64,000 nucleotides of DNA from contig CAWJJC010000028.1 in the NCBI GenBank assembly GCA_963843145.1, forward strand, positions 288,001 to 352,000, read 5' to 3'. The translations under genes were made by a program, and so were the position numbers. The stretch comes from an uncultured delta proteobacterium (GTDB lineage Bacteria > Desulfobacterota > RBG-13-43-22). Each line of letters starts with the position of its first letter. Positions within the stretch are counted from its first letter, which is position 1. The notes beneath the pieces are model-generated. The model made no database searches. It saw only the letters and a list, made by a program, of their open reading frames with translations, and had not been told where the DNA came from. Below, piece after piece: positions 1-64,000 of this stretch.

Positions 1-66
1 ATTCCGGGTTTGGAAATTTGGTCATTTGGATTTGTTTCGGATTTCGGATTTCGGATTTCGAGTTTA
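1..66. repeat. Right arm of heptamer-based (ATTTCGG/ATTTCGA) intergenic hairpin repeat, cut by window edge
   Basis: ttggtcatttggatttgtttcggatttcggatttcggatttcgagttt matches arms at 27930-27993, 32870-33023 and 47636-47683. Confidence 0.8.
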
Positions 67-74
67 ATAACTGT

Positions 75-944
75 ATGCTTCAATCCCTCGTTCACGTTCT
101 CTTGGCCGGTCTTTCCACCGGCATGTTCATCTGGCTGGTGGCCAGCGGCCTGACCTTGATTTTCGGGGTCCTGGGGGTGCTGAATTTTGCCCACGGCAGT
201 TTCTACATGCTGGGAGCCTATTTCTGCTACACGGTTCTGAAATTGCTGGGAGCCAATTTCTGGCTGGGTCTTTTACTGGGCCCGCTGTGCGTCTGCGCGG
301 TGGGCTTTATCGTGGAGCGGTTCTTCCTGCGTTACGTCTACCATCTGGCCCTTCCCTATCAACTCCTGCTCACCTTTGCCTTCGTCCTGATATTCGACAA
401 CCTGGTTAAGATGATCTGGGGCGCCGGGTCCATCAGTTCTCCGGAATTGACCTCCCTGGGGGGGTCGGTGATGATCCTGGGGCGAAAATTTCCTATTTAC
501 AATATCTTTATCATTATCGTCGGGCCGTTGGTGGCCCTGGGCCTTTGGGGGATGATTGAAAAGACCTGGTGGGGCCGAATCATCCGGGCCTCCTCGTCGG
601 ATCGGGAGATGGCCTCGGCCATCGGTGTCCGGGTGCCGGCCCTGTTTACGTCCGTCTTTGTGTTCGGCACCTGGCTGGGATCCCTGGGCGGGGGATTGGC
701 CGTACCCTATGTGGGTATCATGACCTCCGGTATGGGGGAAGCGATTATCATTGACGCCTTCATCGTGGCCGTGATCGGCGGCCTGGGCAGCCTGAAAGGG
801 GCCTTCGCCGGGGCCTTGATCATCGGGGTGCTGACCGCCTTTGGAACCCGTTTTTTTCCAGCCTTCGATATGTTCCTGACGTTTATTTTGATGGCCGGTG
901 TTTTGCTCTGGCGGCCCCAGGGTCTTTTTGGCGAGACCCGATAG
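75..944 (+). CDS. livH: Branched-chain amino acid ABC transporter permease
   Basis: GLTLIFGVLGVLNFAHG and AVIGGLGS motifs. ATG at 75 preferred because the longer ORF start lies inside the repeat. Confidence 0.9.
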   Translation: MLQSLVHVLLAGLSTGMFIWLVASGLTLIFGVLGVLNFAHGSFYMLGAYFCYTVLKLLGANFWLGLLLGPLCVCAVGFIVERFFLRYVYHLALPYQLLLTFAFVLIFDNLVKMIWGAGSISSPELTSLGGSVMILGRKFPIYNIFIIIVGPLVALGLWGMIEKTWWGRIIRASSSDREMASAIGVRVPALFTSVFVFGTWLGSLGGGLAVPYVGIMTSGMGEAIIIDAFIVAVIGGLGSLKGAFAGALIIGVLTAFGTRFFPAFDMFLTFILMAGVLLWRPQGLFGETR

Positions 945-952
945 ATTTTTTT

Positions 953-1915
953 ATGAAATTGAAAACCGGACAGATTTTAGGGATCGTCGCGCTGCTCCTA
1001 CTCCTGGTGGGCATCGGACTCTTTAGCGGACGATTCATGGTTTACCTGACCATGCGGGTCATGATTTTAGGGATCTTTGCCTTGGGCTATAATCTTCTTC
1101 TGGGCCGGACCGGGCTGCTCTCTTTCGGCCATGGCGCTTTTTACGCGGCCGGCGCCTACGGGTTGGGATTCTTTACGCTGCACCTGTCAGCCCATCCGCT
1201 GCTGGGCCTCCTGGCCGGCGTGCTGGTGGCCATGGCTTTGGCTCTGATCATCGGGTTTTTCTGCGTCCGCCACACCGAAATATACTTTGCCATGCTGACC
1301 CTGGCCTTCGGGATGATGGTCTTTTCCCTGATCTGGAATGCCCGGGATTTTACCGGGGGTGACGACGGCTTGGTGGGGATCATGCGGGACCCCATTTCCT
1401 TTTTCGGGTGGTTTAAAATCCCGATCAACAAGGATGCCCATTATTATTTCCTGGTGCTGGCGGTGTTCGCTCTGAGCGCCTGGGCGGTGCATCGAATTCG
1501 AAATTCTCCTTTCGGCCTGTCGTTGGCCGGCATCCGGGAAAACGCCAATCGCGCTGAGTTCGCCGGGCTTTCCGTCAAGAATTATCGTCTGGCCGTTTTC
1601 GTGATCAGCGGGGCTTTCGCCGGGTTGGCCGGGGCCTTGGAAACCCTGCTGGAAGGCAACGCCCGGCCCTTCATGGCCCACTGGAGTCACTCCGCCGAAC
1701 CCATCCTGGTCAGCCTCCTGGGCGGGCTGCCGACCTTTGCCGGTCCTTTGGTGGGAAGTGTGTTCTTTGTGGCCATGCGGGAGTTTATTCAGCGCTTCAC
1801 GGAGAACTGGATGCTCTGGTTCGGTTTGCTCCTGTTGGTTGTTATCATGGGTTTTCGAGGGGGCGTGGTCGGCGTCCTCCAACGATTATTCGGCGGTTCC
1901 CGGGCCGGGCATTGA
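953..1915 (+). CDS. livM: Branched-chain amino acid ABC transporter permease
   Basis: GYNLLLGRTGLLSFGH, YFAMLTLAF and TGGDDG motifs. Confidence 0.9.
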   Translation: MKLKTGQILGIVALLLLLVGIGLFSGRFMVYLTMRVMILGIFALGYNLLLGRTGLLSFGHGAFYAAGAYGLGFFTLHLSAHPLLGLLAGVLVAMALALIIGFFCVRHTEIYFAMLTLAFGMMVFSLIWNARDFTGGDDGLVGIMRDPISFFGWFKIPINKDAHYYFLVLAVFALSAWAVHRIRNSPFGLSLAGIRENANRAEFAGLSVKNYRLAVFVISGAFAGLAGALETLLEGNARPFMAHWSHSAEPILVSLLGGLPTFAGPLVGSVFFVAMREFIQRFTENWMLWFGLLLLVVIMGFRGGVVGVLQRLFGGSRAGH

Positions 1916-1922
1916 GAGACGA

Positions 1923-2679
1923 ATGGGCGAGAAGCTGCTGCAGATAAAAAAGTTATCCAATTTTTTCGGCATGGTCTGCACCGCCAAGGAGCTGGATTTG
2001 GATATCGAGGCCGGCGTCTTGACTTCGATCATCGGTCCCAACGGGGCCGGGAAATCCACCCTGATTAACCTGGTTACCGGCAATCTGCCGGTGCAATCCG
2101 GGTCCCTTCTTTTCCAGGGGCGGGATATCACCCGCTTGCCGATCAATCAGCGGGTCCGGCTGGGGATCTGCCGGTCCTTTCAGATCGTCAATATCTTCCC
2201 GGAATTAACCGTCCTGGAAAATATCCTGATACCCACCTTGGCCCTGTCCGGCAGGACGCGGCGATTTTTTTCCGGCATCAGCCGTGAAACCGCAGGCCTA
2301 TGAACAGGTCGAGAACCTCTTGGGGAAAGTGGGCCTGAGCGCCGTAAAAAATTCTCCGGCCACGGCCTTGTCCCACGGGGACCAGCGCTTGCTGGAAGTG
2401 GGAGTGGCCCTGGCCGTCGGCCCCCGGCTGCTTTTTTTGGATGAACCGACGGCCGGCATGAATCCGGTCGAGCGGGTCCGGGTCCTGGAAAATATTCGCC
2501 AGCTTTCCCGCGAGGGCCAGACGACTTTCGTCCTGGTGGAACACGACATGGATATCGTTTTTTCTCTCTCGGAGCGGGTGGTGGTGCTGCACCGGGGGGA
2601 TATCCTGGGAGACGGAACGCCGGAGGAGATCAAGAATAACGCCCAGGTGAGGGAAGTATATTTGGGCGATTCGGTTTAA
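1923..2679 (+). CDS. livG: ABC transporter ATP-binding protein, split by a +1 frameshift near 2286
   Basis: Walker A GPNGAGKS in ORF 1737..2303 (ATG 1923); LSHGDQR and LDEPTAG in ORF 2284..2679. Removing one A in cgtgaaaccg fuses them. Confidence 0.85.
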
Positions 2680-2727
2680 TAGAAAAAAATAGACTTGAAT
2701 ACCGCTTTTTAGGCCATTGTCTTGGGG

Positions 2728-2816
2728 CGTCATACCGGACTTGATCCGGTATCCAGGGCATCCGGCGCTTATCCGAGGCTGGATTCCGGATCGCGCTTCG
2801 CTTGCCCGGAATGACG
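2728..2816. repeat. CGTC-type REP-like palindromic doublet
   Basis: cgtcataccggacttgatccggtatccag...ctggattccggatcgcgcttcgcttgcccggaatgacg; near copy at 5763-5852. Confidence 0.8.
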
Positions 2817-2886
2817 GTCAAAGGTGAGGTACTAATACATACTTTTGATCAGATGAATTGTTTTAAATTTCGAACTTGATATCGCC

Positions 2887-3588
2887 ATGCTCTTAGAAGT
2901 TTCCAACATCGATACCTACTACGGCACCAGCCATGTCCTCCAGGGCGTTTCCTTAGCGGTGGGCGAAGGAGAGGTCGTAGCCCTGCTGGGCCGCAACGGG
3001 GTGGGAAAGACCACCACGCTCCGGTCGATCATCGGGCTGACCCCGCCCAAAACCGGCTCGATCAAATTACTTGACCGGGAAATCTGCGGCCAGCCTGCCT
3101 ATACTATCGCTCGGCAGGGTGTGGGGTATATGCCCGATGACCTGCGCATTTTTCCCGACCTGACGACCGACGAAAACCTGGAAATCTCCCGCCGGCTGTC
3201 CAAGCGAACCGGCTATTGGAACCGGGAGCGGGTGATCGAGCTTTTCCCCAAGTTGGGGGACCTGGCCCGGTCAAAGGGAATCAATCTTTCCGGTGGGGAG
3301 AAAAAGATGCTCGGTATCGGCCGGGCCCTGATGGCCAATCCTCGGCTGATCTTGTTGGACGAACCATCCGAAGGCCTGGCGCCGCTGATCGTGGCCAACC
3401 TGGTGGAGGTTCTGGACAAGATCCACCAACAGGGGGTCACCATTCTGCTGGCCGATCAAAACCTCAAATTCTGCCGTAAAGTCTGCCACCGCGGCTACAT
3501 CATCGAAAAAGGGATGATCCAGTACGAAGGAAAGATGGAAGAAATCTGGAGTAACGAGGAAGTCATCCGCAAATACTTGGTCGTTTAG
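2887..3588 (+). CDS. livF: Branched-chain amino acid ABC transporter ATP-binding protein
   Basis: GRNGVGKT, LSGGE and LLDEPSEGLAP motifs. Confidence 0.9.
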   Translation: MLLEVSNIDTYYGTSHVLQGVSLAVGEGEVVALLGRNGVGKTTTLRSIIGLTPPKTGSIKLLDREICGQPAYTIARQGVGYMPDDLRIFPDLTTDENLEISRRLSKRTGYWNRERVIELFPKLGDLARSKGINLSGGEKKMLGIGRALMANPRLILLDEPSEGLAPLIVANLVEVLDKIHQQGVTILLADQNLKFCRKVCHRGYIIEKGMIQYEGKMEEIWSNEEVIRKYLVV

Positions 3589-3669
3589 ACCGCTTCTTAG
3601 ACAAACAAGCACTGAACACTTCTTAAAATAGTGCCGGACAGATGTGCCCCCCCAAAAAAAACCATAGTT

Positions 3670-3757
3670 CGTCATTGCGAGGAGAGTAGCGACGAAGCAA
3701 TCCCCGATATTCAGCAAGTTGCCGCTATGGGGATTGCTTCGCTTTGCTCGCAATGAC
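3670..3757. repeat. GTCATTGCGA-type REP-like palindromic doublet
   Basis: gtcattgcgag...gaagcaatccc...gggattgcttcg...ctcgcaatgac; copies at 20534-20633 and 39499-39596. Confidence 0.8.
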
Positions 3758-3805
3758 AAACTGGGTCTTTGACGGGTCTGATTTAAAGGCCAGCTCAATA
3801 AAATA

Positions 3806-3842
3806 AAGAAAGGGGGGTTATAAAAAATAACCCCCCTTTCTT
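3806..3842. terminator. Bidirectional intrinsic terminator between livF and csp
   Basis: aagaaaggggggtta-taaaaaa-taacccccctttctt inverted repeat between convergent genes. Confidence 0.75.
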
Positions 3843-3860
3843 ATGGTTACTCAAAAATTA

Positions 3861-4064
3861 TTATAGGGCCTTTACATTGGTTGCCGAGGGGCCTTTTTGA
3901 CCCTGCTCAATATCAAAGCTTACCCGCTGGCCTTCGGACAGTGTCCGAAAACCCTGCATAGCGATGGCGGAATGGTGGATAAATACATCCTTTTCCTGAC
4001 CATCGACCTCGATAAAGCCGAAACCTTTACTCTCATTGAACCACTTTACGCTTCCTTCTGCCAT
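3861..4064 (-). CDS. cspA: Cold-shock protein
   Basis: [15 protein letters not shown] and DVFIHHS RNP motifs; AAGGAGG RBS. Confidence 0.93.
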
Positions 4065-4219
4065 AGTCGTATCCTCCTTCTTAAGTATTTCTCAAGTTGG
4101 GATACGACCAAAAAAAAGGCATCTGGCTTAGAAGCTTCGATGCCTTGCGCTTTCGACTTTTCCACCAACTTCGACCGCCAGCTTATCCCTCAAGGGAAGT
4201 TGACGGATTTAATTCATAT

Positions 4220-4248
4220 AAAATAACCCTTTATTTTCTACTTGTCAA
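4220..4248 (-). promoter_or_regulatory. Sigma70-type promoter of csp with long 5' UTR
   Basis: TTGACA-17 bp-TATTTT on minus strand. Confidence 0.55.
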
Positions 4249-4408
4249 GCTTTATTAATTATTATTTTCAAAGATTGTTTCCCTCTGGAAAACCCTTTCG
4301 CCGAGACTCCCCGGCCCTACCAGTCTGGGGAGTCCCCACCCAAAAGGGCGAAGCGTCGAATTTTATTGTTGCGCTAACCTGTTCGGTGTAGATAATCAAT
4401 AAAATACC

Positions 4409-5719
4409 ATGAGCGTTTCAATTGACATGAAAAAGCTGGCCGAGTTGGTCCGGGAACTGGAAGACCAGCTTTCGGCTTGCACCCGTTGCGGCATGTGCCA
4501 GACGGTCTGCCCGCTCTACCGGGAAACCGCCCGGGAGTCCAGTGTGGCCCGGGGGAAACTGGCCATCTTAGGCGGTCTGATGGAGGAGGCCTTCCAGGAG
4601 CCCCGGCGGTCGCTGGAACAGGTTTCGCGCTGTTTGCTCTGCGGGGCCTGCGAGGCCAACTGCCCAAGCGGGGTCCAAGTCCTGGACATTTTTTTAAAGG
4701 CCCGGGCCATCCTGGTTGAATACTTGGGGATGCCCCCGGCCAAAAGGGTGATGTTCCGGCGTTTCCTGGCCCGGCCGGAACGATTCAACCGCTGGTTATC
4801 CTGGGGGGCCAGTGTCCAGGGGCTGTTCATCAAGCCGGCCAATGAGCTGTTGGGCACTTCCTGCGCCCGGTTCACCTCCCCCTTGGCCGACCGTCATTTC
4901 AAGGCCCTGGCGGCTGTCCCTTTTCACCGGCAACCCTGGAAAGAAAATTCAAAATCCCGCCCTTCAGGGATCAAGGCGGCTTTTTTTTATGGCTGCCTCA
5001 TCGACAAGATTTATCCGGAGATCGGGCAGGCGGTGCTGAAAAGTCTGGATCATTTTCAAGTGGAGGTATTTTTGCCCGAAGGGCAGGGGTGCTGTGGGTT
5101 GCCGGCCTTGTCGGCCGGCGATCGGCAGACTTTCAACCAACTGGTCGTCTATAATCTGGATCGTCTGGCAGGTCAACCCGTGGATGTGCTGGTCACCGCC
5201 TGCCCCACCTGCGCGGCCACGATTAAAAAAATCTGGCCGCTGATGGCCCGGGAGCTGAACGCCGATCAGCGTGACCGGGTCCGGGACTGGGCGGAAAAAA
5301 CGGTGGATATCACCGATTTCCTGGTGAGGCAGATGGGCGTATCCCTTCCGGTCTCCCCGGAAAGCAATGAAGTCAAGCCCGGGATCACCTATCACGATCC
5401 CTGCCACCTTCGGAAATCCCTGGGGGTCTTCGCGCCGCCGCGAGCCATGCTGCAGGGGGATACCCGGTTCCGTTATCATGAGATGGCCGAGGCTGAGGCC
5501 TGTTGCGGCTGTGGGGGCAGCTTCACCTTGGACTATTATGAATTGTCTTCCGCGGTGGGGGCCAGAAAACGGGCCGCCATCCTGGCTTCCGGCGCGGAAG
5601 TGGTGGCCACCGCCTGCCCGGCCTGTATGCTGCAGCTCACCGACCTGCTTTCGAAAGGCGCTGATCCCGTCCGGGTCAAACATGTGATCGAACTTTTCGC
5701 GGAAAGATTGCCCGATTAA
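4409..5719 (+). CDS. GlcF-like Fe-S protein (2x4Fe-4S plus two CCG domains), glycolate/lactate oxidase Fe-S subunit
   Basis: CTRCGMCQTVCP, CLLCGACEANCP, GCCG, YHDPCH, CCGCGG and TACPAC motifs. Confidence 0.85.
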   Translation: MSVSIDMKKLAELVRELEDQLSACTRCGMCQTVCPLYRETARESSVARGKLAILGGLMEEAFQEPRRSLEQVSRCLLCGACEANCPSGVQVLDIFLKARAILVEYLGMPPAKRVMFRRFLARPERFNRWLSWGASVQGLFIKPANELLGTSCARFTSPLADRHFKALAAVPFHRQPWKENSKSRPSGIKAAFFYGCLIDKIYPEIGQAVLKSLDHFQVEVFLPEGQGCCGLPALSAGDRQTFNQLVVYNLDRLAGQPVDVLVTACPTCAATIKKIWPLMARELNADQRDRVRDWAEKTVDITDFLVRQMGVSLPVSPESNEVKPGITYHDPCHLRKSLGVFAPPRAMLQGDTRFRYHEMAEAEACCGCGGSFTLDYYELSSAVGARKRAAILASGAEVVATACPACMLQLTDLLSKGADPVRVKHVIELFAERLPD

Positions 5720-5762
5720 TATGTAAATAATAACAGGCGCCACATTGGGCATTTGTTTTTGC

Positions 5763-5852
5763 CGTCATGCCGGACTCGATCCGGCATCCAGGTCCTTTGA
5801 GGCTTAACTGAGGTCTGGATCCCGGGTCGCGCTTCGCTTGTCCGGAATGACG
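5763..5852. repeat. CGTC-type REP-like doublet
   Basis: Near-identical organisation to 2728-2816. Confidence 0.8.
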
Positions 5853-5989
5853 AGCTGACTCGACCCGTTTAAAGCCTATTTACATGCTTCGCGGGTACTC
5901 GCCCCGAGCATGGGGGGTTAATGCGAAAATAGCCTCTTTGACCTGCAACCTGGCCAATAATCAATAATCAATTGACAATTATCAATGGT

Positions 5990-6064
5990 CTAAATTCGAA
6001 ATCCGAAACGTTTTTGTTTGGATCATTTGGGTTTTGGACCTTCGTGCTTCGAATTTCGAGTTTT
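5990..6064. repeat. Short version of heptamer-based hairpin repeat
   Basis: aaattcgaaatccgaaacgtttttgtttggatcatttgggttttggaccttcgtgcttcgaatttcgag. Confidence 0.75.
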
Positions 6065-6072
6065 CTAAGCGT

Positions 6073-7053
6073 CTAAGCGGGAGCGACCAACAGCAACGGT
6101 TCCGGTGCGGGGAAGGGAAGGGCGGAGGGAGGAAGATAGAGGGAATAGCGGCCGGGTTTTTTCAGGTCGAGTGGCTTTAAGCCCTCCAGGAATTTGTCCG
6201 TTTCCCGATTGCTGGTTCCCGGTTCGGAAAAGAAATTCTCGATCCATTGCCGCAAGGGACTGAGGTCCCCGGCCTGGGACCAGCGCCGATAACTCGCCAA
6301 GAACCCCTCGAAGGAGGGGAAACGCAGGGCGGGCAGGGGCAGGGAGGGCGATGGAGATTCGTCACCGGTTAAGGCGTAGTGCTCCCGCCGGACCCAGGGT
6401 TGGTTGGTTATCAAACGGACCGGCCCGGGAGCCAATTGGGCTCTCAGCTTTCTCCAGGCGGCCAGGGCCGGTGGGCAAACCATTTCCGCTTCAGTGGGGG
6501 TGACAAAGGGTTTTTCGGACGAGGCCCAGTCCAGGGAAAATTCAGGGCTCTGATCCATGATCCGGGCCAGAGCCAGTTCCTGTTCCCCGAAGTCACCCAA
6601 CGAGAGATCGATCTCCCATTCCTTGCTCAGCCAGTCATGGATAATACAGAGGAATAATTCTCCCGTCAGGGCCTGGCGAGTTTCTGTTTCCTCCCTGGGT
6701 TTTGCGGGTTGGCCCCTCAGCAGACCCAGTATTTCGTCCCGGCTTTCCAGATTTTCCCCGGGTTTCACCTGCCTGAGATATTCCAGGAAGCTGAAATCCG
6801 GGTTCTGGGCCGCGAAGGATTGGAACTCCCTCAACCCCCTGTCTTTTTGCCTGATTTCCTCCGGGGTTCGATCCGGCGTCAGGACCTGGATCAGGCCGCC
6901 CGTCAGCAGTTCCCGGTAAGGCTCAGGCCAAACCAAGCTATAGGGGTGAAGGAAGACCAGCGGCCCAAATAGCAGCAGCGACCAATAGGTGGCCTCCGGC
7001 TCCATTAAGGTGTAGGGGGTAACCAATACTTCTTGAATACGATTATTTTCCAT
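6073..7053 (-). CDS. Hypothetical protein
   Basis: 326-aa ORF with ATG start filling an otherwise non-coding interval; no motif recognised. Confidence 0.7.
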   Translation of the reverse strand: MENNRIQEVLVTPYTLMEPEATYWSLLLFGPLVFLHPYSLVWPEPYRELLTGGLIQVLTPDRTPEEIRQKDRGLREFQSFAAQNPDFSFLEYLRQVKPGENLESRDEILGLLRGQPAKPREETETRQALTGELFLCIIHDWLSKEWEIDLSLGDFGEQELALARIMDQSPEFSLDWASSEKPFVTPTEAEMVCPPALAAWRKLRAQLAPGPVRLITNQPWVRREHYALTGDESPSPSLPLPALRFPSFEGFLASYRRWSQAGDLSPLRQWIENFFSEPGTSNRETDKFLEGLKPLDLKKPGRYSLYLPPSALPFPAPEPLLLVAPA

Positions 7054-7270
7054 GAGGGCAATGTATTAAAAGCGGGTCTCCTTGTCAATTGATAACCTCG
7101 CCCTCAATAGAATCCCCGTCAATATTCTATTCCAAAATTAATACGAAAATAGCTTTTAACTCCGGATATCCCCCACACCCCCGCCCTCTCCCACGTGGGG
7201 GAGTGGGAGCCCTAAGGAACGGCCCGAGCCCTTTTACTTCCCCTCCCCGACGCGGGAGGGGATTGAGGGG

Positions 7271-7687
7271 CATACGCGCTAACTTCAGAGGCGAGGGCTT
7301 CTATGTTGTCATTCCGGCGAAAGCCGGAATCCAGGGAGGCACCACTGGATAAACACCCTGCGGTATACGTTCTGGCAAGCCAAAGAAATGGGACCCTGTA
7401 TGTTGGTGTAACATCAGACCTTGTTAAAAGGATTTGGGAACATAAGAACAACCTAGTCGAAGGGTTTACCAAACGCTACGGAGTCCATCGACTGGTTTGG
7501 TATGAACTGCACGAGAGCATGGAATCCGCTATTAATCGGGAGAGGCAGATAAAAGAATGGAAACGAAAATGGAAACTGGAATTAATTGAAGGTATGAATC
7601 GAAATTGCGGGGATTTGTAGTATATTTTAGTCCGAACTGGATTCCGGCTTTCGCCGGAATGACAATATATCTAAGTTAGCGCTTATG
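7271..7687. mobile_element. Non-autonomous TIR cassette carrying a GIY-YIG nuclease, with 11-bp target duplication
   Basis: Left end catacgcgctaactt, right end aagttagcgcttatg (14/15 inverted match); ggattgagggg repeated at 7260-7270 and 7688-7698. Confidence 0.75.
7345..7620 (+). CDS. Stand-alone GIY-YIG nuclease (UPF0213-like), possibly decaying
   Basis: AVYVLASQRNGTLYVGVTSDLVKRIWEHK and AINRERQIKEWKRKWK; GGAGG RBS before a CTG at 7345; flanked by inverted REPs 7306-7333 and 7637-7666. Confidence 0.85.
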   Translation: MDKHPAVYVLASQRNGTLYVGVTSDLVKRIWEHKNNLVEGFTKRYGVHRLVWYELHESMESAINRERQIKEWKRKWKLELIEGMNRNCGDL

Positions 7688-7769
7688 GGATTGAGGGGTG
7701 GGGGAATTGGGAATTTTCATCGTTCGCGGCTTCCCCCAGGGACGTGGAGGTTTTGTCGGAAATAATTTC

Positions 7770-7869
7770 TTGACTCTTTTGATTAAATAGCTTATCTTAT
7801 AAGGCAATGCGGCCATGAAGGCCAGTAACAGTGGGAACTGTTATCGAAACTTCATGGCCGTTTTTTTTT
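7770..7869 (+). promoter_or_regulatory. Promoter and leader terminator-like hairpin upstream of the metal ECF transporter
   Basis: TTGACT-17-TATCTT, then 11-bp stem cggccatgaag/cttcatggccg followed by T9. Confidence 0.65.
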
Positions 7870-7896
7870 GCTATGCACCGAGTCTAAGAGATTTTT

Positions 7897-8538
7897 ATGC
7901 ATATACCGGATGGTTTTTTAAGTAATTCCATTAACCTGACAACCTTTGGGCTCTCGGGGATCACTCTGGCCTGGTCCTTGAAAAAGGCCAAAGAAGAGAT
8001 CAGCGACCGGGAAATTCCGCTCATCGGTGTTACCGCGGCCTTTATTTTTGCGGCCCAGATGATTAATTTTCCGGTAGCCGGGGGAACCAGCGGCCATTTT
8101 TTGGGAGCGGCCCTGGCGGCCATTCTTCTGGGCCCGTGGATCAGTTTTATTATTATGTCCCTGGTGCTGGTGCTCCAATGTTTAGGCTTTGCCGATGGGG
8201 GGTTGACGGCCCTCGGTTCGAATCTATTGAATATGGGATTGATCGGCGGTATCGGGGTTTATTACCTTTTTCGCCTGGTTCTGGCCCTGACCTCCAAAAC
8301 CACCCGCGGCTTTCTATTGGCCGCGGCGGTCGCTTCCTGGTTTTCGGTGGTGCTGGCTTCCCTGGCCTGCGCGGTGGAATTGGCCCTGTCCGGTACCTCG
8401 CCGGCCAAGATTGTTATCCCCGCCATGGTTGGTTTTCACGCCTTAATCGGCATCGGGGAGGCGATCATTACCACCGCGATTTTGTCGGCGGTACTGGCGG
8501 CCCGTTCCGATTTGATCCGCACTTGGAGGACGGCTTGA
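7897..8538 (+). CDS. nikM: ECF transporter S component NikM/CbiM
   Basis: N-terminal MHIPDGFL and GTSGHFLG motifs. Confidence 0.85.
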   Translation: MHIPDGFLSNSINLTTFGLSGITLAWSLKKAKEEISDREIPLIGVTAAFIFAAQMINFPVAGGTSGHFLGAALAAILLGPWISFIIMSLVLVLQCLGFADGGLTALGSNLLNMGLIGGIGVYYLFRLVLALTSKTTRGFLLAAAVASWFSVVLASLACAVELALSGTSPAKIVIPAMVGFHALIGIGEAIITTAILSAVLAARSDLIRTWRTA

Positions 8539-9440
8539 GCAGAAAAGGGGGACCTTTCATTGGGTTGGGCCTGGCCTTTCTGGTCTTGGGTATGGGCTTT
8601 CCGGTCTTTCTGTTTGCCGGAACGGTCGGCCCCTTTGTCGCGGATTTTGCCGATACGCAGGAACCCGGCAAATTAGCCCTCCAAATCATCCCGGTTTTAG
8701 GTTTGAAACAGGGGGAATTTGACCAGGATGGGAAAATCCGGTATTTGCCCAGCGGCGACCGGGATACGTCCCTAGCCCTGAGTTTACTCCCTATCTATGG
8801 AATAGCCCAGGATCTCGAAATTGCCGGAGAGGTGCCGTTTATCTATAACTGGAAAAGCCAGTCGGGCCGCTCCGCGCAGGATGGAGGGGTGGGGGACATG
8901 GCCCTCAAAATGAAATATCGGCTCTCTGAGGGAGAAACAGATGGTTGGGCTCCTTCCGTCTCCACGATTGGCAGGGTCCGTTTCCCGACCGGGAAATATG
9001 AAAACCTTTCGCCGGATAAAATGGGGGCGGACGCCGCGGGAAGCGGCGCCTACCTCTTTACTCTGGGAATCAATATCGGAAAATGTACCGGCCAATGGCA
9101 GGTCACTGCCAACCTTTGGTACAATTGGCCCCTGGAAACCACGATCGACGGGGTCAAGACGAAGGAGGGGAATTTCTGGTTTTATGCCTTGAGTGGAGAA
9201 TACGCGGTTTCAAAGCACTGGTCGGTCCTATTGGAGTTTTATGGGCAGGAACAGGGGAAAACGGAAATTGACGGTCGGACGGTGGATCAATCGGAATCCC
9301 GGGTGCTGAATGTCCTACCCGGAATCGGATGGGACATCTCGGAGAAGATGTATATGATGGCGGGCTGTTCCTTCCCACTCTTGGGCAAAAACAGCAGCTT
9401 AACCATTATCCCGTCTCTTTTTTTCAATTACAATTTTTAA
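8535..9440 (+). CDS. Putative outer-membrane beta-barrel (MetA-pathway 'transporter'-like)
   Basis: TTG overlapping the nikM stop with GGAGGA RBS; signal peptide; GxGD and FPTG motifs; C-terminal FNYNF. Confidence 0.7.
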   Translation: MSRKGGPFIGLGLAFLVLGMGFPVFLFAGTVGPFVADFADTQEPGKLALQIIPVLGLKQGEFDQDGKIRYLPSGDRDTSLALSLLPIYGIAQDLEIAGEVPFIYNWKSQSGRSAQDGGVGDMALKMKYRLSEGETDGWAPSVSTIGRVRFPTGKYENLSPDKMGADAAGSGAYLFTLGINIGKCTGQWQVTANLWYNWPLETTIDGVKTKEGNFWFYALSGEYAVSKHWSVLLEFYGQEQGKTEIDGRTVDQSESRVLNVLPGIGWDISEKMYMMAGCSFPLLGKNSSLTIIPSLFFNYNF

Positions 9441-9468
9441 ATGCCGCACCCTCTATGGAAACGAACCG

Positions 9469-9772
9469 AATGTCCCAAAAGAAAATCATCCTCGCCGGAA
9501 TTTTATTGGCCCTGGTGGTGGCCTGTTTTCTATCCCCCTGGGCTTCTTCCTGGCCGGATGGGCTGGAACGGGTGGCGGGGAACCTGGGTTTCCTGAAAAA
9601 AGCGGAAGTGCCCGGGGTCTCGGTCTGGGAGAGATCGCCGCTACCCGACTATAAAATTCCCGGGGTTCAAAGTGAACATTGGGCCACCGGTCTGGCCGGA
9701 CTGGTCGGGACCCTGGCCATCGCCGCTATCGGCTGGGGACTGGCCCGGCTATTAAAGAAAAGGGGATCGTGA
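9469..9772 (+). CDS. nikN: PDGLE-domain protein (NikN-like)
   Basis: ASSWPDGLERVA and PLPDY motifs; two TM segments. Confidence 0.85.
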
Positions 9773-9778
9773 CCTCTC

Positions 9779-10549
9779 ATGGAACATAGTTTTTTAGACC
9801 GTTACAGCCACCTGGGCAGCGTCATCCACAACCTGGACGCCCGGACCAAGATCTTGTCTTTTCTCGGTCTAATCGGGCTGACGGTTTTGACGCCGCCCCA
9901 GTACTGGCCCATATTCCTGACCCATTTTACTCTAATGGCCCTGGTGCTGATTCTCTCCCGGGTGCCGGTGGGGTATGTGCTGACCCGTTCCCTGATTATC
10001 CTGCCTTTTGTATTGCTGACCGCTATCTTCCTGCCCTTTCTCCCGGGAGACCGTCCGGCCGGCGGAACCAGCCTGGGGATCGGGACCATGACTTTGACGG
10101 CTTCAGGCCTTCAGGTTTTCTGGAACATCTTCCTCAAGGGCTTCCTAGGCGTATTCGCCATTATCCTGCTTTCGGCCACCACCCCCTTCCCCAGGATTTT
10201 AGAGGCCTTGAGGAAATTCAGGATCCCGGCGATTTTTACCCTGCTTTTGGGGTTTATCTATCGCTATTTGTTTGTTCTTTTGGATGAAGTCCTGCGTATG
10301 AAGCAGGCCATAGAATCCCGGGGCTATCGGGGCCGGTGGATCTGGCAGGCCAAAGCGCTGGGCCGAATGTTGGGTCAATTGTTTCTGCACACTTATGAGC
10401 GCGGGGAGCGGGTCTACCTGGGGATGATGTCACGGGGCTTTCAGGGAGAAACCAGAACCCTGACCCCTTCCCGTCTGCGGCCGGGGGATTATCTTTTCCT
10501 GCTCCTGTTTCTGTCGGTGACCGCGCTTTCCCAGTTCCTCTTTCGATGA
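9779..10549 (+). CDS. nikQ: ECF transporter T component
   Basis: LDARTK, YRYLFVL and YERGERVY..M.SRGF motifs. Confidence 0.85.
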   Translation: MEHSFLDRYSHLGSVIHNLDARTKILSFLGLIGLTVLTPPQYWPIFLTHFTLMALVLILSRVPVGYVLTRSLIILPFVLLTAIFLPFLPGDRPAGGTSLGIGTMTLTASGLQVFWNIFLKGFLGVFAIILLSATTPFPRILEALRKFRIPAIFTLLLGFIYRYLFVLLDEVLRMKQAIESRGYRGRWIWQAKALGRMLGQLFLHTYERGERVYLGMMSRGFQGETRTLTPSRLRPGDYLFLLLFLSVTALSQFLFR

Positions 10550-11322
10550 ACGCCATAGAAATTCGCCATCTTTCTTTCACCTATCCGGATGGCCACCAAG
10601 CCCTAAAAGGAGTGAACCTGGCTGTGGAACGGGGGGAATGCCTGGGGTTGGTCGGTCCCAACGGGGCCGGCAAATCCACGCTGCTGCTGCATTTAAACGG
10701 CCTCATCCCCAGTCCCAACGGCTCGGTCCGAATTTTAGGGGAAGTCATCAGCAAACAGACGCTGCCCGGGGTGAGACAAAAGGTGGGAATGGTTTTTCAG
10801 AATCCGGACGACCAGCTTTTTTGCCCCACCCTGTTTGAGGATGTGGCCTTCGGACCTCTGAATAGCCAGGTCCCGGCCGAAGAGGTCCCCGGAAGAGTGG
10901 CCCAGGCCCTCAAAAAGGTGGGCTTGGAAGGGTTTGAGCAGCGTTCACCCCATCATATGAGTGTGGGTGAAAAGCGGAAGGCCTCGCTGGCGACGATCCT
11001 TTCCATGGACCCGGAGATCATCGTTCTGGATGAACCCTCTAGCAACCTGGATCCCCGTTCCCGCAAGGAACTGATCCGCCTGCTGGCCTCCTTTAGGCAA
11101 ACCCGGATCGTGGCCACCCACGATCTGGAAATGGTCCTGCAGCTTTGCGACCGGGTAGCCCTGATGGACCAGGGGGTGGTAGTGGCCCTGGGCCTGCCGG
11201 AGGAGGTGCTCAGCGACGAAGAACTGCTGAAGTCCCATGGGCTGGAACTTCCCGAGATCCTGCGCCTGGTCCCCGCGGAGAAACGACTGGCATTGGTTTC
11301 CCGTCTGAAGAATTTCTTCTGA
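10546..11322 (+). CDS. nikO: ECF transporter ATPase
   Basis: GPNGAGKST, FQNPDDQLF and LDEPSSNLD motifs. Confidence 0.88.
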   Translation: MNAIEIRHLSFTYPDGHQALKGVNLAVERGECLGLVGPNGAGKSTLLLHLNGLIPSPNGSVRILGEVISKQTLPGVRQKVGMVFQNPDDQLFCPTLFEDVAFGPLNSQVPAEEVPGRVAQALKKVGLEGFEQRSPHHMSVGEKRKASLATILSMDPEIIVLDEPSSNLDPRSRKELIRLLASFRQTRIVATHDLEMVLQLCDRVALMDQGVVVALGLPEEVLSDEELLKSHGLELPEILRLVPAEKRLALVSRLKNFF

Positions 11323-11492
11323 ACCCCTTCCCGTTTTTTATAAGCGATCCGGAGAATGCCAAAGACGAGGTGAATTCCCCCGCCGGCGAGGTCAAAGGAA
11401 ACCGGGAAAAGAACCGATCAAAACTTTAAAAGTCGGTCTATTCCTGCTGAAGGCGGCCGGATGGGCCAGTTTTTATTTCAGTTTCAGAAAAC

Positions 11493-13790
11493 ATGCAGCT
11501 ATTCGATAATAAAAGATATTTCGCAGGTTGGCTTCATCGTATTTTCCTCCCGAAACCGTTCCTCTACCCGGATGCGACCAAGGACGGCCTGAATTATTGG
11601 CGGGAACGTCTGGTGCTCGCGGTGCTGGCCGCCGGAGGGGGAGTATCTCTGTTAGCCTTGGCACCCGCCATTTACCTGGCCCTGGCGGGGAAACTGTGGG
11701 TGCTTTTGATCGCCGACGTCTCCGCCTTTTTAATTGTAATCATTCTGCTGATTTCCCATCGTTTTGAGCTACGGGGCCCGGGCCATGGGAGTGCTGCTGA
11801 TTACATTTACAGTAGGTGTGGTTATCATTGGTCAGGTTGGATTTCTCAGCGCCGGCACGGCTTGGCTTTTTTGTTTTTCAGTTCTGGCCAGTGTGCTTTT
11901 TGGGCTAAGAGGCGCGCTGGCGGCGACCCTGCTGAACGCCGTCGCGATCGTCCTGCTGGCCTGGCTTGTCTATCCCGGGAAGCCGGGAGAGCGGGAGTTT
12001 CTGATGTCCTTCAGCCGGTTGATCACTGCGGGGGCCAATTTCATCTTTCTCAACGGGGTGGCGGCGATTTCAGTGGCCGCGCTGGTAAACGGGTTACTGG
12101 CGTTGAATCGGAAAACCGCTGCTGCAACGGCCGCCTTGAATGAGGAAAAGGCGGCCCTGCTGAAAGCCAGGGAAAGTCTGAAGGAGGAGATTGCGGTTCG
12201 GATGAAATCCGAGAAGGCCCTCCAGCAAAGTGAGCGCCAATACCGTCTGTTGGCTGAAAATATCAAGGATGTCATCTGGACCATGGACCTGAATTTCCGG
12301 TTTACTTATGTCAGCTCGGTGGTCGAAGCCATGCAAGGCTGGACACCGGAGGAGATGCTCGAATTAACCTTGGAGAACATCATGGCCACTTCTTCTCTGG
12401 AAACGGTTTTGGAGGTCTTCAACCGGGAATATGCTCTGGGGCAGCAGACAGGGGAACACAACCGTTCGGCCACAGTGGAACTCGAACTATTTCGGCAGGA
12501 CGGCTCCATGCTCTGGACCGAAGTCACCGCCTCTTTCATTCTTAACGAGGAGGGCTTGCCCGTGGGCATTCTCGGCGTCACCCGTGACATTTCCGAGCGA
12601 CGAAAGGCCCAGGAAGAAAAAGAAAAACCGCTGGAGAATTTAAATCAATTCGGAAAATGGAGGCTATCGGGAGACTGGCCGGCGGGGTGGCCCATGACCT
12701 TAACAATGTTCTTTCGGGCATCGTGAGCTATCCCGATCTGCTGCTGCTGGACCTTCCGCAGGACAGCCCGAACAGAGGACCTCTGGAGACCATTCAAGCG
12801 TCCGGCAAAAAGGCGGCCGCAATCGTGCAGGATCTATTGACGCTCGCCCGTCGAGGCGTGTCTGTGGCTAAAGTCCTCAATCTAAACGATATCATTCGGG
12901 AATATCTTACCAGCCCGGAATTTAAGCGTTGGGAATCATTCCACCCGCCGGTGGATCTTGATCGGCACCTCGACCCGGCGATAAGGACCATTAAGGGTTC
13001 GCCGATTCATCTGTCCAAAACGATCATGAATCTGGTGTCAAACGCCGTCGAAGCCATGCCAATTGGCGGGAAGATTGAGCTGGCCACCGGCAACAGCCCT
13101 CTGACGCGACCGGTCCCGGGTTATGCCGAGATCCGGGAAGGGGATTATGTGGTTGTACGAGTTTCGGATTCGGGCATCGGCATCTCCAAGGAAGATATTC
13201 ATAGGATATTTGAGCCCTTTTACACGAAAAAAAAGATGGGTCGCAGCGGAACGGGTCTGGGGATGGCCATCGTCTGGGGGACCGTGGAAGACCACCAGGG
13301 GTATATCGACGTACAGAGCACTCCAGGGAAAGGGACTACCGTTACCCTCTATCTGCCCGCCACCCACCTGGAACAAACCGGCAAAGGGAGTCCGAAAACG
13401 CCGGATCAATACCAAGGTCATGGCGAAACCGTGCTGGTGGTCGACGATGTTCGGGAACAAAGGGAAATCGCCACCCGTATCCTGAAACAACTGGGGTATG
13501 CGGTCAGCTCCGCGGCCAGCGGTGAGGAGGCGGTTGAGTGCATCCGTAAGGGGAAAATAGACCTGGTCATTCTGGATATGATCATGGAACCCGGGATCGA
13601 CGGTCTGGAAACCTATCGGAGAATGCTCCAATTCAACCCCCGGCAGAAGACAATCATCACCAGCGGTTTCTCCGAAACGGCCCGGGTGAAAAGCATGCAG
13701 CAACTGGGGGCCGGTACCTACCTCAAGAAACCCTATACGGTTGAAGCTATTGGAATGACTGTTAAATCCGAGTTTGAATCCAGGAGTTAA
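11493..13790 (+). CDS. Membrane PAS hybrid histidine kinase with receiver domain, split by two frameshifts (~11763, ~12650)
   Basis: TM region, PAS/PAC (GVTRDISERR), H-box AGGVAHDLNN, GTGLG ATP lid and C-terminal REC distributed over ORFs 11493, 11764 and 12657. Confidence 0.8.
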
Positions 13791-13824
13791 CTCGAATTCC
13801 CATATTTTCGAAGCAGGATTATCT

Positions 13825-15240
13825 TCAAGCCCTTCCCTGTGCAGTAAGGATTCCAATGTCCATTCGAGACCGGCCCCAGGATTCATTGCCCATATCCCGC
13901 ATCAGGCTCTTAAAAGCCTCCACGCATTCCGGGCATAGTTGCCGACCCTGTTCATCTTCTATGATTTCCATGGCCCGGTCATGGCTCAAGGCTCGTCGAT
14001 AGGGACGATCGCTGGTCAAGGCGTGGTAGGTATCGGCCACCGCCGTCATTCTGGCCCAGCGCAGTATCTGTTTCCCTTTAATCCCATCCGGATAGCCGCT
14101 GCCGTCAAAACGCTCATGGTGATGGAGGATGACCGGAAGCAGCGGTTTTATACTGGGAATCGAACCTAAAATGGAGGCGCCGATAACCGGATGTTTGCGG
14201 ATGACCGCGAATTCTTCCGCGCTGAGGCGGCCGGGTTTCAAAAGGATGTGGTCGGGAATCCCGATCTTGCCGATATCATGCAGCCTTCCGGAGATGCCCA
14301 GGGATTCGATTTCTTCCGGACCGGCATTCATATGGGCGGCCATCTTGGTCACCAGCAGGGCGACGGCCTCGGAATGCCCCCGGGTGTAGTGATCCCGGGC
14401 CTCGAGGGCCACGATCAGGCTGGTGATGCCGGCCAGCATCATTTTTTGTTCCAGATCCAGCCGCTCCCGTTCCTTGAGCAAAAGGAGAAAATGGTCCGAG
14501 ATCAGTTTCTCCACGGTGATGACCGCTTGTTCCAGATTAAAGGGCTTGACCAGGTAGCCCGCCGCGCCCCATTGCAGCAGTTGCCGCATGACGGCCCGAT
14601 CGTTATTGGAGCTCATGACGACAAAAGGAATGGTGCCCAGATCGGGGTCCCCGTGAAGTTTTCGGCAGAGGTCGAGCCCGTTCATCTGGGGCATATCGAG
14701 GTCGCTCAAGATCAGGTCCGGCCGGCGCTCGGCGATCCGTTTTAGGGCCTGTTTTCCGTCTTCCGCCTCCATGACCTGAAAACCCGCCTCTTCCAGAGCC
14801 TGGGTTACCCGTTGGCGGATATTCGGCGAATCGTCCACCACCAGGACCAGGCGGCTGCGGTGAAACTTGCTTTTCTCGAGGACCCTTTCGATAGTTTCGT
14901 TCAGCAGGGCCTGGGCCTCCGATTTGGAAACATAGGCGGCCGCCCCCACATTGAAGCCCTGTTCCACGTCCCGGTCCGTATCCAGGGAACTGAGGATGAT
15001 CACCGGAATACCCCGGGTGACGGGATCGTTTTTCAACTGGGCGCAGAGGCCGAACCCGTCCAGACGGGGCATTTCCACATCGGAGATGATCAGGTCGAAA
15101 CTCCCGGAAAAGGCCTTCTCCAGCCCCTCCCACCCGTCTTCCGCCTGGGTGACCCGGGCCCCGAATTTCTCCAGTTGCCGGCTTAGGGCCTTGCGGATGA
15201 TCGAGCTGTCATCGACGATGAGTATCTTGGGTAAATTCAT
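13825..15240 (-). CDS. Response regulator with two REC domains and HD-GYP phosphodiesterase
   Basis: ILIVDDS and LVVDDS receivers; LHDIGK and HHERFDGSGYP motifs. Confidence 0.9.
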   Translation of the reverse strand: MNLPKILIVDDSSIIRKALSRQLEKFGARVTQAEDGWEGLEKAFSGSFDLIISDVEMPRLDGFGLCAQLKNDPVTRGIPVIILSSLDTDRDVEQGFNVGAAAYVSKSEAQALLNETIERVLEKSKFHRSRLVLVVDDSPNIRQRVTQALEEAGFQVMEAEDGKQALKRIAERRPDLILSDLDMPQMNGLDLCRKLHGDPDLGTIPFVVMSSNNDRAVMRQLLQWGAAGYLVKPFNLEQAVITVEKLISDHFLLLLKERERLDLEQKMMLAGITSLIVALEARDHYTRGHSEAVALLVTKMAAHMNAGPEEIESLGISGRLHDIGKIGIPDHILLKPGRLSAEEFAVIRKHPVIGASILGSIPSIKPLLPVILHHHERFDGSGYPDGIKGKQILRWARMTAVADTYHALTSDRPYRRALSHDRAMEIIEDEQGRQLCPECVEAFKSLMRDMGNESWGRSRMDIGILTAQGRA

Positions 15241-15359
15241 GATCGGGGGTTTGACCGGGAACAGTCCTTTCCCCCGGAACAATCAAATAACGGCATCGAA
15301 TTATTTTCGGCAGATTGAAACGTTTCCTTTAACGTTGCCCGGATATTATAGCAGTCACA

Positions 15360-15568
15360 TGATTGAAAAAATCGCAAAAAGTCCCAAACTGTCATCCTGA
15401 GCCCCGCCGAAGGCGGGATAAACTCCGCGAAGGATCTCAGTTTTCGGCTCAGGGTAAACTCCGCGAATAATATTACAACCTATTGAAAAAACAATATTAT
15501 TCGTTCTGAATTATCGCGGGACGAAGAATTAAAAGCGCTCCCTGATGGGCCTTTTGCGAACAGATCAT
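15360..15568. mobile_element. MITE-like element with CGCAAAAAGTC/GACTTTTTGCG-type ends and an internal REP
   Basis: tcgcaaaaagtccc ... gggccttttgcgaacagatca; similar ends at 17735-17758, 22633-22744, 25676-25703 and 45845-45862. Confidence 0.55.
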
Positions 15569-16065
15569 AGCGGGGCGAGTTAAGACCGGATAGAGAATTT
15601 CGTTTCAGCCCGGCCGATATTAAGGAAATCCGATTGAACCTGCATAAATCTCAGGCGGAATTTTCTCTGATGATCGGGGTTAGCGTTTCCACGCTTCAGA
15701 ATTGGGAGCAGGGCCGGCGGGTTCCGGAAGGTCCCGCCCGGGCACTACTTAAAATCGCCGCCGAAAAACCAGGGGCGGTTATAGAGGCCTTGAGTGGTTA
15801 ATGGGGACTTTCTTCGGCCTGGCCTTATGCGTCGGAGGAAAATAGCAAATAATAATTCTCCGAATTCCTCAGCAGGGCAGGAATCCACCGACTTTTGATC
15901 ACCTCCCGGTCTCTTTTCGTTATGAAGGTTTTACGGGATTCGATTCCCCAGGCCGTCACGCTCTGCAAGGCCCCGGGGACGTTCGGGCGAACACTAACTA
16001 ATCGAGGCTTGCTTTTTTCTTAAGTCCTTTTTACAACCACCGGCGAGTATATTCAGAAACTACGT
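15544..16065 (+). repeat. Copy 1 of ~520-bp direct repeat
   Basis: Aligns with 17734-18249; near-identical over the HTH part, more diverged 3'. Confidence 0.9.
15571..15801 (+). pseudogene. 5'-truncated Xre/HigA-like HTH antitoxin gene
   Basis: Manual translation RGELRPDREFRFSPADIKEIRLNLHKSQAEFSLMIGVSVSTLQNWEQGRRVPEGPARALLKIAAEKPGAVIEALSG*; no start codon. Confidence 0.75.
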
Positions 16066-16188
16066 GCCCTTGTCTCTCATAGGATGTCCCCCTTTACTCG
16101 ATCCCAGACCTGGGAGCCGTACCCTGAAAAATGGAAAAGCAACCGGCCCCCGGCCTTGGCCCCTTTGACCAGCCATGTTAAGTATTTC

Positions 16189-16223
16189 TTGCGCTATTCG
16201 CGAATAGCGAATATAATCCCACC
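16189..16223 (+). promoter_or_regulatory. Promoter with an 18-bp perfect palindromic operator; probably leaderless
   Basis: TTGCGC-17-TATAAT; cgctattcgcgaatagcg at 16192-16209; ATG 6 nt after the -10 box. Confidence 0.7.
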
Positions 16224-16736
16224 ATGAACCTCAAACCCCAAGATATAATCATTCTCTTGAAGCTTATCGTGCTGGGTGAAGACCAGTGGTCTTATGCATC
16301 CCTGGCCAGCGATCTGTTCATGAGCACTTCAGAGGTCCATGCCGGTATAAAGCGCGCGGTTGTAGCTCGCCTGATGGATTCCCAAAGAGGACGCCCCCTG
16401 AAACAATCGCTGGAAGAATTCCTCATTCATGGCGTCAAATATGCGTTTGCCCCGGATCATGGCGGTCTGACCCGAGGCGTTCCTACCGGATATGCGGCGC
16501 CACCGCTCAATAACATGATTTCTCAACCAATGGACCCTCCCCCCGTATGGTCGGATCCGGAAGGTGATACGCGCGGGTATGAATTCTCGCCCTTGTATAA
16601 GTCTGTCCCGAAGGCCGCCTTAAAAGACAAAATACTTTATGAATTAATCGTTCTAGTTGATGCCATCCGAGACGGGAGAGCCCGCGAAAGAGAAATTGCC
16701 ATCAAAGAACTCAAAATGCGATTAGGATCACCATGA
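16224..16736 (+). CDS. HTH-containing protein, putative antitoxin/regulator
   Basis: N-terminal WSYASLASDLFMSTSEVH helix-turn-helix-like segment; ATGA overlap with the next gene. Confidence 0.75.
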   Translation: MNLKPQDIIILLKLIVLGEDQWSYASLASDLFMSTSEVHAGIKRAVVARLMDSQRGRPLKQSLEEFLIHGVKYAFAPDHGGLTRGVPTGYAAPPLNNMISQPMDPPPVWSDPEGDTRGYEFSPLYKSVPKAALKDKILYELIVLVDAIRDGRAREREIAIKELKMRLGSP

Positions 16737-17449
16737 TCAATAACCAAAACATCAATATCCGGATGATCATCCATGTGGCCAAACGCCTTGGTGTCTTGAG
16801 GGACAAGGTTGTTTTCGTCGGGGGTTGCGCCACGGGATTGTTTATTACAGATCCGGCCCTACCTGAAGTCCGGGCCACGCAGGATGTGGATGTCATTGTC
16901 GAGGTTGCCTCACGGGTGGAATATTACAGACTTGAAGAAGAACTTCGGAGCAGGGATTTCAAACAGGATATGAGTGAAAATGCGCCGGTCTGCCGTTGGC
17001 TGGTTGATACGATCACAGTGGATATCATGCCTACGCGGGAAGATATACTGGGGTTCTCCAACCGCTGGTATCTGCCCGCCATTAAGAATGCAAACCCTAT
17101 TGAAATCGAAAAAAAATTGACTATTCGACTCGTGACACCCCCCTATTTCCTGGCAACCAAAATTGAAGCCTTTGAGGGACGTAGCGGTGGAGATTATATG
17201 GCCAGTCACGACCTGGAAGACATCATCACGGTCCTGGATGGCCGTCCGGAAATCGTTTCGGAAATCAAAAGCTCATCCGATGACCTTAAGATTTTCTTAT
17301 CCGGTACATTTCGAATGCTTCTGGAAAAGGACGAATTCCTCGATGCCATTCCAGGGCATCTGCCACCCGATCGTGCAAGCCAGGCAAGATTGCCACGGCT
17401 CATGAGATGCATCGAGGAGATATCAAAGATTCATGATTCTGTGCGGTAA
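16733..17449 (+). CDS. Nucleotidyltransferase (AbiEii/MenT-like), putative toxin
   Basis: VFVGGCA...ATQDVD Pol-beta motif; KIEAF..R..SHDLEDI C-terminal motif. Confidence 0.7.
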   Translation: MINNQNINIRMIIHVAKRLGVLRDKVVFVGGCATGLFITDPALPEVRATQDVDVIVEVASRVEYYRLEEELRSRDFKQDMSENAPVCRWLVDTITVDIMPTREDILGFSNRWYLPAIKNANPIEIEKKLTIRLVTPPYFLATKIEAFEGRSGGDYMASHDLEDIITVLDGRPEIVSEIKSSSDDLKIFLSGTFRMLLEKDEFLDAIPGHLPPDRASQARLPRLMRCIEEISKIHDSVR

Positions 17450-17679
17450 AATTTGCATTGGGTATAGTGCGGGGTGCAGAGCGCAGCGTCTAAAAGACAT
17501 TTATCGGATACTAAACGCCTACCGCAAAGGAACCCCCGCCGGATGCCGGGCATTCTTTCTTTTGGTTCTATCTTCCATCTTATCCTCTCTATTCCCCGGA
17601 AGATGTCCCGCTGCTCATTGCCCCGGCAGGTAACGTGGTATACTGCTCCTGGGTACTGGACTCGTAAAGATCGGGCCAT
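17431..17679 (-). pseudogene. Remnant of REP-associated tyrosine (Y1) transposase
   Basis: MARSLRVQYPGAVYHVTCRGNEQRDIF N-terminus, then degenerate. Confidence 0.7.
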
Positions 17680-17733
17680 GATGCCTTCTTAATAAATTGA
17701 AACCGTAATTGACCCCTTCTCCTTTTTTCTCTC

Positions 17734-18249
17734 TGACGGACTTTTTGCGAACAGATCACGGCGGGGCGAGTTAAGACCGGAGAGAGAATTTCGTTTCAGC
17801 CCGGCCGATATTAAGGAAATTCGATTGAACCTGCGTAAATCTCAGGGGGAATTTTCTCTGATGATCGGGGTTAGCGTTTCCACGCTTCAGAATTGGGAGC
17901 AGGGCCGGCGGGTCCCGGAAGGCCCCGCCCGGGCACTACTTAAAATCGCCGCCGAAAAACCAGGGGCGGTTATAGAGGCCTTGAGTGGTTAATGGGGACT
18001 TTCTTCGGCTTGGCCCTATTCGTCGGAGGAAAATAGCAGGTAATAATTCACCGAATTCCTCAGCAGGGCAGTCCATCGACCTTTGACCACAACCCGGTGT
18101 CATTTCCTTTTGAAGATCTAATGGGATTCGATTCCCCGGCTTGTGACGTAGTGCAAGACGCCGGGGACGTTCGGGCGAACACTAATCAAGGCTTGCTTTT
18201 TTCTTAAGCCCTTTTAACAACCATCGGCAAGTATATTCAGAAACTACGT
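17734..18249 (+). repeat. Copy 2 of ~520-bp direct repeat, including a second truncated HTH gene (17762-17992)
   Basis: Aligns with 15544-16065. Confidence 0.9.
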
Positions 18250-18307
18250 CCCGCATTACGTAATTTTAGAAAAAATGAACTAAATATAATCACTGACTTT
18301 TCTTAAA

Positions 18308-18397
18308 TCAGAACTTAAAAGTCAGCCGCGCCGGCCTGTGGCCTCCCGAACAAATCGAACCTCCTTTCACGGCGTCGGCTGGCCTAACTTGTTCGCA
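18308..18397 (-). other. Integron attC-like recombination site
   Basis: Minus strand TGCGAAC-aagttaggc-CAGCCGACGCC...GGCGCGGCTG-acttttaa-GTTCTGA, just downstream of a short gene. Confidence 0.65.
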
Positions 18398-18415
18398 TAA
18401 TCACACATGACGCCC

Positions 18416-18625
18416 TTACTGAGAGGCTTCTTTCCGCATCAATTGGTCAAACTTCTCCCAATCTATATGGAAACCATAAGTATGGCCTTTGGGTCTCCAC
18501 TCAATTGTGCCCCTGCTAATTCTAAGGGTACCGAGGATCGCTCCGTCGGAGTAGACATCGAAATCAGTGTCTTTGTTGAGAACATTTTTGGTTGGCATAG
18601 TCATGTAAATTTCGTGTTCTGGCAT
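18416..18625 (-). CDS. Small hypothetical protein (cassette-like)
   Basis: 69 aa, AGGAGG RBS, followed by the attC-like site. Confidence 0.75.
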   Translation of the reverse strand: MPEHEIYMTMPTKNVLNKDTDFDVYSDGAILGTLRISRGTIEWRPKGHTYGFHIDWEKFDQLMRKEASQ

Positions 18626-18952
18626 GGTTTCCTCCTATTATTGCGTTATCTGCAAATTGTTCTAAAGGTTTTGTATAATTCCTCAACTCAAAGGATTTTG
18701 GGGATGCAAACGAAAACCATCTATCTCTGGATTGACGACCCGTGGATTACTGGTAAAACTAAGCCTAAAAAGGCGGAGCCGATGTGGACCCTGCCTTAGT
18801 TCGGCCCGCAGGTTTGCTCGTCTCCCTTCCGGAAAGTATGTGTTATTGAATTTTCCCAACTCCGTCCAACCCGTCTCTAACCTATCCCCGTTCCGCCCAT
18901 CACCCCGAAAGTAAATATTGGACCTTAAAAATCAAATACCCGAGGTATATAC

Positions 18953-19629
18953 CTATTTCCGTAATATTAGAGGAAGATAGAGGAATTTTTTGAGGAGAGG
19001 TGCTGCCAAAGTTTTAAAAGCTTGATCCCCCCCGTAGGTGTTCCCGGCGCTACTGGTAGTTGCGAGACGGTAATGGTAAGTGGTATTGGGAATGAGACCA
19101 TTGATAGGAGCTGAAGCATTCACATCATTCGTTCCGCTGCCAGCCGACTGGGTGAGGGTGTTGGACCCGTAAGAAGTACTCGTTCCCCATTGGAAATAAT
19201 AGCTCGTAGAAGTTCCGTTAGGATTTATCCTCCCATTTAATGCGGCCCCTGAGGTTGTTATCCCGCTTGCCGGATTGGTCGAGACCGTAGGGACCGTCAC
19301 TGTTCCCGAAGTCGTAAACGTCACGTCAAAACCGTTAGTCGTCCCGGCCGAGTTCACTCCCACAACCCGGTAGTGATAGGTCATATTCGGGTACAACCCC
19401 GTTATTCCCTTGCTCACCGCAGTATTGGTGTTCCCCGTTACCGGACTCTGATCCGCCGTCACCGTAGTCCTATAGGACGTTGTCAGACCATATTGGAAAG
19501 TCACTGCGGTGCTCCCATAATAGGCATTCACCATTCCGTTCAAGGTCGCCCCTGAGGTTGATATCCCGCTTGCCGGATTGGTCGTGGCTATGGGAGTCTG
19601 TACTGACATCGTGAAGAACGTAATTTCTT
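18953..19629 (-). pseudogene. C-terminal part of a fibronectin type III repeat surface protein, truncated at the IS200 element
   Basis: Two FN3-like repeats (TTNPASGI.TSGA.LNG...TYHYR); frame stays open up to the IS end; ends FLYLPLILRK. Confidence 0.75.
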
Positions 19630-20278
19630 TAAGGTAAACCCCCGGCTAGGCCGGGGGACTCCAAAAGTTTGACAATTCCGGGAATATAAGAAAGCCTCCC
19701 GACTGTGAACCGCTCAAAGTTTACAGAGAAGGAGGCTTCCAATGGAACACACCAGAAGTTTAAGCCATACCAAGTGGGAATGCAAATATCATATAGTCTG
19801 GATACCGAAATGTCGAAAAAAGACATTGTATGGTCATCTGCGCCAATATCTAGGGGAGTTGTTCAAAGAATTGGCTACCCAAAAGGAATGCGCCATTATC
19901 GAAGGGCACCTCTTGGCGGACCATGTGCATATTTTGATCTCGATACCCCCCAAATATGCGGTCGCCCAAGTCGTGGGGTATCTCAAGGGAAAGAGTGCGA
20001 TCCACATTGCCCGAGTTTATCTGGGACGAAAAAAGAACTTTGTTGGTCAACATTTTTGGGCCAGGGGATACTATGTTTCAACCGTGGGCAAAGATGAAGT
20101 AGCTACCCGAAATTATATTAAGAATCAAGAAAAAGAAGATCATCATCTGGACCAGATCGAACTGTTTCCGGAAGAAGATAAACCGACCACAGATAAACCA
20201 TCTTCAGATGGTGAATAAATAATCCGCTTTGAGCGGTTCACAATTTCAAGCCTCCGGCTTTGCCGGAGGTACTTGACT
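19630..20278 (+). mobile_element. IS200/IS605-family element (tnpA only)
   Basis: Subterminal hairpins cccccggctaggccggggg and cctccggctttgccggagg; internal IR tgtgaaccgctcaaag/ctttgagcggttcaca. Confidence 0.9.
19742..20218 (+). CDS. tnpA: IS200-type HUH (Y1) transposase
   Basis: CKYHIVWIPK, DHVHILISIPPKY, FWARGYYVSTVG and YIKNQ motifs. Confidence 0.95.
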   Translation: MEHTRSLSHTKWECKYHIVWIPKCRKKTLYGHLRQYLGELFKELATQKECAIIEGHLLADHVHILISIPPKYAVAQVVGYLKGKSAIHIARVYLGRKKNFVGQHFWARGYYVSTVGKDEVATRNYIKNQEKEDHHLDQIELFPEEDKPTTDKPSSDGE

Positions 20279-20315
20279 ACTTGTTTTTACACCCCGGATT
20301 CAGACCGGTCAATAA

Positions 20316-20362
20316 TAAAAAAGGGGCTAACCCGTTACAATGGGGTTAACCCCTTGGTTTTT
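20316..20362 (-). terminator. Terminator downstream of tRNA-Pro
   Basis: Minus strand AAGGGGTTAACCC...GGGTTAGCCCCTTTTTTT. Confidence 0.65.
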
Positions 20363-20363
20363 C

Positions 20364-20440
20364 TGGTCGGGACGACTGGATTTGAACCAGCGGCCCCCTG
20401 AACCCCATTCAGGTGCGCTACCAGTCTGCGCCACGTCCCG
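20364..20440 (-). tRNA. tRNA-Pro (GGG)
   Basis: CGGGACGTGGCGCAGACTGGTAGCGCACCTGAATGGGGTTCAGGGGGCCGCTGGTTCAAATCCAGTCGTCCCGACCA cloverleaf with encoded CCA. Confidence 0.97.
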
Positions 20441-20533
20441 ATAACCAAAGAAGTTAACACATTTTAATTTTTTCTGTCAAGTTTTTCTGAAAATGGTCCA
20501 ATTATTAATGTGTTGCCAAGACGACGAAAGATC

Positions 20534-20633
20534 CGTCATTGCGACCCCGGACTGGATTCGGGGGAAGTAATCCCGATCTTGGCAAGTGGCTGAATATTGG
20601 GGATTGCTTCGTCGTTTCACTCCTCGCAATGAC
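20534..20633. repeat. GTCATTGCGA-type REP doublet
   Basis: Same organisation as 3670-3757. Confidence 0.75.
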
Positions 20634-20722
20634 AGACTTTAGGGGCTTATGGCGAGTTAATCAATGAGGGGCTCCCCAAAGGTTCTAAAGGACTGGACCG
20701 GAAATCCCGGTAGGGCCGCATC

Positions 20723-22386
20723 CTATTGTTTCAGAACAATGGGGAAAAACAAGGAGGAAACACATCCCGGCGCCCGGAAGGCCCCAATCCGGGAATTCCA
20801 TTGCGATGGACTGGTGGCGCTATAATATTCTCCGGTGTACCAGAAGGTGCAGTTGTCCACCGGATCCACGGTCATAGCGCTGTAATCTCCCCAGCGGTTG
20901 TTTCCTGTTTGCACTCCGCCTCCGGCTACCAGGATGGCCTCGCTTCCCAGGACGCCCGGCGGGTCGGATTCCCGGCGGGTGGTATAACGCAGGTCCGGGA
21001 AGATAGTCGATCCGGAAACGCTATAGCCCAGGGCGATATTTCCGGAACCGTCCAGGGCGATGCTGCCCATAAAGCGGTGGAGGGTATCCGGGGCAAAGGT
21101 CCCTTCCTGGTACAGGAACCAATCCCCGGTGGTCCGACGCAGCTCAAACCAACGGATCCCGGCCTGGCCGCCGCCGGCATCCACCGTAAAATTTCCCACC
21201 AGGGCTTCGTGGGAGGTGAAACGGCGATAAGGCAGCCGCCACATGGGCCATTCGGAGACCGCGTCCACGAGCGATCCGGGGGGCTCTTGCGGGATGCAGT
21301 CTTGAATGAAGAATCCGCAGACCGTATATTTGAAATCGGCGATCGGCAGGATCAGCGGGGCTGAAAAGGTCGAGTTCGCGGTATTGACCCAGTCGGCATG
21401 GAAAAAGCGAAGTTCCAGGCGGTTGGTGGTGACCCCGTGAGCCGGGAAGTCTTTATTTTTGAAGGTATAAAAATGGCCCGGGGCATTGGCGGGTGGGGGA
21501 GTGGTCCCATCCACGGTGGCCGGCATCAAAAAGTTCGTTTCTCCGGTAAAGCGGATGAACTGGGCCGCTTGGCCCAGGAGCATCTTTTCGCGCTCCAGAG
21601 CATAGGCGCTGTAGGTCGTTTCGTTGGCGCTCACATAGTAGGCGTCGGGCCAGACTCCCAATTTGAAATAATCCGGGCCTTCCGGAAAGGTAAATTCATA
21701 AAGATGATAGGATGTCGGACAGGGTCCGAAGTTCGGGAGACGGCCACACACAACCCGAAGGGCGCGGTTAATCTGAACTGGGCCAGGACCCAGCGGTCAG
21801 CCAGGGAGTCGAAGACCACCACCGGATCTCCTTCATTCGCGGCGGCACACAGGCCTCCAGCCACGCTCCACAAATCTTTAAAAAGGGTGGGAGCCTTGAT
21901 CTGATTTCCCTTTTTGTCGTAGATGCTGAAGTAGGTGCCATTGGTCATCTGGAGATAGTGGCGGGGGCCCACCGCGCCTATCGGGTCCGGCGGGCTCACA
22001 TGGCCCGAGCTTCCAATCCCATCTACCGAAACCTGAGGAGGCGGGGTCGGCTGCAAAAGGAGAGAGGCCTTTTGCCGGACGAGATCATCCGCCGGGGCGG
22101 GTTGCGATAAGGAGCCGGTTAAATCCGGATGGGGATTGCGGCGAGGGGGCCGATTTTCCCCGAGGAGGGCGCCGATGCGATCGGGCAAATCCCGAACCGC
22201 CGGACTCAACGCCGGTTTTGACGAGACCCCCACCCAGGGCCCGGAAATTTGGGATCGGGTGATTTGATTTCCGGGAATAGTCTGGGCCTGGGAAAAACCG
22301 GATAGCGAGGCCAGGAGCAGGACTGAAACAAAGATTACCGGAAACCCGCCGTGCGTTTGACCTGTTTTGCCTGAAAAGAACTTCAT
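20723..22386 (-). CDS. Secreted hypothetical protein, frameshifted near 21720
   Basis: Signal peptide; PPDPIGAVGPRHY and GDPVVVFD in ORF 21631..22386 continue into RWGDYSAMTVDPVDNCTFWYTGEY in ORF 20723..21751; ends LFFPIVLKQ. Confidence 0.75.
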
Positions 22387-22555
22387 GGATCTTCACCAAT
22401 CATCCGCGGAGCGATGTCCATGATCAAACAGCTTACTCATTGTGTTGTTCCGTACTCGTACACTTACTCGTACACGCAAATCTTCCCTGCAATGACCTGA
22501 ACATCTTATTAGAATAAAGCAAGAGGAGGAAAGAATAAAGACGAAATACTTGATC

Positions 22556-22584
22556 TTGACAGGAAGGGCTTTGGCTTTTATAGT
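22556..22584 (+). promoter_or_regulatory. Sigma70 promoter for the frhB-ior operon
   Basis: TTGACA-17-TATAGT. Confidence 0.65.
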
Positions 22585-22753
22585 GATCCGGCAAATAATG
22601 TTGGCCCCATTATGAGACTGATAATATTAAACGTGATGGCTTTGCAAAAAGTCGTTTAAAGATCCTTTTTCGGTAGATTCAATTAGTTGAAAAATAACTG
22701 GACCCCGGTTTTCACCGGGGTGACGACTATTTGGGAGTCCATTACAGGCAGGA

Positions 22754-23789
22754 GTGCCGGAGAGTTTGAACCAGACCATATCCGCCCAGGACAATTTAAT
22801 AAAGGGTGTTTTAAACCAAGACCTGTGCAGCGCCTGCGGGGCCTGCGTCGGACTGTGCCCTTATTTTGCTTTTTTCCGGGGGCGGGTGGTGGTCGTGGAT
22901 CGTTGCAGTCTGGCCGAGGGGCGCTGCGGCGCCTATTGTCCGCAACTGAATCCCGGGGATTGGCTGAAGCAGGAGGGGCTGGGTCCGGTTCAGGAGCAGT
23001 GGATGGCCCGGGCCCAGACCAGGTCCCTGCAACGAAAGGGGCAGTACGGGGGCACGGTTACCACCCTGATCCAATTGGCGCTGGAATTGGGCTGGATCCA
23101 GGGTGCGCTTGTTAACCGGGACCGGAAAGAGGGGCGAGCCCGAAGGGCGGATCTGCCGGACCCGGGCCGAAGTCCTGGCCTGCGCCGGGTCCAAGTATAC
23201 CGGGGCCGGTACGCTATCGGCCCTCAAGCCGGCCCTCGAGGCCAATGAGGGGAAGCTCGGCGCGGTGGGCCTGCCCTGCCAGATTACGGCCCTGAACAAT
23301 ATTCACGGCTACCTCACCCGGCAAGGGAGACCTTTTTCGGAGGCGATCTTAAAGATCGGACTTTTTTGCACCTGGTCTCTGCCTTTGAAAAAACTGCAAG
23401 AAAAACTCCGGGAGCAGGGGATTCATGATCCGGTGGTTAAATACGACATTCCCCCGCCCCCGGCGGAGGAATTCCAGGTTTTCACCCGGAAAAAGACCTA
23501 TACCCTCCCTTTGACCGAGATCCGGCCCCTGGTTCCCCGGGGCTGCCTGGCCTGTGGGGATATGACCGCCGAGGGGGCGGATATTTCCGTCGGTTCGGCC
23601 GAGGGGGTGCCGGGCTGGAATACGGTCCTGATTCGCTCGGAAAGAGGACGGCAGCTCTTTAAAGAGGCCCAATCCAAAAATCTGCTTGAAGTCAAACCGC
23701 TGCCGGAAACAAATGAAGGCCATCTGCGGACGGCGGCCGGGTTGAAGAAATCCAGGGCCCGCGCGCTGAGGGAGGAAATCCTTGCCTGA
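22754..23789 (+). CDS. Coenzyme F420 hydrogenase/dehydrogenase beta-subunit-like Fe-S flavoprotein, frameshifted near 23113
   Basis: CSACGACVGLCP and QYGGTVT in the first ORF; AGSKY, VGLPCQ, IGLFC and C..C.D.TAE.ADISVG in the second. Confidence 0.8.
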
Positions 23790-25674
23790 AATCCCGGATC
23801 AACTGTTGATGGGCAATGAGGCCATCGCCCGGGGGGCCCTGGAGGCCGGGATCTCCTTCGCGGCCGGTTATCCCGGCAATCCCTCCTCCGAGATCATCGA
23901 GACCTTGGCCAGGGAAGTGAAAAACCACCGGCTCTACGTGGAGTGGTCCATCAACGAGAAGGTGGCTCTGGAAGCGGCGGCGGCCGCCTCCTTTGCCGGA
24001 TTGCGGGCCCTGGCCACCATGAAGCAGAACGGGGTCAACGTGGCCTCGGACTTCATCACCAACCTGACCCTCTCCGGGACCGGGGCCGGTCTGGTGCTGG
24101 TGACCTGCGACGACCCCTCGGGACTTTCCAGCACCAACGAGCAGGACGCCCGGTTCATTGCCCGACTGGCCGATCTGCCGCTCCTGGAGCCCTCCTCCCC
24201 CCAGGAGGCCCTGGAGATGACCCGCTTCGCCTTTGACCTGTCGGAATCCATCGGCAATCTGGTGGTCCTGCGCAGTGTTTCCCGCCTTTCGCACACCCGC
24301 CGGAATTGTCGCGTAGGGGAATTGCGGCGCCGGGACCCCCGGCCGGTGGTTGATCTGAATAAATTATTTCATACCTTTCCGGTAATGGCCAGGCACCAGG
24401 CCATGCATGACAAACTCCGGCGAGCGGCGGAGCTCGGGGAGCAGTCCTCCTTCAACCGCCACGAAGGGCCGGACCGCGCCGAACTGCTGATCGTCACCTG
24501 CGGTTCCGGTTGGGATTACAGCCGGGAGGCCGTGGAACTGCTGGGCCTCGGCGACCGGGTCGGGGTGGCCAAGGTGGGAATGACCTGGCCTTTGCCGGTC
24601 GGTTGGCTGAGGCCTTATCTGGAGCAGGCGGGTAAACTCCTGTTCATCGAGGAAGTGGACCCCTTCCTGGAAGCGGGGGTTAAGGAATGGGCGGCCCAGA
24701 TCGGCCCGGAAATCGGGACCCGGACGTTTTACGGTAAGGAGAGCGGCCATATTCCCCAGTGGGGGGAACAGACCCCGGACCGGGTGATCGAGGCCTTAAC
24801 GCAAATCCTCGGCCTGGACTATCAGCCCCGGGAACCCGGCTACCAGGAGAAAATTTCCAGACTGGTCCAGGAGATGGTGCCGCCCCGGGAATTCGGTTTC
24901 TGTCCCGGCTGCCCGCATCGGGCCACCTACTGGGCCGTCAAAAACGCCCTGCAGCTTGACGGACGCGACGGATTTGTGGCCGGGGACATCGGCTGTTACA
25001 CTATGGCTATCGGACCCACGGGCTTCAACCAGATTAAATCCGTTCATGCCATGGGCTCCGGCCTGGGATTACTTTCCGGGTACGGTCAGTTGGGTACCTT
25101 TGGGTTTACCCAACCGGTGATCTCGGTGGTCGGCGATTCGACCTTTTTTCACGCGGCCATTCCGGCCCTGATCAACCTGGTCCATAACCGGGCCAGGGCG
25201 CTTGTTCTGGTTCTGGACAACCGGGCCACGGCTATGACCGGGTTCCAACCCCATCCGGGCCTGGAGACCAATGTTCTGGGTCAGGCGGTACCTTCCATCC
25301 CGGTGGAAAACCTGTGCGCCTCCCTGGGTTTGCCGGTGACCATTTTGGATCCCTATGACCTGGAGGGGACCAGCGAACATATTTTTCAAGCCTTGCAGGA
25401 AACCGAGGGGGTGCGAGTCCTGATCCTGCGCCGTGCCTGCGCCCTGGTTCAGGGCCGGGAGGGGGGGTACTCGTTTCGGATGCGGGTCAATGCCGAGCGC
25501 TGTCTGGGAGACGCTTGCGGCTGCAACCGCTACTGCTCCCGCGTTTTTCGCTGCCCGGGATTAATCTGGGATGAAAAATCGGGCCGGGCCGGGATCGATG
25601 AGGTTATTTGCGTGGGCTGCGGGGTCTGTACCCAGGTCTGCCCCCAACAGGCGATCGAAAAAGAGGAGCGGTAG
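23782..25674 (+). CDS. iorA: Indolepyruvate ferredoxin oxidoreductase alpha subunit
   Basis: MGNEAIARGA, WSINEKVALE, FCPGCPHR, GDIGCY, GDSTFFH and C-terminal ferredoxin motifs. Confidence 0.93.
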   Translation: MPEIPDQLLMGNEAIARGALEAGISFAAGYPGNPSSEIIETLAREVKNHRLYVEWSINEKVALEAAAAASFAGLRALATMKQNGVNVASDFITNLTLSGTGAGLVLVTCDDPSGLSSTNEQDARFIARLADLPLLEPSSPQEALEMTRFAFDLSESIGNLVVLRSVSRLSHTRRNCRVGELRRRDPRPVVDLNKLFHTFPVMARHQAMHDKLRRAAELGEQSSFNRHEGPDRAELLIVTCGSGWDYSREAVELLGLGDRVGVAKVGMTWPLPVGWLRPYLEQAGKLLFIEEVDPFLEAGVKEWAAQIGPEIGTRTFYGKESGHIPQWGEQTPDRVIEALTQILGLDYQPREPGYQEKISRLVQEMVPPREFGFCPGCPHRATYWAVKNALQLDGRDGFVAGDIGCYTMAIGPTGFNQIKSVHAMGSGLGLLSGYGQLGTFGFTQPVISVVGDSTFFHAAIPALINLVHNRARALVLVLDNRATAMTGFQPHPGLETNVLGQAVPSIPVENLCASLGLPVTILDPYDLEGTSEHIFQALQETEGVRVLILRRACALVQGREGGYSFRMRVNAERCLGDACGCNRYCSRVFRCPGLIWDEKSGRAGIDEVICVGCGVCTQVCPQQAIEKEER

Positions 25675-25708
25675 GTTTGACAGACTTTTTGCGAGGTCAT
25701 CAAGTTTC

Positions 25709-26329
25709 ATGATCCCGGATCTGTTCAAAGAACCGATCAATCTGATTATCACCGGAGTCGGGGGGCAGGGTAATGTGCTGGCCTCCCAGGTGCTGGGCCG
25801 GATGCTGATCCGTAAAGGGCTGCTGGTAACCATCGGGGAGACCTATGGGCTCTCCCAGCGGGGTGGGGCGGTTATGAGCCAGGTCCGAATTTCGGGTCGC
25901 AAGACCTACGGACCCATGATTCCCCAGGGTCAGGCCGATCTGGTCGCCGGTCTGGAACCCCTGGAGGTGCTCCGTACCTTGGGGCCTTACGGGCGTCCGG
26001 ATATCCAGGTTTTGACCAACGACCGCCCGATTTATCCGATCAACGTGCTCAGCGGGAGCTCGGTCTATCCGGGGACGGATAAAATCCATCAGACCCTGGA
26101 GGATCTGGCCCGAAAGGTCTGGTGGCTGCCGATTACCCGGGAGGCCCTGCAATTGGGCAACGCCATCTTGGCCAATATGGTCATGGTCGGCGCCCTGATC
26201 GGGACCGGTCTCTTGCCGCTGACGGCGGAAGACTTCACCCCTCTGGCCCAAAGTCTCTGGGATACCCAGCGCGCGGATTTGAATATCCGGGCCATAGAAA
26301 AAGGGGTTCAACTGGTTCGGAGCGTATGA
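25709..26329 (+). CDS. iorB: Indolepyruvate ferredoxin oxidoreductase beta subunit
   Basis: GVGGQGNV and ETYGLSQRGGAV motifs. Confidence 0.9.
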   Translation: MIPDLFKEPINLIITGVGGQGNVLASQVLGRMLIRKGLLVTIGETYGLSQRGGAVMSQVRISGRKTYGPMIPQGQADLVAGLEPLEVLRTLGPYGRPDIQVLTNDRPIYPINVLSGSSVYPGTDKIHQTLEDLARKVWWLPITREALQLGNAILANMVMVGALIGTGLLPLTAEDFTPLAQSLWDTQRADLNIRAIEKGVQLVRSV

Positions 26330-26568
26330 GCGAAAACACCTCCAGGGCGGGTTACGTGATCATCTACGGCCGGGACGGCTGACCGTTCACCCGAAAGGCC
26401 CTGGAGGCCTACCGACAAAAAGAAAGGGCCGTAGAATTTCATAATCCAGCGCTGGAAAAAGAGTTCCTGGAGGAATTCCTCCGGGTCTCGCCGGACCGAA
26501 AAATTCCGGTGATCGTGGAGGGGGATCAGGTGCGCATCGGTTTTGACGGCGCCTGAAAGCTGCGCTGA
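26326..26568 (+). CDS. Glutaredoxin-like selenoprotein with two Sec codons (UXX-star-like)
   Basis: MSENTSRAGYVIIYGRDG-U-PFTRKALE...RKIPVIVEGDQVRIGFDGA-U-KLR*; TGA at 26380 and 26554, each followed by a GC hairpin. Confidence 0.85.
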
Positions 26569-26609
26569 TCCGGCCGGTTCGGGCCGCGACTGATTTTGAA
26601 TGAAGGCCA

Positions 26610-27830
26610 ATGAAGGGGAAGGTCGTGGAAGAAGAGAATACTAGTAATAATACCAAAAAAGCAGGGTCGAAAAAAAAGCCGGTTATTATTATGGCGGGTG
26701 TGGCGCTCTTGGCGGTTATCGGCGGGTACCTCTATTGGCGGTACTCCCAAACCCATATTTCTACCGATGACGCCTATGTGGCCGGGTCCATCTATTCCGT
26801 TAGTTTCCGGATACCGGGGACCGTGAGCAAGGTATGGGTTCATGACAATCAACTGGTGGAATCAGGGCAGGAGCTGGTGACCCTGGACCCCGCTGATTAT
26901 GAAGTGGCCTATAAACAGGCCCAGGCCACTCTGGAAAACCTCAAGGCCCGCTGGGCTTCCGCCCGGATGGCGGTCCCTCTGGAATCCGACCAGACCCGGG
27001 CCCGGGTGGATGAATCCAAGGCCGGGGTAGGGACCTCCGAAAAAAACGTGGACGAAGCCCGGCAACAACTCCGGCGGCTGCAAGAAGAAACGAAAACCCA
27101 GCAGGCCCTCCTGGACAAGGCTACCTGGGATCGGGACCGCTTCAGCAAACTCTTCCAGCAGAAGGCCGTCTCCCGGCAGCAATACGACGACGCCCAAACG
27201 CAGTATGAGGTGGCCTTTTCGCGTCACCAGGGGTCTTTGGCCGCCCAACAGGCCCTGCAAAATTCCATTGCCGGTCTGGGCGAACAGATCAAGCGGGCCC
27301 AGGCCCAGGTGGTCTTTGCGGAGACCGGCCGGCAGGGGGTCAAGATCAAGAAACAGCAACTGGAGGCTGCCAAGGCGGAATTATCTTTGGCCGAGGCCCG
27401 GCTCGATCAGGCCCGGTTACAATTGTCGTATACCCGGATCCTGGCCCCGGCTCGCGGCCACATAACCAAAAAAAATGTGGAAGTTGGAAATTTGGTCCAG
27501 GCCGGACAGCCTTTGATGGCCCTGGTCCCTCTGGAAGACCTTTGGGTGGTGGCCAATTACAAGGAAACCCAGCTAAAGCGGGTGAAGAAAGGTCAAGAGG
27601 TGACCATCAAGGTGGATACCTTCCCGGGCAAGAAAATCAAAGGCCGGGTCGAAAGTCTCATGGCCGGAACGGGATCGGCCTTTTCCCTGTTCCCGCCTGA
27701 AAATGCTACCGGAAACTTCGTTAAGATCGTTCAGCGCCTCCCGGTCAAAATCGTACTGGAAAAGAACCAGGAACTCCCACCTCTGCGGGTCGGCATGTCG
27801 GTGGAACCCACCATCTTAGTAAAAGAATAA
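26610..27830 (+). CDS. emrA: HlyD/EmrA family membrane fusion protein
   Basis: STDDAYV, ANYKETQL and PPENATGNFVKIVQR motifs. Confidence 0.9.
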   Translation: MKGKVVEEENTSNNTKKAGSKKKPVIIMAGVALLAVIGGYLYWRYSQTHISTDDAYVAGSIYSVSFRIPGTVSKVWVHDNQLVESGQELVTLDPADYEVAYKQAQATLENLKARWASARMAVPLESDQTRARVDESKAGVGTSEKNVDEARQQLRRLQEETKTQQALLDKATWDRDRFSKLFQQKAVSRQQYDDAQTQYEVAFSRHQGSLAAQQALQNSIAGLGEQIKRAQAQVVFAETGRQGVKIKKQQLEAAKAELSLAEARLDQARLQLSYTRILAPARGHITKKNVEVGNLVQAGQPLMALVPLEDLWVVANYKETQLKRVKKGQEVTIKVDTFPGKKIKGRVESLMAGTGSAFSLFPPENATGNFVKIVQRLPVKIVLEKNQELPPLRVGMSVEPTILVKE

Positions 27831-27993
27831 CCAAAAATATTTGAATTTTTGGTTAGAAATCCGAAATCCGAATTTCGAAACTCGAAACAAATTCAAATGC
27901 TCCAATATCAAAATCCGAAACGTTTTGTTTTGATCATTTGGATTTTGGACCTTCGTGCTTGTTTCGGATTTCGTGCTTCGAATTTCGAATTTA
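27829..27993. repeat. Full heptamer-based long hairpin repeat inside the emrAB operon
   Basis: aaccaaaaat..atttttggtt cap, then GAAATCC/GAAACTC arm and mirror TTCGGAT/TTCGAAT arm. Confidence 0.85.
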
Positions 27994-28017
27994 GGTGTAA
28001 CCTGTCTGAAGGTCGGA

Positions 28018-29583
28018 ATGAATAACCAATCCTCAACGGCGCCTGCTCCCCCGGTCAATAAATGGCTCATTACCGTCACGGTCATGCTGCCGACGATTAT
28101 CGAGATCCTGGATACCAGCGTAGCCAACGTGGCCCTGGGGCATATGCAGGGTAGCCTGAGCGCCGGGCTGGACGAGGTGACCTGGGTCCTGACCTCCTAT
28201 CTGGTCTCAAATGCCATCATTATTCCCATCACCGGGTGGCTGGCCAGCACCTTCGGCCGAAAAAACTACCTGATCTTTTCCCTGGGACTGTTTACCATCA
28301 GCTCTCTCTTGTGCGGGGCCGCCCCCAACCTGCAAACCCTGATACTCTTTCGGATACTCCAGGGGATCGGCGGCGGGGCCCTCCAGCCCCTGGCCCTGTC
28401 TATCCTCCTGGAGACCTTTCCGCCGAAAGAACACGGCATGGCCATGGCCGTCTATGGAGTCGGGGTGGTCTTCGGCCCGATCGTGGGGCCTTTGTTGGGG
28501 GGATACATTACCGACAACTTGAGCTGGCGCTGGATCTTTTACATCAACCTCCCTCTGGGCGGGCTGGCCATCCTGATGACTTATTTCTTTATCTTCGACC
28601 CGTCCTATATTCGCAAGATCCAGACTAAAATCGACTATTGGGGCTTGGCGCTGCTTACCCTGGGTTTGGGGGCCTTGCAGATTGTCCTGGATCGCGGGGA
28701 GCGAGAGGACTGGTTTGACTCCACTTTTATCATCAGCCTTTCGATTATGGCCGTCGTTTGCCTGGCCTTATTCGTTTGGGTGGAAATCCGTCAGCCTTCT
28801 CCGGTGGTCCGGCTGCAGATTTTTAAGAATCGTTCCTTCAGTGCCGGAAACCTCATTATGTTTTTGTGTTTTTTCGCTTTCTTCGGCAGCATCGTGCTGC
28901 TGCCCGTCTATCTGCAGAGCCTGATGGGCTATACGGCCTTTTTAGCCGGTTTGGTCCTCGGCCCCGGAGGTCTTTCAACCCTGGTGATGATGCCTATCGT
29001 GGGACGGATGATCGGGAAGGTCGATTCGCGACTCATCCTCGGGTTTGGTATGCTGGTCAACGCCTACGCCCTCTATCTCATGTCCTCCTTTTCCCTGAAT
29101 GCCGACTTCTGGACCATTATCTGGCCTCGAATCCTTCAGGGCGTGGGGATCAGTTGTTTCTTCGTCCCCCTGTCCACTCTGACCTTGTCCAGCATTTCTA
29201 AACCGGAGATGGGGAATGGCAGCGCTATTTTCAACCTCTTGCGAAACCTGGGGGGGAGCTTCGGGGTGGCTTTCATCACCACCATGCTTTCCCGCCGGAC
29301 TCAGTTTCACCAGCACCATCTGGCCGAGGGCTTTTCGATTTTCGATTTCAAGCTGCAGCAGGCGCTACCGAATATCCAGCAGTTTTTGCAGGGAGCCGGG
29401 ATCGAAGGGACCACGGCCCAGCAGGGATCCCTGGAAACCCTCTATCGGCTGCTGCAAAGGCAGGCGGCCATGTTGGGGTTCAATGATGTTTTTTGGCTGT
29501 TGAGTCTTTTTTTTCTCGGCCTGATTCCTTTTATTGTCCTCATCCGCCGAAGAAGGGATGCTATTGCCGGGATCGGCCACTAA
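28018..29583 (+). CDS. emrB: DHA2/EmrB family MFS efflux permease
   Basis: LDTSVANVAL, WVLTSYL and WRWIFYINLP motifs; 14-TM-type pattern. Confidence 0.92.
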   Translation: MNNQSSTAPAPPVNKWLITVTVMLPTIIEILDTSVANVALGHMQGSLSAGLDEVTWVLTSYLVSNAIIIPITGWLASTFGRKNYLIFSLGLFTISSLLCGAAPNLQTLILFRILQGIGGGALQPLALSILLETFPPKEHGMAMAVYGVGVVFGPIVGPLLGGYITDNLSWRWIFYINLPLGGLAILMTYFFIFDPSYIRKIQTKIDYWGLALLTLGLGALQIVLDRGEREDWFDSTFIISLSIMAVVCLALFVWVEIRQPSPVVRLQIFKNRSFSAGNLIMFLCFFAFFGSIVLLPVYLQSLMGYTAFLAGLVLGPGGLSTLVMMPIVGRMIGKVDSRLILGFGMLVNAYALYLMSSFSLNADFWTIIWPRILQGVGISCFFVPLSTLTLSSISKPEMGNGSAIFNLLRNLGGSFGVAFITTMLSRRTQFHQHHLAEGFSIFDFKLQQALPNIQQFLQGAGIEGTTAQQGSLETLYRLLQRQAAMLGFNDVFWLLSLFFLGLIPFIVLIRRRRDAIAGIGH

Positions 29584-29712
29584 GCCCGGGATAGCAGTTG
29601 ACAGGCCGAAAAAAAATGAGGTATGATATCAGCCAGATTCGGAAAAAATCAGCAACTCTGAGGAACTTAAACAAGCCAAAACCAACGCCGTCAACTTTAG
29701 AATGAGAAAAAA

Positions 29713-29988
29713 ATGGACCAGGGAGAAGAAAAAATCATTGATTTGGTTGAGGTGGTCAACGAGGGAAAACCTGTTTCTCCGGCGCCACCGGACCCCCCTT
29801 CCCTGCGGCCTGACCTCCAATTGACCCCTGAATGGGAAGAGAAAATCGCCGACCTGGTTCATCGGGAAGTGGAGCGCCAGGTTCAATTGACCGTTCAGGA
29901 GCGTCTGGATAGCCTGGTTCGGGAGGTATTAGCCCGGGAAGCGGAAAAAGCGCTGGCTCGGGAAATAGAAGCCTTAAAAAAGGCCTAA
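29713..29988 (+). CDS. Small PopZ/RomR-C-like hypothetical protein
   Basis: EEKIIDLVEVV N-motif, Pro-rich linker, C-terminal LVREVLAREAEKALAREIEAL helix; TTGACA-18-TATGAT promoter at ~29598-29627. Confidence 0.7.
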   Translation: MDQGEEKIIDLVEVVNEGKPVSPAPPDPPSLRPDLQLTPEWEEKIADLVHREVERQVQLTVQERLDSLVREVLAREAEKALAREIEALKKA

Positions 29989-30094
29989 ATAATTTCTTAA
30001 AGCCAACGACGAATAGGTTGAAGGGGGGTTAAGGTATTAATCCCCCTTTATTTTAGGGGACCAAAAAAAACAGCGGCCCTCACAGGTTTTCGGA

Positions 30095-32770
30095 GTGGAT
30101 TTCATGGATAAATTTCAACTTCCTAAAGGATACGAGCCTCAAGCGGTGGAGGCGGAACTCTATGCCCAATGGGTCGAAAAGGGGCTATTTAAAGGGAAAG
30201 TGGACGACCCGGCCCCCTCCTTTACCATGGTCATTCCTCCGCCTAACGTGACGGGGACGCTGCATATGGGTCATGCCCTGAACACGACCCTGCAGGACAT
30301 CCTTTGGCGCTACTATAAGATGAAAGGTCGAAACGTCCTCTGGATTCCGGGAACGGACCATGCCGGCATCGCCACCCAAAACGTGGTGGAGCGCATGCTG
30401 GCCCAAGAGGGCCTCCGGCGTCAGGATCTGGGCCGGGAGAAGTTCGTGGAAAAGGTCTGGGAATGGCGGGCCAAATACGGGGGGCTGATCATCAACCAGC
30501 TCAAACGTCTGGGGGCTTCCTGCGACTGGAGCCGGGAGCGCTTTACTATGGACGAAGGCCTTTCCCGGGCGGTTCGAGAGGTCTTTGTTCGCCTGTACGG
30601 AGAGGGGCTCATTTACCGGGGGGATTACATCATCAACTGGTGTCCCCGTTGTCACACGGCCCTTTCCGACCTGGAAGTGGAACACGAGGGCCTGGAGGGC
30701 GGACTCTATTATATCCGTTACACCCTGGTGGAGGGCGAAGGGGGGGTCATCGTGGCCACCACCCGGCCGGAAACCATGCTGGGGGACACGGCGGTGGCCG
30801 TTCATCCCGAGGATCCCCGGTACCAGGGACTGGCCGGGAAAATGGTCCATCTGCCCCTGACCGGCCGGACGATTCCCATCATCGCCGATCCCTACGTGGA
30901 TCAAAATTTCGGCACCGGGGCCTTGAAAATCACCCCGGCCCACGACTTGAACGACTTTGAGATCGGCCGCCGTCACGACCTGCCCAGGATCAAAGTCATG
31001 GATGACGAGGGCCGCATGAATGAACAGGCCGGGGCCTACCGGGGGCTGGACCGTCTGGCCGCCCGACAGAAGGTCCTGGAGGATTTAAAGGGTTTGAACC
31101 TGTTGGAGAAGGTGGAGAAATACCAACACAACGTGGGCCATTGTTATCGTTGCAAGACCATGGTCGAACCCACCCTTTCCAAACAATGGTTTGTCCGGGT
31201 CGGGCCTTTGGCCCGCCGAGCCCTGGAGGCGGTACAAAAGGGCGAAACACAAATTTTTCCGGCGAATTGGGAAAAAACCTATTTTGAGTGGATGACCAAT
31301 ATCCGCGACTGGTGCATTTCCCGTCAGATCTGGTGGGGTCACCAGATTCCGGCCTGGTTCTGCCGGTCCTGCGGGGAGGTCACGGTGGCCCTGGAAGGGC
31401 CGGCGGCCTGCGCCTCCTGCGGATCGACCAACCTGGTTCAGGAAACGGATGTCCTGGACACCTGGTTCAGTTCGGCCCTCTGGCCTTTTTCCACTTTGGG
31501 CTGGCCGGAGCAAACCAGGGAGTTGGAGGTCTATTACCCCACCTCCGTCCTGGTGACCGGTTTCGATATCCTTTTTTTCTGGGTGGCCCGGATGATGATG
31601 ATGGGTCTGCACTTCATGGGGAAGGTCCCGTTCACCCACGTCTATATCCATGCCTTGGTCCGGGATGCCGAGGGCCAGAAGATGAGCAAGTCCAAGGGGA
31701 ACGTGATCGATCCCTTGACCGTTATGGATCAGTACGGGACCGATGCCTTTCGTTTTACCCTGGCCGCCCTGGCGGTTCAGGGCCGGGATATCAAGCTTTC
31801 CGAGGAGCGGATCGAGGGTTACCGCCATTTCGTCAATAAGATCTGGAACGCCGCCCGTTTTTGCGGCCCTCACCTGGAAGGGTTGGGGCCGGAAGACCTG
31901 CAATTCAGTGGGCCGCTGCCGACCGATGAAGTCAACCGCTGGATGATCAGTCGGGTGGGCCGAGTTATTCAGGCGCTGGAGGAGGGTATTGAAAAGTATC
32001 GTTTCAACGAAGCGGCTTATGAACTTTATCATTTTGTCTGGCATGAATTCTGCGATTGGTACCTGGAAATGATTAAACCGGTCCTCTACCAGGCCGAAGA
32101 CAGCCGGGATCGGCAGGCCACCCGTCTGACCCTGCTCCGGTGTTTCGCCGCCATCCTGCGGCTGGTGCATCCCTTTATGCCCTTTGTCAGCGAGAAGCTC
32201 TGGCAAACCCTGATGCGTACCTCGGATAGCATCCTGCAGGCGGGTTGGCCCGAGGCCGCAGATTTTCCGGAAGATTCGTCCGCTGAAGACCATATGGGCC
32301 TGGTCCAGGGGCTTATTTATGAGATCCGCAATATCCGGGGAGAGATGAATATCCCGCCTTCTAAAAATGTGGAGATCTGGCTGCGCTGCCCGGGACCGGT
32401 CCAGGAGGAACTCATTCAGGGATATCAGGAAAACGTATTGATACTCACCAAAGGGTCCAGCCTTACGTTTTTAGGAGCCCTGCAGGGCCCACCGGATACG
32501 GCTATTTCGGGGGTCTATCAGGGAATTGAAATTTTTATCCCCCTGAAAGATATTCTTCAGTTTGAGGAGGAATTGAAACGGCTGGAAAAGGAGATTCAAA
32601 AAACCAGGAAGGACTGGCAGCAAACGGAAAAGAAGTTGTCCAACGAGGATTTCCTCCAGAGGGCCCCGGCGGAGGTTATCCAGAAAGAAAAAGAAAAGGT
32701 TCAGGTCTCAGGAAAGAAAATGGAAAAGCTGGAAGGGCATGTGAAACGCCTGAAAGCGCTGATGGCCTAA
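30095..32770 (+). CDS. valS: Valine--tRNA ligase
   Basis: [23 protein letters not shown] and KMSKS motifs; C-terminal coiled coil. Confidence 0.98.
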
Positions 32771-32774
32771 TTCC

Positions 32775-33023
32775 AACCAAAAATAATTGAATTTTTGGTT
32801 GGAAACTCGAAATCCGAAACTCGAAACTCGAAACAAATTCGAATGACCGAAACTCGAAACGTTTTTGTTTGGGTCATTTGAATTTTGGACTTTCGTGTTT
32901 GTTTCGGCCTGCGACGAGACCTGTCGGCGAGCCCTTCGACAGACTCAGGGCCTTGAGCTTGCCGAAAAGGCTCAGGTCGAGCCGCTCAGCCGAGTCGATT
33001 TCGTGCTTCGAATTTCGGATTTA
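32775..33023. repeat. Heptamer-based hairpin repeat with nested ~90-bp insertion
   Basis: Same cap and arms as 27829-27993, with extra sequence at ~32908-32997. Confidence 0.85.
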
Positions 33024-33044
33024 GCTGAAGGCTGATCGCGTCTA

Positions 33045-33866
33045 TTAAGAAGATTGTTCCAGAAGTTCTCGGGATCTTCGGGTGGCCGCCTCGACGGCGT
33101 TCATCAGGATGCCCCGCAGCCCCGCTTTTTCCATTTCGTGCAGCCCGGCTATGGTCGTTCCCCCGGGGGAAGTGACCATATCTTTTAATTGTCCGAAGGT
33201 CAGGTTGGATTCCCGGGCCAGGGCGCTGGCCCCATACACCGTTTCCAGAGCCAGTTTCGAGGCTATGGGACGCGGCAGACCCATTTTGACCCCTGCGTCC
33301 GACAGGGCCTCCAGGATCACAAAGACATAGGCCGGGCCGCTGCCCGACAAGCCGGTAACGGCGTCGAACAGGGATTCATCCAGACGGACCGTTTCTCCCA
33401 CCGCCTTAAACAGGGATTCAGCCAGTTGGAAATCGTCCTCCCGAGCCGTTTCATTTCGGCACAAAGCGCTGATGCCGGCCTTGACCAGGGCCGGGGTATT
33501 GGGCATGACCCGGACGAGGCGGGGAGGGGAGGGAAAGGGCCGGGCCAGTTGGTCCAGGGTTATGCCGGCGGCTATGGAGACCAGCAGTTTCTCCGGAGAC
33601 CAGAGGGGGACGAGGGCCTTCAGCGCCTTGGGGATCTGCTGGGGTTTGACGGCCAAAATCACCACCCGGCTGGGTCCCACCACCGGACCGGCAGTCGAGG
33701 CGGTCTGGACACCATAGGTTTTCTTTAAATAGGCCAGTCGATCCTGCAGGACATCAACCACCCGGCATTGACCGGCTGACAGGGTCTTCCCTTGAAGGAG
33801 TCCCTTGAGCAGGGCCTCGGCCATATTTCCGCCGCCGATAAATCCAACCTGAACTTTTTTAGCCAT
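33045..33866 (-). CDS. proC: Pyrroline-5-carboxylate reductase
   Basis: GFIGGGNM, RVMPNTP, SGSGPAY and VTSPGGTT motifs. Confidence 0.97.
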   Translation of the reverse strand: MAKKVQVGFIGGGNMAEALLKGLLQGKTLSAGQCRVVDVLQDRLAYLKKTYGVQTASTAGPVVGPSRVVILAVKPQQIPKALKALVPLWSPEKLLVSIAAGITLDQLARPFPSPPRLVRVMPNTPALVKAGISALCRNETAREDDFQLAESLFKAVGETVRLDESLFDAVTGLSGSGPAYVFVILEALSDAGVKMGLPRPIASKLALETVYGASALARESNLTFGQLKDMVTSPGGTTIAGLHEMEKAGLRGILMNAVEAATRRSRELLEQSS

Positions 33867-33992
33867 CGGTTCCCCCTATCCTTCTTCGATTATCGTCGTT
33901 TCCGTTTATCTCGTTTGTTTGGTTTTCAAAACGAAACAACCAGAAAAACAAAACAAACCAAACAACCGTTGGGCGCTTTGCGCCCCGCGCCT

Positions 33993-35075
33993 TTAAACGG
34001 CCGATTTTTCCGTCAAATAATCCTGCTTGTAGATTTCAAAAAGGGTCATCAGAAAAGACAGGACCACCGGCCCTAAGATAAAACCAAGAAATCCGAAATA
34101 CATGATTCCGCCCAGGACGCTCAAAAAGGTCAGCAGAGGATGGAGATTGGCATCCCCTTTCAGCAGAGCCGGCCGGAGGATGTTGTCGGCCCCGGAGATG
34201 ATCAGGGTCCCCCAGAGGGCCAGGCCGATGGCCATCCAGACGGAGGAGGCCAAAGCCAGATAGATGGCGGCCGGGACCCAGATGATGCCGGTTCCCACCA
34301 GGGGGACGACCGAACTGAAGACCATGCAGACTCCCCAAAAGGCGGCCGAGGGGATACCGAAGATCCAAAAGCCGATGCCCCCCAGCAGCCCTTGAACAAA
34401 GGCCACAATGATGGACCCTTTCAGTGTGGCCTTGATGGTCCGCTCCAACTGCTCCAGGATGCGGTCACCGTGGGCCTCTTCCAGAGGATTAAGTGCTTTG
34501 ATTTCCTTTAAAAATTTGTCGCCATCGATAATCAGGAAGAAACTGATGAAGAGCGTAATGATGATGTTTAACAGGAAACCGATGAAACCTTTGGCAAAGC
34601 CGGTCATTTGGGTATAAACGAAGTCAGACAGGGATTTTAATAGGTTGCCCACATGGCTCCAAATCTCGACGGAATAGCCATAATAACTTAAAGGCTCCAA
34701 GAGTCGGTCCAAGGCGTCAACCTGGGATTCCAGGGCTTTCTCCAAGGTGCCTTTTTGCAGGCCCTGGGTAATGGATTGATAGAGATCGAAGGATTGTTGG
34801 GTGATGACCCCGGAAAGAAGGACCACCGGTATCAGGAAAACCAGCATGACCAGCAGAATGGTTACCAGGCCGGCGGGAATCCGGCGTCCTCGAAAAACCC
34901 TCAATAACTTCTTGAAGACCGGATAAAAAACCAGCGAAATTAGGATAGAAATGAATATGTCGTTTAAAAAAGGTCTGATGATTAAAAAGAAGAGATAAAG
35001 TACTCCGAGGAGAAAAATGATCAATATAAATTTGGGGACGGTATTTTCGTTTTGAGGGAATCGCGGCCAGGGCAT
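33993..35075 (-). CDS. AI-2E family transporter
   Basis: VPLVGTGIIWVP, DNILRP and GFILGPV motifs. Confidence 0.9.
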   Translation of the reverse strand: MPWPRFPQNENTVPKFILIIFLLGVLYLFFLIIRPFLNDIFISILISLVFYPVFKKLLRVFRGRRIPAGLVTILLVMLVFLIPVVLLSGVITQQSFDLYQSITQGLQKGTLEKALESQVDALDRLLEPLSYYGYSVEIWSHVGNLLKSLSDFVYTQMTGFAKGFIGFLLNIIITLFISFFLIIDGDKFLKEIKALNPLEEAHGDRILEQLERTIKATLKGSIIVAFVQGLLGGIGFWIFGIPSAAFWGVCMVFSSVVPLVGTGIIWVPAAIYLALASSVWMAIGLALWGTLIISGADNILRPALLKGDANLHPLLTFLSVLGGIMYFGFLGFILGPVVLSFLMTLFEIYKQDYLTEKSAV

Positions 35076-35099
35076 AAGCTTAAGTCTCTAGCGGTTCGA

Positions 35100-35405
35100 C
35101 TATTCGCCGCCGCCGGTCCAGGCCTTCTTGAGACCCTTCCCCATGTTCTTGAATCCCTTGCCGATTCCCTGACCCAAGTCCTTGAATCCTTCCCCGATTT
35201 CTTTCCCGCCTTCCTTAATCTTGGCCTTGGGGGAAGAACCGGATTTGGATTTCTTTTTGGCTTTCGGACCGGGAGATTTGGTGGTCTCCGCTTGAACGGT
35301 TTCTTTCCCGGAAGCCGGATCTAGGGGTTGGCTCTGAGCCCAGGAAAGGGTTGCCCCTAATAAACAAAGGGCGGAAATCAAAAGCAGGAATAACAGCCGT
35401 TTCAT
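35100..35405 (-). CDS. Small secreted Lys/Gly-rich hypothetical protein
   Basis: MKRLLFLLLISALCLLG signal peptide; amphipathic IGEGFKDLGQGIGKGFKNMGKG repeat. Confidence 0.75.
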   Translation of the reverse strand: MKRLLFLLLISALCLLGATLSWAQSQPLDPASGKETVQAETTKSPGPKAKKKSKSGSSPKAKIKEGGKEIGEGFKDLGQGIGKGFKNMGKGLKKAWTGGGE

Positions 35406-35528
35406 GTCTTTCTCCCTGTTTGGCAATGACAAGTCGAGGTAATTTTTTCGAAACCTTCAGGTTATTAAAATTACTATTATACTCGGGTTATTTTCCCTTA
35501 GCAACCGGTTTTGAATTATAATAATCCC

Positions 35529-36542
35529 ATGAATCCCCTTTTTCATCCCCAACTGGTAAACGGCCCTTGGGGAGACCCGGTCTTGTATATCGAACTTAAA
35601 TTTGACCGAAGGGCCATCCTTTTCGATTTGGGGGAGGTGCGGCTTCTCCCTACCCGGAAACTGCTAAAAGTGACCCATGTTTTTATTTCGCACACCCATT
35701 TGGACCATTTCATTGGGTTTGATCATCTCTTGCGGATTTTTCTGGGCAGGGAAAAGACGGTCTTTTTTTACGGGCCTCCGCAGTTTATCGATCAATTGGA
35801 ATCCAAGCTTCGGGCCTATACCTGGAACCTGGTGGAAAATTACGCTAATAATCTGCTCCTGATCGCCTATGAAATACATCCGGATCGGGTGCTGGAGGCC
35901 CATTTCCCGATTGGAAAAGCTTTTCGAAAATCCGTCCTTAGAGAAACGATCAAGCCCTTTGATGGCCGGCTTCACGAAGAGGAGGCCTTCCTAATCCAGT
36001 CCGTATTTCTGGATCACAAAATTCCCAGCCTGGCCTTCTCCCTGGAGGAACGCTGTCATCTGAACATCCTGAAAACCGGTCTGGCGGAAATGAACCTACC
36101 CCGGGGGTTATGGCTGAAAGGACTTAAGGAGGCCATTTGGCGCGGGGAAAAGGCTGATTTTCCGGTGCGGGTCTGGGGCCAGGACCGGGAAGGCTTCCCG
36201 GAATGCACTTTCCCCTTAGGGCGCCTGAAAAAAAAGGTGATTAAAATCACGGCCGGTCAGAAGATCGGGTATCTGGTGGATACGGTCCTCAATGAGAAAA
36301 CCGAAAAGGACATGGTGAACCTGGCCCGGGGATCGGATCTCCTGTTTATTGAGGCGGCTTTTCTTGATCGAGACCGGGAAAGGGCCCGGGATAAATGCCA
36401 CTTGACCGCGGCCCAGGCCGGGAGGGTGGCCCGGCAGGCCGGGGTAAAACGGATGATTCCCATCCATTTTTCTCCGAAATATTCCCGGAATCCGGAAATC
36501 CTCGAAAAAGAGGCCCTGAACGCCTTTCAGGGACGTTTTTAA
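35529..36542 (+). CDS. Ribonuclease Z-like metallo-beta-lactamase fold hydrolase
   Basis: NGPWGDP, SHTHLDH, HLTA.QAG and HFSPKY motifs. Confidence 0.85.
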   Translation: MNPLFHPQLVNGPWGDPVLYIELKFDRRAILFDLGEVRLLPTRKLLKVTHVFISHTHLDHFIGFDHLLRIFLGREKTVFFYGPPQFIDQLESKLRAYTWNLVENYANNLLLIAYEIHPDRVLEAHFPIGKAFRKSVLRETIKPFDGRLHEEEAFLIQSVFLDHKIPSLAFSLEERCHLNILKTGLAEMNLPRGLWLKGLKEAIWRGEKADFPVRVWGQDREGFPECTFPLGRLKKKVIKITAGQKIGYLVDTVLNEKTEKDMVNLARGSDLLFIEAAFLDRDRERARDKCHLTAAQAGRVARQAGVKRMIPIHFSPKYSRNPEILEKEALNAFQGRF

Positions 36543-36812
36543 AGAGACGACCTATCGCCTTGTCGGGCGGGTACCCTTTGCCAGGTTAGGGCGCCAAGAC
36601 TTGACGGTTGAAGAGCCCGTTCTGCTACTGAATGACATTAATAATTAATAATCAATTGTTAATTATTAACTATTGATGAATGCCCGAGTGGCCGCCGGGT
36701 TCTTTTTTCGTATTAACCCCCCCTTCTCGGCCACCCACCCAGAAGGACGAACAACCAAAAAGGCTTTAACCCCGAGTCGGATTCTGTTATAAGGGGAAGA
36801 GGAGGGTGGCCC

Positions 36813-37154
36813 ATGGAGTTCGATCAACGCCCCTGGGGTAATTATCAGGTATTGGCTGATGAACCGGACCATAAGGTCAAAAGGATCGTGGTCTATTCGG
36901 GGAAGCGATTGAGCCTGCAACGGCACCAACAGCGGGCCGAGCACTGGTATTTGATTGCCGGGCAGGCCTGGGTGACCTTGGACCAGGAAAAGATTTTTTT
37001 AGGAGCAGGGCAGGCGGTGGATATCCCCCGGGGGGCCAGACATCGGATAGAGAACCCGGGTCCGCGGGAGGTGGTTTTTATTGAAGTTCAAACCGGCGAC
37101 TATTTCGGAGAAGACGATATTGAACGCTTCGAGGACGATTACGGACGCATTTGA
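36813..37154 (+). CDS. Cupin, mannose-6-phosphate isomerase type II C-terminal domain
   Basis: RPWG, RLSLQRHQQRAEHW and EVQTGDYFGEDDIERFEDDYGR motifs. Confidence 0.9.
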   Translation: MEFDQRPWGNYQVLADEPDHKVKRIVVYSGKRLSLQRHQQRAEHWYLIAGQAWVTLDQEKIFLGAGQAVDIPRGARHRIENPGPREVVFIEVQTGDYFGEDDIERFEDDYGRI

Positions 37155-37833
37155 AGATCCTATTTATCTGAAACCCACGGCCATCCTGGACAGCGATCAT
37201 CCCCGGATAGCGGCCTTTGCCCGCCAGTCGGCCGGCCAGTCCATCGACCCGGTGGAACAGGCGATGCGGATTTATTACGCCGTCCGGGATGGGATCCGTT
37301 ACGATCCCTATTATCCCTTTTATCTCCCCGAACACTATCGGGCGAGCAATGTCCTGGCCAGCGGTCGGGGCTATTGCGTTAGCAAGGCTTCCCTCTTGTG
37401 CGCCTTAGGGCGGGCCCTGGGCATTCCCTCCCGAGTGGGGTTTGCCACGGTTCGCAATCACCTGGCCACAAAGCAATTGATCGAATTTCTCGGCTCGGAT
37501 CTGTTTGTTTATCACGGCTATACCGATTTCTTTCTGGAGGGGAAGTGGGTTAAGGCGACGCCGGCCTTCAATAGAGAGTTGTGCCTTCGGCATCGGGTTG
37601 CTCCGCTGGAATTCAACGGGCGGGAGGATTCGATTTTCCAACCCTTTAATCACGAAAACAACCGCTTTATGGAATACCTGGACTTCCTCGGCACCTATGA
37701 CGATATCCCGGTGGAAGTAATTGTTCAGGCTTGGGAAGAGGCCTATGGGCTTGATCGGGTCCAAGGCTGGATCGCCGGTTTCGAGTCCCGGAAACGGAAA
37801 CGGGATTTCTATCAAGAAGAGGTAATTCAATAA
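37081..37833 (+). CDS. Transglutaminase-like protein (true start uncertain, probably ~37150)
   Basis: YYAVRDGIRYDPY, GYCVSKA, HGY and WVKATPAF motifs. Confidence 0.85.
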   Translation: MKFKPATISEKTILNASRTITDAFEDPIYLKPTAILDSDHPRIAAFARQSAGQSIDPVEQAMRIYYAVRDGIRYDPYYPFYLPEHYRASNVLASGRGYCVSKASLLCALGRALGIPSRVGFATVRNHLATKQLIEFLGSDLFVYHGYTDFFLEGKWVKATPAFNRELCLRHRVAPLEFNGREDSIFQPFNHENNRFMEYLDFLGTYDDIPVEVIVQAWEEAYGLDRVQGWIAGFESRKRKRDFYQEEVIQ

Positions 37834-38265
37834 GATGAGCAGAGTGCCCAGCGCTGAGCGACCTACAAGGATGCTGGCTTAGGCTGAAATCGGGCCTCCG
37901 AGGCCGCTGGGTCTCGAAGGCCCCATCGATTGGGGGGTACTCTCCCCATATCAGTTATGGCCGTGAGGGCTCGGCGAAAGGGTTTTCCAAAGGTACTCCG
38001 GACTTCGAATCCGGGCCTCAGTTACTAATTTTATTTAAAGCAGGCCCATACTCAGCGTATTTTGACGTCTCTTAGGCTGGCCCTACCTCTTGGAAAATTT
38101 GAAAATAAGAGGGCCGGGTTAGAACCTAAAAAGCAATATGGAAAACCCTTTCGCCGAGCCCCCACGGCCACGGAGGCCCGATTTCAGGTTAATTGCCATA
38201 AACTGTGGCCACTCAGCCCAAAGGGCGCACAACCAAACAAATTGGATAGTGGAGGTAGTTGAACC

Positions 38266-39156
38266 ATGGAAACAGCGGCACTGATGGAAACCAATTTCCC
38301 AAACCTGAACCTGATTAACCGGGGAAAGGTCCGGGATATTTATGATTTGGGAGAACAGCTTTTGATCGTGGCCACGGACCGGATTTCAGCCTTTGACGTG
38401 GTCATGCCCAACCCCATCCCGGGCAAGGGTCGAATATTGACCCAGTTATCCAAGTTCTGGTTTTCTCACATGGCGTCCCTGGTGCCCAATCACCTGATCA
38501 CCACGGAGGTAAAGGATTTTCCAGCCTCCTGTCAACCCTATGAGGATGACCTGACGGGCCGAAGTATGCTGGTTAAAAAGGCCGCCCCGCTCCCGGTGGA
38601 ATGTATCGTCCGCGGTTATCTTTCCGGTTCGGGCTGGAAGGATTACCAGCAGACGGGCCAAGTCTGCGGGATCGCTTTGCCGAAGGGTTTGAAGGAATCC
38701 GACCGGCTGGACCAGCCTATTTTTACCCCTTCCACCAAAGCGGAGTCCGGGACCCACGATGAAAATATCCCGGTTGACGAGGTGGTCCGGAAACTGGGAC
38801 CAACCGTGGCGGACCGCCTGGCCACGGTCAGCCTGGCGGTTTATGAAAAAGCCCGGCGTCTCGGGGAAGAAAAAGGGATCATCATCGCCGACACCAAATT
38901 TGAATTCGGTTTTCAGAACGACACGCTGCTTTTAATCGACGAGGTCCTGACGCCGGATTCCTCCCGTTTCTGGCCCCGGGACCAATACCGCCCCGGAGGA
39001 CCGCAGGTCAGTTTCGATAAACAGTTTCTACGGGATTATCTGGAATCGCTTCACTGGGACAAGAAACCACCGGCCCCGCCGCTCCCGGCGGATATCATCG
39101 AGAAGACCCGCGCCAAATACGAAGAGGCCCTGCGGATATTTACCGGTTCTGCTTAA
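38266..39156 (+). CDS. purC: SAICAR synthase
   Basis: [24 protein letters not shown] and [12 protein letters not shown] motifs. Confidence 0.97.
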
Positions 39157-39355
39157 AGCGTCGAATGGAGCGGTCATAGGTTTTCTCCACCTCCGGGGTG
39201 AAATAACAGGCCGGCAGCTCCCCATTGCGGCGATGGTAATGGAGACACTGGCAGCAGAGTCCGTGCTTTTCGCAGCCGGAATAGGTGCAATTGCAGTGTG
39301 TTGAGTTTTCCTTGACGTTCGGGCATTGTTCCCGCATCTGGGCGTAGTTCGGCAT
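39140..39355 (-). CDS. Small Cys-rich protein (DUF6485-like)
   Basis: CNCTY..C.KHG.CC.C..YH....ELPACYF...E.TYDRS. Confidence 0.75.
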
Positions 39356-39498
39356 GTGCAGATCCTCCAGGGAAGTTTTTTGTCTGGGAATATATCATCC
39401 CCTCCTCCTAAATTTCAACCGGGAATACCCGGGAGGAGTGAACCTCCATGACCCGGGCTGGGCGCAACCGCGAAGCATGCAAATAAAAGGGTATACCG

Positions 39499-39596
39499 GT
39501 CATTGCGAGGAGCGAAGTGACGAAGCAATTCCCCCATTGAGCTTGGGGAGCGTTGCAGGCCAACTGGGGGATTGCTTCGCCTCGCTCGCCATGACA
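39499..39596. repeat. GTCATTGCGA-type REP doublet
   Basis: gtcattgcgaggagcgaagtgacgaagcaat...gattgcttcgcctcgctcgccatgac. Confidence 0.8.
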
Positions 39597-39652
39597 GGCG
39601 GGTGCAGTGGCATTTTCGTATTAAGCGGTCACCCTGAAAGGAAAAGCGTCCT

Positions 39653-40621
39653 TTGAACACAGTCCAATTTCCGTTCAAAGAAACAACCATTGACTTGAAG
39701 GACATTGACTGGCGGGATACCACCTTTCAAATCACCTACGGCCGTTCCCTGCAATCCCTCAAGGCCTCTATCCAGGCCATCGGACTTCAGCCGCCTCCCG
39801 TCCTGCAGGAGGGGGGGGGTGAAGGGTTGCGCATTGTTTCCGGGCGCCGAAGGCTTCTGGTCTGGAAACAGCTCCATCGATCGGCCTGCCCGGTCCGGTT
39901 GGTTTCCGCCGATCAGCCGGAAAAGGAACTTTTTCTCTTTTGTTTCTATGAAGCGATCGGCCGGGGCGCGCTCAATATCATTGAACAGGCGGTCGTCCTG
40001 GAGAAACTGTTAAGGTATTTTCCGGAAGACCGGGTCCTCTCCGACTATCTGCCTTTACTGGGCCTGGCCTCCAAAAAGGAAATCCTGAATCGCTACTTGC
40101 GGATAGCCGCCGCCGGTCCCTGGTTTTGGCCGGCGGTCGTCGAGGGGAAACTATTCCCGGAAACCCTGGAAGGGATCGACCAGGATTTTCCCGCTCTCCG
40201 CGAATTGCTCGCCTCTGTGCTGATCCATTTACGGTGGGGCTTCCAAAAGCAAAGGGAATTCCTGGCCGGCCTGAAGGAATTGGCCCTGAGGCAGGGGGTC
40301 AAGCCCGAAAAAATACTCATCGCTCCGCCCCTAACAGAATGGCTGAAAGGCGGGGATTTAAGTCCCCAGCAGCAAGGGGAGGCCATTCGAAAGTTCCTTC
40401 ACCAAGCGCTTTTTCCGGTTTCCACGGAAACGGAAAAAGAATTTAACGAAAAACGGGCCCGGATGAAACTGGATCCCCGGACCCAATTGACGCCGCCGCC
40501 CTTTTTTGAAGGTGGGACCTATCGGTTGGAAGTGCGGTTTTCAGAAGAGAAAGAATTGAAAGAGTCCCTGGATCGGATCCAACGGGCACTCGAATCCGGC
40601 TGTTTCGAAGACCTGCCATGA
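39653..40621 (+). CDS. ParB/Srx N-terminal domain protein
   Basis: LKASIQAIGLQPPP...IVSGRRR box and LNIIEQA motif. Confidence 0.75.
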   Translation: MNTVQFPFKETTIDLKDIDWRDTTFQITYGRSLQSLKASIQAIGLQPPPVLQEGGGEGLRIVSGRRRLLVWKQLHRSACPVRLVSADQPEKELFLFCFYEAIGRGALNIIEQAVVLEKLLRYFPEDRVLSDYLPLLGLASKKEILNRYLRIAAAGPWFWPAVVEGKLFPETLEGIDQDFPALRELLASVLIHLRWGFQKQREFLAGLKELALRQGVKPEKILIAPPLTEWLKGGDLSPQQQGEAIRKFLHQALFPVSTETEKEFNEKRARMKLDPRTQLTPPPFFEGGTYRLEVRFSEEKELKESLDRIQRALESGCFEDLP

Positions 40622-40627
40622 AGATTT

Positions 40628-41719
40628 ATGTTCAAATTTGAAAAAATAATCATTCATCGGGAAGTAGCCGCGACCCCCTTAGCTCGAAATATTCGACGAG
40701 CTTTCAGCGACTTGCCGCTGGAATGGGTGGATCGGGAGCCGGAGCCCGGGTCGACGAAAATTTCGCTGAGGCAATCGAAGCGAATCCTTTATCTGACGGC
40801 CTTCCGAGGGCAATTGGTCAAACCCTGCCCCGGCACGAAGGAGTATATCTGTTGCGGCTATCAGATTCTCAATACCGCCACGAACTGTCCGATCGACTGC
40901 AGTTACTGCATCCTGCAGGCCTATTTTAACCAATCTTTCATCCGCCTTTTTGCCAACACGGATGAAATATTCGCCCGGTTGAAAGCCTACGTTTCCGAAC
41001 GGAAAGGAAGTCCGGTTCGTCTGGGCACCGGTGAATTCACCGACAGTCTGGCCCTGGATCCGGTTACGCAGTTCTCCTCCCTGTTGGCCGAAGCGGTCGC
41101 GGGCCATCCCAATTTAGTCGTAGAGTTGAAAACCAAATCCCGGGGCATCGAAAATCTGCTGCGTTTGCCGCTAGTGGAACCCTTCCTGCTCTCCTGGTCT
41201 TTAAACGCCGAGGGGATTATCCACAGGGAAGAGCAGGGAGCCGCCAGCCTGGTCGAGCGATTGGCGGCGGCGGAAGCCTGCCAGAAGAAAGGGTATCGGT
41301 TGGGGTTCCACTTCGACCCCCTGATCTACTTTCCGGGTTGGGAGGATGCCTACCAAAATACGGTCAGTCGACTATTTCAACGGATCCGACCCGAGAATAT
41401 CGCCTGGATCAGCCTGGGTTGTTTTCGCTACCTGCCGGTTTTGAAACCCATTATCCAAGAAAGGTTTCCTCGGTCCCGTTTTATTCACCAGGAGTTTATC
41501 CCGGCCATAGACGGAAAAAGACGTTACCCCCAAACCCTGCGGGTGGAAATGTACCGGCGGATGGTGGGATGGATCAGGGAGTACGCGCAGGAGGCCATGG
41601 TTTATTTGTGCATGGAGAGCCCGGTGGTCTGGAAAAAGGTCTTTGGGTTCATCCCCGGATCCGGGCATCCGACCTTGGCCGAGATGCTCGATTCGCGGGT
41701 GGGAATGAAAAGCCCCTGA
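40628..41719 (+). CDS. Spore photoproduct lyase family radical SAM protein
   Basis: NCPIDCSYCILQAY, GTGEFTDSL, ELKTKS and YLCME motifs. Confidence 0.85.
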   Translation: MFKFEKIIIHREVAATPLARNIRRAFSDLPLEWVDREPEPGSTKISLRQSKRILYLTAFRGQLVKPCPGTKEYICCGYQILNTATNCPIDCSYCILQAYFNQSFIRLFANTDEIFARLKAYVSERKGSPVRLGTGEFTDSLALDPVTQFSSLLAEAVAGHPNLVVELKTKSRGIENLLRLPLVEPFLLSWSLNAEGIIHREEQGAASLVERLAAAEACQKKGYRLGFHFDPLIYFPGWEDAYQNTVSRLFQRIRPENIAWISLGCFRYLPVLKPIIQERFPRSRFIHQEFIPAIDGKRRYPQTLRVEMYRRMVGWIREYAQEAMVYLCMESPVVWKKVFGFIPGSGHPTLAEMLDSRVGMKSP

Positions 41720-41912
41720 CCGTGACGATCAAGGGCTTCTCGGATGATCCCTGGGCACGGGGTTTAGTGCGAAAATAGACTCCATGGCCTGCAAAAGGGC
41801 CAATAATCAATTGATAATTAACAATTAACAATTGATTATTGATTATTAAAGTTAAGCAGTTAAGATTGTATCTCCCCTCCTGGGCATGTTGGGGTTAATG
41901 GAAAAATAGAAA

Positions 41913-42800
41913 TTACTTGCCCTTGCCGGTCAAGGCGGCCGGGTTCATCGTCACCTTGGCTTTTTTGAGGGCCTGTTCAACGAACTCAGTGACTTTGGCC
42001 TCCTGCTTTTCCCGGAGGACCTGTTGGGTCACTTTATCCTTAATGGTTTCGAAAGGCTCGGCAACCGCCGCTTTTTTTTCATCGACCTTGATCACGTGAA
42101 AACCGAATTCCGTTTCCACCAAGTCGCTTACTTCTCCGGGTTTTAGAGAAAAGGCCGCTTGTTCAAAGGCCGGTACCATGCTGCCTTTGGAAAAGAATCC
42201 CAATTCGCCGCCTTTGGATTTCGTGCCGGGATCATCGGAAAATTCGGCAGCCAGCTTGGTAAAATCCTCCCCGGCCTTGACCTTCTTCAGCACTTCCTCG
42301 GCTTTTTCTTTCAGCTTCTTCTTTTCTTCATCCGTGGCCCCTTTGGGAACCTGGATGAGGATATGGCGGGCTTTGACCTGTTCGGGCGATTTAAACATGT
42401 CCGGGTTTTTATCGTAGTAGGCCTTGGCATCTTTTTCGGTTACTTTGACTTTGTTGAGCACTTCTTTTTGCAGGTACTGAACAGCCAGAAAATTATTGGT
42501 GATCATGTCCAGTTGGCCTTTAATCTCCGGTCGTTTGTCAAAACCTTTTTCCCGAGCCAAACCGGCGATGACCATTCCCTGGACCGTTTGCCAGAGGATG
42601 GTGGGTTTGGCCTGAGGGTTTTTATCAATCTGCGCTCGTTGCTCGGCATCATAGTATTTGAGGATCTTATTGAAATCGGCCACGGTAATGGTTTTGTTGC
42701 CGATCCGGGCGACTACGTTGGGGTCCTGAGCGAAAGCCGGGGAGGCCAGTCCGGCCGTCATTAAAGCAAAAATACCCAATGTTTTAAGGTAAAGCTTCAT
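41913..42800 (-). CDS. PpiC-type peptidyl-prolyl isomerase (PrsA/SurA-like)
   Basis: Signal peptide; ARHILI, FS.DPG.K.KGG.LG.F and ETEFGFHVIKV motifs. Confidence 0.92.
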   Translation of the reverse strand: MKLYLKTLGIFALMTAGLASPAFAQDPNVVARIGNKTITVADFNKILKYYDAEQRAQIDKNPQAKPTILWQTVQGMVIAGLAREKGFDKRPEIKGQLDMITNNFLAVQYLQKEVLNKVKVTEKDAKAYYDKNPDMFKSPEQVKARHILIQVPKGATDEEKKKLKEKAEEVLKKVKAGEDFTKLAAEFSDDPGTKSKGGELGFFSKGSMVPAFEQAAFSLKPGEVSDLVETEFGFHVIKVDEKKAAVAEPFETIKDKVTQQVLREKQEAKVTEFVEQALKKAKVTMNPAALTGKGK

Positions 42801-42866
42801 AGCAATTCTCCTTTGATCAAATAATAATTTTCGGACCTAGAACACGAGAGCAGATACGAAATGCGA

Positions 42867-43103
42867 TTATTCCGGCGGGTCAGTTGCTTCCGAGGGGCTG
42901 GCCGGAGCTTCCGGGACGGATCCCTGTTCCTCCTGTCCGGAGGACGCTGCTTCCGGGCTGGCTTCCAGGAGGGATTCCGGCTCCTCTTCCCCGGAGGGCT
43001 CCCCTTTGTTCAGCCGGCGCTGCCGTTTGGCTTCCTGTTTCTTCTGGCGGTTCAGTTCCTTGTTTCTTTTGCCGCTTTTATAGAATCCGGCGCGAGTTGC
43101 CAT
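42867..43103 (-). CDS. Small basic/acidic disordered hypothetical protein
   Basis: AAGGAGG RBS; KRNKELNRQKKQEAKRQRR followed by an acidic tail. Confidence 0.7.
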   Translation of the reverse strand: MATRAGFYKSGKRNKELNRQKKQEAKRQRRLNKGEPSGEEEPESLLEASPEAASSGQEEQGSVPEAPASPSEATDPPE

Positions 43104-43345
43104 GGGAACCTCCTTCAATCATAAATTTAAAAATCAATGTGGAAATGAGGGTAACTAACGGTGGGATTGTCGGTGAAGCCGCCGTTCAGGTTCTAAGAGT
43201 CCACATCGTTTGGCTGCCTGTTCCCCAGGCCGGGCCGCTTGGTTTTAGTGTTCAACGCCTTAAATTCGTAATGATAAAAGAATTTTGATGATTAAGCAAG
43301 GGGAAAGTAAAAAGGGAGTGGCGGACAGTAAAAAGAATTCCGAGG

Positions 43346-43855
43346 CTACCGTTCCAGGGCTACGACCAGGGCGGTGGTCAGCTTGACGATATCCTCATCG
43401 CTCTTTCGCAACCTTTTGGACAACAACTGACTCAGTCGAAAAAGAATCTTCACGCCCATGACCGGGTTTTGATTGAACAAGCGGAAGGAATTTTCCTTGC
43501 TCAATTCGAGCATCCGGCAATCGGTGGAAGCGGTGACGTTGGCCGAGCGCACGTCATCTTCAATCAACGCCATCTCGCCCAGCGTCACCCCGTCTTCCGA
43601 TCTCAGGCGGTTCATGATTCGTTCCAGAATGGCCGTTTGATCAATGGGTAGGAGCAGGCGTTTGGTGACTTCCACTTCGCCTTCAAGCAAAATATACATC
43701 TTCTCCCCGGGTTCCCCCTCGGCCATGATGACCGAGCCGGCCGGAAATTCCCGGGGGAGGGAAGCCCCCCAAACTTCCGCCAGTTCCTCGTCCTGCAGGT
43801 CCTGGAGAATAAATATTATTTTCAGGGTGTTCAGATCGGGATGGGGCCCTTTCAT
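43346..43855 (-). CDS. Stand-alone cyclic nucleotide-binding domain protein
   Basis: EGEPGEKMYILLEGEV and GEMALIEDDVRSANV motifs. Confidence 0.88.
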   Translation of the reverse strand: MKGPHPDLNTLKIIFILQDLQDEELAEVWGASLPREFPAGSVIMAEGEPGEKMYILLEGEVEVTKRLLLPIDQTAILERIMNRLRSEDGVTLGEMALIEDDVRSANVTASTDCRMLELSKENSFRLFNQNPVMGVKILFRLSQLLSKRLRKSDEDIVKLTTALVVALER

Positions 43856-45088
43856 TTAAAAGCCCCTTCCCGTTGGGTGAATCTGCGGTTGTTCGGCGAT
43901 GACCACGGCCACTTCCTCCGGGGAAAGGATATGGTCGTCCGGAGGATTGATCCGAAAATTTACTTTGTGGATCCCGAAAAGGTGGGCCTTCCCGGCCTCA
44001 TTGAATTTTCGGAAAATAAACTCATCAATCGCCGAGTGCTCCCCGGACAATAAGTCCTCCAGTTTAAGCCGTTGGCCCTCCGTGAATAATCCGATCAGCA
44101 GGGCCTGGTTCCGTTCTTTGATATGGGCGGCGAAGACCTTCAGTTCAGTGCCCTTAAAACGGGCGGGGATTTCCAGGGCATAGAAATTGGGGCCTTCCGG
44201 GGAAAGAAGGGTCTGCAAAACCTTGAAGAGGCCGGCTGACTCGGTGGCACTGGCGATCAGGGCGCTGTCGTATTCCCCGCGGAGGATGATGTCCTCCACA
44301 TGGGCCCGCTCGAGATGCAGGCGGTTGTCCGGGTAAAGGATTTCGGCGCAGACTTCGATTTTCGGATTCAGGGATTTCAAGGCCAAGGCGGCTTGCAGGG
44401 TACGCTGGTCCACCTGCTCCCGGGGAGGATTGTCCACCCGGTCGGCCAGGATAACGGCGCGCCGCGCCTGCCCCAGGTTGGCCTTCAAAAGGACTTCTCC
44501 CCGGGTGAAATCTCCCCGGATATACTGGAGAGGATGTCCCTCGAATTCAATCTTGAGGGCCTCGAATTGTTCCGGCGGCAGGTTGTTGATCAGGATGACG
44601 ACGGTCCGCCGGTCTATCCGGGAAAACAGGTTTTTTAAAATCTGATTCCCCCGGTAATGCCAGCCTAAAATGATGATATGATCATGGGCCAAAACACTTT
44701 CCAAACCCCGTTCCCTCCTCATTTTTCGTTCGATAAAAACCGAGGCGATAGTCGCAGTGGTCAGGGAGAGGAGGATCACTCCGGAGAACATCAGCCCCAC
44801 CCCCAGCAGTTTTCCCCCCAGGGTTCGGGGAACCACATCCCCATAGCCCACTGTAGTGATCGTTACCGCGGCCCACCAAAGGCCCTGTCCCACCCGGGCC
44901 CCGAAGTCTCCGCCGGTGGTTTCATTAAGGGCGAACCCCAGGGCGCCCAGCAGGATCACGACCAGGACTCCTCCGATCAGGAAGAAAATCCTTTCCTGCT
45001 TCCAGGTTGTGAGAAATACCGTCAAGGTCGAGCCCAGGTCGTCCCGGGCGTCTTTCCAGCGGAGGAGGACTCCTTTTCGGAGCGGCAC
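43856..45088 (-). CDS. Potassium channel with RCK (TrkA-N) domain
   Basis: WWAAVTITTVGYGD selectivity filter; HIIILGW RCK start. Confidence 0.9.
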   Translation of the reverse strand: MPLRKGVLLRWKDARDDLGSTLTVFLTTWKQERIFFLIGGVLVVILLGALGFALNETTGGDFGARVGQGLWWAAVTITTVGYGDVVPRTLGGKLLGVGLMFSGVILLSLTTATIASVFIERKMRRERGLESVLAHDHIIILGWHYRGNQILKNLFSRIDRRTVVILINNLPPEQFEALKIEFEGHPLQYIRGDFTRGEVLLKANLGQARRAVILADRVDNPPREQVDQRTLQAALALKSLNPKIEVCAEILYPDNRLHLERAHVEDIILRGEYDSALIASATESAGLFKVLQTLLSPEGPNFYALEIPARFKGTELKVFAAHIKERNQALLIGLFTEGQRLKLEDLLSGEHSAIDEFIFRKFNEAGKAHLFGIHKVNFRINPPDDHILSPEEVAVVIAEQPQIHPTGRGF

Positions 45089-45102
45089 CCTAGATGCTTT
45101 CT

Positions 45103-45633
45103 TTACAGATTATCACGGACGGCCTTGATCAGCTTCTGGATTTCTTCGGCGTTCAGCTTGCCGTCTTTTCGGAAGACCAATTTACCGGTCTTATCAAAGA
45201 CCAGGATATCGCTGCTGTCATCGGCTATCTTCCAACTGGTAACCAATACTTTTTTTAGATCCCGGACATATATGGTTCTGGGGTAGCGCTTCTGCTTTTT
45301 TTCCAGAGCGGAATTTATGGCAAAATTGGGCATCCAGGTGGCGGCCATATTAATAATGCCCCAGGATTGATATTTGTCCAGGGGAAATTTTTCCTTGTCC
45401 AGGGCCTCGCTGGCCGGGTTGTTGGTGTCTTTTTCATCCGGATCGACATAAAATAGGACCTGGACCTTGCCCTGCAATTCTTCACTGCTCCAGGGTTTCC
45501 CGTCCAGTCGTCCTCCCAGTTTTTCCTTTAGTTCCACCTTGGGGGGAATTTCGCCGATTTCCAGGGCTTGGGCGGTTTGGTTTATCAGAAAGACACTCAA
45601 CACCAGAAGCAACCATTTTGAGAAACGCTTCAT
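45103..45633 (-). CDS. YtfJ family exported protein
   Basis: Signal peptide; PWSSEEL.GKV and FYVDPDEKD.N motifs. Confidence 0.7.
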   Translation of the reverse strand: MKRFSKWLLLVLSVFLINQTAQALEIGEIPPKVELKEKLGGRLDGKPWSSEELQGKVQVLFYVDPDEKDTNNPASEALDKEKFPLDKYQSWGIINMAATWMPNFAINSALEKKQKRYPRTIYVRDLKKVLVTSWKIADDSSDILVFDKTGKLVFRKDGKLNAEEIQKLIKAVRDNL

Positions 45634-45865
45634 GCCGGACCTCCTCAATTTTAGATGGGCAATTATTTTTTCAAGACCTGTCGGAGGGTATTATTAGCAT
45701 AGAAGAGAAAAACTGAAAAGGTCGTTTTTGGAAGAGGGGAAGGGGGGCGAACTGCTCTGAAAACTGAATTTTAAGCAATTTCGATGATTTTAGTTGATCA
45801 AAGGGCTATAATATGGGAAAATAATAGATTGTAATTGGTAGTGGGTCCGCAAAAAGTTCCTTTTT

Positions 45866-46000
45866 GTCATCCTGAACCCTTCGCCTGTCACCCTGAGTCC
45901 TTCGTCAGTCATCCGGAGCGAAGCGAAGGATCTCGAATTTCGGCTCAGAGTAAACCCCGCGAAGGGTCTCGGTGCATGGCTCAGGGTAAACTCCGCGAAG
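45866..46000. repeat. TGTCATCCTGA-type REP cluster with tandem partial copies
   Basis: tgtcatcctgaa, tgtcaccctgag, gtcatccggagcgaagcgaaggatctc and ggctcagggtaaactccgcgaa; similar to 15390-15470. Confidence 0.7.
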
Positions 46001-46037
46001 GTACCGTAACGTTAGAGGGAAAGGAATTCTTAAAAAT

Positions 46038-47585
46038 ATGATGAACGACGAAGATCCTCTGGATAATGAAGAATCGGCCGATCTTGGGCCATCGGAACAC
46101 GCGGTTTCGGATCAGGATCAGGCGGCGGCCCAGGAGAACCCCTTGATCGAGCCCGAGAACAGGCTGCCGGAGATTTCCCTGGAGGACCTGTCCGAGCGAA
46201 TGCAACAGGCGGTGGCCCAGGCCGGCTGGAGCAGCCTTTTGGCGGTCCAGGCTAAGGCCATACCTTACCTGCAGGCCCGGCGGGACTTGATGATTCAATC
46301 TCAAACCGGGAGCGGCAAGACCGGGGCTTATCTCTTGCCTATCCTGGACCGCATCGACCCGGGGAAGGCCGTCTGCCAGGCTCTGGTCCTGGTCCCTACC
46401 CGGGAGTTGGCCCATCAGGTGGCCAGAGAAGCCGAGATTCTGGGCAGCGCCATGGGAGTCCGGTCCATCGCCGTTTATGGCGGTGTGGGCTACGGGCCGC
46501 AACTGGAGGCCTTCCAGCAGGGGGTCCAACTGGTGGTCGGCACGCCGGGCCGGGTGCTGGATCATCTGCTCAAACGCTCCCTTTCGCTGAAACATCTGGA
46601 GGTTCTGGTCTTTGATGAGGCCGACCGCCTCCTTTCCATGGGTTTTTACCCGGACATGAAGCAGGTCCAGGAATACCTGCCCTCCCAGCCCATCAACGGC
46701 TATATGCTCTCGGCCACCTTCCCGGGCTTTGTACTACGCCTGGCCCACGAGTTTCTCCATCAGCCCGAGTACCTCAGCCTGAGTCGGGACCAGGTCCATG
46801 TGGCCGGGACCGACCATTTCTATTATGTGACCCCGGGCATGGAAAAGGACCGGGCCTTGATCCGGATCATTGAGATTGAAAACCCGGTCTCGGCCATTAT
46901 TTTCTGCAACACGAAAAGCAGTGTGCATTACCTCACCGTGGTCCTGCAGCGTTTCGGCTACGATGCGGATGAGTTGAGTTCCGACCTGGCCCAAGGGGCG
47001 AGGGAAAAGGTTATGGCCCGGGTTCGGGAAGGGACGTTGCGCTTCATGGTGGCTACCGATGTGGCCGCCCGGGGCATCGATATCCAGGAATTGTCCCACG
47101 TCATTCAGTACGAGCCGCCGGAAGACCCGGAGATTTACATCCATCGGGTTGGGCGCACCGGACGGGCCGGGGCCAGCGGCGTGGCCTTGTCCCTGGTCAC
47201 TCCCCTGGAAGAAATCAAGTTGAAACAAATCGCCCGGAAATTCGGCATCGAACTCCAGGAGCGCCCAATGCCCGCGGATACCGATGTGGAGGCGATCGTT
47301 TCCCAACGGGTTACCGCCTTACTGGAGGCGGATCTCCGCTCGCGGGACAGCTTGAAGGCCGAGCGAATGAAGCGTTTTCTTCCGCTCGCTCAAAGTCTGG
47401 GGCAGGGAGAGGATGAGCTGGCCCTCCTGGCCATGTTGTTGGATGAATATTACCAGAAAACCCTTCCGGCTAAGCCGCCTCAACCTCCACTGGTCAGGGC
47501 CTCCGGGTCCGGTCCCAGGCCCGGGAAGGAAGGGCGGGGCGAACGGCCGAGGAAACGGGATCGGGGCCGATCCCGAAGGAAATAG
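46038..47585 (+). CDS. DEAD-box RNA helicase
   Basis: QTGSGKT, PTRELA, DEAD, SAT, TDVAARGID and HRVGRTGR motifs. Confidence 0.95.
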   Translation: MMNDEDPLDNEESADLGPSEHAVSDQDQAAAQENPLIEPENRLPEISLEDLSERMQQAVAQAGWSSLLAVQAKAIPYLQARRDLMIQSQTGSGKTGAYLLPILDRIDPGKAVCQALVLVPTRELAHQVAREAEILGSAMGVRSIAVYGGVGYGPQLEAFQQGVQLVVGTPGRVLDHLLKRSLSLKHLEVLVFDEADRLLSMGFYPDMKQVQEYLPSQPINGYMLSATFPGFVLRLAHEFLHQPEYLSLSRDQVHVAGTDHFYYVTPGMEKDRALIRIIEIENPVSAIIFCNTKSSVHYLTVVLQRFGYDADELSSDLAQGAREKVMARVREGTLRFMVATDVAARGIDIQELSHVIQYEPPEDPEIYIHRVGRTGRAGASGVALSLVTPLEEIKLKQIARKFGIELQERPMPADTDVEAIVSQRVTALLEADLRSRDSLKAERMKRFLPLAQSLGQGEDELALLAMLLDEYYQKTLPAKPPQPPLVRASGSGPRPGKEGRGERPRKRDRGRSRRK

Positions 47586-47589
47586 CTGT

Positions 47590-47685
47590 TTCCATAATTC
47601 CAATCTGTATAATCAAAACAAAAACGTTTTGAATTTTGATCATTTGAATTTGTTTCGGATTTCGAAATTCGAATTTCGAATTTGA
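47590..47685. repeat. Heptamer-based hairpin repeat (partial) between the helicase and typA
   Basis: ttttgatcatttgaatttgtttcggatttcgaaattcgaatttcgaattt. Confidence 0.75.
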
Positions 47686-47720
47686 ACCAAACAGGCAACT
47701 GTTTTAGGCCGAGGAATATT

Positions 47721-49505
47721 ATGCAGACTCGTCAAGATTTAAGAAACCTAGCCATTATCGCCCATGTGGATCACGGCAAAACCACCCTGGTGGATGCCAT
47801 GCTCTGGCAGAGCGGGGTATTTCAAGAACACCAGGCCGTGGTTGACCGGGTGATGGACAGCATGGACCTGGAACGGGAAAAGGGCATTACCATCATGGCC
47901 AAAAATACCGCCGTGGTCTATCAGGGGGTAAAGATTAATATCGTGGATACCCCGGGCCATGCCGATTTCGGCGGGGAGGTGGAAAGGACGCTGAACATGG
48001 TGGAAGGCGTCATGCTCCTGGTCGATGCCACCGAGGGCCCCTTGCCGCAAACCCGCTTCGTTTTGGGCAAGGCGCTGGAACGGAGGCTCCCGCCGATCGT
48101 GGTGATCAACAAGATCGATCGAACGGATCGACGGATCAACGAAGTCCTCGATGAAATATATGACCTGTTTATTGATTTAGAGGCGACCGAAGAACAACTG
48201 GAATTTCCGGTGCTCTATACCAATGCCCGGGCCGGCATCGCCCTGAATGATCCTGAGGGGCAGGAAAAGAACCTGAAAATACTTTTTGAAGCTATCTTGA
48301 AAACGATTCCGGCTCCCGTTTATGATCCCGAGGCCCCTTTGCAGTTTCTGGTCACCAACCTGGACTATAGCGACTACGTGGGTCGGATCGCCGTCGGCAA
48401 GGTGGTCAACGGCCGGCTACAGAAAAGGCAGCAGGTTGCCCTGCTGAAAAATGGAGAGGTGGCGGGGCAGGCCCTGCTTAGCCAGATCTTCAGCTATGAG
48501 GGACTTAACCGGATCGAACAGGAAACCATTGAAGCCGGGGATATCGCCGCCGTGGCCGGGGTAGCCGAGGTTTTTATCGGCGACACCTTAGGCGATCTTC
48601 TTGATCCCCGGCCCCTGCCGACCATCACGGTGGAACAACCCACCCTCTCCATGGTTTTCTCGGTCAACACCTCGGCGCTGGGCGGTCGGGAAGGCCACCT
48701 GTTAACCTCCCGCCACATCAAAGAGCGGTTGGATAAGGAATTGCTTTATAATGTCAGTATCGGGGTGGAAGCGGCGGAAAGTCGGGATTCTTACAAAGTC
48801 AGCGCCCGGGGAGAGTTGCAGTTGGCCGTCTTGGTGGAAATGATGCGCCGGGAGGGCTTTGAACTCTCCCTCTCCAAACCCGAAATCATCACGCGAAAAG
48901 TAAACGGTCAGTTAATGGAGCCTCTGGAGTTGGCCGTGGTAGATATCCCCGAGGAATACATCGGAGTGGTCAGCGAAAAGCTTAGCGCCCGCCGCGGGCG
49001 GATGACCAAAATGATCAACCACGGATCCGGCCGAGTCCGTCTGGAATTTGAGATCCCCTCCCGGGGGCTGATAGGACTGCGGAGCCAATTCTTAACAGAC
49101 ACCCGGGGCACCGGGCTCTTCAATACCCTGGTTACCGGGTTTACGCCTTATGCCGGGGCCATCCCGGCCCGGCCCAACGGGGTCCTCATCTCCGACCGCT
49201 CCGGCAAGGCCGTAGCCTATGCCATCTTTCATCTCCAGCCTCGGGGGACTATTTTCGTCAATCCCGGGGAACCGGTCTACGCCGGCCTGATCGTGGGGGA
49301 AAATTCACGAACCGAAGACATGTGGGTCAATATTACCAAAGAAAAAAAACAGACGAATATCCGGGCTGCCAATACGGACGAGGCCCTGCGCCTGGTTCCC
49401 CCGCGACGCTTTACCCTGGAACAAGCCATGGAGTATATCAATGACGATGAACTGGTTGAGATTACCCCGCAATCCATCCGTCTCCGGAAGATAAGAAATA
49501 AGTAA
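47721..49505 (+). CDS. typA: Translational GTPase TypA/BipA
   Basis: [31 protein letters not shown] and NKID motifs. Confidence 0.97.
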
Positions 49506-49595
49506 AGATAATCCCAGAACTCCCGAAGAATACAGTAAATCCTCCAAACCCGGGGCGAGCACTCGCGAAGCCTGAAAATAACGGGAAGGGGAGGC

Positions 49596-49883
49596 TTGGG
49601 CCTCGCAGGCCGGACGAGTGAAGTCGCCCCTGCCGGGGAAGAGTCTTTTCGGAGGTGGAGCTGGGAATTGGCTGATAAAGTTTTGATTTTTCTTTCAGCG
49701 GCCTTTATTCTCCTGGTCGTTTGGGGTGGGGAGCCCCTGAGCTCCTTTGTCGATCCTTTTGTTCAAACACTGAACCGGATCAGCGCTCCAGCCCTCGGTC
49801 CGGAAGGAGCTTCGGTCAATAAGAGTCCCTATCCACCCCCGGTGTATGATCGACGGGTTTTTCTGCCGCTGATTAATAAATAG
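49596..49883 (+). CDS. Small membrane/exported hypothetical protein
   Basis: TM segment, Pro-rich stretch, ends RVFLPLINK. Confidence 0.55.
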   Translation: MGLAGRTSEVAPAGEESFRRWSWELADKVLIFLSAAFILLVVWGGEPLSSFVDPFVQTLNRISAPALGPEGASVNKSPYPPPVYDRRVFLPLINK

Positions 49884-49916
49884 TGATTTCCCGAAAATTC
49901 TTACCATCCCCTTTTA

Positions 49917-50873
49917 TTGTTGATTTGGCTTTGTTCGCTTAGCGGTCCGTCCCCGCTGCCGGCCTATTCTTTACAAAATCCGGCAAGTCCTTATTCGGTC
50001 CATCTTCCGCTGCTGCTGAACGAATTTCAGCCGCCCCCGCCGCCTCTCGGTTGGCTGTCCTACGTGAATTATTATCGGGCCACCGCCGGCCTCCCGCCCG
50101 TCAGTGAAAAACCGGAATGGAGCGCTGGAAACCGCAGCCATGCCCTCTACATGGTTCGCAATGATATAATCGAACACGACGAAGACCCCGGAAACCCCTG
50201 GTTCACTCCCGAAGGTCGAACCGCCGCCCAAAACAGCAATTTAATTGTTAGTTTTGACGTGCAGGCTACGGATGAATGGGCCATCGATGGATTTATGCAG
50301 GCCCCTTTTCACGCCTTGGGAATTATCGATCCCCGACTTTTGCAGGTCGGCTATGGAAGTTATCGAGAAGCCGACGGGCAGTACGAGATGGCGGCGGGTT
50401 TGGATGTCATTCGTGGAATGGGCTTAGTCGCGCGAACCCCTTATCCTATTTTTTGGCCCGGGAACGGGGTTTCCGTTCCCCTTTCCTCCTATTGGGGAGA
50501 ACACCCGGACCCGCTCAGCAGTTGTCCCGGCTACAGCGCTCCCAGCGGACTCCCGATTATCCTGCAGCTCGGGCCGGGGACGCTGACCCCTTCAGTCTCG
50601 GCATCGTCCTTGACGAGCAACGGCCAATCCCTGGAGCATTGCGTCTTTGACGAAACCAATTACGCCAACGGGGATCCGGTTCAGCAGGACCTGGGAAGAA
50701 ATATTTTGAATGCCCGGGACGCGGTCATCCTGATCCCGCGGCAGCCTTTGACGCCGGGTTCGACCTACAGCGCCTCGATCACGGTCAATGGGCAGGTCTA
50801 CCTCTGGTCCTTCAGCATCTCCGTCAAAGCCGGGGATTCCGGCAGCCGGTATTTCCCGGGCTTCGTCAAATAG
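49917..50873 (+). CDS. CAP (SCP-like) domain secreted protein
   Basis: [21 protein letters not shown] and FMQAPFH motifs; true start may be GTG ~49883 with a homopolymer indel. Confidence 0.85.
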
Positions 50874-50889
50874 GCAATTCCAAAGACTT

Positions 50890-51198
50890 AGAATTGAAAT
50901 GAACCCGGTCCGAGCCGGCTTGGTAAAAAAGGCTGGGGATTGGCCATGGAGTAGTGCCAAGGCGCATCTAAAGGGCCGAGATGATCTCCTGGTTAAGGTT
51001 AACCCCTTATTGGCGATGGCCGAAAAAAGCAGGAACCAGTTCTTGGCTGATTACCCCGAAGAAGAAGAGATTGAATTGTTAAAGAAACACGAGAAGACCG
51101 GACGTCCTTTGGGATCCACGGCTTTTGTCCATAAAGTTGAAAAGGTGATGGATCGCCTCTTGGAACCCCAAAAGGCTGGTCGAAAAAAATTGAAATAA
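50890..51198 (+). pseudogene. C-terminal remnant of REP-associated tyrosine transposase
   Basis: [11 protein letters not shown]...WPWSSA...TGRPLG; followed by ggtgtccccggaattc. Confidence 0.75.
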
Positions 51199-51590
51199 GT
51201 ATGGTGTCCCCGGAATTCAAAGCGATAAGAGACTAGCCGCCGGGCCGAATGTCGAACCTGGGCAAATATGGAACCCTGAAGGCCGTTCAAACAGATGGCC
51301 TTTTCCTTTGGCGTGGATCGGCCAACGAAGGCAAAACAAGGGTAGGGAAGGAATTGTCCCAGTCTGCCGGATTCCTCCATCTCCACAAACCTCGGTGGCG
51401 ATGTACACCTACAAGTATTGGACTTTGGCTTGTCCTTTTATTAGCACTTACCCTTTGAAATGTTGCATAAAGAAGGCAGAGCCAAATGATCTTTTTTGGC
51501 CCTGCCTTTGCCGCCCATGTGTCAAAAATTTAACCGAAACCAACTGCCAGCAGGACATTTCCCTAGCCTTAAAAATTCCAGCATCTCGTT

Positions 51591-53306
51591 TTATCTTTTT
51601 CTAAATAATGAACCATCCCAAAAAGGTTGTATCTCTTTCTGCCGAGGTTCCGCTTTTAGAGCCGCCTCAATGTCTCCATTGGTTAATTCATGGTTGGACA
51701 TCGTTATTTTAATTTTCTCCAGATCAGCATCTAAAAGAATTGTTTTGGGTTGGTCTGGCGTATTTGACCAAGGACTCCACTGGGGCAGACCAGATTTATC
51801 CCTGTTCGGATCACCTGTGCGGGCGAATTGAGACCAGTATTCTATTATAGCATCGGATAAGGCAACACGCCCGGCACGATTTTTTTCTTTGAAAACTAGT
51901 GCCCCCAAGCCTACCTTTTCGGTTCCAAAAACAAAATCTATTTCCATCGTATGGCAGGCCCCAAAAAGGGTATTAAAAGGGGGATCAATAACATTGTTCT
52001 TAGCCCCCCCAGCTCCCCAAAGAAACTGATATGTAAAGATCTTAGGCTGGCCCGAATTCCCTGTCATTATTCTTGCGGGATTATCGACGGCCATAACTTT
52101 CCAACCGTCGCTCTGGTATTTGACTGCTAATTCAAAGAGTTCCATTTTAGCCGGATCTTTAAAGATGGTTTGATCTTTAATCCAAGAGGCAAAGGGAGGG
52201 AAAAAATTAAAAAAGAGTTTGACTTCCTCTTTATTGGTACCAAGAATCATAGGGACTTTATTGTAATTACCTGACTCCAGGGCGCCATAAAAATCTTTGG
52301 GCAGTACTTTCCCATCGCCAAATGATGTCGGGAATCTAATCATACCCACTATTTTACCTTCCGGATACAATTCCAGGAATTCCTGGGCCTTCTTTGATCT
52401 CAGATACGTTGCTACATCTTTTGTGGACATTGCTCCCAGCATTGCAGCCGCCGCCTTCTCATCTTCAGCCTTTCCGTCCTTAACCAGCAATTTAATTATT
52501 AAGTTATTCGCATTCTCCTCCCCGAGAGCTGGTTTGGATGGCCTAATGGACCCGCTTTCTGAAATCGCCCTATTAAACAGACCTTTGGCCATTGGGGAGG
52601 CCACCAGACAAAAGACATTTGCTCCCCCGGCCGATTCACCGGCAATTGTGATATTTTCAGGATCTCCGCCGAAGTTTTTAATATTTGCTTTCAGCCATTT
52701 TAAAGCTGCGATCAGGTCTAGAATAGCGAAGTTGCCTGAATCACCAACTTCATCGCCGGTTTTCAAGGCTGGCTGATTGAAAAATCCCATTGGCCCTAAA
52801 CGATAGTTTACGGTTACCACAACCATGTTACCCTTGTTGGCCAATATTGCTGCATCATGTTTGGACAGTAGAGGCCACTGAGTACTATTTCCGCCACCGT
52901 GAATCCAAAAAAACACCGGAAGATTGCCCGTTGTGTTCTTAGGCGACCAGAGGTTCAGGTAAAGACAATCTTCATTTCCTGAAATCACAAAAGGCGTTCC
53001 CGGATTGTCATCCGGTCTGTTGTATTGAGGGCATATTTCACAAAAGGTAGTCGCTTTATACACTGCCGAACGTTTTAGCGGAGGATTTGGCGCCTTCCAA
53101 CGCAGATCGCCAATAGGGGCTTGGGCATAAGGAATGGATTTCCAGGAAATGGTATGGGTATCGCTGTTTTCTTCACCGATGACTATGCCTTCCGTGGTTT
53201 GGCGTTCCACGGCTATTGTTGCCCCCGCCTGAAGGGCAGATCCAAGAACCAAGGTTGAGATTACTAAGATACCGAAAAGAACCCAGATTGACTTCTTTGC
53301 AGCCAT
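51591..53306 (-). CDS. Secreted type-B carboxylesterase
   Basis: EDCLYLN, WIHGGG and GESAG motifs; AT-richer than the backbone. Confidence 0.93.
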   Translation of the reverse strand: MAAKKSIWVLFGILVISTLVLGSALQAGATIAVERQTTEGIVIGEENSDTHTISWKSIPYAQAPIGDLRWKAPNPPLKRSAVYKATTFCEICPQYNRPDDNPGTPFVISGNEDCLYLNLWSPKNTTGNLPVFFWIHGGGNSTQWPLLSKHDAAILANKGNMVVVTVNYRLGPMGFFNQPALKTGDEVGDSGNFAILDLIAALKWLKANIKNFGGDPENITIAGESAGGANVFCLVASPMAKGLFNRAISESGSIRPSKPALGEENANNLIIKLLVKDGKAEDEKAAAAMLGAMSTKDVATYLRSKKAQEFLELYPEGKIVGMIRFPTSFGDGKVLPKDFYGALESGNYNKVPMILGTNKEEVKLFFNFFPPFASWIKDQTIFKDPAKMELFELAVKYQSDGWKVMAVDNPARIMTGNSGQPKIFTYQFLWGAGGAKNNVIDPPFNTLFGACHTMEIDFVFGTEKVGLGALVFKEKNRAGRVALSDAIIEYWSQFARTGDPNRDKSGLPQWSPWSNTPDQPKTILLDADLEKIKITMSNHELTNGDIEAALKAEPRQKEIQPFWDGSLFRKR

Positions 53307-53424
53307 GATCGTTTCCTCCTTTCAATGAAGAATTATTGCTTTCGTGGGAAGCTACAACCCCTCACAAGAATAAGGTGCTATAGATCCCATGACTAATACC
53401 ACACGCGAATTTCAACAGACGCGA

Positions 53425-54141
53425 TTAGTGGACTGGAGTCGCCAACACCGTCGCAGTGCCATGCGGCATTGTGAACGTGCAGGGGCTAGTCCCGATGCAG
53501 TCTCCGGAAAAGATCGCCGGATTATTATTCTGCGGATCAATTCCATATAGTGTCACTTGCAGTCCCTCGGGGAACACGGCGGTACACGTGCCTGTCACGC
53601 TCCTATCCGCGTTACGTTGGCAGGATATTATGCCGAGCGGATTGCTGTCCACCCGAACTGGCTCGTCGCCGTAACACGTCTGGTAGCACGTTTCCCAGCA
53701 CGTATTAAATAAGCCGCAGGGATGTGGATTGCAGCTATAGGGATTGCAGCTATACGGGCTGCCGGACACTAGGTCCAGGTTGAGAACGAGTGTGCGGGCG
53801 ATCCAGACGCATCTGGTGGTCGCCAGCAAGGTCTGCGTATCGTAACTGACCTCAATCATGCCCTCGTAAGGCGACCCTACGTTGCAGGGGAGACCGTCCA
53901 GATCATCGAACGAAGTGAGGCGGGAGTTGGTGCCTGCTGGCCCTGCCGGTCCGACTGGACCCATTGCTCCGGTTGGTCCCGGAGGACCGGGCTTTAGTTG
54001 AATATTGTTGATCTGGCTTTGTAAATTAGTCTGGATGGCCTCGACTTCCGTCTTGAGAGCGGGTAATCCCCCCGCATCAGCAAAAACAATTACTGGAATA
54101 CAGAGTAGAAAGACTGTCAATACGATTATTATATTCTTCAT
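53425..54141 (-). CDS. Secreted protein with short collagen-like stretch and Cys-rich insert
   Basis: Signal peptide; GPPGPTGAMGPVGPAGPAG; YSCNPYSCNPHPCG...CWETCYQTC. Confidence 0.8.
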   Translation of the reverse strand: MKNIIIVLTVFLLCIPVIVFADAGGLPALKTEVEAIQTNLQSQINNIQLKPGPPGPTGAMGPVGPAGPAGTNSRLTSFDDLDGLPCNVGSPYEGMIEVSYDTQTLLATTRCVWIARTLVLNLDLVSGSPYSCNPYSCNPHPCGLFNTCWETCYQTCYGDEPVRVDSNPLGIISCQRNADRSVTGTCTAVFPEGLQVTLYGIDPQNNNPAIFSGDCIGTSPCTFTMPHGTATVLATPVH

Positions 54142-54465
54142 GGTAATCTCCTTCTCCTATTGATTGATGTAAAATTATATGGGTACTAATCGAGAACAGG
54201 CCATTTTGAAGAATGAAATAAAAAGCCTCCACATGGTTTGATCCCTTATGGAGGCTTCGTATTGGATATTTCAGAATCTCCCACTTCATGTCCCGCTCCA
54301 AGGCTAAAAAGACGATAGCGAAGTTTCCTACACCTGCAGTTCAGGTTTCTGGACAAGAGCGGGAGGAGCCTTGCGGCTCCCCCCAGCTTTGAAAGTACGT
54401 GTGACGATGAATCAGGTGGTTGTATAGTGGCATAACACCTCATAATAGGAAGCTAATGCGGTGCG

Positions 54466-55086
54466 TCACTTTAGTCGCAACAAAACAAACGACCCATTGC
54501 AGATAACCTGTGCCCCCGTTGTGGAGATTTCACTCGTCTGCGAATCCAGGGGGTATAGTATCAGGGGCGCCCCCCAGGTAACGAATATTTGGTTTCCATC
54601 TGGCGAGATGACTCCCCCCCACGAATCTTTAACGCCCAGGTATGCAGAGTTTCCGGCCTGCGCGCCGGTCAGCCATTCCCCGATATACGACCCTTTGACC
54701 AGCGTGAACGTGATCAACCCACTGTGATTCACAGTATAATTAAAATCCCAATGTATGCTAAGTGACCCGCCGCCACCTGTGGGGCCACCAATGTCGTGGG
54801 CTATGACGTCCATTGCTCCCGTGCCATTGTGCTTGAACGTGTAAACACCTTCCCAAGTTTGCGCAGATTGAAAAGATAGAGGAACGTCAGGAATTTGTTT
54901 CGGTTGCAGACTGGAGTCGAACCCCCCAGGTGCTATTAGACATGCGTTCGAACCAGTAACGGCATATTTCCCTTGAATGGTGTTTAACCATCTGCTGATT
55001 TCGGCCGATGCCGTCGCCGCTGCTGCAAATAACGCTATTGCGGTGATCATTACAAAAACGCCCAACTTCATCATTCCTGTTTTCAT
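54466..55086 (-). CDS. Secreted hypothetical protein
   Basis: Signal peptide, AGGAGG RBS, beta-rich with two Cys. Confidence 0.8.
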   Translation of the reverse strand: MKTGMMKLGVFVMITAIALFAAAATASAEISRWLNTIQGKYAVTGSNACLIAPGGFDSSLQPKQIPDVPLSFQSAQTWEGVYTFKHNGTGAMDVIAHDIGGPTGGGGSLSIHWDFNYTVNHSGLITFTLVKGSYIGEWLTGAQAGNSAYLGVKDSWGGVISPDGNQIFVTWGAPLILYPLDSQTSEISTTGAQVICNGSFVLLRLK

Positions 55087-55220
55087 TTGAACCTCCTTTT
55101 AAACGCTCATTGTCTTTTTAATGTTTATTCGCCTATTTGAATCATAATCTTCCTCTATCTCGATTCGATTAGTTCTGAAGACATCCCCCCTTTCAACGTA
55201 CTTTTTCATGGTCTGCCTCC

Positions 55221-55460
55221 TTAGATTCGTTTTTTGGTGGTGCCTCCGGGTGGACTTTCACCCGGCATTGCCTCTTTACTGCTTATCCCCTTTTTCTTCC
55301 CGCTCCGAGGGTTCACTATGGTCCACAATTCTTCCAGGTTCCTGAAACTCTTGATCTTTTTTTTGCCTACCTCCTCGGCCTCGCCGTAAAGATGGTCCGG
55401 TCTGTTCGGCGTTGCCCGGTAGACGCGGACGACGAAACTGCGAACCACCGGCTTTCTCAT
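55221..55460 (-). CDS. Small hypothetical protein downstream of the BTAD regulator
   Basis: SFVVRVYR...LYGEAEEVG...SFRNLEELWTIV; start uncertain. Confidence 0.7.
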   Translation of the reverse strand: MRKPVVRSFVVRVYRATPNRPDHLYGEAEEVGKKKIKSFRNLEELWTIVNPRSGKKKGISSKEAMPGESPPGGTTKKRI

Positions 55461-55496
55461 AGCTCTGAGTATCATGGAGCCTAAATAACCCGGACC

Positions 55497-55515
55497 CTGT
55501 GACAAAACTGTGACA
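55497..55515 (-). promoter_or_regulatory. Direct-repeat operator with 11-bp period (OmpR/SARP/Pho-box-like)
   Basis: CTGTGACA-aaa-CTGTGACA; TAGGCT -10-like hexamer just downstream on the minus strand. Confidence 0.6.
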
Positions 55516-55557
55516 CGAAAGAAAAATATTTCGGGGATTTTTCCGTGAAGGGAGTTT

Positions 55558-58500
55558 TTAGAAGGTTTTTGCCCTCACCTGGCGGTATAGGGCTTCGGTC
55601 CCGGCAGAGGGTTCGACGTCCAGGTGGGCTTTTAGGGTGTTGCGGAGGCGGGTATAGGCCGATATGGCTGCCGCCCTATCTCCAAGGCGGCTGTAGCAGA
55701 TCATCAGTTTCTGGTAAAGTTGTTCGGCAAGGTCGTCCACGTCGAGGGCAGCCCGGTAACTGGCGCAGGCCTCATCCCAGCGGCCCTTTTCCTCAAGTTC
55801 ACCCCCGAGCGCGAGCATGAGGCGGAGGAATCTGTCTCTCAGCCGTGCCCTAGGAGAGAGCACCCAGTGCTCTTCTTCCAGGGGGAGGAAGTCGCCTCGG
55901 TAGAGTTCCATAGCCTGTCTGGCCAGGGACGCCCCATCTTCTTTCCCAAGCTCTGCCTGGGCAAAAACCCGTCCAAAGGCCGCCGTATCCACCCAGACCC
56001 GAAGTGGGTCGAGACTCACCTGGCCTTCGTGAACCAGGAGTGCTTTGTCGCTGCCGAGTAAGCGTCTCAGCCGGGACAGGGTAGTCCTGAAGGAGGTATA
56101 GGCGGCATCGCCCTCCGCATCAGGCCAGAGCAGCTCGCTCAAGGTCTCATCCGTTACCCCCTGGCCTCCCAAGGCAATAAGGGCCTTGAGGAGCAGAAGG
56201 GGCTTCTTCTGGAGCCGCGTCGTGTCGATGGGTGTATCCTCGACGAGGATCTCGAATCTCCCGAGGGTGAAGACTCTGATCGGCCACGGCCAGTGTGGAA
56301 TGTCCAGGGGCGGTGTGTAGGGGAAGAGCTCACGCTGCCGGATGAGGTCACGGGTGTACTCCACCTCTATCCCCGCTTTTAGCGCGATGCTGCACAAACG
56401 GGCCATGAGGGAGGGTATCCAGCAATAAAGCGGAGTTCTATAGCCCTCCTCCCGTCCTATCCGGAAGGCACGCCTGAGGGTATCGCGCGCATCGGGCGTC
56501 CCTTCATCCAAGGCCAGGGAGGCCTCAGCTATCAGGGCGGTATACTCCATGATACGACTCGGGGTTTGCGGCAAGCGCCGAAAGGCAGCTACGTGTTCCC
56601 TCGCCTCGTCTCGCCGACCTGCGGCAGCGAGCACCAGGGCGGAACCACAGTAGCCCAGGGCCGCAACAAAAATACCGAACTCATCGGGAGGGAAGCTCAA
56701 AAGCTGTTGGGCGTGGGCAACCGCACGGTGCGTATCCCCGGATCTTAAATGGTAGAGGGCGGAAACCATGTGATAGCGTTGGACGAAAAGTTTAGGAGCC
56801 CGGCCGAGCATAGACTCCATTTGTACCAGAAAATCAGAGGCCTTCCGAAAATCACCTCGGTCGAGGGCCACGTGGCATCCTTCGGCCAGGAGCATCGGTA
56901 CCCATACGATGGCTCCGTTCTCTGCCGACATTTGGAGACCTTCTTCAAGGAGAGGTAACGGAGATTGATCAAATGGTCCCATCTGGTTCAGCGCCTGGGC
57001 TTTGATCAAACGCCTGCATATCGCCTGTAAGGGGTCCTGTGAGTTTGCGGTCTTCTCCAGTTCCGCTACCACTATTGCCCAACGCCCGTAGTCTCCCAGC
57101 CACATATAGCAAGTCGCGGCCCAGTGCGATATCTCAAGGCGGAGGGAAGTGCCAGCTACGGAGCGCGAGAGCATGAAGGCCCTGTCGATCGATGCCTTGA
57201 ATTCGGGGTGATAGGGCCGCGTCAAAAGGGCCACCATCCTGCTGCCGGCTACCGTGGCCTCGATTTCAGAGGAGGGGAAGGTCCCTCCTTTTGCGGTAAA
57301 CGCGTCGAGCCATTCGATCAGCGGATCGAGAAGTAGAACCTGCTCATCCCTGTACGCGGTCGACATAAGTCCATAGAAGATCGACATGACCGCCCCGGAC
57401 CAGCCAAGAAGGGCGCCGGTAACATCACCGGCCTCGTTGCACTGCGTGAAGCTCCGCTCAAAAAGGAGGCAGGCTCCTTGAGGGTCGTAGGGCTGCCTGC
57501 AGACAGCAAGCCAGTAGAGAAGCCGGGGAGACTCGGAGCGGATCTCTTCGGGTAGAGATCCTATCCACCCCTCGAGGGTCTGGCTTCTGCCCTCAGCGAC
57601 CAAGCCGGGGGCCGCGGCAAGGAGAGCTGGGACCGAACTGTCCCAGTCCTGCGCCGCCATCAGGAGGGTTATCCCTTCCTCCGTGCGGCCCGAGTCTAAA
57701 AAGAGCTTCCCGGCCCGGCACCGGACCTCCCGCATTCTTTCGGGCGTCAGGGAGCTCTCCGCTTCAGAGAGAAGGAAGTCCCTGAAGAGCGGGTGGTAAC
57801 GATATTCATCCTGGTAGAGCTCGGTGAAGTAGTTGTTCCGGTTCAGGTAGGCAAGCAGCTCCCCGCTCTTCTCGAATTGGGTGAGTTGAGAGGCGATCCC
57901 GGCCGAAACGGAGGGAAGCAGCGCCGTAATGGTGAGGAAATCCTTTGTGAGCTGTTCGAGGCCGTCGAAAATCTCGGTCTTGAAGTAATCGAAGACCGAG
58001 CTGTCGCCAATGCGGTGTACCTCAGTGGACCAGACCGGGTCGGACATGAGGATGACTGCCGCCGCCCACCCCTGAGTCCGTTCATGGATATCCCGCACCG
58101 TCTCCTCGGATAAGGGCGTCTTCCTATGCTGCTCGAGCATTTCCCGTACCTCGCCTCGGGTGAGACGGACATCCTCCCAACTTAGGGAGGCAAAACCGTT
58201 GTTCGCCCGCAGGGAGACAAAAGAAGGGGGAGACTCCTTTCTGCTCACCACGAAAACGCGGATGCCCTCGGGCACGACCTTGAGCCCGTTGCGCATCACT
58301 TCGTGGAACAGGGAAGTCTCCGGAACATCCTGGTAGTTGTCGAAGACAATCATTCCGGGAGTTGCCATCCTTTCGAAGAGGGACTCGAAGTAGCGGCGCG
58401 TGAAGGCAGAAATACCGGGACGGTACTCCGGGGTGAAGAGGGGAAGAGGTCTTGCCCGTCCTTTCTTGAGCTGCCTGGCCGCGAGGCGAAGATAGGCAAA

Positions 58501-58782
58501 GAGGGTCGCCACATCCCCGTCGGTCTCGTCCACCCGGTACCAGAGCGTAGGAATTGCTCGTGCCCGGGCGTAGCTGGCCACGAGGGTTGTTTTTCCTGAC
58601 CCGGCCGGTGACGAGACCCAGGTGACTGGATAATCCTGTAGAGTATCCAGGAGACGGAAGAGTCGTTCCCTCAGGACAACCCCGTGTAGCCGAGGCGGTA
58701 CTATCTTGGTTGGATAGGTCGTCCTCGGTCCGGCCAATGCTTGTACTGGAGACTTCGTATCAGAAACCTTTGAAAATCCCAC
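55558..58782 (-). CDS. MalT-like STAND ATPase with TPR region and C-terminal wHTH/BTAD domains
   Basis: SPAGSGKTT, TQGWAA, YRYHPLFRDFL, LWPDAEGD, LSRLRRLL, LYRGDFL and EQLYQKLM motifs. Confidence 0.9.
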   Translation of the reverse strand: MGFSKVSDTKSPVQALAGPRTTYPTKIVPPRLHGVVLRERLFRLLDTLQDYPVTWVSSPAGSGKTTLVASYARARAIPTLWYRVDETDGDVATLFAYLRLAARQLKKGRARPLPLFTPEYRPGISAFTRRYFESLFERMATPGMIVFDNYQDVPETSLFHEVMRNGLKVVPEGIRVFVVSRKESPPSFVSLRANNGFASLSWEDVRLTRGEVREMLEQHRKTPLSEETVRDIHERTQGWAAAVILMSDPVWSTEVHRIGDSSVFDYFKTEIFDGLEQLTKDFLTITALLPSVSAGIASQLTQFEKSGELLAYLNRNNYFTELYQDEYRYHPLFRDFLLSEAESSLTPERMREVRCRAGKLFLDSGRTEEGITLLMAAQDWDSSVPALLAAAPGLVAEGRSQTLEGWIGSLPEEIRSESPRLLYWLAVCRQPYDPQGACLLFERSFTQCNEAGDVTGALLGWSGAVMSIFYGLMSTAYRDEQVLLLDPLIEWLDAFTAKGGTFPSSEIEATVAGSRMVALLTRPYHPEFKASIDRAFMLSRSVAGTSLRLEISHWAATCYMWLGDYGRWAIVVAELEKTANSQDPLQAICRRLIKAQALNQMGPFDQSPLPLLEEGLQMSAENGAIVWVPMLLAEGCHVALDRGDFRKASDFLVQMESMLGRAPKLFVQRYHMVSALYHLRSGDTHRAVAHAQQLLSFPPDEFGIFVAALGYCGSALVLAAAGRRDEAREHVAAFRRLPQTPSRIMEYTALIAEASLALDEGTPDARDTLRRAFRIGREEGYRTPLYCWIPSLMARLCSIALKAGIEVEYTRDLIRQRELFPYTPPLDIPHWPWPIRVFTLGRFEILVEDTPIDTTRLQKKPLLLLKALIALGGQGVTDETLSELLWPDAEGDAAYTSFRTTLSRLRRLLGSDKALLVHEGQVSLDPLRVWVDTAAFGRVFAQAELGKEDGASLARQAMELYRGDFLPLEEEHWVLSPRARLRDRFLRLMLALGGELEEKGRWDEACASYRAALDVDDLAEQLYQKLMICYSRLGDRAAAISAYTRLRNTLKAHLDVEPSAGTEALYRQVRAKTF

Positions 58783-58851
58783 TTCATATCTCGTTCAAAA
58801 AGGTTTAGAGAAATAACGAATTAACCTAATCAGGAAAGATAAAAGAGGGGG

Positions 58852-59148
58852 CTAACAACGAATAGGGCAGTTTGGTTGGCGAGGGAGATTGATAAAACAA
58901 GGGAGGCCCTGCAGGAATGAATTACACATTGACAATAAGGGGTGTTCAAAATAAGGAATGGATAAATTGATTTTGGTTTTCTCAGTGAAGGTTGAAGTGG
59001 CCAGGTCTTGATTTTCATAACAGAGATTAGGGGAGAAGGTATCAACCTCGCTCATTTCATAGTAGCTCGCAAAAACGAGGCCCACTAAAAAGCAGATTGA
59101 TAAAAAGGAAACTGAAATAATCGGCCTTTGGCAAATCTTCTTTCCCAT
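58852..59148 (-). CDS. Small hypothetical protein
   Basis: 98-aa ORF with N-terminal hydrophobic segment, ends PIRC. Confidence 0.5.
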   Translation of the reverse strand: MGKKICQRPIISVSFLSICFLVGLVFASYYEMSEVDTFSPNLCYENQDLATSTFTEKTKINLSIPYFEHPLLSMCNSFLQGLPCFINLPRQPNCPIRC

Positions 59149-59645
59149 TTCCAGCCCTTAAACTCATCTATACCATTATGACCAAGAGCTCCTATTCTTT
59201 CCTGATGAATTATGAAGGTCCAAAATTAAGAAAGCCTCCAGAGGAGAATACTTTCCCCGAGAGGCTTCATATCGTAAATTTCTGAAAATCCCACTTCATT
59301 TCCCACTCCCTAAAGGATGGGGTTAAGTTAGGATATTTACTCAAAAATTTTTTGTAATTTATTGTAGCAGTTAATGCCTAACAACTTTTAGAAAAAATGT
59401 CAATAAAATTATGATTTAAAACTTTCAGGGGATAACCCAGAAGGTAGCTGCCGTGGTTTTAAATCTTCCACTATTAAGTTAAGGAATAGCGTTCGAAATC
59501 TGGCAGTTTTGGCAAATCTTCAAAAAGTGGATTACAGGAAGAAGCCCGTTGCAGGGTTTACATTGCCCTACCCAACCCTTTATATTTTTATATTCGGTGT
59601 TCGGCAGGTCCTACCGGATTTTATTTTCTGGTCATGTGGTTCGGA

Positions 59646-61076
59646 TTAACCGCTCTTTTTCTCTCCCTTTTTCCATTCCGGGAAAACAATTTTCTCTCCG
59701 ATCCGGATTCTGTTGATATCCTTAATTCCAGGATTGTATTTCCGGACATAATCCCGCAACACTTGACTGGAAAAACCGTAGACCTTCAGCACCATCCGGA
59801 AAAAATTATCGCCCTTTTTGACCACTAGGGTGCCCCGGACGGGTGGCTTTTTCAAAACAAATAGTGGCTTCCCTTCATTATTCGAGCCCGGCTTCAAGGG
59901 CTTCGACTTTTTCTTAATAACTTGGAGATTCCCCTCTAATCGGTGGGAAGGTTTCAGTATTTCTGTTTCGGAGACGATCGGGGAGGTTGACGGGGCCTCC
60001 TCTTTTACCGAACCCTTTGAAGCCGATGGAACGGAGGGTCGTACAGACTCCTTTTCTTTAGACGAATCGATCATGGGGACCGAAGGAACAGATTTTCCCT
60101 CAGTGGCCTTACCGGGTGCTATCCGCCCGGATTGTCCTTGATTTATTGATGGAAGCCGGAAATCCCACATACGGGACAAATCCAGAGACCGGTCTAGGGC
60201 CATCCATCCCAGCAAGATCAATAAGACAATTACGGAGGATAAGGCCCAAGGAAAATTATTTATCCTTTTAGTGGCCAGCGGGCCGTCAATAACCTCTTTA
60301 ACGATTTTCCCTGAAATGGGTTTTTGGGCCCGTTCATACCCTCTGATCAGCACTTTGTTGCTGAGGATGTTAATTTTCCCCGGCCTCCCCCCGGCCTGGC
60401 GAATGATCTTATCCAGGGCACCCCGGGTGAATATGGCCTTGACCCGCCCGCCGGCCTTTTCTATCCGTGATGTGATATACTCCCGGCTCTCCTTGGGGGT
60501 TAAAGGAAGGAGGAGGATCCTCACACCGATCCGCTGTTTAAGCTGCCTTAAATCATGATGGCCCAGTGTCTCCCAAAACTCCGGCTGCCCGATAAAGACG
60601 ATCTGGATGGGGTTTTCGGAGGGGACCTTTTGGTTGGAAACCATCCGCAGGCTTTCCAGGGTCTCCTCGGGCATGTCGTGGGCTTCATCAATCAATAATA
60701 CCACGTTGGTGCCGGCTTCATAAGCCCTGCGCAAGCCCTGGATCAATTGATATGAAAGGCCCGGCTGTCCTTCACTTTCTCCCGGCAGGCCGAGTTCGCG
60801 GCAGAGAAATCGAAGGAGTTCCTCAAAGGAAATATTGCTGTTAAGCAACGGGATTGTCTTGAGGTTGCCCTGGCTCGCCTCTCGGAGGAACGCCTGGATC
60901 AGGGTGGTCTTTCCCAAGCCGAATTCCCCCAGGACCGTCATATAACCCTTCCGCTGGGAGACCGTATCGGTCAAGAGTTCCAAGGCCTTCTTCTGGCTGG
61001 AACTTAAAAAGAAAAATTTTGAATCTGAGGAAAGCGGAAAGGGCTTTTCTCTAAGCTGATAGAAATCAAGGTACAT
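59646..61076 (-). CDS. ExeA-like AAA ATPase with TM segment and C-terminal LysM-like domain
   Basis: MYLDFYQLREKPF, GEFGLGKTT, LIDEAH, IGQPE and LRQLKQRI motifs; VKKGDNF...NPGIKDINRIRIGEKIVFP. Confidence 0.88.
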   Translation of the reverse strand: MYLDFYQLREKPFPLSSDSKFFFLSSSQKKALELLTDTVSQRKGYMTVLGEFGLGKTTLIQAFLREASQGNLKTIPLLNSNISFEELLRFLCRELGLPGESEGQPGLSYQLIQGLRRAYEAGTNVVLLIDEAHDMPEETLESLRMVSNQKVPSENPIQIVFIGQPEFWETLGHHDLRQLKQRIGVRILLLPLTPKESREYITSRIEKAGGRVKAIFTRGALDKIIRQAGGRPGKINILSNKVLIRGYERAQKPISGKIVKEVIDGPLATKRINNFPWALSSVIVLLILLGWMALDRSLDLSRMWDFRLPSINQGQSGRIAPGKATEGKSVPSVPMIDSSKEKESVRPSVPSASKGSVKEEAPSTSPIVSETEILKPSHRLEGNLQVIKKKSKPLKPGSNNEGKPLFVLKKPPVRGTLVVKKGDNFFRMVLKVYGFSSQVLRDYVRKYNPGIKDINRIRIGEKIVFPEWKKGEKKSG

Positions 61077-61257
61077 GCGTCAGCGATTATTTTTCTTCCC
61101 CCGGATTGGCGGCAGGGCAGTCAACCCCGGTCACAGTCAGTCCAGGAAGGCCGGGCCTTGACTTCAGACCCCAGAGCGAAGCCGGCAAGGCCCGAAGGAG
61201 ATCCTCGTCGTTTTCTGAGCCTGTCTGTCCGTCTCTCCGAAAGCCGTTTACCCGGTT

Positions 61258-61625
61258 CTAAATTTCCTTAAGGGCCATGGCCGTATTTTTTGTATTCTGG
61301 AGAATGGCCGCATCCAAAAGCTTATCTTTATCCTTTACCGTTCTTAGCCGGTGCGATTCTTTTTACAATAGCCCCAATATTACCTTCCGGTTTTCCGCCG
61401 TCAACGGTCGCTTTTACCGCCCCGCAGGATTGATGTCCCAATATCAGGACCAAAGGAACACCAAGATGTTCCACGGCATACTCGACGCTTCCAAGCTCGA
61501 TGGGATCGGCAATATTGCCGGCTACCTGGATCACAAAAATATCGCCCAGTCCCTGGTCAAAAACGTGCTCCGGTGGAACCCGGGAATCGGAACAGCTTAA
61601 GACTACCGCAAAAGGATGAACAGAA
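61258..61625 (-). pseudogene. Beta-carbonic anhydrase fragment
   Basis: [17 protein letters not shown]...AGN...GHQSCGAV; N-terminus missing, frameshift and early stop at the C-terminus. Confidence 0.8.
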
Positions 61626-61838
61626 TTATAAACCATTTTGAAAATAGTAAATAGGGTGAATCTGACCCTAGGGGCAATGGTTCGGAGGGAGGAAAGTAAC
61701 AATTTTCATTTGAAATGTTCCCAATTAGCCCATTCTTAAGAAACAACAGTTCAGGAAGCTATACGTACTAAAATCTGATTTTCTTATTGAAGTTAATAGG
61801 TTACATGTTGTTCAAAATCTCATAGTTTGGTTATTTCG

Positions 61839-62732
61839 TCAAGCATTATTTGGGTGGCCAGCCGTTTGTTGCCTAATCACCTCCATGGCTTTGAAGTAGT
61901 CTCGCTGCACCTTAAGGTTTGAAATCCGGCAGTACCGTTGTGTGGTTTTCACATGGCTATGACCCAGGAGATCTTGAATGGTGGAAAGATCGGCATCGGC
62001 ATTGAGCAGTTGGGTGGCCATGGTATGGCGAAGATGATGACAGGACACCTTGAGCTTGGCTTGGCGAGCATAAGTTTCCATGCGCCGCTGAATGCCGCGG
62101 ATGGAGATGGGCTGCCCCTGACAAGGTTTCTTTTCCGCCAGAAAGATCTTTCTGGCCTTGGATGGCGGCCTCACCGTCAGATAGGCGGCCAGGGCCTGAA
62201 GGGCATCATGGCTCATATAGACGACCCGATCTTTTCCGCCCTTACCGTCTTCCACCAGGATAGTCCTGCGTTTGACGTCTATGACCCCGATCGTTAGCTG
62301 GGCGACTTCTTCCACCCGTAACCCGCAACGGAGCATGAGCATGAACATGGCCCGGTCACGGGCGCTCTTGATGACCTTAAAGAAGGTCTCCACCTGATCA
62401 TCTCTCAGGTGTCGGGGAAGGGGCTGGGACATCTTCTGGAGATGAGTCTTCTTGATGGGATTGGTGATAATCACCCCTTCCTCATCCCGCAGGTAATGGT
62501 AGAACTGGCGAATACCGTTCAAGTGGCAGTTGACCGTCTTGGGCGCCAGCCTCTTCCTCATGAGATGCTCGATGTAGCGTGACACGGTTACGTGGGTCAC
62601 GGCCTCCACCGGCACATCCAGCCAGATGATAAAGTGTTTAATGAGGTTCAGATAGTTCTTCACGGCATGGGGCGAACAGTTCCGCCGCTTTAAAAATCTT
62701 TGCCAGTTCAGGATCGCATCGGTCATCGCCAT
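61839..62732 (-). CDS. Tyrosine recombinase (XerC/D-like)
   Basis: GLRVEE, GKGGKDR, HHLRHTMAT and LLGHSHVKTTQRY motifs. Confidence 0.93.
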   Translation of the reverse strand: MAMTDAILNWQRFLKRRNCSPHAVKNYLNLIKHFIIWLDVPVEAVTHVTVSRYIEHLMRKRLAPKTVNCHLNGIRQFYHYLRDEEGVIITNPIKKTHLQKMSQPLPRHLRDDQVETFFKVIKSARDRAMFMLMLRCGLRVEEVAQLTIGVIDVKRRTILVEDGKGGKDRVVYMSHDALQALAAYLTVRPPSKARKIFLAEKKPCQGQPISIRGIQRRMETYARQAKLKVSCHHLRHTMATQLLNADADLSTIQDLLGHSHVKTTQRYCRISNLKVQRDYFKAMEVIRQQTAGHPNNA

Positions 62733-63777
62733 TACTGTCCCTCCTCTCTATTTTCGACATGGCTCTAAAATACTCAGCCTCCCGGGTCTTATCAGTCAGC
62801 CGGGCATACCGCCGGGTTTCCTCGATGCTCCGGTGCCCCAACAAAACTTGGAGACACTCCAGACGCAGGCCGGCGTTGAGAAACTCCGTGGCAAAGGTAT
62901 GGCGAAGGGTATGCAGGGAATATCCCTTGTCCGCCAATCCCGCCTTCTCCAGATAGCGCATAAAAATGGTCCGGGCGGTGCTGTAGGACATGGTCTCTGT
63001 CCGGGTATAGATCAGGTACTCCTCACCGGGATTCCTCTTCTTCAACCACCTCCGCAGAGCCAGGACCGCATCGTCGCTGAGATAGACCACCCTCCCCAGG
63101 CGGTTCTTCTCGCCTTCATAAATCTCTATCTTCCGTTCCTTAAGATGGACGTCGGCCATCTTGGTATTAAGCAGTTCTCCGATCCGCAGGCCCGTCCTCA
63201 ACAAGACCAGGATCATGGCCCGGTCACGAATATCGTCAATGACCGAAAGCAGCTTCCGCAGATCGTCAGGATCCATGGCCCGCGGCAGCCGCTCCGGTAA
63301 TTGCAACCGTATCCTCCTGCTGAAGAGTTCCGCGGAAACCCTTCCTTCTTCTAACAGGTAACGGAGAAAGGCTTGCACACTCACCAGCCTGGTCCTGATC
63401 GTTGTAATCTTAATCCCCCGGTCCTGCTCCCGCTCGATAAAGGTTTCCACATCCCTTCGGGTAATGGCTTCCAGGGATGTCCTGCCGCTCTCCCGTATCA
63501 GGCCCAGAAAAAGAATGATCGCCCCAAAACGGCTGTACAAAGTTCTCGGTCTGCGGTTGCCATACGTCAGGTGACGAAGATAGGCTTCCACCTGATCCTT
63601 CCCCGGAAGGTCCATCCGGACCAGCCGTTTTAAAATCTGGCCCAGCGCTTCTAAACAGTCTTTAGAATTTATTCTAAATCGTAATCGCGTTTGATAATAA
63701 TGGGGAGCGTTAACGGCGGGAATCTTAAAATCAGAAGATTTACTCGTCTGCTGTAGATCACTATGTCCGTTCATCAT
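62638..63777 (-). CDS. Tyrosine recombinase with N-terminal extension
   Basis: GLRIGE, HTLRHTFAT and LLGHRSIEETRRY motifs; AAGGAG RBS. Confidence 0.93.
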   Translation of the reverse strand: MMNGHSDLQQTSKSSDFKIPAVNAPHYYQTRLRFRINSKDCLEALGQILKRLVRMDLPGKDQVEAYLRHLTYGNRRPRTLYSRFGAIILFLGLIRESGRTSLEAITRRDVETFIEREQDRGIKITTIRTRLVSVQAFLRYLLEEGRVSAELFSRRIRLQLPERLPRAMDPDDLRKLLSVIDDIRDRAMILVLLRTGLRIGELLNTKMADVHLKERKIEIYEGEKNRLGRVVYLSDDAVLALRRWLKKRNPGEEYLIYTRTETMSYSTARTIFMRYLEKAGLADKGYSLHTLRHTFATEFLNAGLRLECLQVLLGHRSIEETRRYARLTDKTREAEYFRAMSKIERRDSNGDDRCDPELAKIFKAAELFAPCREELSEPH

Positions 63778-64000
63778 CTCTGTCTCCTTTTCTTAAATCA
63801 ATAAGAAAATCAGACAGATGATGACTAATAAACTCTTATCTGTCAAACATCAGCTTGGTACGTATAGCAGGAAGAAGCCGAGCATGTTGATATTCCACTA
63901 AAACCCATCCTTTTTACTAAATTTACCTCTTTCTACAAGGGGAAGCAGGGTATCCGGATTTTCTTTTTTGACGAAGTCTCCCAGAAACGTTACTATTAAA

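Follow-up and report, generated by a model that had tools for sequence, protein, structure and literature searches.

The window, by which we mean the whole 64,000-nucleotide stretch of DNA that was analyzed, carries on its forward strand a cluster that begins with a FrhB/FpoF-like Fe-S flavoprotein gene (22754-23789) and continues with iorA-like (23782-25674) and iorB-like (25709-26329) genes for the alpha and beta subunits of indolepyruvate ferredoxin oxidoreductase. Both subunit matches fall below the model cut-offs: iorA scores 566.6 bits against TIGR03336 (cut-off 650.9), and iorB, which has a POR domain, matches TIGR03334 with an E value of 7e-46. Ahead of the cluster lies a sigma-70-like promoter match (22556-22584, forward strand; 11/12, a consensus match only), in a stretch also conserved in L002 and L003 (the three closest relatives are L001-L003). 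The FrhB-like gene that the initial annotation had named is real and lies upstream, but in the window one inserted nucleotide near 23110 breaks its frame; it is intact in L001-L003, and the extra base is probably an assembly indel. Similar splits occur in iorA of L002 and valS of L003.

At 26326-26329 the iorB stop and a following ATG share the bases ATGA, and this ATG opens a frame of 80 residues (26326-26568, forward strand) that is interrupted by TGA at codons 19 (26380-26382) and 77 (26554-26556). Codon 19 stands in the context GRDG-U-PFT, a UxxT motif located where helix 1 begins; codon 77 stands near the C-terminus in the context GFDGA-U-KLR, and a third TGA (26566-26568), three residues further on, is read as the true stop. 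A hairpin follows each of the first two TGAs on the same strand. Hairpin 1 (26396-26410 in the family register) lies in the coding region, 13 nt past its TGA, with 5 bp and a 5-nt loop; hairpin 2 (26571-26586) lies in 3' non-coding sequence, 14 nt past its TGA, with 7 bp, a loop that starts with GG 19 nt after Sec77, and a folding energy of -11.4 kcal/mol. The overlapping start, the 80-codon frame, the TGA within a redox motif and the second TGA near the C-terminal end are all present as first described. The span then given, 26326-26592, covers both the frame and the 3' hairpin; the frame itself ends at 26568, and the end at 26592 takes in the hairpin. The gene had also been said to be missed by ORF callers: it is indeed absent from the table-11 ORF listing (at least 70 aa), but NCBI records (P0087, P0088 and P0166) already bear the name of its family.

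A scan of the window for read-through TGAs gave 235 candidates, among which, by eye, only this gene had a recognizable selenocysteine (Sec) motif. The possibility that TGA means Trp or Gly here, under a recoded genetic code, was rejected, since 11 of the 36 long ORFs in the window end in TGA and TGG is used 195 times. Elsewhere in the window, two overlapping reverse-strand ORFs (21631-22386 and 20723-21751, together 20723-22386) resemble the two parts of a single secreted protein whose frame has been shifted. A short intergenic repeat family occupies five or more sites (8-77, 5997-6075, 27829-28004, 32775-33034 and 47626-47695), and other short palindromic repeats occur at 3671, 15419, 39499 and 45915. 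Direct repeats of about 500 nt (15538-16068 and 17729-18252; 80-95% identical in pieces) enclose two genes (16224-16736 and 16733-17449) that are joined by an ATGA overlap of their own, and the arrangement looks like a small mobile insertion. Judged by eye, an IS200/IS605 transposase-like ORF (19742-20218, forward strand) adjoins a tRNA-Pro (20364-20440), and two tandem reverse-strand ORFs at 61839-63777 resemble XerC/D-type tyrosine recombinases.

Membership of the read-through protein in the 'UXX-star' family, to which the initial annotation had pointed, was borne out by NCBIfam model NF041114.2 (UXX-star selenoprotein family 1), against which it scored 81.5 bits with a cut-off of 72 (E 3.8e-23; profile positions 1-69 of 70); three close orthologs likewise exceed the cut-off. 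Residues 11-78 also resemble the Uxx-star subfamily NF041212, families 2 and 3, and the HUGP/GUXX-star fusion (NF041211, NF047338 and NF045501), with E values from 4e-17 to 2.5e-8, but all of these scores are below the respective cut-offs (62.2 vs 66 for NF041212; 34.6 vs 100, 33.8 vs 97 and 39.4 vs 325 for the others). The Pfam glutaredoxin model PF00462 gave 22.2 bits, just under its gathering score of 22.9, and with UxxT the protein also differs from a classical glutaredoxin (CxxC/CxxS) in its motif. A homolog search with the single sequence returned one candidate and nothing significant; an alignment-based search returned 3149 proteins. The primary paper on the UXX-star families is reportedly that of Haft and Tolstoy from 2025. 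Table 1 of a 2026 review lists family 1 as 'Distant Grx-like protein 1', a high-confidence prediction with a UxxT motif and two Sec (PMC13188914), and the family also appears in an earlier review (PMC9312934); its name was not found in passages of PMC2398784, which the 2026 review cites for it.

The two-Sec layout is therefore already known for UXX-star family 1, and the gene in the window is a minor variant of a catalogued family. It shares with that family the score above the equivalog cut-off, the UxxT motif (U19-P-F-T22), the two Sec, the length class and the SECIS layout. We file it as a variant because three residues, instead of two, follow the last Sec: the family name, as we read it, implies a two-residue spacing before the stop, which is found in 76 of the 80 related loci described below (best 80 of 181), whereas the window protein and its counterparts in L001-L003 end in KLR. 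It further differs from the family in a short N-terminal extension of about six residues, in its operon position with a start that overlaps the iorB stop, in a hairpin 1 whose loop G is shifted by one base, and in the long branch on which its clade sits.

Whether homologs have Cys or TGA at the two positions was examined with a genome scan whose pattern covered neither TGA. The scan returned 197 stretches, of which 181 were confirmed and the best 80 kept as related loci; 78 were parsed by script, and for L048 and L074 the sequence itself was read. Of these 80 (best 80 of 181), 70 have TGA at site 1 and the other 10 have TGC/TGT there; at site 2 every one of the 80 has TGA. Among 167 database proteins shorter than 160 aa, 55 have W at both sites, 96 have Cys at site 1 and end at site 2, five have Cys at both sites, and 11 are other or partial; we infer that the W/W entries are TGAs misread by code-4 gene calls. 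On a tree of 81 rows, built from 72 columns only, Cys-form loci fall in four places, one of them a clade of seven, so that site 1 has at least four separate Cys groups. One TGA/TGA carrier, L025, is the Olavius symbiont Delta 1, for which PMC13326102 lists 56 selenoprotein genes. Another two-Sec member (L015, 9989-10213), located downstream of an AhpD/CMD-family gene, has four residues after its last Sec and may be sister to the window clade, although this would be a long-branch join.

These data bear on two other accounts of the locus. If codon 19 alone were recoded and TGA77 were a stop, the product would be a 76-residue protein with one Sec; such a form also passes the family cut-off (75.4 bits), and the 96 database proteins that end at site 2 have that shape. 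Real stops behave differently from site 2, however. A stop stands two codons past site 2 in 76 of the 80 loci (best 80 of 181) and is TAA or TAG in 36 of these 76 (37/81 sequences for the family stop as a whole), whereas site 2 is never TAA or TAG; five database proteins have Cys there, and at SECIS distance beyond it lies a G-loop hairpin that lacks a U tail. We therefore regard the one-Sec protein as very improbable. The second account, in which an organism without Sec carries a pseudogene or its sequence contains an artefact, could appeal to the apparent indel error in the nearby FrhB-like gene and to the Sec machinery, since selA, selB, selC and selD were not seen in the 64-kb window. A scan for tRNA-Sec found none in the window or in the 40 of the 80 loci that it covered. 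Against a pseudogene or artefact, three relatives that were assembled independently carry the two TGAs and the two hairpins in identical form, and the frame is under purifying selection (dN/dS 0.20-0.42 among four orthologs, the window gene and its three close relatives); an artefact or dead gene is accordingly a highly improbable explanation.

The hairpins were compared with the bSECIS consensus, which calls for a loop of 3-9 nt with G in one of its first two positions, a spacing of 16-37 nt and an energy of -7.5 kcal/mol or lower (PMC13188914, section 5). Taken alone, hairpin 1 is at chance level: its fold z-score is 0.29 over a stretch of about 60 nt, and a stem as long arose in 76 of 1000 shuffles. 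It has the consensus spacing, but at -4.2 kcal/mol it misses the energy threshold, and its G is third in the loop in the family register; only a bulged register brings it into the first two positions. The energy threshold was discarded as a discriminator at site 1, where it performs no better than on random TGAs (16/70 family sites pass vs 49/243 random TGAs).

Across the family the picture is different. Of the 70 TGA loci, 68 preserve the +18/+24 pair of hairpin 1, both members of which are third codon positions (44 C-G, 21 U-A and 3 U-G; best 80 of 181), as do only 3 of 10 Cys loci, and the loop sequence G[G/U] is found in 70/70 TGA loci vs 4/10 Cys loci (best 80 of 181), a contrast that rests largely on one clade of seven Cys loci. 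At +7, the Arg codons CGC, CGA and AGA are used in 0 of 64 cases, against 48% among background Arg codons. Pairing and covariation of hairpin 1 beat 500/500 shuffles and all slid controls in a set of 36 hand-chosen sequences, uncorrected for kinship; the signal sits in the three inner pairs, and the outermost pair is mostly broken. The clade of Cys forms (L005, L008, L012, L017, L021, L026 and L028) has lost the +18/+24 pair, and three lone Cys forms retain most of the hairpin, a distribution consistent with decay of the SECIS element following a change from Sec to Cys. The family covariation supports a real hairpin 1.

Hairpin 2 matches the bSECIS consensus by our own script (not bSECISearch). 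In isolation it too is at chance level (fold z-score 0.67 over about 60 nt; a stem as long in 363 of 1000 shuffles), and again the family is more telling: 79 of the 80 loci have a perfect stem of at least 5 bp whose loop starts with G at a spacing of 15-25 nt, whereas 27.5% of shuffles do, and the stems are of 42 distinct kinds (best 80 of 181), with 65 of the 80 site-2 hairpins passing -7.5 kcal/mol (best 80 of 181). These stems were counted by script, the MAFFT alignment having misplaced the loops. A role for hairpin 2 as a terminator was rejected, since it has no U tail and was not picked up by the terminator scan. The GC hairpins that the initial annotation had noted some 13-15 nt after each TGA are therefore significant not on their own but because they are conserved across relatives with compensatory changes, as expected of SECIS elements.

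The third TGA probably terminates translation because it is only 8 nt from the loop of hairpin 2, outside the 16-37 nt range. A longer protein with three Sec would account for the 33 nt past TGA77, including the third TGA and five more codons, being identical in all four close loci. That identity, however, stops where hairpin 2 stops, with divergence beginning directly after it; the read-through peptides of the close relatives vary in sequence and length, and their sequences share no hairpin past the third TGA. A three-Sec product thus seems extremely improbable. The comparison across relatives identifies both upstream TGAs as conserved Sec/Cys positions, each with its own conserved hairpin whose loop lies 18-19 nt further on, and on this comparative basis the hidden redox gene is real and almost certainly encodes two selenocysteines. 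We are fairly confident in the fuller reading, namely a genuine 80-residue protein of UXX-star family 1 type from a deltaproteobacterial (Desulfobacterota-like) lineage, with SECIS-driven Sec insertion and a glutaredoxin-type redox role. Two points speak against this reading: no selA, selB, selC or selD was seen in the 64-kb window, and hairpin 1 of the window departs from the strict consensus.

The surroundings of the gene differ sharply between its closest relatives and the rest of the family. In L001-L003 the order promoter-like site, frhB-like, iorA, iorB, selenoprotein gene, emrA, emrB, valS is kept, the Ior and FrhB proteins are 85-98% identical among the four loci, and the ATGA overlap with iorB is present in all three relatives; the overlap is found in 0 of the 77 other loci (best 80 of 181), of which 66 extend at least 1 kb and 50 at least 4 kb upstream. 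In L001 and L002, about 130 nt of inserted sequence lie between iorA and iorB. The window and L001-L003 form a single clade whose branch is long (0.8 changes per site; support 99/97). Linkage to iorAB is accordingly seen in 3 of 80 loci, all in one clade (best 80 of 181), and not across independent lineages; L046 has weak iorA/iorB-like matches, 3.9-6.4 kb downstream and on the opposite strand. For the other 77 loci, 138 neighboring ORFs were picked, and all 66 upstream (29 without a Pfam match) and 50 of 72 downstream (four without) were scanned. They include PTS EI/HPr (10), PAS/GAF sensors (7), LOG (5) and beta-CASP (4) proteins, as well as NUDIX and TerC, with AhpD-like, aldehyde oxidoreductase, acyl-CoA dehydrogenase and rubrerythrin genes as scattered redox neighbors; no 2-oxoacid oxidoreductase was among the scanned 66 upstream and 50 downstream ORFs.

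Because the ATGA overlap is kept in L001-L003 and the terminator scan found no terminator-like site between iorB and emrA, co-expression and translational coupling with iorB are likely in this lineage; in it alone the gene closes the frhB-like/iorA/iorB operon, and its translation probably starts by re-initiation at the overlap. The initial annotation had described a two-Sec redox partner co-expressed with the FrhB-like protein and IorAB; the two Sec and the likely co-expression hold, whereas the partner role finds little footing, with the coupling in none of the 77 other loci. A dedicated partner might protect or reactivate Fe-S or thiol centers of the IorAB/FrhB-like enzymes, or take electrons from the ferredoxin that they reduce. 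The conserved gene order and overlap speak for such a role, as does the long branch with its own N-terminal extension, a possible sign of specialization. Yet the four loci form one clade and hence record one event, the downstream genes emrAB (efflux) and valS (tRNA ligase) are equally syntenic, and our literature search found no paper in which selenoprotein, selenocysteine, glutaredoxin and indolepyruvate ferredoxin oxidoreductase all appear together. We consider a dedicated partner unlikely. A more specific version, in which a divergent UXX-star protein has become the fourth component, stoichiometric and translationally coupled, of a FrhB-like/IorAB complex, where its U19-U77 diselenide would carry electrons released in 2-oxoacid oxidation to a thiol maintenance that needs no glutathione, strikes us as distinctly doubtful; if true, it would provide the first partner for UXX-star family 1. 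Most likely, the product is a general redox protein that shares the expression of the operon and is not an Ior subunit.

The glutaredoxin-like character first ascribed to the protein is matched by its predicted fold. Two AlphaFold models were made with Cys in place of Sec, one of the window protein (pLDDT 90.1) and one of a canonical member from L023 (pLDDT 93.4). The predicted fold is a minimal thioredoxin fold, nearest to NrdH (Z 9.2, rmsd 1.9, 66 aligned) and cGrx1 (Z 9.0). NrdH-redoxin and the clostridial cGrx1 and cGrx2 (PDB 1h75, 7c10 and 4tr0) are also the best sequence matches among solved structures (E of about 1e-11), and no solved structure of a UXX-star family was among the structure-search matches. 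Unlike these proteins, the window protein has UxxT and not CxxC/UxxC, and it aligns only to residue 75, beyond which it has a short Sec-bearing tail. In both models the sole two-residue strands are formed by the tail Sec with the next residue and by the two residues before the conserved proline; in the window model these are 77-78 and 59-60, as read from secondary-structure labels only.

In bacteria, SelB bound to a hairpin inserts Sec, and in glutaredoxins the substrate cysteine pairs with the residues before the cis-Pro, adjoining the nucleophile. We propose that SelB on each hairpin would insert Sec at codons 19 and 77, with translation ending at the third TGA. U19, sitting where helix 1 of a minimal glutaredoxin/NrdH fold begins, would be the nucleophile; the tail may fold back and thereby pair U77 with the two residues that precede cis-Pro61, in the groove where glutaredoxins hold their substrate, and U77 could then act as a resolving or relay residue through a U19-U77 diselenide. 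The product would be a self-contained thiol/disulfide or thiol/peroxide reductase. The fold-back, the placement of U77 beside cis-Pro61 and the diselenide relay come from the models, and we think them about evenly poised between right and wrong. The C-terminal Sec arm of animal thioredoxin reductase offers an analogy, with Sec at the extreme C-terminus and a possible electron relay from an internal redox center, but the two proteins are unrelated. Our literature search found no functional study of, or activity data for, UXX-star family 1.

The two Sec might instead serve mainly as metal or metalloid ligands, in detoxification or trafficking, rather than in thiol redox turnover. The 2026 review suggests that the Sec of UXX-star proteins may be a metal-binding ligand or bind unknown substrates (PMC13188914), the tail Sec is invariant while U19 can be replaced by Cys, and among the scanned neighbors TerC accounts for 2 of the 66 upstream ORFs and TerB for 2 of the 50 downstream ones. 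These metal-related neighbors are a small minority, though, no metal-resistance gene adjoins the gene in the window, and the combination of a helix-1 UxxT and a cis-Pro-type motif is a redox-type arrangement. We thus see a primarily metal-binding role as rather unlikely and favor the reductase described above.

The gene call corrects an omission in annotation and enlarges a known two-Sec family by a slightly deviant member, and the attachment to a frhB-like/iorA/iorB operon was observed in a single group of close relatives only. For selenoprotein specialists, the family is instructive in that its tail Sec is invariant (80/80) and the Sec of the motif has been repeatedly exchanged for Cys (70/80 TGA; best 80 of 181 in both cases). 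The models suggest that the tail Sec sits in the substrate groove, which would provide a cheap test of the mechanism of the family.

Follow-up and report, generated by a model that had tools for sequence, protein, structure and literature searches.

A compact, cargo-free mobile element of Syntrophales bacteria with two tyrosine recombinases and a fixed 7-bp core

Results

The window (the whole stretch of 64,000 nucleotides that was analysed) contains at positions 61759-63867 a mobile, multi-copy element, here called E1, which measures 2109 bp from inverted repeat to inverted repeat. E1 is probably autonomous, cargo-free and site-specific, excising as a circle in which arm, 7-bp core and arm form a lox-like site. 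Its copy number, sharp ends, constant core, target motif and intact, selected genes were directly observed, as was the junction of a relative. The hosts of E1 are uncultured Syntrophales bacteria.

The element is flanked by two 7-bp cores, CAGGAAG, which were read from the plus strand at 61752-61758 (left) and 63868-63874 (right, also by copy comparison). Next to them, a repeat search identified the 13-bp terminal inverted repeats IR-L (CTATACGTACTAA, 61759-61771, plus strand), a putative core-type recombinase arm that is kept in all family members, and IR-R (63855-63867, minus-strand reading CTATACGTACCAA), which was also seen in the family alignment. The pair was listed in the search with 14 nt and 93% complementarity (entry I9), and the pattern CTATACGTACYAA had two matches in the window compared to none in 100 shuffles. 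Further inside lies a perfect 17-bp inverted repeat, TCTGATTTTCTTATTGA (entry I4), as a putative accessory binding site. Its left copy (61774-61790, plus strand) lies 2 nt inside IR-L and starts 15 nt from the left tip, and its right, inverted copy (63798-63814, minus strand) starts 53 nt from the right tip, between a promoter-like site and the ribosome-binding site of yrA. The unit of 2109 bp, its terminal inverted repeats, the CAGGAAG direct repeat and the unequal spacing of the 17-bp repeat had all been described in an initial sequence-only reading and were confirmed.

All members of the family have conserved IR arms and 17-mers, together with two conserved blocks in the right end. The 17-mers changed in parallel at both ends, namely to TCTGC in the L049 group, to T at position 5 in L060 and to TTTTTCC in L063. 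The promoter-like site reading into yrA (TTGACA-17-CATCAT, 63818-63846, minus strand) is a consensus match, of which three were found in the region with 2.5 expected; its hexamer blocks TTGACAG and GTCATCATCT are both conserved across the family.

E1 encodes two Xer-like tyrosine recombinases on the minus strand, as identified by ORF, Pfam, profile and structure matches: yrA (62638-63777) with 379 amino acids and yrB (61839-62732) with 297 amino acids. The genes overlap by 95 nt in the window copy, and this overlap with yrB encodes the C-terminal tail of YR-A, which also has a poorly conserved N-terminal extension of about 45 amino acids. Both proteins match the Pfam family Phage_integrase together with an N-terminal SAM-like domain, of which YR-A has one according to Pfam. 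They are paralogous with 29% identity and have both kept the full catalytic set R-K-H-R-H-Y. For YR-A, R198, K224, H289, R292, H315 and Y324 were invariant in all 14 aligned homologues. For YR-B, R139, K167, H232 and R235 were invariant among 14 aligned homologues, and H258 and Y267 were found in at least 90% of them, the exception being the frameshifted copy L019. The earlier claim of two overlapping, catalytically complete recombinases is thus in agreement with ORFs, Pfam domains and residue alignments. Genes of the yrA/yrB type are currently annotated as 'integrase/recombinase XerD'.

Both genes were intact in 14 out of 14 examined copies of E1 and E3, with overlaps of 68-98 nt. The dN/dS values of 0.09-0.27 for yrA and 0.06-0.15 for yrB indicate purifying selection in all lineages. 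A predicted complex of YR-A and YR-B scored 0.28 and 0.21 with a mark of 0.32, which is no evidence either way. No DDE transposase, third gene or cargo was found within E1 by ORF list and Pfam, as had been claimed for the DDE transposase, and three antisense ORFs of 86-155 amino acids inside the element matched no Pfam family.

E1 is present in three copies in its own genome, and the similarity among them ends exactly at TTCAGGAAG on the left and at CAGGAAGAA on the right. Both ends could be read for 23 insertions from the own genome, five family genomes and further Syntrophales, Smithellaceae and Smithella records; all genomes compared were metagenome-assembled. CAGGAAG was found on both sides in 22 of these insertions, and the 23rd showed a single mismatch (TTTCCTG vs CTTCCTG), while the sequence beyond the 7-mer differed from insertion to insertion. 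Eight out of nine one-ended or truncated copies also abut CAGGAAG, the exception being L064. Four copies with 4-20 differences per 2121 bases, each with different flanks, occur in a single genome record made up of two contigs (1.0 and 3.5 Mb). Given this constancy, the 7 bp is a fixed core and not a variable target duplication, which settles a check proposed in the sequence-only reading, where a fixed core would indicate an att site. That reading would have been undermined by homologous gene pairs without these ends or with a third gene; instead, the pairs had the same ends and never a third gene, and all copies with two readable ends measured 2109-2263 bp. L023 and L025 were considered as miniature elements and rejected, as both are truncated, decayed remnants. 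L015 is a degraded copy with broken ORFs.

The sequence-only reading had left a choice between an autonomous two-recombinase transposon with a 7-bp crossover core and a recombinase cassette mobilised by a DDE transposase. The first is favoured by the fixed 7-mer; the second has no support, with no DDE gene in or next to E1 and a constant 7-mer. In fact, E1 does look similar to an insertion sequence with its terminal inverted repeats and short flanking direct repeat, but it is scarcely credible that a DDE or other transposase acts in trans on E1 as a non-autonomous cassette. Transposases of another class are neither located inside E1 nor regularly beside it, where the flanks differ per site, and 22 of 23 insertions have the fixed 7-mer at their flanks. 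Both recombinase genes are under purifying selection in all lineages, and the ends co-vary with the element's own lineage.

Sister lineages have the same arms with other 7-mers, namely CACCTAC (L017, L019), CAAATAC (L045, L047) and TTATCGC (L085). Unlike 7-mers at the two ends were observed in two relatives, L063 (CCATCTG and AAAGCTG) and in L016/L065 (CACCTAC and CAGTAGA). The relative L089, whose proteins are 44% and 54% identical to YR-A and YR-B, has the 7-mer ACAGGAA. Its contig of 2246 nt reads flank, ACAGGAA, IR-L to IR-R, ACAGGAA and again IR-L with 38 nt. This joint of right end, 7-mer and left end could stem from a circle or from a tandem dimer.

Neither the corresponding circle junction of E1 nor a joint skipping the element had a match in the assembled genomes. 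Likewise, contigs from four public runs (X1, X2, X3 and X17), each with at most 0.28 of the sampled words, contained no joint across E1 and no go-back joint. Other flanks adjoining CAGGAAG were present in the public-run contigs, and one contig from X3 (1347 nt) starts at the right core with 20 letters unaligned. X17 is an RNA library, in which cover of this region does not show transcription.

The 7 bp could also be a true target-site duplication, generated by staggered cuts at a very specific target and absent as a crossover core from the excised form, or a coupling or footprint sequence that is carried along by copy-out as for Tn916, Tn554 or SEs. For L063 and L016/L065, a carried 7-mer fits better than strict core homology, since their unlike 7-mers would result from donor- plus target-derived sequence. 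There is a precedent for such a carry-over, as SEs and Tn554 take 6 bp from the donor to the new site according to the available parts of a published account (PMC10214605). Still, this explanation is unlikely given that the 7-mer is constant per lineage and different between lineages with identical arms, that exactly one copy of the flanking 7-mer lies between both inverted repeats at the L089 junction, and that a 7-bp overlap with inverted arms has the geometry of a tyrosine-recombinase site. Overlaps of 7 bp between inverted arms are textbook features of such sites (lambda, Cre, Flp, XerCD). For E1 itself, a carried 7-mer and a homologous core are indistinguishable if all targets contain CAGGAAG.

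The left core forms the end of a target motif on the attB side of the insertion (61684-61758, plus strand), which was detected with an nhmmer profile built from left flanks (E=1.7e-15; C28:349684-349758). With this profile, 19 copies were found in the own genome (E<0.02), and the left flank was a member of the motif family in eight out of nine insertions of the host family. The motif contains the box AACAATTTTCATT (61698-61710), read directly as a degenerate copy of the palindromic AACG-N5-CGTT. It lies 41 nt from the core, and the alignment showed the same distance in other motif copies; in sister lineages, the box is 30-31 nt from their cores. The left end of E1 is always oriented toward the box. 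Unoccupied copies contain only one CAGGAAG, among them a second motif in the window (59473-59541, plus strand; nhmmer match C28:347473-347541), in which CAGGAAG is followed by AAGCCC. In the own genome, 17 copies extend as far as the core, and unrelated sequence follows in 13 of them.

Several candidates for the nature of the target and its surroundings were rejected. A hairpin of attC or terminator type was not supported, as RNAalifold gave 0.0 on 28 motif copies and neither strand had a consensus structure; an Rfam search of positions 58500-64000 (E≤1) yielded no match. A sigma-54 or sigma-70 promoter in the motif was dropped because the spacing was wrong by eye. The sequences after the core at C28:665105, C12:14264 and C8:33865 were considered as ends of other elements, but ordinary genes were found at the first two (for an MFS transporter and a molybdenum hydroxylase), and a group II intron has its 3' end about 290 nt from the third.

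On the right side, E1 is followed by a spacer-like flank recognised by eye (AAGCC..GATAT.., 63875-63936, plus strand). Similar spacers of 52-53 nt separate CAGGAAG from CACCTAC at C2:122273, C2:129429, C6:44452 and C6:110285. The flank ends in CTTTCTAC, which by eye appears to be a degenerate form of CACCTAC, the second core of a host junction module. This module, box-N41-CAGGAAG-52/53-nt spacer-CACCTAC-N35-box, occurs four times with exact cores. In three places, a 1.15-kb cassette with a single recombinase is located exactly between CAGGAAG and CACCTAC; the cassette recurs in 5 of 20 other family genomes. Within the genus, synteny breaks at or around two of the modules. A contiguous unit of CACCTAC, box and CAGGAAG was not found, as the three matches obtained were chance occurrences in coding sequence.

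In related genomes, three one-sided empty sites were found, in which the motif and a single core are followed by the orthologous right flank. With the queries L001, L003, L020 and L021, no two-sided orthologous empty site was found in relatives, but only one-sided ones. Of the empty sites and circular junctions proposed as a check in the sequence-only reading, the one-sided sites and the L089 joint were thus recovered, but not an E1 circle or a two-sided site. The flank on the motif side was non-orthologous in all three comparisons of empty and occupied sites. This could be due to chimeric assembly at the repeat, to later exchange at the core or to a mobile unit that is mis-delimited on its left.

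The non-orthologous flanks, the four exact modules, the broken synteny and the positions and recurrence of the 1.15-kb cassette are also what might be expected if E1 were not selfish or autonomous, but a host-serving module that reorganises the junction modules and shuffles the gene units in between, or a cassette moved by another recombinase, for example that of the 1.15-kb cassette. This is nevertheless very unlikely. E1 has its own paired ends, whose arms are unlike the target, and shows near-identical intragenomic copies and decayed remnants, as is typical of selfish elements that multiply. The motif is also present in family genomes without detected E1 (e.g. G010, G011 and G013), and the cassette exchange is putative at base resolution.

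Discussion

In the proposed mechanism of E1 as an autonomous site-specific element, the recombinases would pair both ends of E1 and exchange strands inside the flanking CAGGAAG. Excision would yield a circle with a lox/dif-like junction of IR-R (13 bp), CAGGAAG and IR-L (13 bp). The circle would then integrate at a chromosomal CAGGAAG where a host motif ends, with the AACG-N5-CGTT box 41 nt away and faced by the left end, and CAGGAAG would be restored at both sides. The 17-bp subterminal repeats would serve as accessory sites, and the right one may also provide autoregulation, since it separates the promoter-like site of yrA from its ribosome-binding site. We infer that the E1 lineage itself forms such a circle and that both recombinases are needed and act as a hetero-complex; the assignment of each protein to its site and the choice between cut-out and copy-out would likewise be deductions. 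The bases beside the core in the target (..GACTT and AAGCC..) are unlike the arms of E1, which counts against the model of a site-specific circle and in favour of a duplicated or carried 7-mer.

Lineages with changed core and conserved arms would insert into the same host module at different fixed 7-mers. It is conceivable, though rather doubtful, that this module, with a box at either end and CACCTAC about 35 nt from the second one, serves as the junction in an integron-like, chromosome-wide cassette system of Syntrophales, and that its two fixed 7-mers are crossover points used in common by the E1, E2 and E3 lineages and the 1.15-kb cassette. If so, it would mainly be the 7-bp core between constant arms that determines where an element of the E family inserts, and a core change would re-aim it. 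Sister lineages that share arms and differ in their cores amount to a natural test of whether integration is re-aimed by the core alone, a question that bears on the design of tools for site-specific integration.

To our knowledge, the movement of transposons with multiple tyrosine recombinases (RIT, Tn554, SE and GInt) is still largely unresolved. For RIT and GInt, the available parts of the literature give no laboratory reproduction of transposition (PMC10214605). E1 looks minimal with two recombinases, two 13-bp arms, one 7-bp core, two putative 17-bp accessory sites and a defined target. With so few parts, it is a tractable model in which to ask why a pair of recombinases is required and how a target can be captured when its arms do not match. 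For annotation, genes of the yrA/yrB type mark a repeat that breaks Syntrophales assemblies.

A literature search found no published description of a compact two-recombinase element of this kind. Of the general features of integrative elements, E1 has complete recombinases, arms and a shared 7-mer; the junction was found only in the 44-54% identical relative, possibly as a tandem. E1 is not a RIT, Tn554, SE or GInt, the RIT elements being set apart by their gene content and architecture as described. Like E1, RITs are small and cargo-free with adjacent, overlapping tyrosine-recombinase genes and terminal inverted repeats, and some genomes contain identical multiple copies (PMC3414803; PMC10214605). 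In the accessible parts of these papers, RITs have three recombinases (RitA, RitB and RitC), about 3.5 kb, gene overlaps of 4-8 bp and inverted repeats for which one paper gives 34 bp and the other 28-9 bp, with no defined core or target reported there (PMC3414803; PMC10214605). RitA is described with two core-binding domains and RitC with an extra C-terminal helix (PMC8138268). E1 shares the inverted repeats without cargo but, unlike RIT, has two genes instead of three, 2.1 kb, overlaps of 68-98 nt, 13-bp arms, a fixed 7-bp core and a defined target motif.

Like E1, SEs and GInts are mobile elements driven by several tyrosine recombinases; they insert at specific targets, have terminal inverted repeats that are imperfect, and take short sequences along (PMC10214605). 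SEs are strand-biased circularizing integrative elements; as far as described in the parts available, SEs and GInts have four core genes (IntA, Tfp, IntB and Srap, or GinA-D), one of which codes for a recombinase fold that lacks the catalytic motif and another for an auxiliary protein, and measure 15-35 kb with cargo in Gamma- and Betaproteobacteria (PMC10214605). In contrast, E1 has only two genes, both with catalytic residues.

The Tn554 family, together with its actinobacterial relatives, resembles E1 in its two adjacent tyrosine recombinases with catalytic motifs, its strong target specificity and its short core, and the site-specific insertion of E1 at CAGGAAG corresponds to this. Modules of the Tn554 type consist of an ordinary recombinase, one of at least 600 amino acids and a small third protein; they carry cargo and reportedly cause no target duplication. 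The best plasmid matches of YR-A were small recombinases of such trios (L110, with proteins of 360, 637 and 101 amino acids). YR-A and YR-B are 29% and 23% identical to the L110 proteins, which is no closer than E. coli XerC with 27.5%. Unlike the TnpA, large TnpB and small TnpC of this family, E1 has a YR-B of only 297 amino acids and no third ORF.

The best-scoring models and structures for both proteins were XerC, XerD and XerA, but all scores remained below the curated cut-offs (157-204 bits vs 220-335). YR-A and YR-B reached 140 and 204 bits with the XerC model (cut-off 335) and 128 and 174 bits with the XerD model (cut-off 330). Separate Xer-like genes are present in the own genome at C27:481547-482383 and C2:63367-64236. 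The sites dif, loxP and FRT are built as arm, spacer and arm, comparable to 13 bp, 7 bp and 13 bp. Like XerC/XerD with dif, E1 has two paralogous recombinases as a pair, and its predicted junction of 13-7-13 bp shares this geometry. It differs from that system, which is single-copy and acts at one dif site, in being mobile and multi-copy (three in the genome) and in having two identical arms rather than a XerC- and a XerD-specific one.

Finally, integrons with attC and attI resemble E1 in that a tyrosine recombinase acts at repeated sites between gene units, with several types of element per crossover point. The integron-integrase profile TIGR02249 scored YR-A and YR-B with only 69 and 110 bits (cut-off 265). 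Unlike integrons, E1 has a target motif without conserved hairpin and carries its own recombinases and its own ends.

Structure and spread of the element

The terminal features that the sequence-only reading had described were all present. The core CAGGAAG lies at 61752-61758 and again at 63868-63874. It is followed inwards by the terminal inverted repeats CTATACGTACTAA (left arm IR-L, 61759-61771) and CTATACGTACCAA (right arm IR-R, 63855-63867, minus strand), and a perfect 17-bp inverted repeat, TCTGATTTTCTTATTGA, is found at 61774-61790 and 63798-63814. CTATACGTACYAA had two matches in the window, both being the terminal inverted repeats, and none in 100 shuffles. The two overlapping, catalytically complete tyrosine recombinases were likewise borne out. 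The ORFs of YR-A (379 aa, 62638..63777, minus strand) and YR-B (297 aa, 61839..62732, minus strand) share 95 nt and both encode the R-K-H-R-H-Y residues, namely R198, K224, H289, R292, H315 and Y324 in YR-A and R139, K167, H232, R235, H258 and Y267 in YR-B. Each protein has a Pfam Phage_integrase and a SAM-like N-terminal domain, and the best alignments of both among known structures were to Xer-type recombinases. The antisense ORFs within this copy matched no Pfam family.

This element lineage, E1, is a real, mobile feature. The window's own genome G000 (32 contigs) contains three copies: the window copy, one at C10:93026-95148 with 95% identity to it, and one at C13:72767-74873 that is broken off at the contig end and differs from it at 7 positions. 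The alignable part of these copies starts at TTCAGGAAG and stops at CAGGAAGAA, while the outer flanks are unrelated. More copies with 85-96% identity were found in genomes of the same family, including three in genome G020 that are mutually 99% identical. Four copies in a two-contig record (1.0 + 3.5 Mb) are 4-20 of 2121 bases apart and their flanks are all different. When one genome per species was scanned, the recombinase pair was detected in Syntrophales, Smithellaceae, Smithella, Syntrophaceae and uncultured delta proteobacterium records. Metagenome protein sets commonly include YR-A homologues at 70-96% identity, annotated as 'integrase/recombinase XerD', many of them on contigs of roughly element size.

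Both genes were intact in all 14 copies examined of E1 and its sister lineage E3, with an overlap of 68-98 nt; in three copies of the E2 type, another sister lineage, the called ORFs share 32-194 nt. dN/dS was 0.09-0.27 for yrA and 0.06-0.15 for yrB (nine pairs each). The 17-mers vary by lineage, and both ends of an element change in parallel. The right end carries TTGACA-17-CATCAT directed into yrA, a consensus match only, of which both blocks are conserved family-wide. The right 17-mer is located between this promoter-like sequence and the ribosome-binding site.

 In the E1 copy of L022 (related genome G001, C13), yrB is interrupted by a ~3.6-kb insertion (3135-6700), and CAGGAAG still adjoins both ends of the copy. 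A ~320-nt repeat unrelated to E1 occurs in L005 (960-1280) and at dozens of places in G000 with 70-92% identity, e.g. C27:103025-103333; it resembles a miniature transposable element.

The 7-bp core and its target

Each insertion was counted once, a locus recovered with both of two tools being treated as one. This gave 23 E1 insertions with two readable ends (window, L003, L005, L006, L007, L009, L020, L021, L022, L044, L046, L048, L049, L050, L051, L052, L053, L054, L056, L059, L060, L061 and L062). CAGGAAG was present at both sides in 22 of them, the exception being L049 with TTTCCTG at one side. It also adjoins eight of a further nine copies that could be read at one end (L002, L024, L055, L057, L058, two in L023, L025 and L064), L064 being the exception. 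The sequence-only reading had named a test, in which variable 7-bp duplications would indicate a target duplication and a fixed core an att site; on these counts the repeat is a fixed core and not a variable target duplication.

The left flanks of independent E1 insertions showed ~70% mutual identity, far below that of the elements themselves, and the right flanks had nothing in common past the first one to three bases. The 75 nt of left flank nearest the element were used to build a target-motif profile. It found 19 copies in G000 at E<0.02, of which 17 extend to the CAGGAAG end and are followed by E1 (2), a single-recombinase 1.15-kb cassette (2) or unrelated sequence (13). The profile recognised the left flank in eight out of nine host-family E1 insertions, and that of L021 was below the threshold. 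Three blocks of the motif are conserved: (C)AACGATTnnCGTTTGAAATCT, GCCnAAA and AAAAACAAGACTWCAGGAAG. A palindromic box, AACG-N5-CGTT, lies within the first block, with 41 nt between its end and the core, and E1 always has its left end (yrB side) towards this box. In gene orientation, the motif is located upstream of diverse genes that start 240-400 nt from the core. It is part of a 260-300-nt unit that is multi-copy in nearly every family genome, also in those where E1 was not found. Since no conserved secondary structure was predicted on either strand and an Rfam search of 58500-64000 gave no match at E<=1, it is probably a protein-binding DNA motif.

Several genes were observed near motif copies. 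A beta-carbonic-anhydrase-like ORF of ~100-124 aa (61328-61702, minus strand) is probably a fragment, members of this family usually being much longer. This ORF and an ExeA-like ATPase/LysM gene (59646..61076) both lie between two target-motif copies. A group II intron that encodes a reverse transcriptase/maturase (L109 462-2212, G000:C8:34160-35910; Rfam RF00029 and RF01999) is ~290 nt away from another.

The make-up of E1 is consistent with a tyrosine-recombinase integrative element, with arm-CAGGAAG-arm as the presumed attP and CAGGAAG beside the host motif as the presumed attB. If strands are exchanged inside these 7 bp, a core would remain at either side of E1. attB is the weak point of this proposal: its flanks do not resemble the E1 arms, and next to the core there is just a 3-bp inverted repeat, CTT-core-AAG, in most sites. 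YR-A and YR-B are presumably both required and act together, because they are co-conserved, their ORFs overlap and XerCD and Tn554 offer an analogy. Any allocation of the two to arms, 17-mers or target, and any choice between cut-out and copy-out, would be inferential.

Empty sites and a possible circular junction

The search for empty sites, proposed from the sequence alone, succeeded on one side. Three comparisons gave an unoccupied motif with one core and an orthologous right flank: G000:C12:162085 against the occupied G002:C33 copy (right flank 92% identical), G002:C15:49727 with the core CTGGAAG against the G000:C10 copy (89%), and G019:C37:78896 against a G020:C13 copy (79%). The motif-side flank was non-orthologous in all three, so that a clean two-sided E1 empty site was not among them. 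This mismatch could possibly stem from metagenome assemblies that are joined chimerically at a 2-kb repeat, or from a later exchange at the core. A misplaced left E1 boundary is an improbable cause, given that the left flanks differ between near-identical copies both in G020 and in the two-contig record.

A search for circular junctions had been suggested as well, and a junction of the kind that a circle would give was seen in a relative, but not in E1. Two arms around any 7 bases were found at 24 loci on metagenome contigs, four of them with a homologous recombinase pair. The order in one of these relatives (L089, 2246 nt) is flank, ACAGGAA, IR-L, genes, IR-R, ACAGGAA, IR-L and 38 more left-end bases, so that the flanking 7-mer stands once between the arms. 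Such an order would be produced by a circle or by units in head-to-tail tandem. No IR-R/core/IR-L junction of E1 was present in G000, the E1 loci compared or contigs from four public sequencing runs.

Sister lineages and a possible shared landing module

E2 and E3 have the same arms and different cores. YR-A of E2 is 52-57% identical to that of E1, and two E2 loci (L017, L019) read CACCTAC-CTATACGTAAC...GTTACGTATAG-CACCTAC with a box 30 nt past the core. For E3 the identity is 70-72%; CAAATAC borders its loci L045 and L047, and a box is 31 nt off. Among remoter recombinase pairs on metagenome contigs, the flanking 7-mer is TTATCGC in L085 and ACAGGAA in L089. Three cases lie outside the direct-repeat pattern: L063 (CCATCTG at one end, AAAGCTG at the other), L016/L065 (CACCTAC and CAGTAGA) and the degraded copy L015. 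In E2-type relatives (L016/L065, L015, L079), CACCTAC was observed in both orientations with respect to the element, and L015 has inverted copies of it at the two ends.

Four junctions in G000 (C2:122273-122339, C2:129429-129494, C6:44452-44517 and C6:110285-110351) have the order box-N41-CAGGAAG-spacer-CACCTAC-N35-box, with a conserved spacer of 52-53 nt. At three sites, the spacer's place is taken by the 1.15-kb cassette, exactly from motif-CAGGAAG to CACCTAC, followed by the next box. The cassette encodes one 279-aa tyrosine recombinase (Pfam Phage_integrase), and its G000 copies (C2:126253-127400, C2:117656-118805 and C20:538966-540114) share 92-97% identity. Whole or broken, it occurs in five of 20 other family genomes (two copies in G012, fragments in G003, G007, G016 and G020) and ends there at the CAGGAAG core by the motif wherever the end is readable. 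Within-genus synteny breaks at or around two junction modules, both on C6; the modules may mark exchangeable gene units.

Metagenome contigs also carry gene-less forms. Arm-7 nt-arm sites without a recombinase gene on the contig were observed in L072/L077 (1093 / 1914), L092 (1670) and L091 (792), one example being CACCTGC between 16-nt arms; L072/L077 also have a box, AAGGATTACGGGTT, 27 nt from the site. Such sites may be relics, or lox-like sites that are native there. L074 (1800-1960) contains tandem mini-units of ~42 nt, CTATACGTACC..GGTACGTATAG, each followed by CCAAGTG, which look like miniature derivatives of the element family. Together, the junction modules, the 1.15-kb cassette, the synteny breaks, the gene-less sites and the mini-units suggest a shared landing module and possibly a cassette system, in which cassettes would be exchanged.

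Comparison with known tyrosine-recombinase elements

Excerpts of a 2023 paper (PMC10214605) divide prokaryotic tyrosine-recombinase transposons into five groups, ICE/IME, SE, GInt, RIT and Tn554, and the BIM module is described in an excerpt of PMC3414803 as one recombinase with one non-recombinase protein. RIT is defined by three recombinases, whereas E1 has two. The defining set of Tn554 includes a large TnpB and TnpC, which E1 lacks, and E1 likewise differs from SE and GInt with their four defining genes. YR-A and YR-B are 29% identical to each other. The E1 proteins share 23-29% identity with those of an actinobacterial Tn554-like trio, 27.5% identity was found between an E1 protein and E. 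coli XerC, and curated family scores were below the cut-off in every case. Literature searches brought up no compact two-recombinase element of this kind, although a published two-gene RIT variant could have escaped them. Among tyrosine-recombinase transposons, E1 is a variant for which these searches gave no earlier report.
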